Shown in pieces: positions 1 through 64,000 of a stretch of DNA of 64,000 bases. The notes beneath the pieces were generated by a model, which was given only the letters and a program-made list of their open reading frames with translations, searched no databases and had not been told where the DNA came from. Numbering within the stretch: the first letter of the stretch is position 1; each line of letters begins with the position of its first letter. Position numbers and translations under genes: made by a program. Source of the DNA: Schmidtea polychroa (taxonomy: Eukaryota); assembly GCA_044892525.1 (NCBI GenBank), contig CM097886.1, positions 170,488,312-170,552,311 of the forward strand, given 5' to 3'.

Positions 1-699
1 ATTTATGAGAAAGTGAAGTTATTTACTTCATTTATTCAATTTTATAAATGGTTTTCAAGTTTCTAAATTTAAGTAACTTTTAAGGCTTGAATTTTGATTT
101 TATATAATTATTTATTTGGAATTATTTCGATATACTATATATCTAAATTTTCGCTGCACAGGGGTTGAGAATCACTGCCCTAGAGTGTATAAAAAGAAAC
201 TACCGTATTTTGAAGTTTAATATTGATTAAACATATCCAAAATAACACTGCGGGATTTTTACACAGCAACATTTATTAATTGAAATTTTACATTTTTAAC
301 ATATATTTCTTTTATTAAATTGGCATAACAATAGTTAATTAATGAACGTGTAGAAATAGTTTTGCTTTAAGCAAATTTGAGTTGCTGAGTTCATTGGAGT
401 CGGGTGAAGTGGTAAATCTAGGTAGAAAGGAACCTAGGATGCAATACAACATCTGGATCTGACCATTCCTTGTCTATACTCTGTAATGTATGTCAAATCT
501 ATAAGTCTTGTTAATTCCGTATTTAACCCCTATATAAATAAATAACCTATATTAAAAGTCCGTTGGCAATTTTAAAATATTAAACATACGGGAATACACG
601 CAATTGGCTCTAAACAAATTTATCACAAGATGCTAACCTGCGGAAAGTCTTTTGTGGATAATAGCTTGTAGCGAAGTTTAAATCTGTAGCTTTTGGTTA

Positions 700-1060
700 G
701 AAGACATTTAGAAGAGTTGGAATGGAAAATCATACAGACAGAGAAGGCAAAGAACCTTTGTATCAGCGATGTTGTGAAGTCGAAAAGACCATTACTTAAT
801 GATGAAAAAATTTAAAACCATTTTGTCTCAACTAAAGAAAACTATAGCTAAATTAGATTCAGTTATAAAATAGTGCGCAATATTCTAAAGAAAATGTATT
901 TCAACGTTACCTATACAAAATTCAAACTATCTTTCAGCTACATGAAGAAGATTGTGTTGAAAGAATCAGAAAGAACTGAAAACTTTAACTAAATTTTGAA
1001 ACAAATTGAAATGGATTATTTTATATTCGAAACCTTTTATTTTTAGTGAAATATAATTCT
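700..1060 (+). mobile_element. Decayed Tc1/mariner-type transposase fragment
   Basis: Frameshifted translation VRNILKK...YKIQTIFQLHEEDCVERI resembles the mariner-like xRILK..HPYKIQLVQEL..D.xR motif. A related fragment recurs at about 2390-2470. Confidence 0.45.
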
Positions 1061-1283
1061 TCTATTAAAAGAAGTTAACACCCTTATCTAATAAATTGGT
1101 TGTAGGGAGTTAAAAAAGTAGGTAACCAAACGTTCATATCCCATATTATTGTATCAATTAGAACTTTTAAAGCAAATTTTGAGGTGTTGTTTTGGGCATT
1201 CTAATTATTGGCCTTTGGTATAGTTAAAAGTTTTCTTTGTTTTAAAGTTGGTTGCATATAATTTTGTTTAAATGTAGTATTAG

Positions 1284-1285
<2 letters not shown>

Positions 1286-1356
<71 letters not shown>
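1286..1356. repeat. (TA)n microsatellite
   Basis: About 35 TA units directly abutting the 1356-1591 inverted repeat. Confidence 0.95.
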
Positions 1357-1359
<3 letters not shown>

Positions 1360-1591
1360 TACAAGCTGTGCGATACCCTGTGTAAATCCCAATAGTAGAC
1401 TAGTTTCGAGCTTTTGGCTCTCATCAGTACTATGCAGGAGACACGAAGATTTCTCTTCGCGCCAGGTAAGTATACAATATTGCTGATTCAACTCTATTGC
1501 ATACTTCTCCTGAATAGTACTGATGAGAGCCAAAAGCTCGAAACTAGTCTACTATTGGGATTTGCACTGGATATCACAAAGCTTGTAATGT
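1356..1591. repeat. Inverted repeat, 85-bp arms (1356-1440 / 1507-1591), 66-nt loop
   Basis: Arms are reverse complements with 6 mismatches and a 50-nt perfect core; the loop contains CCAG|GTAAGT. Confidence 0.95.
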
Positions 1592-2483
1592 TTATATTAT
1601 TTTAATGTTAGACGTCCGTAAAATATATATACAGTTAATGATCATAATTTACCTGACATGCAGGTATGAATCTTGATGGCAGTACAATAGAAGTACATTT
1701 TGCCAAACCTGTAAATAAAATAGAGCAACAACAAAAACTTTTGAAAAGATCCACAGCAACTCTCAATCAGTCTCTACCGCTTCTTATGACAACGGATCTG
1801 AACCGGTTATCCCTCAATTCGAATGGACCGATAGTGTCAAATTCAGAAAACCATGAAAGAAATACAGGGTAAATTTAGTTATTAATTAAACTTTTTGTCT
1901 TGATCCAGTAGTTTATCAAGGATATGAATAATTAATTTGACATTTTAGAGAGCTTTTATGTTTGCTCTCATTATTTTAAGATTGATGGCTCTTTGGATAA
2001 TATTAATGAACAATTAAAATATCCGTAGTTATTCTTTTTTATGAAAAATTGTAAATGTGTATTTAATGATTAAAACTTTTCAAAAAAAATAATTACATCA
2101 TTTTGCACATTTACTTTCGGATTCAATGATTTTGTCAACAAAGCTTCATATATTACACGTTGTCAATAATTATTGAAAATTTTTAATGACATCTTAAAAT
2201 CAAACAAGCCTATGTTACTCTTACAGCCCTTATTATGCTCACCAATATCGGCCAATGCTTTCGGTTGATAATATTGACGGCCAAAATATTTTAAATTCTT
2301 TTACTATATTTTCATTGAAACATATTTACACTAAATGAAAAAGCGTAAAATGAGTTTTAAAAGTTAATCTGCAAGCATTTGACATTCCAGCTAAATTTTG
2401 AAACAGATTGAAAAGGATTATTTTATAGTCGAAAATTTTCACATAATGTAGATTTCTCAGTGAAGGCTTTTCATTGACTTGTA

Positions 2484-2562
<79 letters not shown>

Positions 2563-3040
2563 ATAACAGTTAAATTTATTAGAATACCTGATTTAGGAAC
2601 TTAAGTAGATCTTACAGAAATGCAGCAGGCCGGTGCAGTATAAAATCAAGGCAAATGATGAAAAATATGGAAAATAGCGAGAATTTGTACAGCAATATCA
2701 TTAATGTATTTGCTATTTCTTAAGTCTTCGTATAATTATTTAATAGCTACTAGCTGAAGTATGTCAGACATATAGTTGGGGTGTACCATTTTATACCATT
2801 CAGTTGATACCAGTGATGTTCTCAAACAATGAAAGCCCTATTAATGGGTTTATGACACAAGTAATTTTCATTCAATGGCAGATTTAATAATTTATGGAAT
2901 TCAGGCTTATATTCCTGGATTAAATGTCCATTTTACCGGTAAAATCCCTACATTCACCCAAGAAGAGTCAATTTTACAAGCTTGTGAAACGGCACTTACA
3001 TGGTTGTTATATAGTGGAATACACATTCCGTTTTTATCAG
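1399..3040 (+). CDS. A1CF/RBM46/RBM47-family RNA-binding protein, 5'-partial (end of RRM3 plus C-terminal DND1-type dsRBD)
   Basis: Exon from 1664 reads (G)MNLDGSTIEVHFAKPVNK, matching the RRM3 end of A1CF/RBM46 (NGKVLDGSPIEVTLAKPVDK from memory). Exons 2597-2705, 2747-2860 and 2905-3040 join via GT-AG introns of 41 and 44 nt to give SRSYRNAAGR...LLAEVCQTYSWGVPFYTI...AYIPGLNVHFTGKIPTFTQEESILQACETALTWL, matching the A1CF dsRBD (ILEEICQKNNWGQPVYQL...TIP...FTPPKL..F.DEAK..AAE.TL). Exons between 1870 and 2596, the candidate exon 1399-1465 and the true stop are uncertain; the N-terminus probably lies before the window. Confidence 0.75.
2485..2560. repeat. (ATT)n microsatellite
   Basis: About 25 ATT units. 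Confidence 0.95.
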
Positions 3041-6000
3041 GTTATTTTATTATATTATATTATTTTATTATATTATTATATTATTTTATTTTATTATCAA
3101 TATTTAAACAACTTTATTTCCGTATTTATCAAACTGCCTAATAAATAGTGAAATAATACAAACATGTTGATTATACATTGTCCAGTCTCAGGATAAATTT
3201 TTAATAATTAAGTGAAAGACTATAATGAATTAAAATTTTAATGAAATTCATATTAAGCTTCCAATAAACAAAAAATTGTTTATCTAAGTAATTGAACTTT
3301 ATCATTTTCAAGTAGACAATATCTCATTTGCGGCGATTTTGAAAATTTTTGAACTTTTGTCATACAAATTTCAATTACTATAATTAAATTTTCAACCAAT
3401 ACATTGATGGGACACGTTAAATTTAAATTATTAACAATAATTACATATGAAAAATATTAGCACAATATTGAGGAGGTACACGGTGCGCTACACCAGTTTA
3501 CATTGAATAAAAGCATATATAATACACCCGTTTGCAGTGAACAAACGCATTTATAATGTAAAAATAAAATCAATATGTGTATATTATATCAACATACAAA
3601 CTTACCTGTGTGTTGATTTTTAGCGTTGCAATGAATAAACGCATTTAATATAGAAAGTGAGAAAGTGTTAGAAAGAATAAACTGACACACACACAAACAC
3701 AACACATAATAAAAAATGCATGCAAATTTTCGATATGCAAAATTTTTGTAATGAATAAACACACTATAATAAATAATTTACAGACATTTTTAGAAATTTT
3801 TAGAAAAAAATAACCGATAAAATTTTGACGAAAATTCTGAAAACTCAACTTTGAGTTGTATAGATAATAAAGACATTATTTCGTAAGATATATCTTCAAT
3901 TTTTAATAAATTTAATATTAGTTTTTTTAATAGAACATGACAAAATTCGACTAATAACTTTATTTATTTATAGTTAAAAATATATCTGATTTACATTATA
4001 TCGAAATAATTCCAAAAAACTTCATAAAATTTCATAAAAATCCTAAAAACCCTGAAATTTAATAATAAATAATAAAAAATGTTGATGAAACGTAATATTT
4101 AGGAGCTTGAATAATGATCTCATATCTATATGGATCAAAATTCAAGTCTTAAAATTTACTTTAAATGAAAAAAATTACTTGAAAGCCATTTCTAAAATGG
4201 CTAAATACAAATAGCTAAATAAGTAGTTAAACTGAATGCATATAGTTAAATTAACCAAATTCATTCCAAAAAATTCCATCATAAATAATGACGCATATAT
4301 AATTGATTGTACATACCAACCCATATTATAAATGCGTTTATTCAGTGCAAAATGGTGTATTAAAGAAATCAATAAGCTTATATTATAGAAACACACAAAC
4401 TTATCTGTATGATGAATTCCAAAACTCCTTTTTAAAAATAGTAGTTTAAATGTTAAATTTGTATTAAATTTTAAAATTTATATTAAATTATATTGAAGTT
4501 TTTTAAATAAAAGTAATTATACTTGTGACCAATAGTAGCATAAATATTACTACGCCTCAGTAGTTTAATTTTCAGAAAAAATGAGAGATTTTAAAATTGT
4601 TAAATAAATTAATGTTGGAAGAAGACTTAAATTTAATTGCATCTAACAAACGATAAAATATAATGAATATTTAATTTATCTAGTTAATATTTAAATTTTG
4701 TAACAAAAGTATAAATTATAAGTAAGTGTCACTCGAACATTCGTTTTACGATATATTTTGACAGGTTTCCTCTCATCGAAAAATTAAATCAAAAGATTTT
4801 GAAATATTGGTTTTCGTTACAAATTAAAAATGAATTATTATTTAAATTATAATTTAAAAATATTTTTATTAAAAAACATAATCAATAAATTTGTTCATAA
4901 AATCTATTATTTCTATAGTTATTCTATTATATCAGACGATGTCAGGAGAACTGTCTAAATATATTGTAACTCTTCCATATACCGTTTTTCCAAATTTAAA
5001 GTGCAAAATATATTTAAATTTTGTAAAAATTTCAAAAAAATCGTAATAGGGCTTCTATTTGTAATTTTCTTTAATATAAACGATCTTTCAATAAAAACAA
5101 AAAAAATCATAGTCTCAAAAAATATTTAAATTTATTAGAAAAAAATAACGAAATATAATCATTTAAATTTTCATAAAATGTATGAATTATGAAAAACCAA
5201 TTTAAAACAATTCAAATTGGATAATTGTTCAAAGATGAATTTTTCTTGTTTCCAAAAATCTGATTTAATCATAGAAATAAACAGTCAGAAATAAACAAAA
5301 TTAAAATTTATATTTATTTCTTTAATAAAAATAACTGCTTTTCTGATAATTTTACAGTGGAAAACACTAAAATATAAAATAAAACTATTTGCCAAATTTT
5401 AGTAAAATTGTAACAACAGTCTTCTTGAAAATTTTTTTTTGTATAGAATATACAAATGTAATATAAATTTAAGTTTTATTGAGAATTTGGCATATTCATC
5501 TAAAAGTAATGAAGAAAAAATATCCAATTTCAAAAACTTGTCTGACAACTGGTGAATTCTTTTTCACTAATTTCCATGCTAAAAGACTCAATTGATTAAA
5601 AAGTTTCATGAAAAAGTATAATTTTAATTAATCATATTTATTAAAAAGCTTGACTATGAATCAGTAAAGATATCGATATTTTTTTTGGTATTCACGAATT
5701 TTTGGCACTGCCTTTTTCAAGTGATTTTGATTGATATAAAAAAAGTCAAGTTTTTTAACTCTTTGGATACAGGTATGACCTATGGGTCCAGAGAGATTTT
5801 ATCCTAAAAGGTAACACACAGCTCAAATGTTTTTACATCATTATTTAGAACTTATAATAACGAACATTGTGAGATATAAAACAAATTTTTATCATATTAC
5901 TATCGTCAGATAATTGAGTTACAATTTTAAAAATAGGCCTTTTTTAAAGTGAAATAAAACATTGAAGTTGAAGGAAAAATTCATGAAACATAAATTGTTT

Positions 6001-7334
6001 GAGAGAGCAACTATCGATCATATATGGATAGGAAAACTTCATAGAAAATCTAAGTAGAACCTGAGTATTTTTCAAAATAGTAAAACTTACTTTTGAAAAA
6101 TTTTGAATTTTTTGCTTATAAATTTGAAAAATTTAGAAATCTCAGAACCAAATTTTCAAAACGACCACGGTATTTCATCTTTATAAGATGAAAAATACAA
6201 AATTTAGCTTTTAGAACTTTTCTAGAAAATTTTAGATTGTTTCAGAACGAAAAATTGATATAAATAGCCTTTCATTAAATCATTTTATAAATTTGAACAA
6301 TGTATTTTCCACCTGTTTCAAACCTTATCACACAAATCTTTCTTACTAATAGTATATCAATCATATTCAACCAAAATTTTCAACTATTTTAGAATTTTTT
6401 CCATAAAAAAGAAAGGATTTTTCAAATTTTTTTAAATGAGTAAAATGATTATCGTGAAGTAATCTTCCAAATAAATTTACTTTGGTTGAAAAAAATTCGG
6501 GACTCAAAGAGTTAATAAATACAATGTCAATTGAAAAGAAATCAGAGGTGAAAATTGAAAAAAATTTAATTAATCAGAAATTACTTTTAAAAGAAATTAT
6601 ACATATTAAATATTAAATAAATATACAACTTTATTAATATATTTATTTATTTAAATTTTTTGAAAAATTTATTTTCGATTAAAATTAATCATCTGTGATA
6701 TATAATGTAAATAATTTATTCGCGCATACTTATTTATGTTATAATTTAATTTATAACTAATTAAAATATTNNNNNNNNNNNNNNNNNNNNNNNNNNNNNN
6801 NNNNNNNNNNNNNNNNNNNNNNNNNNNNNNNNNNNNNNNNNNNNNNNNNNNNNNNNNNNNNNNNNNNNNNNNNNNNNNNNNNNNNNNNNNNNNNNNNNNN
6901 NNNNNATAATAAAACAAATATTAAGTTGGTAGATGGTAGTTTCACTATGTTAATGGTAATATACTATGTTAAAAAATAAAGTAATAAATTAAATTAATAA
7001 ATCAATATAACTTAATTATAAAATTAAAAACACTGCAATTAAAAAAATATTTACTTACACTGCAAAGCGGGCTAAAAATTCATTTGTATTGGTATGATCA
7101 AGAAGCATATTGTCGAGATAGTTTTCGTTAATATTTATGGCACGTACTTCGGCGTCTGAAAGAATTGACTGCTTCGGAATTATAAAGAATTGTGTTTGTT
7201 TTGGCATGGATGTGCTAATTTTTTTAAATTTCTAATTAATTTATATTGATTTATTAATTTAATTTATTACTTTATTTTTTAACATAGTAAATTACCATTA
7301 ACATAGTAAATTTACCATTTACCATTAAGATAAC

Positions 7335-7640
7335 ATGAAAAATGGCATTCAAGCAGTCAAAAGCTTTTCTGGTGGTGAAACCTTTGCTAATTCTAAGAAT
7401 AATGATTACGCAACGGGATCAATACCTCATACCAAAGAAGATTCAATAATAGATCCTTCCAAGCTGTCTATACCTCAGTTAATCCATTATAATGGCACTA
7501 ATCTGTCCTGTCCGGGTGATTCGAATAAGTTCAAAACTTCAGTGGAGACCAACGAGGGGATTCAAAACAATAAAAATCGGAACAACTTTTCAGCATTGGT
7601 TAAAGGCATCAAATTAAATTTAATAATTATGTTTATTTAG
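7335..7640 (+). CDS. Hypothetical ORF or exon, no recognisable family
   Basis: 101-codon ATG ORF, GC-richer than its flanks; a 42-nt GT-AG intron-like segment (7599-7640) lies at its 3' end. Confidence 0.3.
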   Translation: MKNGIQAVKSFSGGETFANSKNNDYATGSIPHTKEDSIIDPSKLSIPQLIHYNGTNLSCPGDSNKFKTSVETNEGIQNNKNRNNFSALVKGIKLNLIIMFI

Positions 7641-8076
7641 TGATAATTTCTTATTATGAAATAACCAAAGTGAAAATTTATCCTGGAAATTTGATCTTCT
7701 CCAATCAAAATCAATTCAATTTATCACGAAACCCTTCATACAAAATCATTTCCAAACCTTCTGAATTTTTTGTTCATTACTTTGTAAACAGACTTCTTTC
7801 TGTGTCTTTTATTATGACTCTTTATTTCATAAAAGGCTTTGTGCCGTTTATTTGCGAATTTCGTTAGTTACTTCCAATTTTTGTCTCGAATAAGAGAATT
7901 ATGTTCCACCAATGTTTAGACCTTACTTATATACAGGGACGAAGAGGTTAATCTTAGATAAAATAATAAATATCAGTGAATGTTTTATAATACAAATATT
8001 GAGGTTTGGTAAAAAAAGATCAAGTAAATTTTGCATTAAATTCATTATAAAGTTTCTCTCAGACTATACTCTAGAG

Positions 8077-8321
8077 CAGTGTTTCTTACGGTGGGACACG
8101 TCAGCAATTATCAATTATTCCACATATATTTTTCTAATATAATTTTCTCATTCACTACTAAATATAACAACGTGCATACAGCAATTTCATCGACCGTAAT
8201 TTTTGAATACTTGCAATACTGATTATCGAAGTTTGACAGCTACTTCAAAAGGGCCGGTGGGGCAAATAACTTTAGAAAATACTACGGTGGGACATTGTAT
8301 AAAAAAGGTCGGGAAACACTG
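8077..8321. mobile_element. hAT (Charlie/Buster-type) MITE
   Basis: TIRs CAGTGTTTC / GAAACACTG; flanks CTCTAGAG / GTCTAGGG form a degenerate 8-bp TSD with the TCTAG core. Confidence 0.8.
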
Positions 8322-9260
8322 GTCTAGGGCAAGGAGGAATGTGGGCATTTTGAATTGGTTTTTCTTTGGAATAACATTATAATAAATTATGTGATTTTTT
8401 AGAAAGATATAATAAATTTAGTAGTCATTTGTAATGTATTTGAGTTATTTGAACTACAGTGAACATGTTTTGTTCATTGATCCTACTTGGTCGAACCCTT
8501 TCGTACGAGAATTAATTTGGACTTACGTTGGTAGTTTAATAAAATTGGTGAAAAACTATCACCACAAAGAGTGAGATATTTTATCTAACCATAGACATAT
8601 AATTCTTTTGGACGGGGATTTATTTTACAATGAGACCTTTTTGATGTATATTTTAATAGAAGACAAGCGCGGAAAGGTTAAAATACGCTTAGTGTCATAT
8701 CTTTTCATACCTTTGTTTTATTAAATTAAAAATTATTATACATAATTATGTTTGTAAAGAGGTTTTATACAAAAAGATGTAATAGACTTGGGCCATCGGC
8801 AGTTCATGATCCACATGTGGCTCGGGAAAAAATAACTAAGCAAAATAATTAGAACTCCAATTAATCATTAAAATTAGAATTTTATATTAATATTTAAACT
8901 TGTATATTCAGGAAAAAAAAAATTTTTACCACTCATTCTATTTTAATAATTTTGAAATTGGCTCCTGCACGGTCCTGAGTTTCTCAGACCTGATATGTAC
9001 TATTTAAAAATGTTATTTTTAAACTTGTTTATTCAACCCCAACAGTTCTTCTAAAATTCCATTTTCTTTTATTTTTATTAAAATATAATTTTAATAAAGA
9101 ATTAATTAAAATTGAAATGCAAATTTAATTCGAAATTCAAAATTTGAGTGCAAAAATTTAATCAAAAAATTGAAAAATCTATAAATCAATATTTTCGCGA
9201 GGAAAGGTATATGCAGATAGCAAATAAAATGTTAGGAATTAATTAACATTTTAAATCAAT

Positions 9261-9741
9261 TGTTGAGATATTTAAATGTTTGTCGATGGGACTAAATCTT
9301 GATCAGCAAATAAAGAAATTTCGAATTGCACAAACTCTTTTTGGATTACAATAGCTGGGTAAATGTGCAATGGTTATATATCTAATAAGTAAGTCAAAAC
9401 ACAATTTGGTTTAACATTCTTTTCTGAATCGCTCTCGTTCACCTTCTTTAATTAATTCTGATAAGTTTAATTGTTTTCGATTTATTTAATCCTGCTAAAT
9501 TATTATAATTTTTTCCTCTTCGACTAACCGGCGCTTTCTGTTTTTTGCTCTCTGATTATATCTATTTCACAGATCATTACCTTATCTGGCTAAAGAATTT
9601 TCTGATGATTCTCTTAATTCATCATTCATCTTACAATTTACTGGGTAGATTGAATAATTTATTGTTTTATCTTAATTCCCGGCTACCCAATAATCTGACA
9701 ATCCACTAGGTATCCTTTGATTAATGGCTTTCGTTGAAACA
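9261..9741 (-). mobile_element. Degenerate, shortened gypsy solo LTR (family 1)
   Basis: Minus strand carries family motifs GGATACCTA and GCCGGTTAGTCGAAGAGGAAAA and ends CTCAACA; flanked by CAAT/CAAT. Confidence 0.5.
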
Positions 9742-12524
9742 CAATTAATTTATTTATTTATTTTTGAGTCCCAGACTCTTCTATGAATTTGAAATTATTT
9801 TATTTGCTTCCAGTTACTACTTTTTCGCCCCGAGAAAATATTGATTTTTACTTATTTCAAATTTTAAATTAATTTTAATTGATTTTAATAATTTTTACAA
9901 TTTTAAAAAAATGTTATTTTACAGAAAATTTTAATCTTTAATTTCGTATATCCTTTGCGTTGACGGGAAAAAAGAAAAAAATATAACTGATATAAACAGT
10001 AAAAAATCAGAAAAGCGATAAATTATGATCCAGAAAAAATCTATACATTAAAACAAGAAAAATAATTACTTTCCAAAATAAACATCTTAAAAAAATTATT
10101 TTTATATAATAATTATTCATGGTTATTCTCCAAGTTAAAAAATGTAAGTGCATAAAGATGTTATACATACGTATATATTAGCCACTCATCCACTTCACCT
10201 TTTGAACGTTTTAACTTAAGAGCTGAATTAAATACATTTCTTTAATAAATAGGCTTAATGCCAATTAAATGTCTATTTGAATATAAATGTTAAAAGAAAT
10301 TAAAATTTAGTGTCAAAATATGAAAAATATATTTCTATATTTTTTATATTAAAACAACGCTGATAAATTAATATCATTATACATTTTCAGGCTAGATTAT
10401 TAATAATTTGTTTCAAAAGTTTGAAATTGTAAACATTTTTGTAATTTTTTATAATTTCAGTTATTAACATTTAAATTTGAAAAATCACAATTTTTTTATT
10501 ATTTCTAATTTATAATTATTTTCGTAAATAATTAAAATTTTAATTTTAGACAAACAAAAATAGTTGAAAAATTCCAATCGCAATTAAATGGAAAATTATG
10601 AATTTTTATTAAGTTCAAATATTCGTTTAAATGCTTAAATAACATTTTTTTAAATCAAAAAATTGTTTGTTCGATGACTATATGTAAATAGTTTATTTGA
10701 TTATATATTTAATAATGAAATTTATGTTTTTTTATTAATAAGAATGTAATAAAATTTTATAATTTATTAAAACAAAATGCAGTTTGTATATTTTAGAAAA
10801 TATCATTTGAAAAATTTGTGTTAAATTTTGTTAATTTTAAAATTTATTTAAAAATGATTCGTGTAAATTTAAATTTTTTTTATATTTCTGCGTATTTGAA
10901 AGGCAATTCTGAATTAAACATCCTATTGGAAATGATATTGCAACCATAACCTCCTTATAAATCTTCATCATATTCCGACGATTTTCCTAAAATTTAAACA
11001 AACCCAAATACAACACATTTCTAATTAACCACATACATTTACATTAAACAAACTTCAACTACAGGTAATAAATGTTTTGTCGTTTTACACATTAATTAAA
11101 AATACAGAAGAAGACGGCATTACTGTAGAGTGAGGATTATAGTGCACCTACTTAATAAGTAACTTTATTATTTTGCACTATCAATTTTTTATTTTAGTTA
11201 TCTTTGTTATAAAGAAAATATCTTTTTGTCTGAAATTGTAAAAATGTTGGACAGTAAGTTCTAGCTTTAATTCCTATACCGATCAATAATGGGACCTTTT
11301 TGAGGTAATCGCTTTCCAGAAAAAGATTTCATTCTTTACCGGTAATTATGGACAAATACATGTCATACGTGTGAAACACACATAAGTTATCCACATCATT
11401 CATTTTACACACATGCATGCAAGTTATTTGCAATCCGCTTTTATCGATTTGATTAGTTGCACACATAAATTTACAAGTATAAATACGATGACGAATTAAT
11501 TCATCGTCATAATTTTACTATGCGGTCACTTAATTGCAATTAATTACATTTTTCATCACAAGCGAACTAGTTCAAAGAAGAAATTTGTTGATGAATCCAA
11601 GAAAATCAAGAATCCCCAACTGAAGAAGGAAAATGATATCAAGCGTGTTCAAATGTTTCACAACCATCAAATGTTTTTCTTGGTGAATTAAATTTAATTC
11701 AAATTTACAAATCCGCTGAAATTGTTTAAGTTTTTATATTCCAATTTTATTCGATATTTAAAGTTTTAAGCAAAATCCGAAACGAGTTATGCTGGAATGA
11801 AAATATATTTTTTCAACAATCGAAGAACTCATTCCCATGATGCCTTTGAAGAAATTGAAAGCTGGTTTATCAGTATCGCAATCCAAAGATACAAGATCAA
11901 TTTTAATGAAGTTATGACCCCAATTTAAAAGGCCGATAGTGCAAAAATCTCATTAGATTTTAACTGTTTTATTTAATAAATTTTTAATCATCTCTAACTA
12001 GTTTTCAATTGTGGGCAGATTTGTTTCCGCCTACTTTTTATTGGGTCAATTATTATTTTATATTATTATTTTTATTATTAAGTATATTATCAAAATTTAT
12101 CGACCTTGTCGGTAAAAGAAAATATACTTTAATTAAAAACTATAGTTTTATTGTTGTGAGAATGTGATTTGATTAATTAAATTTATTAATATTTTTAACA
12201 ATTTAATAAATAAAAAACTAATTAAAGATTGTGTGAATGAATGTAGTGGTATGAAGCAGTTGATACATTACTTCATTGAAAATTTTGACTGTATTTGGAT
12301 TAATAAAATTTAACTTTAATTGGAATTTTAACCATGGATACAACAAATGCAAAATCTTCTGTAGCCAATAATTGTTATGAAATTTGATTGTGAAACATTT
12401 CCTATCTGCAATTATTATAAACTTGTATTACTTTGAATTGAATTTAGTTGATGCTGTAATTTTTCAAATTAGCTTTTATTTCTCCTTTTCTTTATATTTT
12501 TTCTATTTATTAATTTGTCTTTAT

Positions 12525-12817
12525 AAGGGGACTTACTGGAAGTTGGGCACAGAATTTCTATCAGCAGCCCGCGAACCTAGACGGTTATAGTGAACTGAAG
12601 TACATTCACTTCTCGCACGTATTCCCCCATGCAACACATAACCAAAGTTGATCACTCAACGGGTATCTGAAGATTAAGCAAGTCATTGTATCTAGGGTTG
12701 AGTTGGAAACGGCATGAACGGGTGAAATGTGGATTACCTGCGACAATGTTTATCCTCTTGGATCCCCCCATCAAACAGGACTTCCCCACATTATCGTTTA
12801 CTCACATGATCCCAACA
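12525..12817 (+). repeat. Dispersed repeat ending in an LTR-like CCCAACA terminus (second partial copy at about 34225-34335)
   Basis: Shared blocks TTCTATCAGCAG.CCGCG and GGGTT...TGGAAAC...GGGT.AAATG..GATTAC at both loci. Confidence 0.6.
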
Positions 12818-13419
12818 TATTACACTCATACCTCGCTTTACGGCCTAGATACGTTCCAGGAAAGTTGGCCGCAAAGCGAAACGCCGCATAGCGAATCAAA
12901 TACATTTTGATACAATTCCATATAAATTCAATAGAATTTTTGACCGTATAACGAAACATTTTAGGCCGTAAATCGAAAAAGTGCCGTAATTAAAGTAGGC
13001 CGTTATAGCGAAAAGCCGTATAAAGAGCAGCCGTATAGNNNNNNNNNNNNNNNNNNNNNNNNNNNNNNNNNNNNNNNNNNNNNNNNNNNNNNNNNNNNNN
13101 NNNNNNNNNNNNNNNNNNNNNNNNNNNNNNNNNNNNNNNNNNNNNNNNNNNNNNNNNNNNNNNNNNNNNNNNNNNNNNNNNNNNNNNNNNNNNNNNNNNN
13201 NNNNNNNNNNNNNNNNNNNNNNNNNNNNNNNNNNNNNNNNNNNNNNNNNNNNNNNNNNNNNNNNNNNNNNNNNNNNNNNNNNNNNNNNNNNNNNNNNNNN
13301 NNNNNGATATATAAATGTCCTGATACCATGTTTATGATTTTTTGTGTATGTTTTCTATATATTTAACCATTTACTTTGAATTTAATTCGACTTAATGTTA
13401 TGTTTTTGGGTTGTGTTAT

Positions 13420-16400
13420 TGTTGGGCTGAACTCACAGGTTGAAAAACAAGGTAGAGCTGAATCGGATATAAGAGAAAGGTCCAAAGTAAAAATAAAACA
13501 GATAAATGGGTTTAACACTAACTGAATTAAGTTAAAATAACGATAAAATAAAGAAAAACAGAAGAATCAATCAGGAAAAACCGAAATAAACAATAAAAGA
13601 AAAACAAAACAATTAAAAGATAAAAATCATTAGAAATAGAAATAGTTATAGGAAATAAGTTATTAACTACGAGCAACTAACAAAAGAGGAAATAATTTAA
13701 TAAAATCAGATTTAAGAAAATAAAATTCGAAAAACGCAAAAAACCAAATCAGAACATAAAATAGATAAACCATTAACAAAAAGTACAAAAGAATTAAAAA
13801 CAAACGAATTACTACACCTACGAGAGATAACGAGAATCCACAAAAGATCAGGAAAAATTAATTAATAAAAATAATAAAATAATACTAATGAAATAATAAT
13901 AAATTATGCTTAATAAAACAATTTAAAAATCGAAAATAACAAAAATAGAGAGAAAAACAACACAACTCAGTCCTGATTGGACCAAAAATAATATATAAGG
14001 CAGACGCAAAAATCACTTAGGTAATTCTACAAAAATCCATATAGGTAAAATTTTATTTATAATCACTTTAAGTAACTCTACAAAAATCCGTATAGATACA
14101 ACAACTTACAGACTCATTCAACCAGGAAGAATAATCACTACTATACTTTAATTAGAATAGATTACGAAGGAGGTGCTATTTGAAATTCGAGAATTAAGGA
14201 GACATTTCGGGATAGCTTATAGCCGATTCAGCTTTGCAGATTCAATTTCGGGACTCAGAGTATGATTTTGATTATTTGTCGCAATATTTATAATTTATGT
14301 AATAATAATGGATAATCTTAATTTTATGATTTAGATTAATAAATTATTATTATTTCCAAACAACGACGACTTCTTTCTTCTGGACTGGTGACGATACTGT
14401 CTGGAAACTTCGATTATGATGCTGATGAATTACAGACATTACTTTGGAGAAATTAAAAGTGTCAAATGACGTATACAAGGCATGAATGAATGATGAACCC
14501 AAAATTTAGAGAAAACGTTCATCAACCGATAACATAGCAATGATGATTGAATGATATTGAAGTTTCGAGTATGAAGGGAGTCGAATCTCTCGCCGGAATG
14601 GTATTGGTGGTAGTGAAGATTTTGCAGAAGTACTTGGGTTATATTCTGATGAATAATGTGAACAAATGATTTGGTAATGAACAGAGGGGTATGATGATCG
14701 AAATCCAAATGGTATGGTCACCGGGTAAATTAATTGTATTTAATTTTTATTGACTAAAATGTTTGATATAATTCATATATTTTATTGGTATTTCATCATG
14801 ATAACATTAATTTGAGTTAATCCGTCTATCGTGACGATGTGAGGATGGCGGATAGCAATGCCGGTGGTCCTCGGGTGTGTCGCGGTGAGTGGAAAAACTC
14901 CGAGTTGGAGAGGTAAAAGTTGAAATGAAATTACGGAAAATCCTGAGGTCTTCATTGAGCTGCAATCGACGTAGAGTTCTAGATGAAAATTCCAAAATTA
15001 ATATTGTTAATTCCATCATGATTTCAGTCACGTAGATTGAATGTTAGCCCCTGCTATTCGCCCCAGTTAGGGAAAAATGTAACCATATCTTTGGAGTATC
15101 AAATCGTCGACCTTTCAATTCAACATATCTACAGAAAATCACATTAAACCCGTTACGAGTAAAGACGACTCCACTTACTCCTTCTAAACAAATAGATTCA
15201 GCTTCGTTGGGCAACGTTACGAGTAATCGCCAAAATCCAATATTTTCTCGTTAATCGATGCGAATTTTCAATTAACCGGATAAGTCGTCCTCTGTAGATA
15301 TTGCCACCTCTGTCTTGAAATTGATTTTCTTGCATGATGAATACAAATATTTATTTTCCACGAACAAGATAAGCTGTCGTCGCGAGACGCCAATGCTGCC
15401 TCACAAATACGAACTACGATAGCAATCACAGTGAAAATCTGACATTAGACGATCTCCCGGTTTCCCATTGCGACTTGCAACGCATAAACAATCATAACGG
15501 AAGGAAATCAAATAGACTAAAATCCCGAAATTCTCTGGTAAGCAACAGGAATAGTTTATCGCTGTTAAACGTCACTCCGCAATAGAATATCAAATATCGA
15601 AACCATAATCTAGTAAATCGAATTGACATTATGTAATGAATATAATCACCTGCAGTAAGGGCGATTTTTCTAGAAGACACATCATTTTACTAATTATGCA
15701 TCAATGTGAACAGATTTATTTAGTTAATTAAAGTACTTAAATTATAATTTGGTTTAGTCAAATAATATTTCCGTATAAACACTAGATAACTCCAGCAAAA
15801 GTCTATGAGTAAACTACAAATATTCTAGAGAATAAATAATAAAAAATGAGTTTTCGATCAAGTCTCACCCCAACCATTCCCTTTTTAATGTAAAAATTTA
15901 TTTTGAATGGGATATATTATATCCTCCTCTACCGTTTTAATGATAAAATCTATTCTGAATGCGACGTATACATCTTTCCCTATCGGCTTAAGGTACAAGA
16001 TGACGAGATATTGTTGTAAATCTGGTCAGCGTAATTAATGTATCCTGATAACCGTACCAGGATTATGTCAAAGTTTTCTTCTTTTTCAGTTATGAGTGAG
16101 CCAAACCTGTGAACCAAAGAGCTCCGGCCGTGCTTCTCCTGTGCGGATAAAAACGAGGACATCCGTAAACTCCACACGTATATTGGGCTCTCAAAAAACG
16201 TATAGAAACGTACGAATGCACGTGGTTCTCCCCACCACAGATGAAGGAGGAGAAGACAAAAATTCTGAGACTGGAGCACTGCCGAGACAGTCTCCTAGAA
16301 GAAGGCCAATGTCAGCGGTTAACTATCAAAGCCCAATCGGAGGCGCTCCACAAGGTGTACTCTGAATCCGAGATCTCAAAGAGAGTACGAGTACCCCATC

Positions 16401-17340
16401 CAGGACGGAATTAACGTGTTCCCCATTCATCATCAAAATGACGAAGTGTCACAACCGTCGACCAGTTGCTCGGGCCATGGATTTCTGTTTTTACCCTTAG
16501 TCGAACCTATTTTATCGGGATCAACCAAGACGGCGAATTTCCAGACAATTACAGTTCAGAACGAGTCTTCCACGTCATCGACTCATCAATCTGTCACAGC
16601 TACCGCTTCGGCCCCAAAGAAACGTAAACGTCCTTCACGCGCGGAGAAGAATCAGAAGCGCCGAGATACCATCGCGGCATTGGAAGCTTCCCTATTTGCC
16701 GCCCAAACCTCGATTAGGGCGATCTCTCAAACACATGCACCGGTAGCAACGGAAACTTATCGCCTCATCCCTGCGGGAGAGATCAAAACTCTAGGAGACA
16801 CACAGCTTCAAGTCGACATTGACGCCATGACAGCCGATGGCGAGGTGCTTTTCTGAGTATCGACTCAAAATTAGAACATTGTTTTCCACTTGAACATTAT
16901 CCCGGACTTTAAATGTATATCTTGTACTCATTGTATTATCTTATATTTAACTGTATGTAGTGATCGTCCCGTACGATCTACAATAAATCTTAGTGAGCTT
17001 TTACATATGTCGTTTGTTTTGTGATCGAACGTCAAGTTTAAGTAAATTGACCGAAGAAGTTTCGTTGATAAAGTCGTCCCCTTGGACCAGGGTCTTATTG
17101 ATTGAATAATTGAACGAGGTAAGTCCTTACATGGCACTCTTGTACCCGTACCGAGACTTTGCTAGGAGTAGTTCTAACATAGGAGCTCACCTGCTGATAA
17201 AGTCCAACCTATGTGCGCATTACCAACGTGTTACACCACCACGGGCACACATAAGGGAGATGATCTGCAAGTCATATTGATTGCTTAGGGAACCATTTTC
17301 TGAGCTCAAGAAGATACGTTTTCCCCCTAAGTAACCAACA
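13420..17340 (+). mobile_element. 3.9-kb TG...CA element (giant solo LTR or Ginger-like derivative) carrying a cargo ORF
   Basis: Starts TGTTGGG (13420), ends CCAACA (17340), flanked by TTAT/TTAT. TATA-like TATATAAGG at about 13992. The 3' 1.1 kb is homologous to 29612-31670. Confidence 0.65.
16219..16856 (+). pseudogene. Cargo ORF copy 1: unknown basic, NLS-like protein with two frameshifts
   Basis: Reconstructed HVVLPTTDEGGEDK/ILRLEHCRDSLLEEGQCQRLTIKAQSEALHKVYSE.../EYEYPIQDGINVFPIHH...KKRKRPSRAEKNQKRRDTIAALEASLF...YRLIPA; aligns to 29612-30253. Confidence 0.7.
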
Positions 17341-18521
17341 TTATCAACCTTTTTTCATAAAATCATCACAACGTGAGTTTTATTTTAAATGCCAGTTTTG
17401 GGCAATACAATTTTAACTGTTAATGCACCAGAGGGTAATTGAAGATGGTTAAATGGACATTGAAAATGGACAGTGAAATTCACTTGAAAAAGGCAGTGCC
17501 GAAAATTTATGAGTATCAACAAACATCGATATATTAATGATTTATAGTCTTCAAACTCTCATTTTAATTAATTTATTTTATCATTGTAATTATTCCATGT
17601 AAATTCATGCCATATTTTATTTAACTTCATTATAATTTGATCCGAAGATGGTGGGTTTAAGTAAGATTATTGAGCAAAATTTTTAATTCTGGTTATTTTA
17701 AAAAATTCTAATAACAAATTCTTATCATTAACCATAATTATCATAATTATAAATTAATATGTATATTTTCCACATGACAGTGGAATTTCTTTTTCAAAAC
17801 GACAGGCAATGTTATTTTATTCTAATTACAATTATGTGGATGATTGTAATTTGTTGGTGTAGTACATTTTATGTAGACGTGTTTTATTAGTTTCTGAATG
17901 TTTTATTTACTTTTAGTTATTTGATCTATTTTCGTGAATATAAACTTAACTTATCGCTGTCGCTTGTGTATATTTTATCGATCCGTTAAAACAAATAAAA
18001 AATTGTTTTAGTTTTTACACGATTAGTTTGATGTATATTTAAACACATTAAGATACTAAATAATAAATTAAGCAATAATTTTTGAAATAAATATAACTGA
18101 AAATTAATTAATTATTTTACGATCTCTAATATAATTAAGTTAAAATTTCAGAACTTAAATTATTTCTACGAATTCCTCCAATTCTAGTTATTTTAGGCGA
18201 AATTATAATTTTTAATTAAACATACTACTAGTGATTCATATTAAAGTAACGAAGCTTTTATATTATATGCTCAAAAATATTTGGATCCCACAGAATCATA
18301 AATTGTACTAAATCAATATTGTAATATTTTAATTTCAGAAACTTTCCGGAAATTTTATAACTATTTCTATTAGTAGAAGTGAGTTTTGACTGAAATCTTA
18401 AATGTAATTTAAAGTTTTGGAATGTATACTTCAAACTTTTATAAAATTATTAAAAATGAGTTGTGTTTTAATTTTCAATTAGCTAAATTTCTTAACTGAT
18501 AATTTTCAAAATAACCTAAAC

Positions 18522-23084
<4,563 letters not shown>

Positions 23085-23974
23085 TTTTGTTTTACTTCTA
23101 GTACTGCTTCGACATTCCTGAATAAAATATTCGTTAGTTTTTTTTTTGAGTGTTTGTTGTATATTTTAATTTTTTTTAATTTAGAATTAAATTAATATAA
23201 TTAATTTCTAATCGATTTATTTGTAATCAACATAATTAATTTGCTAAAATCAAAGTTCGGTAAGTTTAATATTTATAATTATTTTGTTAAAAATTAAATC
23301 TTTTAATCTTTATAAAAATTAATGTATTTCAAAAATCTATCTATAAATATTTCTTTTTGGGTGTTTAGAGATGACAATCTTCCGACATGGGAAATATTTA
23401 TGTGACTGTAGGAACACGAAAGTAAATCAAAGTTCTCAATACAATAGTTTAACGAACAGATGAAAATCTTTCACTGTAGAGACAAGAAACTAATTTTCAT
23501 AAAGTTTTTATATAATACGACATTGAAATTGATGATAGAAATATTTGCTCCAGCAGTCAATGTTCCCATTAAATCATCGGCACTTGATCTAGGGATTGTA
23601 CTGAGATTGTTGATGAACTCGCATTTGTGCATGTAGACTCCAGTGTCGTACTATGTGAAAGTAATGGAATCTTTATCTGGAATAACTTTGATGAGTAACT
23701 CCTTTTGACAATCGATGACGGATGGATCAGCTCGGCTAACGTAACGAACTTTATCATGAGAATCATTAGAATCGCGAATTAGTATTCTAAGGAAAATTTC
23801 TTTGGTTGAATAGAAAGTGTTGATGATCAACAAATAATTAAATATTTACTAAAATTCAATTCAATGCAAAGATAAATTTGATGTTTACTATAATAATCGG
23901 GTGTATTGTGTTCATTTATCTTTCATATAATGAAAATGTCAATGGTCCTAACAAGATAATTGTTTTGTTTTATT

Positions 23975-24796
23975 TGTTGGGGTTCAACAATAGAGGTACA
24001 AAAATGAGATGAAAAATCAATAAAAACACCAAATTCACAATAAAAATTTAATGTACAAAATATTAATTTTAAAAAATCAAAAAATTATAAATGAATATTT
24101 TCCCGGGGAAACTAATATGGGCAGATGCTGAATAATAAGACGAGTTCAACTATAATAAAATAAAATCAATGGGGGTCCCTAGAAGGAATAAATTACAAAA
24201 AAACAAAAATTAATTAACTAATGGAGAACCGAGACAATGGAAAACCATAGCGATGTGAGAGAACCTGAATTATCAATCAAATTAGGAAAGGTAATTAAAT
24301 AAGCCGACTAAAATTAAATTGGGGCAAGTCGTCAAAGGACACGAGCAAATTCCTCAAAGCAATTAGAGCGACAAAAGGAAGCCCGGTGGGAATTTGGATC
24401 CAGACTAATTTAACAAAGTAAAATCAATTATAAGATAGGTATAAAAGCGACAGGCAAGTAAACAGAATTGCCAGTCGGTCGAAGAAAAGTAAACGAGAAA
24501 TTTAGAGAGAGTAACAAAGAAAATTTTGAACTTAGTGTCAATTGAATATTTTGAATCGAGCGTACCAGAAAGGGACATCTCCCGTTAGAAGATTTATCCC
24601 TACAGAAGATTTACAGTTGTATTGGAAATTGGAGACCAAAAAGGGTTGTATCAAGTGTGGTTGAATCAATAAAAAGTGTAACCAAACTGTCACTGCATTA
24701 GTCTCGAATAGAGATTTTGTGTTGAGTTGTTTACTTAATTTCAAAAGTACACAAAGGAGTAAGACAGTGATACCGACTTGCACAAAATTCACAACA
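23975..24796 (+). mobile_element. Gypsy solo LTR (family 1)
   Basis: Colinear over its whole length with the reverse complement of 48391-49256 (TGTTGGGGTTCAA...CAATGGGGGTCCCTAGAA...GTACCAGAAAGGG...GATACCGACTT); flanks TATT/TATA. Confidence 0.88.
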
Positions 24797-25092
24797 TATA
24801 AAAAGAATTTTGTTGCTTATTGAAACTAGCTGTAGCACGATTGTTAGATGTCGAACTCACTTGATGTTGTCTTTGTTTAAAGAAAACAGTTTTTCGATTG
24901 TTTTTTGTTGTTTGTTTGACAGAACAAAATATTATGTGCTTCGTATTTAGTAAACAATAGCATAGACTAAATATTCAATATATGTCTTGCTATGCGTAAC
25001 TTGTGATGATGTAGTTTTCCGCATAACTCTGATCTAATTATTTCAAATGTCTCGTCAATTACTTCAACGTGATTTTCCTATTATGTATGATA

Positions 25093-26833
25093 CACCCAAT
25101 TCCGAAATTGAGTAACCTCTATAATTCACGTTGGTGTGCACACCAGTTGAGGTGAGTCACCATTTACGTGAAAACGAAGTTACTCAATTTTATTTATCCA
25201 ATTTATTAAAAATGGTTTTCAGGTAATTTTTTTAATTTCAAGTATATTTTAAGACTTGAATTTTGATTTTATATAATTATGAGATCATTATTCAAGTTCT
25301 TAAATATTACTGTTAGTCATGATTTATATTTTATCATTTTAAATATATTAATAGTTAAATTTTAGGTGTTTTTTAGGAAATTTATGATATTTTATGCATT
25401 AATATGGAATTATTTCGCTAAAATGTAAGTTTTTATTTTTATATTTATAAATAAATAAAGTAATCACCAAACACATTTATTTTTTCAAGATATTTAGGAA
25501 AAAATCGGCGTACATGAATGAAATAGTTTTTTAAATTTTTATAATCTTTCTGCAGCTCATTTTCGATGGCTTTTTTCTTTCTGTAAATCAAAAGACCTTC
25601 AATATTTGAAACGCTGCCTTCACACATACTATAAAATATTTTAATATTTTGTAATTTAATGAATAAAACTTACATTGTATTTTCTTCTTTTTCCCTAAAG
25701 CTCAAGGTAGAGCTGTCGGAATCAAAATTAAAAGTATTTTCTTGCATTTTTTAATAATATTAAAATAATTATATTTTAACAATATGTTAACAGTTATTTA
25801 TTTCGGAACAAAAACCTATATAAGAATTTTGCATGCATTTTTCATTATGTGTTTTGTGTTGGTGTGTTCAGTTATTTTTCTCTCACCTTCACAAAACCTA
25901 TACACCCGTTTGCGAAAGTTAACATTGTCTATAATATACGTTGGTGTGCACACCAGCTGAGGTGAGTCACCAATTATATGACAATGTTAACTTAATTTCA
26001 TTTATTCTATTTTTCAAAAATCGTTTTAAGGTAAGTTTTTGAATTAAAGTAATTTTTAGGACTTGAATTTTGATTTTATATAATTATGAGATCATTATTC
26101 AAGTTCTTAAATATTACTGTTAGTCAGCATTTATAATATAACATATTGATAATTAAATTTCAGGTTTTTTAGGAATTTTATGATATTTTATTTGGATTTA
26201 TTTCGTAAAAATCTAAGTTAGATATTTTTATAATTATAAATAAATAAAGTATTCACAAAACATTTATTTTTTAAGACATTTAGTAAAGAGTTTTTTTTTA
26301 AGTTTTTGTAATCTTCTTTCGAATTTTGTCTTTTTCTGTAATTTTCTGAAAATATTAATTTGTTAAAATAATTTATTAAAATTTACGATTTGCGATTTTT
26401 TCCTGCAAATTCAAAGATGTCGAAGGACCTTCTTCAATATCTGTAAATCTAAAGAAATTTTATATTCTAAATTATTTTATAATTAAATCTTACGATGTAT
26501 TTTCTTCTTTTTCTCTAAAGCTCAAGGTAGAGCAGTCGGAATCTGATTTAAAAGCTTTTTTGTGCATAACTTTTTAAATAATTTGAAAATATTAATATGT
26601 TAATCAATGTTAATTTCGCAAAAAAAACTTTACTTAATTTTGTATGTATTTTTCATTATGTGTGCTGTGTTTGTATGCTTAATTATTTTCTCTCAATTTT
26701 TAGATTCCTATAATAAATATGTTAACTTTCGCAGCATTAAATTTTTACACATAGGTAAGTTTGTGTGTTCCTATAATATATATTTATTGATTTTTTTTAG
26801 ATTATAGAAGTTATTAAATTTTGGAATTAGGTG
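25093..26833 (+). mobile_element. Two tandem or nested copies of a Tc1/mariner-type non-autonomous element
   Basis: TA|CACCCAATTCCGAAAT left end at 25093; a second left end TA|CACCCGTTTGCG at 25903; right end GGAATTAGGTG|TA at 26833. Both units are colinear with 54420-55411. Confidence 0.85.
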
Positions 26834-26854
26834 TATCACACTATACCCGGGTGA

Positions 26855-27928
26855 TGCATGCATATTTTATAGAAAATTTCATTATAATCTCATAAAACAT
26901 CTTTAATAAATTCGTTGATCTTATTTCATATTAAAAGCTTTAATCACAACCGATAAGGTTCTTCGTGACATTAAATAGGAAGCTATCAATCACATTAACC
27001 CTTTGAGGACCGGCTTTTTTATAAATTTTTTTAAATTTTATTTTTTTTATAAATATTTTATTTATTTCATTAAAAACTGGGGAAAAAATTAATTTTTAAA
27101 ATTTTTAAAATAAAATTTCATTCGTTTTGTTTTGTTTTATAAAAATACACACAGAAATGTGATTTTCATTATAGTTTGATTTATTTTAGTTTTTAGCTAA
27201 TATTATGTAAACAGTGTGTTTTATGAAATTTTTTTATTTGAAAAAAAATTTTCTTTTTTAATTTTATATAAGGAAAACCACATTTGATATTTTTAGAACT
27301 AGTTTGCCACTAAACAGGTTATAATATAATAAACATATAATAATAATAAACAGGTTATACTTATTTAATTTATTTTAATTTTTAATGTATTAATAAATTT
27401 TTATTGTAATTTTAAAGTTATTTAGTAATTAATTTTCATGCTTTTGATTTAATAATTCTTAAAAGTATTTTTTAGAATTTCTGATAGATTTAATTATTAT
27501 AAAGGTAGGATATTTTTTGTCAAAATAAACAATAATATTAATAATTCAATATTTGGATTACTTTCTAAAAAATGCTTTTCATTCTTAGAATTTCAAGTAA
27601 TAATCCTAGTTAAAGTCAGCAATTTTTGACCCAAATTCTATCAAAAAAATAATTTACCGAAGTGTTCAACAGAACAATATATTTTTGATTTTATTTTGTC
27701 TTATTTAAAACAATTTTAAATATCATGGAAGTTATGTGTAGGAATTTGAAAGGACAATATCATTTAAAGAAGTTTTCGCGAAACGAAGTTTTGAGTTTTG
27801 CCTACTGGCCTGACTTGTACTTCTTTCTCCGGACAATCAGGGCTAGATTCGATTAAACCCGGGTGATGCGTGCATATTTTATAGAAAATTTCATTATAAT
27901 CGTATAAAACAAATTTAATAAATTCGAA
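26855..27928 (+). repeat. About 70-bp direct repeats (26855-26925 and 27857-27928) bracketing a piggyBac-like left end (TTAA|CCCTTTGAGGACC at 26999)
   Basis: ACCCGGGTGATGC.TGCATATTTTATAGAAAATTTCATTATAATC occurs at both sites. Confidence 0.7.
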
Positions 27929-28973
27929 TTCATTTATAGAAAAGAAATTAAAATAAATAAACGAATAAGGAAACCGATGGCATGTCGAATTGTCCTCCTC
28001 CTGTATCATCGCAAATCGTTCATATCAGTTTAAGATTCCCGCTACTTTTCGTTACTTGTGAATAAAATGTTATAGTGGTTAAGAACATTACATAATAACC
28101 TGACATTTCCTTGTTTCATACTTAAATTTACTTTTAATCTACTCTAATCCTAAATATTTTCTCAAAGATATATTTGATCAAATCAATAATTCATAAAAAT
28201 TTATTGGTTTTAGAGGGCATAATGAATGTCAATTGATAAAAGAAATTTCTTTTTTTAACACTGTAAAAGATTAAATTACACATGGAACCTTACGTTCTGT
28301 ATTATTCAATTTTTCAATTCAGGACACGTTCTTTATTTATCCCAACTGTGATGAATTTTCCAGGATTTCCCTTTTCTATTTTCTTCGTGAACTTTTTAGA
28401 CTGTCGTTTTGGTCTCAAATGTGATTTGATTTAATGAATTTGATTTGGTTTTTTGCTCTGTTGATTTGTTCGAATTCTTGAATTATTCTTTCAATTTTTC
28501 TTCTCTTTCCATTGTTGGGACTGTGGTAGTAAATTTTTTAGTGTTGATGTTCTTTCTTTTTCATTTTGATTTTATTGGTTCCTTTTTTGAAAGTGATGAT
28601 TGGTTTTTATGTTTACTTTTTTCTTAAGATATCTGTTTTTGAGAGTGAATGAGTTTGGAATATTTCTTTTTGAGTGTTGGGTCTGAGTGTTTTTGTTTAT
28701 GGTGTTGGGGTCTACAAGTCTAACTTAATCATATTACAATAATTAATAACGATCGTAAATTTTTAATGAAATTTCACTACGGTTAACAATTTTTAGTCTG
28801 AAAGGTACAAATTATGATAAAACATGGTATCAAGAAACAAAAATCTGTAATCCTATGCACTTTGAAACATTTTTAGTTGAATCGAAATTTAAAGACGTTC
28901 TAGTGGCCATTTGGAACTCCAAAGAGTATTAACCGTTTGCGGACGGAATTTTAAATATATATATATATATATA

Positions 28974-29057
28974 GAATTAAAAAGAGAGTTTGAAGACTAT
29001 AAATCAGTAATATATCGAAAATTCGTGAGTATAGTCTTCAAACTCTCTTTTTAATTC
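28974..29057. repeat. Perfect 28-bp-stem hairpin with 28-nt loop
   Basis: GAATTAAAAAGAGAGTTTGAAGACTATA and its exact reverse complement; related half-sites at about 17525-17570 and 22341-22389. Confidence 0.9.
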
Positions 29058-29611
29058 AATGGATAAAATAATCAGTGGTGAAATTGGAAGAAGTAAAAGT
29101 TCTTATAATAATATATAATTTTTTAGTTTACGAATGCCCGATATTATGGTATGATTTTTTAAAGATTGGCCAGCAGTGATGTCCTACTGTCCGTAACCGT
29201 ATAAACAATTTAAGACCAAAACTGCTGGGTTACAGTTTGCAAACTGTTAGGTTTAACAACTATCATGGCGAAATTTACCTTTGTTTAAATTCTAAATCTA
29301 TTGGTACAGCATCATCGTCATTACGTGACGGATATCATCGGGGTGAAATGAATTATATGGTTCCGGAGTAAATAAGATAAAGACTGTAAATATAAAAATT
29401 GTAAGATAAAAACTGTAAGATCAAGTAAGGAAATCAGTTAAGTAAAAGAGAATAAAGAACAATGAAAAAACAAATAAAATATATAGCAAAAAACCTTTGA
29501 AAAAGTAAAACACGCAGTTGCAACTAATAAGCAAAGAAAACGCATAACTAATACTAATAACTAGAATAAAATAATTAAGAAGAAATAGAATCTAAAAAAC
29601 CAAGATCAAAG

Positions 29612-30253
29612 TACGTGGTTCTCCCCACCACTCATGAAAGAGGCGAAAAAGAAATTTTGCGGCTCGAGCACTGTCGCGACAGCTTGCTCGACGAAAGCCG
29701 ATGCCAGCGCCTCACCATCAAGGCCCATTCCGAGGCCCTTCATCTAATTTATTCGGAGGCGGAGTTTAAACACGGCATCAGCGAGTTTCCGCTTATCGAT
29801 AAGCTGAATGTGTTCCCGATTCATCATCGGACTGACGAGACAACCACCCAGTCCACCTCGATCTGAAATAATCATGACCCAGAAGTATCTCCTGTTGCAA
29901 CACTTGATATTGTCCTCATGGAAATCAACAGAATGAAGCCTAATCCAGTTAACGTCACGGTACCACTGACAGCCCCAGTGAATTCTAACATCGTCCTCGC
30001 CCAATCTAACCTTCGAAAACGAAAGCGCTTAACTCGTGCAGAACGTTCAAAGAAACGCCGAGATGAGAATGCGGCATTAGAGGCCACCTTATTTTCCGTC
30101 ACCGAGGCCAGGAAAGAGAAACCACAGCCTAACCCAGTCGTACATACCACCATTCAATACAGAATGATTCCGGCTACACTCATTCGTGATCCACAATTGG
30201 AATCGGATATCGCAGTTATGTTAGACGAAGGTGATGCCATTTTGACGAACTAA
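29612..30253 (+). pseudogene. Cargo ORF copy 2: same unknown basic protein with one in-frame TGA (29864-29866)
   Basis: ORFs 29615-29866 and 29918-30253 share one frame: VVLPTTHERGEKEILRLEHCRDSLLDE...NVFPIHH...RKRKRLTRAERSKKRRDENAALEATLF...YRMIPA. The associated element ends CCCCTAAGCGCCCAACA at 31670. Confidence 0.75.
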
Positions 30254-30627
30254 AGGCAATAGAGATCGGCGAATGTAACTGTTCGTTTCGGATTGTCTGT
30301 GATTGTGCAAAGCAATTAGTTCATGTTCTTAATTGGAGGATATTTAACCTGTATTAATTATATTATAATTTTGTGTCATGTGTTTCGTTGTGTTTGGCAC
30401 GTGATTTATAGCCATAGAATATTTTTGGCAAACGGTCGCGCAAAAGTAAAGGAGTACTGGGAGACAACCTCACTTGGACCAGAGGCGTATCAGAGACGAA
30501 AGCGATCTATTAAGAAAGATGTAAGTCCTTCTAACGGCATTCAGTAACCCGAACGGTTAATATCATGAGAAGTAGTCCTAACACAGGGGCTCACCTGCTC
30601 ATGAATTCCAACCCGTGTGTACATTAC

Positions 30628-31528
30628 TGTAATGTATTGTAATTCTTTATTTTTTTGGTTCTGTTAATCGTTTGGTATGAATGCAAATAACAATTCTGCA
30701 CGTTGCACGTGGAGAAGGTTTTTTATTTTATTTCTAAAAAAATAAACTATATAGTGATAATTTACCATAGTAAATTATCACTATAGAAAATTACAAAAAA
30801 TAAATTTTAAAAAAAAATCGATAAAAATTTATACAACCGAAGAATCTAAAAGCTAATTTAGAATTAAAACCGTCCCTCGAAAAAAGAAACAACGAAGCTA
30901 CTACGACTCATAAATTTTAATTGTCTCTACAAGGAAATTAAATACTATTCAAATTTCAGTGAATATCTTCCTGCTCCAATAGTCGCTTTCAGTAGTCAAA
31001 ACATTATTGGCAACATTGAATATTAATTTCGGAATTAATCTTGGAAACGAAGTGGTAATTTCTAAAGTACTATTATTTAGTTGTTTTGTTAAATAAAAGT
31101 TTTAGTACTGTAACCATTTTGTTGTATATTAATTTACTTTAATTTACATTACACAACACACACCCCGATTGTCCCAACACATTTTTTTTATCGGTGACTC
31201 TTTCGGGCTCATCTATTTTCTCTTAACATCCACGAAATTAACAAGCACTTTCATTAATATAACAATTGGTGTCAGAAGAAAAAAAACAATAACATAACAC
31301 GCATTCGGCATTTGTTATTTCAATCACGAAACCTTTCAGTATAGTTATTATAGAACTATAAAGGCTAGTGACACTGTTGGCCGAACACAGTAGGCCATAT
31401 CCTTCTGATAAACTATTATATTTTTTTCAACACAACAACAAAACAAATAAATGGCTTCAAACCAGCAAAACCCGACAAACAATACACAGATACCCAACAA
31501 CTATGAAATTGCTCACTCACCGGAACCA
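30628..31528 (+). mobile_element. Truncated gypsy element (family 2): LTR 30628-31264, tRNA-Leu-type PBS 31267-31278, start of a gag-like ORF at 31451
   Basis: TGTAA...TAACA|AT|TGGTGTCAGAAG; interrupts the cargo-element 3' block and is flanked by ATTAC/ATTAC. Confidence 0.7.
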
Positions 31529-32158
31529 ATTACCAACATGATTTATTATCATGGGTACACATGAGGGAGATTAGTGACAACCATAATGGGCGTTTAGGAA
31601 GGAATCTCTTACGGAACAACAATCATCACTCCTAGCAACCACCATCGAGACACCCCCTAAGCGCCCAACAGTAAATAAAAAGACAAAATCACAATTAAAA
31701 CTTTCGTTACCTACCTGAACCCAACAATAAATTAAATTAAGTCTTTATTATATAAAATCTGTCAATGGTGTGGCATCATTTCGGAGTTATAAATTACACG
31801 TTAGATTATTATAGAAACGTAATACTGGTCTAAGCCTACAGGAATTATGCATTAATCGACATGACTTTTGTCTGAGCATGCTGAAGATTAATTTTCTTTC
31901 GAATGTTATTTTTCAGATTATAGTATTGAGATTATTTCTTTTTTACTGTATAAAATAAAATAAATTAGTTAATTATAAAATTAATCAAAACTTTGTACTT
32001 TCTACAATAAAGTTAATTTACTGTGTAACTATTATTAAATATATCATTAGTATTGCTTTTTAATATTCTAATAAATAAACAACATTAAACTTTTAAAATT
32101 AACTTGAATTTCAAACTGAATTTGTTTAAATATTTACATTTATTCTAGGATTTTTAAA

Positions 32159-33095
32159 ATGAAAGTCGAGACAAAAACTAAGTCTAAGCATCATGAAAAA
32201 AATCTTGCAATTAAAGCTAAAAAGGAGAATAGCAAATTGCAGAGGAAGGCACGGATAGAGCGTAAAAAAGCGGGAATTTTCCTTAAACCGAAAACAATTG
32301 AGTCTATGAGTACTTATAAAACTCCTGTCGTATCTACTGAAAATAAAGAAATGGCAGAAGTTTTGGAAAAGGTTTAATTGATAAATTATATATTTTTTAA
32401 TCATATTTTAGGACGAGCTTTCTTCTATAATTAATAATAATTTAGAGCCTAAAGTTCTTATTACCTCTTCAATTAAAGGTAGTCCAAGACTCCATGGCTT
32501 TTGTATTGAATTTGCATCGGTAATACCGAAAGCTGAATATTGCAATAGAAAAAATTTACAAATGAAAAACATTGTAAAGCAAGCAAAAGATAATTCATTT
32601 ACCGCTGTCATTATTATAGGTGAAAATGACAAGTTAATTGATTCAATGAAAATCTATTGTTTACCCGATGGACCTACAGCAAGTTTTCGATTATCCCATG
32701 TTTATTTGCGATCTGAACATAAGAATACAAAACACTTTTCAGGACTCGAAAATATTAATCCTCAAGTGGCTTTATTAAATTTCAAAACGATGTTAGGTCT
32801 AAGACTAAGCAGAATTTTTTTGAGTTTATTTCCTGTTGCAAATGCTTTAGATGCACATAGTCATCACAGAACTATCACATTTAAAAACGGTAGAGATTTT
32901 ATATTTTTCAGACATCACAGATTCCAAATTAAAGAATCTGGTGAAAAGTTTAGGGCACCAATGAATGAAGTTGGTCCGAGATTTTCATTAAGATTAGAGT
33001 CTTTACATAAAGGCTTGTTCGAAAACAGTCCGGATTTTGAATATATTTATGATAGGCGTGAAAATAACAGTAACAGAAGGCAATTTAATAACTAA
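32159..33095 (+). CDS. RPF1: Ribosome production factor 1 (Brix domain)
   Basis: Exons 32159-32371 and 32412-33095 with a 40-nt GT-AG intron; 298 aa. KPKTIES, DE...PKVLITSS, LPDGPTASFRLS, RDFIFFRHHR, EVGPRFSLRLESLHKG and the terminal RRQF match RPF1. Confidence 0.9.
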
Positions 33096-33783
33096 TATAA
33101 TTTTTTGTTTCTGTTGAATTAGAATAATTTTTATTGTGCTTTTGGTAATTTTGATGGGTTTATTGATGTTAATTTATGTTTTAAATGAATTGGATTGTTT
33201 AATTTACAAATCATAAATATTAGCCAATCAGATTTCACCTACTAGCGTGACAATAAAATCTGATGATTTGGACGTATATAAATATTTTATTGCCCATCCA
33301 TAAATAATTATTTACTAATTGTATGATTTGTTATTATTTATTCGAAACCATTATTCGGTTTGTATGTTTATCATTTTTAATCGTAACATGTTTGTTGTAT
33401 GACTCGTTATGTTCAATAATTTCGCAATATAGCAACCTTATGCGATGTTAAATATACTATTAATATTATAGCACTAGGTTCAATTATAAGGTAGAGAAAT
33501 CATGACTATTTAGTGAGCATATTTCATGTGGAAAGCGAGAACCAAATCGTTTCTTCAAACCCTATGTGTCAAATGTAAAGCAAATTTTAAAGAGTAGGTT
33601 TTGTCAAAAGAAAACCGATTTACATTATCTTAACTCTAAAGTTTAACCTAAATTGAATAACATATACTCGGGATTTTGTTATTGAGCATATATTTAGTTT
33701 TTAAATTCTTATTTATAATTAATTATGATGTTGACGTCTCTGTAAATAGGGTCGAGATCTCAACTATTTATCACTGGTGATCA

Positions 33784-34025
33784 CCGTTGTTTGTCGACTT
33801 CCACCATATCCACCGCCACCAGATGGATTTGTTTGGTCAACTCCTGGACAATGTTGTGTTGAGTCAGACTAATTCTCATTTTATTTTAGCGGTAATTTTA
33901 TTAAAAACAAAAATTACCGCTAAAATAAAATGAGAATTAGTCTGAGCCAACACAACATTGCCCAGGAGTTGACCAAACAAATCCATCTGGTGACGGTGGA
34001 TATGGTGGAACTCGACGAACAACGG
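33784..34025. repeat. Fold-back inverted repeat, 116-bp arms (33784-33899 / 33910-34025), 10-nt loop
   Basis: Arms are reverse complements with 6 mismatches and no indels. Confidence 0.95.
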
Positions 34026-35054
34026 CAAGAAAATACGCCCGGGAAAGAGCTGCTCTACTCGAAGCAATCCGGATACTATTACAAACCAGTGTACAATAAA
34101 TTATTATAACACCATCAGGGAAAATGTATTTATCTGTTGTTCATTTATCTATAGATACTGACATAATAAGAGCCGAATCATAGTCGAAATCTATCATTAG
34201 AAGAGACCTAAATGAAAGTCAGACATAAGCCTTCTATCAGCAGTCCGCGGGTATCGGACGGTACATCATTCTTATATTTTGGGTTAGACTGGAAACAGAA
34301 CTAAAGGGTAAAATGCTGATTACATGTAATCCACCAATTGTATTATTATCATTACTTATCACTATTATTAATATTATTTGCTATTATTTAATTTAATTTT
34401 TAATTTTTTCATTGCAAAATTATTTTGACAAAACCAATCTTAAAATGTGAATTCTACCTTTTCTCGAAATAAAGTTTTTGACTTTTAAACAGTACCGTAC
34501 CATTGCATGTGACACTAGGGAAATCGGACTGGTCTTCCAAATATTAAATACACTACACAAACTTCTCCAGTAGCAAAAAAATACCACAATTTGAAATTAA
34601 AGACAAATATGAATTAGAAATACTGTCGATTGAAAATTGAACAACCAGAATTATTAATTGTAATGATATGATTGATGAATTTACTACAAAAAGAGCTAGA
34701 AAAATTGCTATATAGTTTCTTTATATTATATTTTTTAATTAAAATCAAAATGAAAAAAAATTGAAAATTTCATTGTTTAAGTTTTCAGCACAGTGCCGCC
34801 AAGTTACAGTCTGGGCTACTTTTAAATCAAAGAACCAATAATTATTTAAATTACACTTTTATTTCATTTTTAGCAAACTACTCAAATAATTTTTAATAAA
34901 TCACTGAAATTAATTTTAGTATGTTTATTATGTTTAAGTTTATACTATATACCAACTACTAGATTTGACCTACATTTCATTACTATGAGTAATAAAATAT
35001 AAGTCATTTAAACATATGTAAAAAGCATTAAAATTATTTTGCAGCGTCATTAAA

Positions 35055-38000
35055 ATGGAATTTAATCATTATGAAAATTCAACTCTTTCAAACAGTCTAC
35101 TATTTCGTTTCAGAAATAAGGATTCTTATATTGAAATGGATAAATTAATATTTATCAAAAACTTAGGTAATCATAAATATTTTCATTAATCGAATAAAAT
35201 GTTTATATATATCAGGCGAAGGAAATTTTAGTACAGTACAATTAATGAAAGATCCTGTAACAGAAATTGAATTTGCTGTTAAAATGTTTGATAATGTCGC
35301 TGACAATGTCATGAAAGATATTATGAATGATATAGAAATCGGAAAGTCAGTTAGTTCTCCTTTCAAAATCGATTATTATGGAGGTTTAAAAAATAATTAT
35401 CGTATTTGGGTTTTAATGGAACCTATGGATTTATCCGTCCGTCTTTTTTATGAAAAGGTTATATATTTCATTTTGAAAATTGTGTATTTGTACTATATAT
35501 TTTTCCAACTTGATTTACCGATGAAATTATTTTTTTATTTTCCTATTATAATTTTCTTTTTAAAATCGCAATTATGAAATAGTTTTGGAAAATGGAATTT
35601 TATTAGAGTTTGATTCGAAATTAGATAGGTGTATTTTTGTTCTGTACTTGTAATTTTAACAGATTTTCAAATGTACGATGAAGATGGTTTTTAGTAGGAA
35701 AATCAAATATTCTATGGCAAAAGCGGATTATCTACAAAGTATGGTAAACATACTAAACGAGAGATCATTTTCAAATGAATTGAATATATTAAAATTAATC
35801 AATTATATTAAATATGCCTGTTTTCATATAATAATAAAATATATAAAAAATCAATAAAATTATATTATAGAAACACACAAACTTGAGTTGATTTTTAATA
35901 TTGCATGGAATAAATGCATTTTAAATTTTTATATTTTGATGAAATAATGACAGATAAAAATTTAGAATTTAATGCCAAAATCTCTACTGAACTCAATCTT
36001 ATTACTCTAGAGTTAATGAGAAAATGAAGAAAAAATATCAAATGATAAAGATAAATTTCATTTTAGACGTTTATTACGAATTCCAAAAAGTTCATTTAGC
36101 TCTATAATTTACAAATTAGGAAAAATAAACTTTAAAAAATCTATGCAAAAATATAAAAACACTAAATAAACAAATAAAATGAAAATGTGTGGCAAATAAT
36201 ATACAGATATCAAATTTAAAATAAAAATTATTAAAACTTAGTTTAAATTGTAAAAAATCAAAAAAAAACTAAATTTTGTAAATTCAGAATTAAAAAAAAA
36301 CAATTGCTGACTAATTGTAAGTAATATATTTGTTTGCACATTAAACTGTATTATTTATGTTATTATTCAATGCAAATAGGTGTAATTACTGGTAATTCCG
36401 CAGAAGAAAGCACATATTCCTATGAATGCTTCCTTCTGAAAACACTGGTGTAGAAAACTTAATAATTTCTTTATTTTTTGTTTTTTTTACTTGTTTGAGA
36501 AATAAAACCCGAAAAATGCATGGAAGAATATGAAAAGCATAAATTTGCATAAAATAAAATTTTAAAAAATTGATAAAAAAAGTCGGTTGTGTAAACAAGC
36601 GAGAAATTAAACAAATTGGTATCAAAAGGCATTCAAGGGAATTTGAGAGTTTGTCAAAAGTTATTAAAAGAAAAAGAAGTTTTAGAGATGTTTTTAGCTT
36701 AAAGTGGGATAATTGAAATATATAAAGAGATTCAACAACATAAATCGGCTTTACAGTCTCAGCTAGGAAAAGAAACAACGGACAATAATTACGGAGAGAG
36801 AATTATATACCATTTTAGTTTCAAAATGAGAATTGTAAACTTCAATATAATACATTTTATTTTGATTTAAAACAATTAATTTTGATACAAAATATTTGAA
36901 ATTCAATTTATTAATATTGCATATTTTCTAAGTTAAGAGCCGCAGTGAATTTTCTTTAAATGCTTGCGATGCAATTGGCAAATATTGTTGCTGTAATTGT
37001 CTGTAGATCTTCTCTCATAAGGCTTTCAAGGCTCTTAATCTTTGTTCTTTTATGGTCAAATCTGAATTTCTGTTATTAAGAATACTTGAAAACTTTCTTG
37101 AGAGCTCTCTTTTAACATAACTCTTTACCACAGACCAGACATTTTCAATTGGGATAAACATTGTTCTGCCCAAGTCTGAGTATCTTATTTTCACGAAATT
37201 CCCGCTCCTGCAAAACTTCTTCAATTTTACTGTGGCAAAGTGCATTGTCAATTACCATAATCACCATTCCTTGACGAAGGCAGGTTTTCATCCACGCTTA
37301 TTCATTTTCTTTCTTGAACGAACCTCTTCTTATTTCATAATAAATAAATCCAACCGTACTTATGCAGCCTATTACATGAACATTAGCATCTTTTAAGTCA
37401 GCTGCTATAGAGGTGCATCTTGTCCCCGTCAATGATCTGCCTTGTGTTCTTGAAATGTGAATGTTTAAATTCGTCTCATCCATAAGCAAAATAGGTTTAT
37501 TTTGGGACTGAAATTCCAAAAGACATTCCACAAACTCCCTTCGCTTTTGTTTGTTCCCAATGGAGTTTCCCTTTTCAGGTTCATATCTTAAATATTTTAG
37601 CGAATACCAGAGAGTATCTAAATGTTTTAAAATTGTTGTTTTTAAAATACTAAAGTTAACTTTTTTTCAAACGCTGCACCGAGTTCCGTTAATGTAATAC
37701 GACAGTGTTTTTCGATCATTTGCACAAAATAATCTAAATGAATTTCAGTAATTTTGCTAAATCTTTTCTCTCCTCGTTTATCTTTGCTTTCTCCCTCTGC
37801 TATCCAACGATACGCTGTTGATTGTGGAATGTTAATTGTACGTGCAAGTTATCGCCAATCTTTATCCATGTTTAACACGGCAAGTAATTGCATGATTTTA
37901 GATTCTTTTTCTAATTTTTTAATTTTCGCAAACAAATTTTGGGCCTTTCAATTTTGCTATACAAACACATATAAACAATTGCAATTCCGCTGTTTAATTT

Positions 38001-39107
38001 AAACAATTTGTAGAAAATCAGGCTTACTTTTCTTATTTTAATTTTAACAATTCTCATATCGGAGTTTACTACTCTCATTTTGAAACTAAAATGGTATAGA
38101 AATTGTGAGGTGTTTTCAGCTGAGAATTAAATATTTCAATGATTTATTAAGATAATTTTAAATGATAAATAATTGACTATTAAAATAACTTTTAAAATAA
38201 TTTTTAAATTGGATTTTTTAAGTTGAAATTTTTGAATTGATAAATTGAAAAATTAAAATAGCTTTTTGAAAGAAGTTTTATTAGTGAATAATTTTTGAAT
38301 AAATATATTTTAAATATCGAAATTTTAGTAAATGGTTTAGAAAATATTTTATTCAACGCTGAAAATTTGTTTGAAAATTATACAATATTTCATTAAATAA
38401 ATACTTGGAATTATGACGTTAACTTTTGAACCGGATTTAAAAAATAATTTAGAAGATGTGTTAGGAGCTTCTAATAGAAATTATGGAGAAAAGAATTCGA
38501 TTACGGTTAAATGATCATTTGAAATGATTGCTGATATATAGCCGGTGATTATTATTGTTTAGTTTACAGAATATTGGCACCAAGCATTGATATCATTGAA
38601 TATTGTCAAATATTATATTTTATTGCACTTTTTGTGAATAAGTTGTAATTAATTCGTTCTTAATATACTTTAGTTGATTTTGTTATATATTCGATATAAC
38701 AAAGATCACATAGTGTCATAGAGTAACCGACTGGATTTATTTGTCCATTAAAATAACCAGTTCTACGTGTATTTTCCCCATGGATTTATTTCATTGAATT
38801 TTTCAAAAATCTGAAATTTTTAATCAATAATTTGAAATAATTTTGAAAATGTAATGATTAAAATAAAATTTCTAGAAAATAATTTTGAAATAATTACTAC
38901 TTGATTATTTTTACCGTTAGTATTTATATTTGAATATTTGTTTATGTTTATGGTGAGAATTTCGCGCTTACAAATATTGCGGAAATTATAAAACAATTTA
39001 TAAATAAATAAATGTTTAAATAAATTTATAAATCAAAACTGATCTAATTCTTCCAATAACGGATCAAATTCAATAAAATTGAATTAAAATAAAAATTTGT
39101 GACTGTG

Positions 39108-39160
<53 letters not shown>

Positions 39161-42100
39161 ATATTATCTGGCTTGCGAATCCCAAAATTCTTCACTAATT
39201 ATTATTATCATATCCATACTAAAAATTTTTCAAGTTTATTTTATTGTATTAATAATCATCAATATTACACAATGATAAATCAAATAAATCTCATTCACCT
39301 TTAGAATAGCACTAAAATAACGCAATATTTTCTTTAGTTATCAATTGATTGTTGTTGACATTATTAATTATTGATTTTATTATCGATATTATTCATTATT
39401 ATTATTATTATTAATACTATTATTATTTTTATTGATATTAATATTGATATTTTTAATTATTATTGTTATTGTGTTATTATCATTATTACTAGCTATAAGC
39501 CGTCAAAAATGACGGAATCATCAATCCAAATACATAATTCTCCATAGAGTAATTGTAAAAATAACGATCAATTTCATTTTTAATATTTCTAGTTTTAAAA
39601 AAAATGACAGAACGCCATATAAGCGTTATACGATAATCACTCATTCACTCACTCACATAGAGAATTACTAAACAGTAGATAACAGTTAAAAAAGAATTAA
39701 TGGTCCAAATTGGGAAATTATGCATCATTCGATAGAGGAAAGTTGATTTTCAGATAACATTAAAATAAAAATTCCAAGTTATCGATCAAAATTAAAAGTT
39801 ATAATAAGATTTTTCATTTGGTGATTTTAATTAAGAGTTATTCCATAATCACTCATTCCCATACATANNNNNNNNNNNNNNNNNNNNNNNNNNNNNNNNN
39901 NNNNNNNNNNNNNNNNNNNNNNNNNNNNNNNNNNNNNNNNNNNNNNNNNNNNNNNNNNNNNNNNNNNNNNNNNNNNNNNNNNNNNNNNNNNNNNNNNNNN
40001 NNNNNNNNNNNNNNNNNNNNNNNNNNNNNNNNNNNNNNNNNNNNNNNNNNNNNNNNNNNNNNNNNNNNNNNNNNNNNNNNNNNNNNNNNNNNNNNNNNNN
40101 NNNNNNNNNNNNNNNNNTTGCAGAATATTTGTTAAATTAAATGAAAAAAATTTGAGTTATTAGATAATCTTTTTCAATCTCTGAATTTAGCTGTTGCAAT
40201 GTGTTATTGCTTGTTGGCAATTCTTTTACATTCATTTCTTGTCATTTCATTGTTTTAAATAAAATTTAAAATAAAAATTCAATTTATTATTATTATTATT
40301 TTGTATTTTAATTTATTATTCCTAAAATTTATTTATTTATTTGAACGATTTATTAAACATACGCTGATATTATCTCGATTATTATCTTAAGTGTATAAAT
40401 GATCTAGCATTTTCGTTAATATTTTTTTATTATTACAACTACTGAAGTACTAAAATGAAATTTAAGTAAAATTTTTTTTTGCAATTTTATGAGCTCAGAG
40501 TTTCCGTTTATATCACCTTTGTGAAAATCGGCTATGGAAAGCATTTGCATGGAATGGTATTTAATTTTTTTTTAATGCTTCCGTGCTCTTTTTACCTTTA
40601 ATAAGTAAAGGTAATATAGAATACAAAAAAATTTTGTTTGAGGTTAATGATTATCATCTCTGTATAAAATATATAAAAAACTTATTTACTGAACAAAATT
40701 TAATTAATATTCAAACAAAAAAATGTATCCAAAAAATAAATAATTTTTTGAAAATTCTATTTATAAACTTTAAAAACTTACTGTAGAAAATATGGCAATG
40801 TGGATAATCACTACATTAATGTCATAATTAGGGCCCCCCAAAATTTGCATTTAAAATTATTTTTATTATAATTTTTTTATAAAAATTTTTAAATTAAATT
40901 TAATTACTTAAATATGATTAATAATAATAAAAAATATTTTTCATGACGTTTATTCACTTTCCAGTAATAATGTTCCAATTTTATCGCTCGAGTTGTAATA
41001 GAATATAAAATATTTAAAAACGTTATCTTTAGCAAAGTTCCTATCATTGGCAAGTAATTTCTTTAAGATTGAAAAACTCCTCTCTGCAGATATTGAGGTA
41101 GGCGGGCAATTAATTAAAGCAATATACCTTGATGGTGAAAAGTTTTTGTTTTTCGCTTTCATTAACTCACTCATTCCATTTTTATCTAGGCATAAATTAA
41201 TATATTTTTCAAATCTATGGGGTCATCTTTAAAATCAATATTTCTTAATGATTTATATCCAGTCTCAATTGTATGTATGCTCATTTCAAATTCATCCAAA
41301 ACTTTTATTAGCTCGCTGTAATTCTTATTAATCTCAATTAACTCACTAAACAAACCATCCGATTGAACAGCAATTTCCTCAATTTTCACTAGGATTCCAT
41401 CTCATATTCAAATTTTGTATCAACAATGTGTTTAATCTCAATTAGATTTTCTTAACTTTTGCAGAGGAATATCAGATGACAGAAATGCCTCTACTATCAT
41501 TTTAGTTACATCGGGTGTTTCATCAACTAAAGAAGTCTGTACAAGATTATTATTGTTCCTTTAAGGTTCAATATGCATTTTTGCATTTAGATGTGAAGCC
41601 ACATTTAGATCTTATCGACGAATCAACTACAACATAGCATGCATTGCAATAGAGCTCATTACTTTGCGTTTTCCTAAACAAATTTCCATATTCACGAATA
41701 TATTTTGCACATAGTTCAGACTTTGTAGTTATACTTCTAGTCATATACGGGTTTGAAAAATAGAAAATAAAAAATTAAATAGAAAGCAAACTTTAAAATG
41801 CAACCAATAAATGGAAGTGAATTTGCATTTATTTGAAATTATTTGCGTTGGGGGGATCTAGTAATAATAATTACTTAATAATTCGATATGAATTGGTTTG
41901 CATTGTAATGTCTAAATATTTAAGCTTGCTATTCAACAAGACTTTATTTAATTTTGATTGCCGCTTTTGTTAAATTGATATTTCTCTAATTATTTATTTA
42001 TTTATCTTAAATTAGTAAAGTATATTAAAAAATTATATTTATTTAAAATATTCTTATATTTGAAAATCAGATTTTTGCAATATACATAAACAGTCGTCAT

Positions 42101-45047
42101 CTGTTGCCTTCTTAGATTTATTAATCCAGTGTGAAGATAAACACTATGAGACAAAGATTTATGGAAAACTAAATTTGTCTTTATTTTTGAGGTTAGGGTT
42201 AAGTGTATTGCCACATACATTGGGGAGTATTCCGTATTCGATCAAAGACAATATTAGTGAGCACAATAAGGCCTGTAGAATTTAAAACGGAAGTAAAAAA
42301 TTAAAATTATATTACTTTATTTACATATCGTAGTCAATCCAGATTTATCTTGTTCTATTTGTCCATCGCCAAATTTCAACAATCATTCAGCAAATAAACC
42401 AGAATTAAAATCTTCTGAAAATTTAGTTCTCATATTTCTTGCAAGTTTTTTCAATAGATACCAATAGACAGAAATAATTGCAGGAGTATCCGGATCAGTA
42501 GTATAACTATGGGCGCACAGGGCCCGCAACTGCAGGGAAACCCATTTTTAAACCTGAAAAAATGAAATATTTTAATTAATAAATGCACAACAGAAAGATC
42601 ATTTTCGAAACTTAAGTTCTTCAAAAATTAACTTCGTAATTCGATTGGCCAAGAATGCCTTAGTGGTTTTAGCCTTAAGGAACATTGAAGCTTTACGGGC
42701 GAAAATTTATGGATGTTGACCAGCTCATTGACAGATTTGCAGAGATAAAGAGTCGTCACAAGGACTTGTCTTAGAATACTCACCTGTACTGACAGTACTG
42801 TACTAAATACGAAATTGTTGTTGATTTATGATTTCATAACATTGAATAAAACAATATTCAATAATCATTTTTAATGCAAATCGAAAACAATTTTTAGTTG
42901 TAGAATAAGATTACAAATTAATAATAAAATTAAATATAAATTAAAATCATTAAAATGTATTTCTCAAAAGTGAGTCAATAATTAAAAATATAAAATTATT
43001 GCCTATCAGATTGTCATTGGTTGTTAGGGGGAGCCCAGAATTTGAAGTTTCGCCACTGATCCGGATCTGTCTGGGTATAAGAAATAATTTTCAGGATATG
43101 TTGAGTACATGTATTAGTATCGGTACTTGAATGATTTCACAATTTAAAAAAAATATATATAAAAAATCGGTACAGTAAACCCTCCAACTGCGCGGTAGAT
43201 ACGTTACACAAAAACAACGCGCAAACCGAAACCGCGCACTGTGAACCCGATTTTATATGTAATTATGGGGTTAGGTTCCAGATATTTTTCTTTTGCCAGC
43301 TTTTTCCATTATTATATATAAGGTGTAGAAATTATTAAAAACCTATTAAATCAAAATGAGTATTAAATCAAAAATCAAAAATTTTATTTATACTTACTTT
43401 ATAACACTCTTTAATTGATGTAATAATTTTTTATTACGGTTATATCTAATGCACACGAATAAGATTTTTTTGAATTTAATACTAATATATTTTTAATTAA
43501 ATAAACACTTGTATAAATATCTATTAATTAAAACTATGTAATTTTACATCCTAATCCTAACCACATCACTAGAAAAATGAAACTGCCTTTATTATTTTTA
43601 TATAAAAAATACCGTGCATCGAAATACGATGAATCACTATTTTCACTACCATATGTATTCGTAGTTTTACGGGATTCACCATAAAAAATTAAATTGACAT
43701 GATTTTTCTTGTTAAAATAGACAAAAACAAAAAAAAAACGCGCAGCTACGAAATTTTTAGCGCGCAGATCGAAATTTTGGTATTAAAGGTTTGGCCGCGC
43801 AATTGCGAAACGCGCAGTTGGAGGGTTTACTGTATTACGAAAGAAAAGAAATAACTAAAATTTTAGTTTGCAATTTCTTATCCATTGTATGATTGAAATT
43901 GACTTATTCTCAAAAGATGCCGTCTATACCTGAATTTATTATATATAACCTCCCCATAAATATTTGGCACGTGTCTGCTGGACATTGAATCGGATCTTCG
44001 CCTTAAACTGGCAAACATTGAGCCCGATATCACTTCTTTAGTTAATAATAAACAGACCCAACCTTCTCATTAATTATATATTTTTTTATATTTAGCAATA
44101 GCAATAATTCCCACGTTACTTGTCTTTATTACAAATGTTCTCCATTGCATTTTATTCCCTATTTCAAAATTTTTGTTCAACCGGTACACAATCAAATTGT
44201 TTGTAACGTACAGGTACGGATGCATGTACCAGAACCCATCGAGTTATAGCAGAAATAATGTTTCTATTATATTTTAAGATATTTAAATTTTATTTTTGTA
44301 CACACAAAAAAACTTTCATTTTTATGTATATATATTGATAAAAGTTTTGTATTGGCTGAAAAAGTTTTATTGTTTTGTTTTCATAGATTATATCAAAAGA
44401 TAAGGATTATCGTTTTCCTGGTATAATACTAGGATATTTTTCATACTGTTCGGTTTATGTTTTAGAAGATCTTCATCTCAAACAGGTTATACATCGAGAT
44501 GTTAAACCTTCCAACATGTTAGTCAATCGATTTGGAAAATTCAAGGTATAGACATCGATGTTGTTTTCGAATGAACTGAAACAACGTTTTTCAGTTGTGT
44601 GATTTCGGAATATCTGGAAAACTGAAAGATTCACTTGTTCAAAGTGCCGTCGGAACGAATGCATATTTGGCACCGGAAAAAATCGATCCGAAATCTCATG
44701 GAGATAAGTATTCTATCATTTCTGATGTTTGGTCTTTGGGTTTATCGATATTGGAAGTAGCAGATATGAAATTTCCATTTTCCGACTGCAAAACTCTAAT
44801 GAGCCAATTGAGTAATATAGTTGTCAGTCCTCCTCCGACCTTACCGATTGACAGTCCGTATCATAAAAAATATCCACATTTGAATGAATTTTTTCGATGT
44901 ACTTTGGTCAAAGATCCCAAGCGACGATATAGATATGATAAATTAAAACAGTTGCCTTTGCTTCAAAGCTTTTCAGACGAGTCTAAATTCAATGAGGCTC
45001 AAGATACACTTAAAAGTATTATAGATCAATATATTGTACTTGATTGA
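35055..45047 (+). CDS. Dual-specificity MAP kinase kinase, most like MKK3/6
   Basis: Exons 35055-35166, 35216-35457, 44387-44545, 44595-45047; introns 49 nt, 8929 nt and 49 nt; 321 aa. LGEGNFSTV, FAVK, IWVLMEPMD, VIHRDVKPSN, LCDFGISG, SLVQS activation loop, LAPEKIDP, SDVWSLG. The large intron spans an N gap, so continuity is scaffold-inferred. Confidence 0.9.
37015..37960 (-). mobile_element. Decayed IS630/Tc1-mariner (DDE_3-type) transposase in the MAP2K intron
   Basis: ILLMDET, NVHVIGCIS and PIENVWSVVK motifs split across frames by stops and frameshifts. Confidence 0.85.
39112..39157. repeat. (AT)n microsatellite
   Basis: About 22 units. Confidence 0.95.
40829..41860 (-). mobile_element. 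Internally deleted hAT-like element with transposase C-terminus
   Basis: CPPTSISAERSFSILKKLL motif; TIRs TAGGGCCCCCCAA / rc TAGATCCCCCCAA; flanks GTCATAAT / GTAATAAT (8-bp TSD, 1 mismatch). Confidence 0.85.
42330..43140 (-). mobile_element. Helitron PIF1-helicase remnant interrupted by a hAT element
   Basis: Minus strand W.LLKKLARNMR...FAE*LLKFGDG resembles the Helitron LW....LT.NMR...F...LL.IGDG motif. Confidence 0.6.
42496..43058 (+). mobile_element. hAT non-autonomous element with dimerisation-domain remnant
   Basis: Perfect 8-bp TSD ATCCGGAT (42488-42495, 43059-43066); ends CAGTAG / CCACTG; internal ERSFSKLK..KN*LRNSIGQE.LS. Confidence 0.9.
43173..43832. mobile_element. Tc1/mariner (pogo/Tigger-like) MITE
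   Basis: Perfect 22-bp TIRs CAGTAAACCCTCCAACTGCGCG with TA on both sides. Confidence 0.92.
43978..44073 (+). mobile_element. Buster-type hAT transposase C-terminal fragment
   Basis: LDIESDLRLKLANIEPDITSLVNNKQTQPSH* matches the Buster/ZBED5-type C-terminus. Confidence 0.75.
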
Positions 45048-45481
45048 TAGTGATTGAAAAGTGTTTTATGTTAAATATTGACTGGCAGTACTCTAGAGAT
45101 GTTTTTGTCTTAATTATTCTTTATATTTGCATGCCCATTCTAGATTTCATGCTTGGCCAATTTGGTGATCTATTCAATCTTGGGGATTCCACATGAACGA
45201 AGTTATACGCCAAACTCCAGTGTGATACACCTTTAATATAAGAGGGAAATCAATAACGTTGATGTTACACCTATTTTCGTGGAATACACCGTGTTGCATT
45301 TGATAAAACTGACTATAAACTAACAACATAATTAATAAATTATACACCAGAGGACAATTGAAGAAGGCTAAATGGACATTGATGTAAAGACTAATAATAT
45401 AAATAAAACCTACATATAATAAATGTGTGTCATAGTCAAATGACATTTAATTAAATTCATGACATTAAATAGAAAAATAAA

Positions 45482-46045
45482 TACGGTTCACAAAATCTAC
45501 ACAATAAAAATTACACAAAATGGACATTAATTAAACTCTAGGACATTTAATAAACTCCAAATTTTTAATTTTAAAACGATTAAATATAAATACATTTAAG
45601 GATATCTCTGAAGCTAAGCAATTTTTAAACTCCACCTAGATTTTATTTAGTAAAATTGAAAATGGCGAAAGGATAAAAAGTTTTCTCAGTTCATGAATTT
45701 AGAAGAATGAGTTTCAATAATAGATTTTCTGCAATACGCCAATCAATAAATATAGAACTCCAAAAACCAGATTAGAGTAATTTGAGAAGTGAATATCATC
45801 CCGTTCTATCCTAAATATATGATGAAGCAAGGCATTTACGAAGTTTTTGTCTATATTAAAATAAATATATAAATGTCTTACATCTTTTATCATAAAATCT
45901 TTAAAAAAATTATTTTTATTAAATAAAAAGGAAAATAAATTATTTAATTACATAGGATTTAACATTGAAAATTACTGTTAATATTAAAATTAACACAGAG
46001 GCCATTGACTGGATTTTATTTAATGTCCAATTAGGCATTAGTCAA
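45482..46045 (+). repeat. Dispersed repeat, about 570 bp; second copy at 58355-58950
   Basis: Colinear high-identity sequence beginning ACGGTTCACAAAATCTAC at both loci. Confidence 0.9.
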
Positions 46046-47116
46046 TTAGTTCCACTGGAAAATATTTTCTATAATTAAAAAAAATCGATAAGTTCTATTA
46101 TATATGTAACACCAAATTACCTGTGTGTTAAAAATCTTATCGCACTAGATACACAAAAAATCAATATTTTTTTTTAATCGAAATACACAAACTTACCTGT
46201 ATAAAAATTTAATGTTGCATAGAATAAAAAATTTTAAAAATAGTATTATTAAGGAATAAAGTAGCATATTAAAATTAAGAATTCAATGCAGAAAACATAT
46301 CTTAGGTTAATTTTTAAAAAAATATATAAATTGCTGAGAATATAAATAGAAATTACAATAAATGTTTTATGAATATACCAAATCGCATAAATTAAATTNN
46401 NNNNNNNNNNNNNNNNNNNNNNNNNNNNNNNNNNNNNNNNNNNNNNNNNNNNNNNNNNNNNNNNNNNNNNNNNNNNNNNNNNNNNNNNNNNNNNNNNNNN
46501 NNNNNNNNNNNNNNNNNNNNNNNNNNNNNNNNNNNNNNNNNNNNNNNNNNNNNNNNNNNNNNNNNNNNNNNNNNNNNNNNNNNNNNNNNNNNNNNNNNNN
46601 NNNNNNNNNNNNNNNNNNNNNNNNNNNNNNNNNNNNNNNNNNNNAAGGCACGTATTAAGGACACTTACATAAATTGAGACCATTTAATTTAGAAAAGTAG
46701 AAAAAAAATTTTGACGAGAAAAATAAAATACACATACACTACACACAACAATAAAAATACACTGATGAAAAATTATGTACAGCAATTATTAGTTACAGGA
46801 CTTTTTAATTATAAAAATATACAACTTGAAGGTTTTTCTAGCGTTTTATCACATTCCAACGGTCTATGAGTTATAGAGAAGCAAAGGAAACCAATGTAAA
46901 TTATAACTTATATAATATAACTTCAACTTCAACTTTTTAGAAATCTAGAAAATGATGATAAATTATAGGAAATGATGGGAAATATAGGGAGAAAACATAA
47001 TTAAGATATTAAATTTAACGTTAAACTCAGAAATTTTAAAATTAATTCTCGATATTAATACAATATTTTTTGCTTTTGTATACGTACATTTGACTTTTTT
47101 CAGAATAATTCGTGAA

Positions 47117-47956
47117 TTAGATGACGATTAATTGTTTACGAAACGTTATGGAGGACTGAAGGACTGCAGTTTCAAATTTTGGTGATGGACTACTTGTTTG
47201 TTGAAACCGATTGTTTTTAGATGGAGTTATTGATCTTTCCCTTTCGCCAGATATGACTGCAAACGACTCTGATTTCGACTGCGTACTTTTTAAATTCAGC
47301 TCAATTTTCATTGCCTTTTTAATCAATTCATCAAAGTCATTAAAATCAATATAACACAAAGCCTTTTTAATTTCTTTCTTTACTCCGGACAAAAATTGAT
47401 CCTGTAGCAACTCTTTTACTTGCTTTGCCATCTCAGCCTGTTCTGGTTTCACTTCGAATGCTTTCTCTGCAAGGGTTGTTAAATGATAAGCAAATTCACT
47501 TACGGATTCCTCTGACTTTTGTACACGGTTATAGAATTTCTGCCGCATCATCCTTTTTATATCTCCTCCGATTAATTTAGCTGCAAGTGCGTCTTTCAAC
47601 TTTGTCCAGTCATTTGCTATTAATCTTTTATCAATTTGTTGCCATGCTTCTCTGGCTGCTCCTTTTAGGTATAGCGGTAATCTTTGAACCATTATCAATT
47701 GGCTCCATCCATAGGCTGTCGCATACATATAATAATCTGCCATGAAGTCGGCAAATTCCAACGGATCTCCCCCATACTGATCTACAGGTAGTTTTTGACA
47801 ATTCGCATAATCACTGCCTTCCTTGCCATTCCCCACAGAAACTGTGGACACGGGTGTTTCATCATTATTATTTGTATTATTAACTTGTCTTTGGGTACTC
47901 ATTATATTCTCTACTAGTTTGTGGCTTCTCAATTTATAAAATGATCTGGTTAACAC
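47117..47956 (-). CDS. Ty3/gypsy Gag capsid ORF (first ATG at 47902); pol absent
   Basis: Uninterrupted ORF with GDP.EF..F, LPLYLKGAAREAW, W..LK.AL, RVQKSEESVSEFA..L..LA and DQFLSG capsid motifs; lies downstream of PBS and LTR. Confidence 0.9.
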   Translation of the reverse strand: MLTRSFYKLRSHKLVENIMSTQRQVNNTNNNDETPVSTVSVGNGKEGSDYANCQKLPVDQYGGDPLEFADFMADYYMYATAYGWSQLIMVQRLPLYLKGAAREAWQQIDKRLIANDWTKLKDALAAKLIGGDIKRMMRQKFYNRVQKSEESVSEFAYHLTTLAEKAFEVKPEQAEMAKQVKELLQDQFLSGVKKEIKKALCYIDFNDFDELIKKAMKIELNLKSTQSKSESFAVISGERERSITPSKNNRFQQTSSPSPKFETAVLQSSITFRKQLIVI

Positions 47957-48369
47957 AGGTTTTACTCGTCTAAAATTTAAAGTATTACAATTACAAAATT
48001 TACCTTTCGTTTTAATTTTGACTTTTCAATAATCAATATCCACAATTATTATTTTCACTAATCTTCAATAATAAAATCACCACTTTAATAATTTTCCAAA
48101 AATATTCACCACTCTTAAATCAAATTTTTCACTTCAATATATGTATTTTTACCTTTTATCAATTTACAATACTTTCCCAATCTCAACAAATTTTCATCAA
48201 CTTTTTATCACGTCGGTATTAATCGATTTTTCAATCAAATATTTTCACACTTTAAACGAATTTTCACCAAATTGGATCACTTTTTGGATCACTTTTCAGA
48301 TCACTTTTGTATTGTTCGATATTATAGTCAAATACTTTCACAATTTCAACAAATTTTCACCGACTTCAG

Positions 48370-48387
48370 ATCACGTCGGGCTCACCA
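48370..48387 (-). promoter_or_regulatory. Primer-binding site, tRNA-Trp type
   Basis: Minus strand TGGTGAGCCCGACGTGAT, 3 nt after the LTR end; 17/18 match to the canonical tRNA-Trp PBS TGGTGACCCCGACGTGAT. Confidence 0.9.
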
Positions 48388-48390
48388 ATA

Positions 48391-49256
48391 TGTTGGGTTT
48401 TTTTAATGTAAGTCGGTATCACGGTCTGACTCCTTTGTGTTCTTTTTCAAAATCAAGATAACCCAACACAATAATTTTATTCAAGACCACTACAAGTACA
48501 CTTTTTGATTACACTCTTTATTGAACAATTACAATCTTTAATAACTCTTTGATCTGCACTTTTCAACACTACAATAAATATCACGTAGGGATAATCTTCC
48601 AAAGGGAGATGGCCCTTTCTGGTACGTTCGATTTTTAAATGGTTTAATTTCTACTAACTTTAATATTTCCTTTTCCGCTCTCTTCAAACTTCTATTTTCT
48701 TTTCTTCGACCAACTGGCAATTATGTTTCTTTGCTGGTTCCTTTTATACTTGACCTGTCAATTGATTTTAATTCGTCAAGCCCTTCGTATCCAATTTCCC
48801 GGGCTTCCTCCTATCTCTTTCTCTCATTATTCTAATTTAATTTTCGTCGGCCGATCTAATTTCCCCTTTGATCTAACATTTAGGCTCTCCCAAGACGCTA
48901 GGGCTTCCCATTATCTCGGGTTTTTCATTATCTCGGGTTTCTCATTAGCTCGGGTTCTCCATTAGCTCGGGTTTCCCATTAGCTCGGGCTTCCCATTAGT
49001 TAATTAATTTTTAATTAATTTTTGTTTTTTGTAATTTATTCTTTCTAGGGACCCCCCATTGATTTTATTTTGTTATATTTGAACTCGTTTCATAATTTGG
49101 CATCCGCCCATACCAGTTTCCCCCGAAATTATTCAATTTTTGTTTTTTTTGATTATTTTATCTTTATATCTTTGTATTTTACATTTATTATTATGAATTT
49201 GGTGTTTTAATTGATTTTTCACCTCAATTTTGTATCTCTTTTATTGAACCCCAACA
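48391..49256 (-). mobile_element. 5' LTR of truncated gypsy element (family 1)
   Basis: TGTTGGGG...AACCCAACA, followed by PBS and gag; contains GTATAAAAGG (TATA-like) and 17-nt tandem repeats. Confidence 0.92.
48909..48999. repeat. 17-nt tandem repeat (CATTAGCTCGGGTTTCC x about 5.3) in LTR U3
   Basis: Contiguous degenerate units with no spacers. Confidence 0.9.
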
Positions 49257-49474
49257 ATTTCATCCAATTTAGGAAAAATGCTGGAATCGTTAAAAAGCAT
49301 CCAACCGACATCAGCCGAAAGTGAGCGAGTATTTTCTTTGGCTGGAAATGTTGTAACGGTTAAAAGGCAAAGCTTAAGCGATAGCAGCATTGATTGAATC
49401 TGCTTTCTCAAAAGTTATTTCCTTAAAAATTAATTAATTTCCAATTTCCATTCCAATGTATTTAAATTTATATA

Positions 49475-49858
49475 TGTCGTAGGCAAATGGTAATTTTAGG
49501 AAAATAACATTTGGCTAGGCAAATGCCATTTACCTGGTCAAATAGCTTTAGCTATTATTTCATAATAATACCCTTGCGAGTTGTTGAGTGCGACCAGTAC
49601 CCTTACGACTAATACCCATAGGGGGACAGAAAATTTTGTCGGATAGACTNNNNNNNNNNNNNNNNNNNNNNNNNNNNNNNNNNNNNNNNNNNNNNNNNNN
49701 NNNNNNNNNNNNNNNNNNNNNNNNNNNNNNNNNNNNNNNNNNNNNNNNNNNNNNNNNNNNNNNNNNNNNNNNNNNNNNNAAAAATAATAATATTTTTTTA
49801 AAATAATAATATGACCTTGAAAATGTTATTTTCCTAAAATTACCATTTGCCTACGACA
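49475..49858. mobile_element. TGT...ACA MITE with 38-bp perfect TIRs and TATA TSD (Ginger-like); spans an N gap
   Basis: TGTCGTAGGCAAATGGTAATTTTAGGAAAATAACATTT and its exact reverse complement (49821-49858). Confidence 0.75.
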
Positions 49859-50642
49859 TATACATATATTTGATCGTACGTACTTGACATGTATTTATTA
49901 AAATAAAAAAATTCAAAAGTATGTTGAGGTTTTTTAATTGATGTCTCAAAAAGCTCGTTCGGCTCGAGTAGCTCGAGTTTTGAATAGAAAAAGCTCGAAA
50001 GCTCGAGCTTTTCAAAATCATAAAAAGGCAGCACCTCTAGTATTTGCAAAATGAAATCTAATGATAATTGCTGAAAATTGAAAAAATAATTACAAGATGA
50101 AATTTATAAGAATAAAGCTTGATAATCCCTCACGGGAGTTTACCGATTTAACGGCATATGACATATAGAGTGCCCCAATGTCCAGATGGTCCATTCAGAG
50201 TTCCAATTACATCAAACATCGTATCCACCAGATAATATGAACCCATGGTTTTTTATTTATTCATTTTTTTTTAAATTTTCCAAATCATTTATAAAGATTT
50301 TATTTATTTTTAATTTACAGCAGATAGTAAATATACATTTAAATTTTTTTTTAGTTGTTTTACCCATATGCTTAATGATGACTTGTCCTTTCATAGGTCC
50401 CTGCAATGCCTAGATTGCTTGCTAGTTACCTAGATTTCTTGACATCGTTAACCCCTGTGTTCTATAGCTATTTTTACGGTCATTCTACCTTGTAACATCC
50501 GGAATTGAGTATCATAGGTGAATTTTGATATGATTGTGCATGTGATTTTCATTGAACTTTGACACTTTCAATTCTTTATATATATTTATAATTAAAATGT
50601 GCGCTATTTTGAATTTGATAAATCTGCTAAACTTGAAGGATA

Positions 50643-53600
50643 ATGAAGGATAATATTAGGATAATGACCGGAATTCAGTTTTATAACAGCAATTACGTGA
50701 GCGCGTATCGCTTTATAATGAACGCGTATGTTCCGGCAACCTGTATTTGTAGTAGTATCGTCGGAATAATAGTATGCATTCTACTTTGGCAAATAATCTA
50801 TCAGGAGGTCCGAAATCCTATGTCAATCATTAGATTGTATTTAAGAAATATCTTGGTGGCTTTTACTTTTACTAATACGATCGGTCAGATTGTTGCACTG
50901 ATTTCGTCTATTACATTTCTAGCTTACCTCAAAAGTATGTGGGCTACCAATTCGACTTATCAGAATAACGGTGCCAAATTTCTCGGAATGATGTACGTGT
51001 GGATTAGGTTATCTAATTCCTTTCTTATATGGTTGATGGTCTTCAAAAGTTGGTCAAGACATGAATTTTTCTATTGGAATCAAATGATATTATGCAGTGT
51101 ATTCGGACCTTGTAAGTTTATATTACTTATTTATTTAAATAATTATATTAAATAAATGATTGGTTAGGTTTATATGACTGAGGTGGTCAAACTTCAGGTA
51201 AAGAGGTTGGCAAAGATAATACCTTTTAGATATTTATTATTCATAAATTTTATATAGGATATTTTATAATAAAAATGTAGACGAAAAGGTGCCATTTATA
51301 ATTATGTTGGGTATATTGTAGTTGGTCGATAATTATTAAGCTGACAATCACTGATCTGACTCTGAGTGTGTTTTTTAATAACGACAATGACAAACCCAAC
51401 GACGTAAAACTTTATTGATTATTACAATTGATTACAACAAATTCGACGATATCAATTTTCAATCAACGTCACATGTTTCAAATGCTTATTACAACCCTCC
51501 GGGAAGAATATCACAACAATGACAATGGTCTAAGAACACAACCACTTGACTACTGCCAGTAATGGGCAATTCGCAATATTGAACTAGTGGTTTTAACTTG
51601 ATTTGAGTTTCTCAACTACCTCTGATTCATTAATTTAATACACAAGTTTCTCCCAACTGTTTCCTGATCCTCAACACTTTATTTTACTCTTTTGGTAAAT
51701 TCAAATTTCTCACAAATTTCATTCTAACAAATTTTCTTGCTTTTCATCACAAGTATTTCTTGTAGCAATTTTCTCTCGTCCCAATTTTTCTCTCCTTCTG
51801 TTAATTTGCGTTTAGTTTTTATACATTTTCATCTGATGGCACTTTGTGATAATTCATTCTTTTTGTCCATTGGCATTCCATAATCCCTGACAGCTGTCAA
51901 GATACATAGTTCGTTCAATAATGCCTGGCGCTGACTAAGAAAGAAACATGATAAACCAATCAAAGCAAAAATATGTATTAATTAAGATTGAGCTTCTTTT
52001 ATTTAATTGTCTGTTTTTATTGATTTTCTTTTGTTCCTTTCTTTCACTCTTGTTTTACTGAGTTCCAGAAGAATGCCCCATTCATTTATCATCATTGCCC
52101 CTCCCCAATCATTTTACGCCTTTAATGATCATTTTTATTTTGTAATTTAGGTATCCCCAACAATTATATAATTATATATTTAATTTATATATATCCTATC
52201 TTTTCATCAATTATATCGTTTTCAACATTTACAACACAGTCTCAGCCGTTTATCTATTGCGTTAAATGTTAAATTTGGGGCGCCTGTAAATTTAATAAAC
52301 AAATCATTTTTGTTTGAATCAATGTGTTTGTTTATATTTGGGGACAAATTCTCTAAGAACGACATTTTATCGGTTCGAAATATTATTATCTTTTCTTTTT
52401 TGTAACGTCCTAAACCTTTCCTCTATATATTAACTTATATTTAATCCTGAAAACTACAATTTTACTTTACTGGATAAAAAACAAATAATAAAATAATAAA
52501 ATATTAAAATATTAAAATATTAAAATAGTAAGATATTAAAATNNNNNNNNNNNNNNNNNNNNNNNNNNNNNNNNNNNNNNNNNNNNNNNNNNNNNNNNNN
52601 NNNNNNNNNNNNNNNNNNNNNNNNNNNNNNNNNNNNNNNNNNNNNNNNNNNNNNNNNNNNNNNNNNNNNNNNNNNNNNNNNNNNNNNNNNNNNNNNNNAA
52701 TTCAATTTTATTATTTTATTTTTAGCTTATTCTTTTTACCCCTTCCAAAAACTTAACTGTTAAGGATGTTGTTAATCAATTTACAATATCGTACGGTTTC
52801 ATGTCAGTTTTTCTCCTCGTTCGTCTGATACAGTTGGAATCTTTAATTTCGTTTGGTCCTCCTTTCATTGATTTCCTTGATTTTGTCTTGTTTCTTTTGT
52901 CAAAATCTGCATCTTCTCAGCTGTGTAACTAGTGATATATTTTCCTGCGTGTGTCTTTATTTCTATTGCTTCCGACTCAAATTTTGCCCTTAATTCATAT
53001 GAGTGAAATAAACAATTGAGGGAATAGTCTATGTTGTTTACTGGTTGGCCTCACTCTCGTCCTTCCACTTAACCACCAGAATCAGGTCCCATCCGTGTGT
53101 CGTTAAAATTTAATTACTGGTTTGCTATATGCTGGTATTAAATGATTGATATCCAAATATCAAAATCACGTTAAATTCAAAAATAAAAAATAAAACAAAG
53201 TTTACTCCTCCTCGATACCGAGTTGGTGGCTTCATAAATTGTCAAAGAGTTCATGGATCCCTCATAATCCGACTTAGGCAAGTTCACCACCAAATGTTCT
53301 GTTTAGTTGCAGAATCCTCACATTATTATCCTCCTCACGTTCTTGTCCGATTCATTTCTTCATTTCACCTTTTTAAACTGTACTCTTTTTCGGCAGGTGC
53401 TTTCCTTGCTTTGCTTTATTGTTGATTCGTTTGTTTGTTTTTTGGTGGTTATCGGCTTTGGAGTTTTGTATATAGTTTGCTTTATGGTTACTAGCTTGGT
53501 TCTTCGTCTTTCGTTTAATAGATTGTAGATTTTCGCTTTTTTGAATTTTTTTTGATTTTTTAATTGTGTTTTGAGCTTCGATATATAAACCCTTTTTATT

Positions 53601-56600
53601 TATGGTTATTCAGTGCGTTATTATGAACACCCGATCGCTTATTCAATTTTAAAATATTCTAGGTCCAAACTTGGACAATGAAAAAAATAATATAAGCTTT
53701 CTTTGGATTCTCTTTATTCATTTTCTTTTGGGTGAAACTGCTTAACTCTTTCAACAGTTGCTCTAAGTTCCTTTCTCTTTCTGGAGTTCTTCTTCTAACG
53801 TCTTCTGATTATTTTTTGTAATTTTCTTTTTCCTTAATTTGTTTTATTTTCCTTCAAAGTTTTTTTCTGCTTGTCCGTTTATTCACTCGTTTTTTCTTAT
53901 TTGTCTAGGCGTTATTGAGACTTTATTTGTTTTTTTGTGTTTTTGAGCTTTCTAATCAATGATTTTTTTGTTTTATTTGGTGCTTTCTGTATTTTCATTT
54001 TCTTGTGTTTTTAATTCCAATTCTTATTTTATTTGTTTTTTTCACTTTTTATTAAAATTTTTATTCTGCTTTTTCTCCATATGTTTTTCTTGTGCTTTTC
54101 CTAATTATTTTATCTATTATTTATATTTTCTGCTCTTCTTCTGTGTTGTTTTATCGGTTTATTTAAACAATTTATTTATTTCTCAGTTATTACCTACGCA
54201 TATTAATAAATGAAATATTAGCACTATTAATTAATAAACCTTGAAATTTAATTATAATTTATAATAAAATTGTTGATAAAAAGTAATATTTAAGAGCTTG
54301 AATATTTAAAATTTACTTTAAATAAAAAAATTACTTGAAAGCCATTTCTAAAATGGCTAACATAGTTAATCATAAATCAACTATTTCACCAGAAATACAT
54401 AATGATTATAAACTGAATACACCCAATTCCGAAATTTAGTAACCTCTATAATTCACTTTGGTGTGCACACCAGTTGAGGCGAGTCACCATTTACGTGAAA
54501 ATGAAGTTACTCAATTTCAATTATTCAATTCAATTTTTTAAAAATGATTTCAGGTAATTTTTTTAATTTCAGGTAACTTTAAGACTTTAATTTTGATTTT
54601 ATATAATTATGAGATCATTATTCAAGTTCTTTAATATTACTGTTAGCCAGCATTTATAATATAACATATTGATAATTAAATTTCAGGTGTTTTTTTAGGA
54701 ATTTTGACATTTTGAATTTATTTGGAATTATTTCAATAAAATGTAAGTTAGATATATTTTTGATTATAAATAAATTAACTAATCACCGAAGACATTTATT
54801 TTTTTAATACAATTAGGAAAGAAGGAAAGGCTGAATTTTATAATTTTTATAATGAAATTTTATAATGAAATAATTTATTTAAATTTACGAATTGTGAATT
54901 TCTTTCTGCAAATTCTAATGTTTTGTAATTTAATGAATAAATCTTACATTGTCAGATTTCCACCTTCGCGAAAAGGCAATGTATCCTGAGAAATATCTGT
55001 AAATCTAAAGAGTTTATATTTTAAATTATTTTATAATTGAATTTTACGATGTATTTTCTTCTTTTTCTCTGAAGCTCAAGGTAGAGCTGTCGGATTCTAA
55101 ATTAAAAGTATTTTCCTACAAAACTTTTTAATAATTTCAAAATAATTATATTTTAACAATATGTTAACAATATGTTAATGGTTATTTATTTCGGAACAAA
55201 AAAAGCTATAATAAGTTTGCATGCATTTTTCTTTATGTGTTTTGTGTTGGTGTGTTCAATTATTTTTCTCTCACCTTCAGAAATCCTATAATAAAGTTAT
55301 TAAATTTCGGAACAATAAATTTCTACACACAGGTAAGTTTGTGTGTTCCTATACTATAAATTTATTGATTTTTTGTAGATTATAGAAGTTACTAAATTTC
55401 GGAATTAGGTGTACACTCCATCACAAATAATGACGCATCTATAAGTGGTTGTACACACCAACCCAATAGACGAGAAACCCTATATAGATTACACACAGTG
55501 GCGTGGCGTAGCGGGGGTGGCGACTGAAAAATTTCACAATAAATAATAGTTTGTAATTTGAATTAAGAATTAAAACCATTTAAACCACTGAACTTTTTAA
55601 CTTATGACGGAACCGGGGAATTCCCTGTGGGGACTGAAAACACCCTCGTACTAACCAGTTACCTTTCGGTAATTCTCCGTGTTTTATTTCTATACTCAGA
55701 TTGTTCACGATGAATATCCAGCGAGAATTAATTACTTCCTATCAAGAATAGAGTTCAGTTTATCAATTGACTCAATTTACTTGCGACTATTTATGATTTT
55801 CTTTAAATGCATGTTGTGATTTTAAATTATTTAAGTTTGTCGAAAAATTTTTTGTAAACTATATTTTGATGGTTTACAGTAGTTAGGTAATTTACATGTC
55901 TATTACTGTCTATTACGTTGCCCAAACTTTACTTAATTAAAGTAAAGAAATCAAAGAGTAAATTTTAGTAAGTACTAAGTTCTTTTAGTATATTACTTAT
56001 TTTGTATTTTTTTGCAATAACAAGTTTTTTCTACTTTTATGTGAAACGATGATTTTTTTTTATTTGACACATTGATTTAATTATTTGATACGTTGATTTA
56101 TTTAAATGACACGATGATTAAATTACGTGAAAGACCTTATATTATATTGTCTTGCCTTAGCATAAAAAAATAAAAGAATAAAAGAAAGCAGAGATGCTTA
56201 CCATAAAGAAAGAAGAACACATTAGAAGAAATGAGGGAGCTATACTTAGATGACATATTTTACGTTGGGCTTAGATTCATCAGAGGCGAACGCACATTGA
56301 CTAACGGCGAAAAGATTTTACGTGCTTCGATGGCTTATTTTTCTCCCAAAGCGTAATTATTTTGCTTTCGCTGTCGCTTGTTTGAGAATGTAACAACATA
56401 GAATAAATAAAAATTTTACTCGTCTGATGGATTTAATACTTGGTGAAACTGAATCCTGAGGTTTCAAGTCACGAATCATGTGCAATTACAAATGAAAGGA
56501 GTTAAAGAATAGACTTCAAAAAGGATAGACTAGTGACAAGAAAAAGCAAAATCTCGTGGCAAAGAAAACAAAAATAGGCAAGAAATTCTTATAAGAATGT

Positions 56601-59600
56601 TTGATATTATAAGATTCCTTACGAAACAAAAATTGGTCTTAGATAAAACTATGCCAGCGCTAATAGAGACTGTGTATTTAATCGTAAAATACGATCCTGT
56701 ACTTCGTTAATANNNNNNNNNNNNNNNNNNNNNNNNNNNNNNNNNNNNNNNNNNNNNNNNNNNNNNNNNNNNNNNNNNNNNNNNNNNNNNNNNNNNNNNN
56801 NNNNNNNNNNNNNNNNNNNNNNNNNNNNNNNNNNNNNNNNNNNNNNNNNNNNNATTTTATTAACAAACTGCACTATATTATTTTCAAACATTACTTTATT
56901 ATTTAATGAGCACTATATTATTATTCTCTTTTTTACTAAAATAATTCAAATCAAAACTTTTTTTATTCAAAAATTTACTTTATAAATCATTTATCACTTA
57001 AATAATTATTGATCTGAACTAAAATTATTTTTGACTGAAACTCAAATAGCAAGAGCATCATGTCATGTTAATTTTTGCATATGTCAGTGTTTTCGTGGCT
57101 TCTCTTTATTTCCTTCTCTCTTATAACTTCGATGTTGGCTTCTGTATTTTTAAATATGAAAAAGTAACAACTAGTTACTCGACGGAAGCTCTTCTTGTCA
57201 TTTTGTTTTACAGTTAGTGTGGATTTACCATTTTCTATAAATAAGCTGTGTTCTCTAAAAAAACTAATAAATTAAAATCCATTTCATTGATTTAACTTGT
57301 TTTTTACCATTACTATTTTACATTTCTGTTGGATACCGTACTAAAATGTCGATAAATGACGAAGAAAATTTCGACATAAATTTCGATGATTATATTAATT
57401 TTGAAGGTGGAGACGAGGATAACGACAATGAAAATGATAACAGCGAAAACGAGCGTGATAATGGGAATACGACGAAGCCGAAGATGACGAAGAAAAGGAA
57501 CCACCTAATAAAAGAAGTCGTGGCGAAAACCGACAACATGACTTAGTCGAAATTTATGACACAAAGCAGGAAGTGATTGAGTCACAGAAAATTCACGAGA
57601 GCCTAAAACAATTTAAGTGGTCAAAGACCCACTTTGGCAGCAGCAGCACTAGCGGTAGATCCTACTGAATTCAAAAAAGCTTAAAAACTTATTTAACTTG
57701 TTAAGTTAATAACGAATTGTCTTCGCATTTAATACAATATTCGTTTTGCATTTTTTTATTTTATTTCTTATCAACAATATATACTGTATAAACATGCTAT
57801 ATTTGTATTTTTTTGGTAAATTAATTGTGAATTGAATAACATATTTGTAATTTATAATAATTAAAAGAAAATTTAATTAAATAATTATTTAAAAGTACTA
57901 GATTATTTTTTAATTTAATTTTAATTTTAAAAAAGATTATTTTAGTGCATGTATAAGATATTTATAGTGTCACAATGCTATTTATAGTGCATACCTGATT
58001 AATATAGTGTATTTAAATATTATAGTGAAACTTGTGATTAATTATAGTGCAGAATGTCTTTGATGCTAATAAAAAGGTTAAAATATTAATATTACGAATA
58101 TTACGAGTTCGACTATGATTACAATTTATTGTGAAAGCCAAGATGGAAGATACTCTGCCCAATATTCGAATAATACTCTGAATATTCTTCACAATTACCT
58201 GTAAGAGAAACTTTTTAAAATTGAAGTTGATCAAAAATTATTTAAAATCAACAATAAATACATCGAGGCTAACCAGCCAATAAGTATATATATCGTACTT
58301 ATAGACGGATAGAAAAATTCACTGTTGGAAGAAAAATAAATACCTGCACACAAGCACGGTTCACAAAATCTACATAATAAAAATTACATACAAATGGACA
58401 TTAATTAAACTCCAGGACATTAAACAAACCCCAAATTTTTAATTTTAAAACTACTAAATATGAATACTTTTAAGGAAATTTCTGATGCTAACCAATTTTT
58501 AAACTCCACCTAGACTTTATTTAGTAAAATTGAAAATGTAGAAAGGATAAAAAGTTTTCTCAGCTCATAAATTTAGAAGAATGAGTTTCAATAATAGATT
58601 TTCTGCAATACGCCAATCAATAAATATAGAACTCCAAAAACCAGATTAAAGTAATTTGAGAAGTGAATATCATCACATTAAAAGGTTCTGTCCTAAATGT
58701 ATGATGAAACAAGGCATTTTAGGAGAAATGTTAAGTTTTTGTTCATATTAAAGTAAATATATTAAAGCATCTTTTACCTTTTTTATCATAAAATCTAAAA
58801 ATTATATAAAAATATATAAAAATATTTATATTAAATAAAAAAGAAAGTAAATCATTTAATTATATAGAATTTAACATTGAAAATAACTATTAATATTAAA
58901 ATTAACACAAAGGCTGGATTTTATTTAATGTCCAATTAGCCATAATCAATTGCGCTTTGGTGTATATCACTAGGTGGAACGTGTAAGACATTTTGTAACA
59001 AATGTGTTTATTATATATAAAACATTCATATATGACTTCTTTATTTGTACCCTGTACAAGACTTTATAACAAATATTTATTCTTGCCAAAAAGTTCTTTA
59101 GAATTTCGGTAAATTTTGGAGTCTCTTGGATTTAAATACTAAAATAAATGGCCGCTGAAACTCACGCTACGCCACTGAACACACACTTACAAAAATCTAA
59201 AAAGAATAAGATAATACAGAAATAAAAACTTTTAGAATGTATTAATAATAAAAAACAAATTACTTGTGAATTTGACAGCAAATGTATTTTTTATTTATCC
59301 ATCATGTCTTATAATATCTGTATTCATGTTTAGTTTTCTTATCCATCGCTGCGTTGTACATGGATGTAACAGGATTCCATTATTCACAGCTACCCCTTGG
59401 ATCTTGTTCTATAGTTATGTGTCCGGGACAGAATACGTTTATTAACTGTATCATATGGATCTATTGCATTGAATTATTTGACCTCTGCCTGTTCGTCTTC
59501 AATTGCTTGAGAATAGTTACAATTCTATTAGAGAAAAGAAAAAAACTTGTAATATATAGTAAATATTTGGAAATGAATTAAAAGAATTAAGATGATGGAC

Positions 59601-59873
59601 TCAGAAATTATAGTAATCACGAGCAGTACGGAGTACCAATTCATTCCCGATGCAAAGCACTTACTGGCGTATATAGGTTGCGTCATGATGATTGCGAAAT
59701 CTATGGAAGTTATAAGAATAATATCAGTTTCATGCATGTATGTTGAAATGACTGGGTTGACAGCATGGAGGCTGGGACTATTTAATGTACTTATGCTGTT
59801 AATTCAAGTCAGTTTATACATTTATTTTATAATTCATTTATCCAATTATTGTGAATATCCTCTAATCTTTTAA
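50643..59873 (+). CDS. Divergent 7-TM rhodopsin-like (peptide/chemoreceptor-type) GPCR
   Basis: Exons 50643-51111, 59334-59548, 59592-59873 joined in phase by GT-AG introns of 8222 nt and 43 nt; 321 aa with seven hydrophobic segments. TM1 YVPATCICSSIVG and TM3 NSFLIWLMVF..SR are loosely peptide-GPCR-like. The large intron spans two N gaps. Confidence 0.65.
51305..52162 (-). mobile_element. Gypsy solo LTR (family 1 subfamily) in the GPCR intron
   Basis: Minus strand TGTTGGGGATACCTAAAT...GAGTCAGA...ACCCAACA; TSD ATTA/ATTA; related to 61150-62181. Confidence 0.88.
52950..53950 (-). mobile_element. Heavily decayed gag/protease-like retroelement internal sequence
   Basis: A-rich minus strand with WDLILVVKW...NIDY, resembling the retropepsin DxILGxDW...IDY segment; many stops. 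Confidence 0.3.
54420..55411 (+). mobile_element. Complete Tc1/mariner-type non-autonomous element
   Basis: 33-bp TIRs CACCCAATTCCGAAATTTAGTAACCTCTATAAT (2 mismatches) with TA TSD; it interrupts a repeat whose uninterrupted form is at about 4150-4325. Confidence 0.92.
55496..59177 (+). mobile_element. 3.7-kb hAT-derived composite element
   Basis: TIRs CAGTGGCGTGGCGT / ACGCTACGCCACTG; flanks ATTACACA / AACACACA (6/8); dimerisation-domain remnant PNIRIIL...LKLKLIKNYLKST at about 58150-58280; nested repeat at 58355-58950. Confidence 0.7.
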
Positions 59874-60396
59874 TAGAGTAGTTCTTAACCTTTTAGTAGT
59901 CCCTGCTCCTCCAAAAACCATAAATTTAGGTATCATATGTTATAGAGGTGTGTAAATAGGAATGTAAAAATGAGGCTGAAATTTCATTTTCTTCTATTTT
60001 ATTGACATTTTGTGTATTGGAGCTATGAATAATGTTCTTTCAATCAAGATTTCAAATCCACCAATATTTTCAATTTGCAAAACTTGACATCACAGCAATC
60101 TATGTAAATGTATATGTAGGATTGGAACGAAGACTTTATCCAATAGAAAATAACATTTATTTAACCAATAAAGAAGTAGTAGGATGTGAGCCCGTCAAAT
60201 ACAAAGAGACGGTTATTGCTACTACGTAATGTTGAATAATAATTGACCGATTACGTTGTGCTAACTGACTATATATGACTATATATTTTATATATCTGGT
60301 TTAATGATGCCTGAAATGAAATAGAAAAAATCTTGTCGCGAATTTTGTAAGCTAAAACCCCAATGTGAAACAGAAGCAAAAAATCAAAATGAAATA

Positions 60397-60774
60397 ATGA
60401 AATCTCATTATTGTATAAAAATATTTCTAACAATGACGGTATCAATTGCGTCGGGGGAAAGTTCATTCAGCAAGTTGAAATTAATTAAAAATTACTTATG
60501 TTCCTCTATGAGTCAAGAAAGGGTATCTGGTCTAGCAATATTATCTATAGAAAGGGAAAAAGTAAAAAAATTAATTATGATGATATTATTGATAAGTTTG
60601 TTGCAAAAATAAAATTCTAAGTGCACTTGGCGATTACATTTTTTATTTTAATAAATCAAAAAAATTGTTAATTATGCCTTTTTGCTATTTCTCTGAATTC
60701 TAAAAGAATATTACTAAATGGGGCGCTAAAAAAATTTTCTTGTCATGGTGCCACAAACGGTTAGGCCGGCTCTG
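60397..60774 (+). mobile_element. hAT (Tip100/ZMYM1-like) dimerisation-domain remnant with right end
   Basis: KIFLTMTVSIASGESSFSKLKLIKNYLCSSMSQERVSGLAILSIERE; terminal TAGGCCGGCTCTG. Confidence 0.85.
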
Positions 60775-61149
60775 CATGTAATAATATACACTGGCGGATA
60801 ATACGGGTTAAGCATTAATTAAAGTAATTTTTTAAAATTTGTTTTATAACTCTTGTTTTAAATTTTAGAAACGTAATTTTTAAAAAACAAAAAAAAAATT
60901 TTTAAATTTTTTTCTGTAATTTTATTTTCTCAGAAAATAAAACATTTTGATGTTTTATTTCTTACTGACAGCTGAAATGTTTTTTTACAAGGTTATTTTT
61001 ATCTTTCGCATTTTTATTTATATTTTCTATGTACGGCATTTGTCGCTAGATAACACTGTTGCGTTACATTCAGGCTACACCTTTATCTCATGGCTTTTGT
61101 TGTCCGTGCCGATAACGAAAGTTTTGTGCATTTTGGCGATAAATAATAT

Positions 61150-62181
61150 TGTTGAGGATACCTAAATAACAATTTAGAAATAAATAAATAAAATTACCTG
61201 GGGGAAGATCGTCATGACAAACGGGACGATCTATTGGAACTCAGAAAAGAAAGCGGAAGCAAAAAGAAATGAGAAATGAGGAAGAGGAAGGAAACAAAAG
61301 GAATCAAACATGAAAATAAAAACCAAGGTCAGTACTAATTAATTAGTACAAAAAGGAAAAGGAATTTTGAAATCGGGGAAAAAGGAAAACAACAATATCC
61401 TTATCTCGACAGCTTGCCAGTGATAATAGAATTGCTGGGAGAAGGCGGTTAAACAAAAAAGGGAAAAGGAAAATATTTCGACATCTGTCAGAGATACGGC
61501 TGACATAGCGGGGAACGCAGAAGAAAATAGAAATGGGAAAACTGGATCTGTCGCCAGTGCCATAAATTAAATAACTATATAAAGGAAAACTGGTGGACAC
61601 GAAATCAGAACAAAATTTTAGAACAAAATTAGAGACAAAAGTGACGCGAAATTGAAACAATTTGAAAGACATTTTAGGAGATAATTTGAGAAACGATTTG
61701 GAGAGACAGTTTGAGATAAAATTATTGGGGAAAAATTAGACAACGTAGGACGAAACGTTGTTGGAGAAACGATTGTGGAAAAGAATTTTAAAGAAAATAA
61801 TTGTGAAGAATAATTGTTGGAGAAGATTTGAATAAAAGAATCAGTTGAAAAATAAAACGAAAAGAAGTTATTTGAGTAGTTGAATAAAGTTGTGAAGACG
61901 GTCAAAGAAAACAACCAACTCAAAGTCCCAGTTGATAAACCAATCAGTAATTTGTGATCCTTTAACCCGGTGTTATACGCAAATGCTATTCCTCACCGAG
62001 TGTTGTAATAAGCATTGTATAGTCACCAAGCAGAGTGTTGAATTGATTGTCAGTGTAAAGAGAAAGTTTATTTGTGATTATCAATATAGATTTCTGTTGT
62101 CAAGTGTTATTTATGAATCGGTCAAAGATACGCTTGGAGTCAGAGTAACATTAAATTTATCACCAACTCAATAACCCAACA
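61150..62181 (+). mobile_element. Gypsy solo LTR (family 1 subfamily)
   Basis: TGTTGAGGATACCTAAAT...GGAGTCAGAGTAAC...AACCCAACA; TSD ATAT/ATAT. Confidence 0.85.
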
Positions 62182-62841
62182 ATATTATTAATATATTATT
62201 AATATTATTTATTAATATTATTAATATTATTTATTGCTTTTTATTTTATTAAATATTTTTTCAAAAAATGTATAAAATATTTTTGAACATTATTATTGTT
62301 TACTCTCCAATAACGAAATAAAATTAAACAGCAACGCTCATAAATTGGATAAATTATAGTGAAAACTAATTTTGTTTAACTAAGGTAATATAAATATTAT
62401 TTTAAAATTTAAATTATACTCGAATACTATTTAGTGGTAAAAGCAAAATTTTACCGTTATAGTCAGCAAACAATGAAAGATATCAAAGCGGCGCGGAAGA
62501 AAATTAAGAAACAGCTTAAAATTGATGAAAGCTAAAGAAAGCCTATAGTAAACTGCTCGGGTGTACATAAATAAATACATAAAATCATACAACAAGTTTG
62601 CAGATAAAAATTACGAAGGATGTTATAATTGTGGAATCGAAGACAACAGAAGTGTTGAGTAATTGGGGAAAAGTCTTCATTAAAGATAGATAGGCATGTA
62701 AGGGTTATAATAATTTTGTGTACGGGAAAGAATTGCTGCGGCCGTTGACCGAGGTTTGACCATTGAGATTAAACAACGTAGTTGATCAATTAGCAGTGAT
62801 CAAAAAAGACTGAGGGAAATGTTTCGCCTGATCCAGTTTAA

Positions 62842-63105
62842 CCACTTCCGCTATATTGACGTGCCAGGCACGTCTTGATGATTTTTTTCAGAACTGCAAG
62901 TGACGTGTATACCACGTCGATAGTATTTGTCGCAAAAACAAAAACGACGTGTTTGCAACGTTGTTGTTGTGAATAATTATTTATATTCGTGTAAATCTTT
63001 TATGTAAGACCCTACCCTCGCGCTAAGCACTGGTCAAACCTCTGAGCTCGCTGACGCGGTGAGGCGATACCTCAGCTACCGAAAATTAAATCATAGCGCA
63101 AGTGG
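62842..63105. mobile_element. piggyBac-type MITE
   Basis: TTAA on both sides; TIRs CCACTTCCGCTAT / rc CCACTTGCGCTAT (12/13). Confidence 0.88.
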
Positions 63106-64000
63106 TTAACCAGATTTTGTGTTTGCGTGTTGTTATAAGGCACTAGCTTACCTACCCTTTACCTTTCACTGACAGTGTGCTGGACCAACACGACGGTCGT
63201 CATGGGCAACTGATCAGAGTTTTTATTTCAAAATCATGTGCGTTGGAACAATGAGACCGCAACCTACTACCAACTTACTTAGTACTTACCGAACGTCAAC
63301 ATTAGTGTTTACCTTATTAGTGGGCCTAGTTTCCTTCAATTTTCAAATGGTTCAATTACGAATTTATATTATGGTCATTTATTTCAGGGTACCATTAAGA
63401 CAAAGGTATTATGTTTGAGTGTATTTTTATCTTGCACTATTTCCCCTCCCCTCTTTTAACACCAATCTATTTTACAGCTACAATATCTCTTTAAACTTAA
63501 TATTTTCATTTAATTGAGAATTTTTTGTTTTGATTCAAAATAAATGCTTTAATCTATTCGTCTACGAAAGAAGTTATTTGTTTTAATAATGATGCTTGAT
63601 ATAATATTGAGAGATGTTATTATTTTGATTACATCTGTGCATTTTTATACCTATTTTTCAAAACTATTTCTATCGTTCTATACTACCATAACACTCTATA
63701 ATTTATATGTTGAAAATATAAATATTATTTATAGGCATTGCTTGAAATTGCGCAACCGGTCATAACTTATGCTTGTGTGAGGACCTTCATCAATATGGAG
63801 TCCAGCTTGTTTCGCTGTCTCCAACCAAAAAAGAATGAGGCCATCTGAAACAAATTTTAACAATACCTTTGACTTTGTTAATATATATACTGATTTTCGA
63901 GATTTCAAAAAAGATTTTTATAAAGGAAAATTAGAAAACTACATTTCATATGTTAGATGTTGCTAGAACATTTTCTAAATTTTTTTCATTTGATAAATTT

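Follow-up and report, generated by a model that had tools for sequence, protein, structure and literature searches.

A gene under purifying selection inside the long terminal repeat of Burro-type giant retrotransposons in Schmidtea polychroa

The window, the 64,000-nucleotide stretch of Schmidtea polychroa contig CM097886.1 that was analysed, contains a 3921-bp unit on the forward strand (13420..17340) that is confirmed to be a solo long terminal repeat (LTR) of a Burro-type giant Ty3/gypsy retrotransposon. Read from the sequence, the unit starts with TGTTGG at 13420, ends with CCAACA at 17340, and is flanked by TTAT target-site duplications (TSDs) at 13416..13419 and 17341..17344, as claimed in the original prediction, which was made from this stretch alone. 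TG...CA ends and a short TSD, without an internal region, are what defines a solo LTR. The first 600 bp are A-rich, again as predicted (AT skew +0.34 over 13001-14000). An open reading frame (ORF) of about 254 codons lies at 16092..16856 on the same strand. A second ORF copy (29611..30253, forward strand) belongs to a divergent LTR lineage, and the 3' part of its LTR (30254..31670, forward strand) ends with CCCAACA at 31670. The TSD is not a chance match, and other copies do not lack the left end, since relatives have both ends in common. Among units with both ends located, a perfect 4-bp TSD was found in 10 of 11 young single units and a perfect TSD in two of three units of the lineage of copy 2; perfect TSDs also flank five of seven units of the window unit's own lineage, two of the five lying in TTA microsatellites.

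The closest DNA relative of the left half of the window unit (L003/L114, 84%) is a 3' LTR. It is preceded by the same pre-LTR sequence as complete elements, and upstream lie gag, env, pol and accessory genes, all decayed but still in order. Because this relative is the 3' LTR behind a decayed gag-env-pol region, the window unit's own lineage is assigned to Burro-type LTRs. Recombination between two LTRs produced the window copy, which has decayed since.

Complete relatives were sought in 781 Mb on four large contigs, where the best 40 of 2400 candidates gave 65 DNA matches. A pattern search for the left end returned pairs on the same strand, 26-44 kb apart, from which six candidate regions were taken for inspection. 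Two of these are complete elements of 30.6 and 30.1 kb, and a third is a 13.7-kb relative. The pairs at C3:16.33 Mb and C1:214.39 Mb were rejected as larger duplications that extend past the LTR ends, and that at C1:220.5 Mb as one unit split by insertions. The LTR pairs of the complete elements measure 4197 bp (9 mismatches) and 4064/4067 bp (18 mismatches), are >99% identical, and are enclosed by one shared 4-bp TSD each, TATC and CTGG. The ORF is intact in both LTRs of both elements (252-253 aa), and its product is 61% identical to a protein of the window unit's lineage. The inspection of flanking sequence that had been proposed as a check thus yielded direct pairs around gag-pol, and the ORF, being inside both LTRs, is not a pol C-terminus or an env gene upstream of a normal LTR.

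The interior of these elements encodes, according to Pfam, Retrotrans_gag, two CCHC knuckles, a viral fusion glycoprotein, protease, reverse transcriptase (RT), RNase H, integrase and ankyrin domains, as well as RING and RING-MATH accessory ORFs. The main frame runs for 4700 codons, with two stops in the copy examined. A tRNA primer site complementary to this genome's tRNA-Pro is located 8 nt past the 5' LTR. No polypurine tract was found before the 3' LTR; a conserved 39-bp stretch, non-purine and partly palindromic, occurs there instead. Among the best 150 of 7057 candidates, 13 sets of ORF matches lie 20-27 kb apart on one strand; most copies occur as single units.

The original prediction had offered two alternatives, a giant LTR that harbours an accessory gene and a non-autonomous Ginger-like DNA transposon family with cargo, and the first was borne out by paired copies that flank gag-env-pol with an ORF in each. 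Ginger DNA transposons are bounded by long terminal inverted repeats, and their transposase is of the integrase type, without an RT. The TG...CA ends, the 4-bp TSD and the predominance of single units would suit such a family, but the inverted match at the ends is merely about 6 bp, and the near-identical direct pairs around gag-pol share one common TSD and are accompanied by a tRNA primer site. The autonomous partners encode RT and bear direct repeats, and the paired LTRs rule the Ginger reading out; we give it almost no weight.

The part of the LTR upstream of the ORF is only 30-45% identical between subfamilies, and several signals are conserved within it. The predicted U3 (13420..14015, forward strand; the boundary is also a prediction) includes a CTGATTGG box at 13973 and, at 13992, TATATAA, the TATA-like box of the original prediction. 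Both are kept in old and young lineages near LTR base 490-575, and the conserved TATA, donor and AATAAA are grouped near LTR base 500-950. A putative splice donor, D1 (TAG/GTAAAA), is followed by a possible 51-nt GT..AG mini-intron (14045..14095, forward strand), the 3' end of which repeats the predicted first exon; in the LTRs compared, the mini-intron measures 46-51 nt and lies between duplicated motifs. The conserved AATAAA at 14338..14343 (forward strand) is the predicted poly(A) signal and marks the predicted end of R. A predicted acceptor, a pyrimidine tract with CAG (16076..16089, forward strand), lies 2 nt before the ATG. A second donor-like motif, D2 (GAG/GTAAGT; 17119..17124, forward strand), may also function in splicing and is the sole donor-like column invariant in 9 aligned LTRs.

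The spacing of these signals is regular across LTR copies, which are related, so that the counts that follow are not independent. D1 is located 53-55 nt past the TATA box in 18 of 20 LTRs scored, with one miss due to a mis-called TATA, and AATAAA follows the TATA box by 150-420 nt in 28 of 29. The same AATAAA precedes a conserved block by a fixed 40-51 nt in 20/22 LTRs (three further LTRs without the anchor were left out), compared with 13/63 AT-rich control windows. A YAG is found within 6 nt of the ATG in all 50 intact copies, a set selected for intactness, and is directly adjacent in 48; it is also present in 15/15 older copies listed. From this arrangement we place the transcription start, with somewhat better than even confidence, some 25 nt past the TATA box, and the end of R about 340 nt further on, so that the remaining 3 kb including the ORF would be U5. 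Again judging from the motifs, the ORF mRNA is likely produced by joining D1 to the acceptor at the ATG, a splice that would take out the AATAAA.

Contigs from sequencing runs presumed to be RNA cover the ORF. One of them joins positions 2139 and 3652 of the LTR copy L043, 5 nt before the ATG and not at D1, with 28 letters on the short side of the joint and without a DNA control; the joint is absent among the 15 of 31 listed in a second comparison of presumed-RNA contigs. When the genome was searched by pattern for exon 1 joined directly to the ATG, the single match did not encode the LTR-borne protein. No AATAAA is conserved after the ORF stop, an observation that counts against the ORF mRNA model. 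With the R-U5 of 3.3 kb implied by the U5 model, the first DNA made in reverse transcription would be unusually long, which counts against that model.

Alternatively, the ORF could lie in U3, as do MMTV sag and HIV nef, and be read from the 3' LTR portion of the long transcript, with a start near the 3' hairpins described below. U3 is a known site of LTR-overlapping genes, a short R-U5 would then suffice, and accessory ORFs in the interior, ahead of the 3' LTR, could use spliced leaders in common. This arrangement is unlikely, however: the sole conserved CCAAT and TATA pair and the AATAAA precede the ORF by 2.2 kb, past the ORF stop no TATA box is conserved, and an ORF-less LTR of 1645 bp has the same signal order.

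The gene itself was correctly recognised in the original prediction, but its length was not: instead of about 210 aa, the protein comprises about 253 aa from an ATG at 16092, and some 45 N-terminal codons including a CxxC motif had been missed. The stop of copy 1 lies 484 bp from the CCAACA end (about 0.5 kb had been predicted), and the interval contains, as had been noted, neither a polypurine tract (purine runs never exceed 8) nor a new TGTTGG. Copy 1 carries frameshifts near 16195 and 16390 besides an in-frame stop at 16110. In copy 2, whose LTR is missing its left end and whose ORF is missing its 5' part, the frame shifts near 29650 and runs into an in-frame stop at 29864; its LTR tail was later interrupted by about 0.9 kb of inserted sequence (30628 to about 31530), which had also been anticipated. 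The peptide LEHCRDSLL(E/D)E differs between the copies by six synonymous codons and one E/D change, exactly as reported before, and the basic stretch and following helix are found in each. Both copies are indeed disrupted. The original prediction took them as a record of past, not necessarily current, function; since intact copies are common, the family as a whole records more than that.

Among 7057 candidates, the best 150, a listing that favours intact copies, all match the ORF, and 137 of them have no stop. The dN/dS comparison across copies that had been suggested was carried out on 49 distinct natural intact copies of 253 codons, which remained from 57 frames after removal of three wrong-frame, two duplicate-locus and three identical rows. 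It gave an omega of 0.128 (IQ-TREE, kappa fixed at 1). Pairwise dN/dS declines from 0.46 for near-identical pairs to 0.09 for distant ones, a pattern typical of lineages that are selected while they replicate and of copies that drift once inserted. For pairs with dS > 0.05, values are 0.03-0.08 in the core (residues 12-116) and 0.29-0.84 in the linker; the C-terminal tail has 0.12 for pairs with dS 0.3-1. The LTR-borne gene is under purifying selection. A tree of 23 natural ORF copies resolves three lineages (the young one, that of copy 1 and that of copy 2), with an uncertain long-branch join.

The protein consists of a CxxC motif, a helical core, a linker rich in Pro, Ser and Thr and predicted to be disordered, a basic helix and an acidic tail. 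CxxC occurs in 47 of the 49 intact copies and the basic run, with 10 K/R in 20 residues, in 48. In the structure model this run falls on a long predicted helix (residues 182-213), with a heptad-like helix after it. The structure prediction that had been proposed gave a pLDDT of 55.5 for the full protein and 80.5 for the core modelled alone, which forms a helical hairpin of no specific known fold. Loose export-signal patterns at residues 31, 95 and 193, present in 36-46 of the 49 copies, are sited in amphipathic helices.

The possibility that the protein matches a known domain was not borne out in any library searched. Homologue searches, which reported near lengths only, returned nothing at E<=0.001 for a single protein and nothing at E<=0.1 for a 25-row profile. 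A borderline match among 1.84 billion proteins (E 6e-4) was rejected as a five-fold tandem repeat in an unrelated protein. There was no match in Pfam, including bZIP, bHLH and zinc-finger families, or in PDB sequences, and no convincing one in PHROGs, where 2 of 25 members matched weakly. The ESM Atlas (best 0.83) and viral and metagenome contigs contained no relative. Foldseek with the protein models found nothing at E<=0.001, and the best hits of a VIA fold search (Z 7.6) were generic coiled coils. In these library searches no sequence or fold link was found to Rev, Rex, CERV or any other known protein, and no chromatin or RNA-silencing domain was detected.

These features bear on two further proposals for the protein's role, both of which the original prediction had already named. 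As a trans-activator of the Tas or Tat type, it would bind DNA or leader RNA through the basic helix and recruit the transcription machinery through its tail. The succession of basic and heptad-like helices is consistent with this, as are the acidic, hydrophobic C-terminal tail, which is under selection and has 7 D/E in its last 40 residues, and a short hairpin that young subfamilies have at the predicted start. That hairpin was not seen in the window unit's lineage, and this, together with the lack of a bZIP, bHLH or zinc-finger match, makes trans-activation rather doubtful. As an anti-silencing factor directed against the PIWI/piRNA pathway or heterochromatin, the protein could be supplied by any LTR, solo LTRs included. 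The very many gene copies are compatible with this, and the available text of PMC8532177 reports that BURRO1 RNA rises on SMEDWI-2 knockdown in S. mediterranea. The very strong conservation of the core is nevertheless unlike that of an arms-race surface, and no silencing-related domain was found; of the two proposals, anti-silencing is the more improbable.

Near the 3' end of the LTR are two covarying RNA hairpins (17159..17257, forward strand); the last 250 bp contain both these and D2. In 20 sequences from three lineages, 15 of 31 pairs have double-sided changes and 94.5% of cells are paired, compared with 33-52% in slid controls. None of 500 shuffles equalled the covariation score, although the structure came from RNAalifold on the same alignment, which biases the result in its favour. 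Rfam gave one chance-level match. Such hairpins beside the primer site are expected anyway for packaging and priming, which weighs against an export reading.

The 13.7-kb relative has 1645-bp LTRs and only a gag-like ORF. Promoter, hairpins, primer site and pre-LTR motif are all retained in it, and there is no trace of the LTR gene. An ORF-less relative that keeps the hairpins fits a trans-acting protein combined with a cis RNA signal.

We are very confident of the LTR identity, the ORF in both LTRs, its purifying selection and the conservation of promoter, donor, AATAAA, acceptor and hairpins. As an explanation of the whole, we narrowly favour a solo Burro-type LTR carrying a selected, spliced gene for an export factor like Rev or CERV. 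Genomic RNA would have to retain the LTR introns for the whole LTR to be copied, and it would need to escape splicing and nuclear retention because these introns lie inside its own LTR. The LTR-borne protein, via its basic helix, would provide this escape, so that a protein made from a spliced LTR transcript would let unspliced genomic RNA exit the nucleus; the 3' hairpins are perhaps the site of its action on RNA. By analogy with known factors, this specific role in the export of unspliced genomic RNA is plausible, though with less than even confidence. More speculatively, every LTR, including hundreds of solo LTRs, could act as a cassette expressing a Rev-like protein, which would work in trans on the LTR-end hairpins and also serve ORF-less satellite elements. 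This would amount to regulation of the complex-retrovirus type that arose independently and was relocated entirely to the terminal repeat, a combined reading that we regard as doubtful.

LTRs usually count as non-coding, and solo LTRs are seen as inert or promoter-like. Here, a strongly selected gene lies in both LTRs and is intact in many solo copies, and solo LTR remnants could thus make a protein acting on complete elements. The protein is a candidate explanation for the export of full-length RNA by an enveloped retroelement of 30 kb that has many splice sites; in this group of animals, stem cells rely on PIWI to control such elements. The element type is already published, and the gene inside its LTR is the apparent new point. 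Our literature search found no description of a gene inside a Burro-type LTR, although the original descriptions (Grohme 2018; Jurka 2007), their figures and supplements may show the ORF, and no described gene in a U5 position. The sections available of PMC8532177, PMC11410931, PMC13238120 and PMC13524379 likewise describe none inside a Burro LTR.

Burro and GYPSM1 are giant gypsy-like LTR retrotransposons of planarians, as presented in the available part of PMC6431247. Like them, the elements found here are about 30 kb long (30.1 and 30.6 kb) with multi-kb LTRs (4.1-4.2 kb) and encode a single polyprotein of about 4700 codons, in which env is placed between gag and protease and which includes ankyrin repeats, CCHC knuckles, RT, RNase H and integrase; MATH is found in an accessory ORF. 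The BIR, BCL2, ubiquitin-like and dUTPase motifs that the paper obtained with HHpred were not detected here by Pfam, and for the published elements that part of the source describes no gene inside the LTR (PMC6431247). Compared with these elements by description, the parent element is likely of Burro type, as judged from its layout.

A long R-U5 is also known from rice Retrosat2, which in the accessible text has a 3.3-kb LTR with a short predicted U3, many solo LTRs and an extra ORF of unknown function; in contrast to the gene described here, that ORF0 is placed upstream of gag-pol and not inside the LTR (PMC3485330). The position of D1 upstream of AATAAA within the LTR recalls the foamy-virus LTR, in which, as far as the consulted part of the source goes, a splice donor lies upstream of the poly(A) signal (PMC3694450).

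The 3-kb, gene-bearing U5 predicted here differs from that of foamy viruses, which are retroviruses and not Ty3/gypsy elements and have a short U5 that is not known to carry a gene. In MMTV and HIV, sag and nef are genes in or running into U3, and Rev, Rex and Rec act with response elements. An accessory gene in the terminal repeat, here probably reached via splicing, and a basic helix combined with structured LTR RNA, are features in common with these systems, whereas the signals here point to U5 and there is no sequence similarity. In its sequence, the LTR-borne protein has a basic helix of the RNA-binding or nuclear-localisation kind found in export factors. The nearest parallel in a gypsy-type element is CERV of C. 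elegans Cer1, which, in the available part of PMC10309623, is a novel nuclear protein made from a spliced mRNA and is required for export of unspliced genomic RNA, a task that Rev performs in HIV. CERV likewise has a KRKK-type signal, a helical hairpin and a Cys motif (PMC10309623). It differs in being 517 aa long and sharing exons with gag, whereas the 253-aa protein described here is encoded wholly inside the LTR.

No polypurine tract lies immediately upstream of the 3' LTR in the genomic stretches L046:852-911 and L042:220-279, nor in L003, the 84% relative of the window unit, or L048; its place is taken by a conserved, partly palindromic stretch of 39 bp. This pre-LTR stretch retains 97% identity even in the 13.7-kb relative.

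Within the LTR itself, the predicted first exon is duplicated in the 3' end of the mini-intron (window 14020-14095 and its homologues). Several copies lack the mini-intron exactly (L003 and the genomic stretches L104, L005, L016 and L049), and either splicing or deletion between repeats would give such copies. A separate observation concerns L065:1498-2259, where an intact ORF has its N-terminus from one subfamily and its C-terminus from another; this chimaeric ORF is the product of inter-subfamily recombination within the LTR.

An insertion of 0.9 kb interrupts the copy-2 LTR at window 30628-31530. It starts with TG, finishes with CA and is likely flanked by a 5-bp duplication, ATTAC; it is perhaps a solo LTR from a different family. 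Also present in the window are an exon of a Brix-domain host gene (32412-33095, plus strand) and, on the minus strand, a gag ORF of a different retrotransposon (47117-48025).

Elsewhere in the genome (G000), the LTR left-end motif occurs 12 times at a spacing of 1524 bp in C1:186483607-186500388, a tandem array originating from an LTR piece. Three LTR ORFs spaced exactly 26.4 kb apart, in C1:72646422-72699960 and C2:107321309-107374888, are tandem elements with the middle LTR in common, and L101 carries both the pre-LTR motif and the primer site. The tRNA-Pro(TGG) genes also form a long tandem array, with 475-bp spacing, in L134 (C1:130.90-130.95 Mb), and the tRNA-Pro(TGG) pattern has 2190 matches genome-wide.

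An element of 15.6 kb (L047:2808 to L048:8375, equivalent to G000 C1:5728807-5744374) has 1645-bp LTRs that are 99.9% identical, with an LTR spacing of 13.9 kb, and is young. It contains a gag-like ORF, and no pol was found in it. The motif at its right end occurs 1373 times genome-wide, often in pairs about 13.7 kb apart; the element is likely a very abundant non-autonomous partner.
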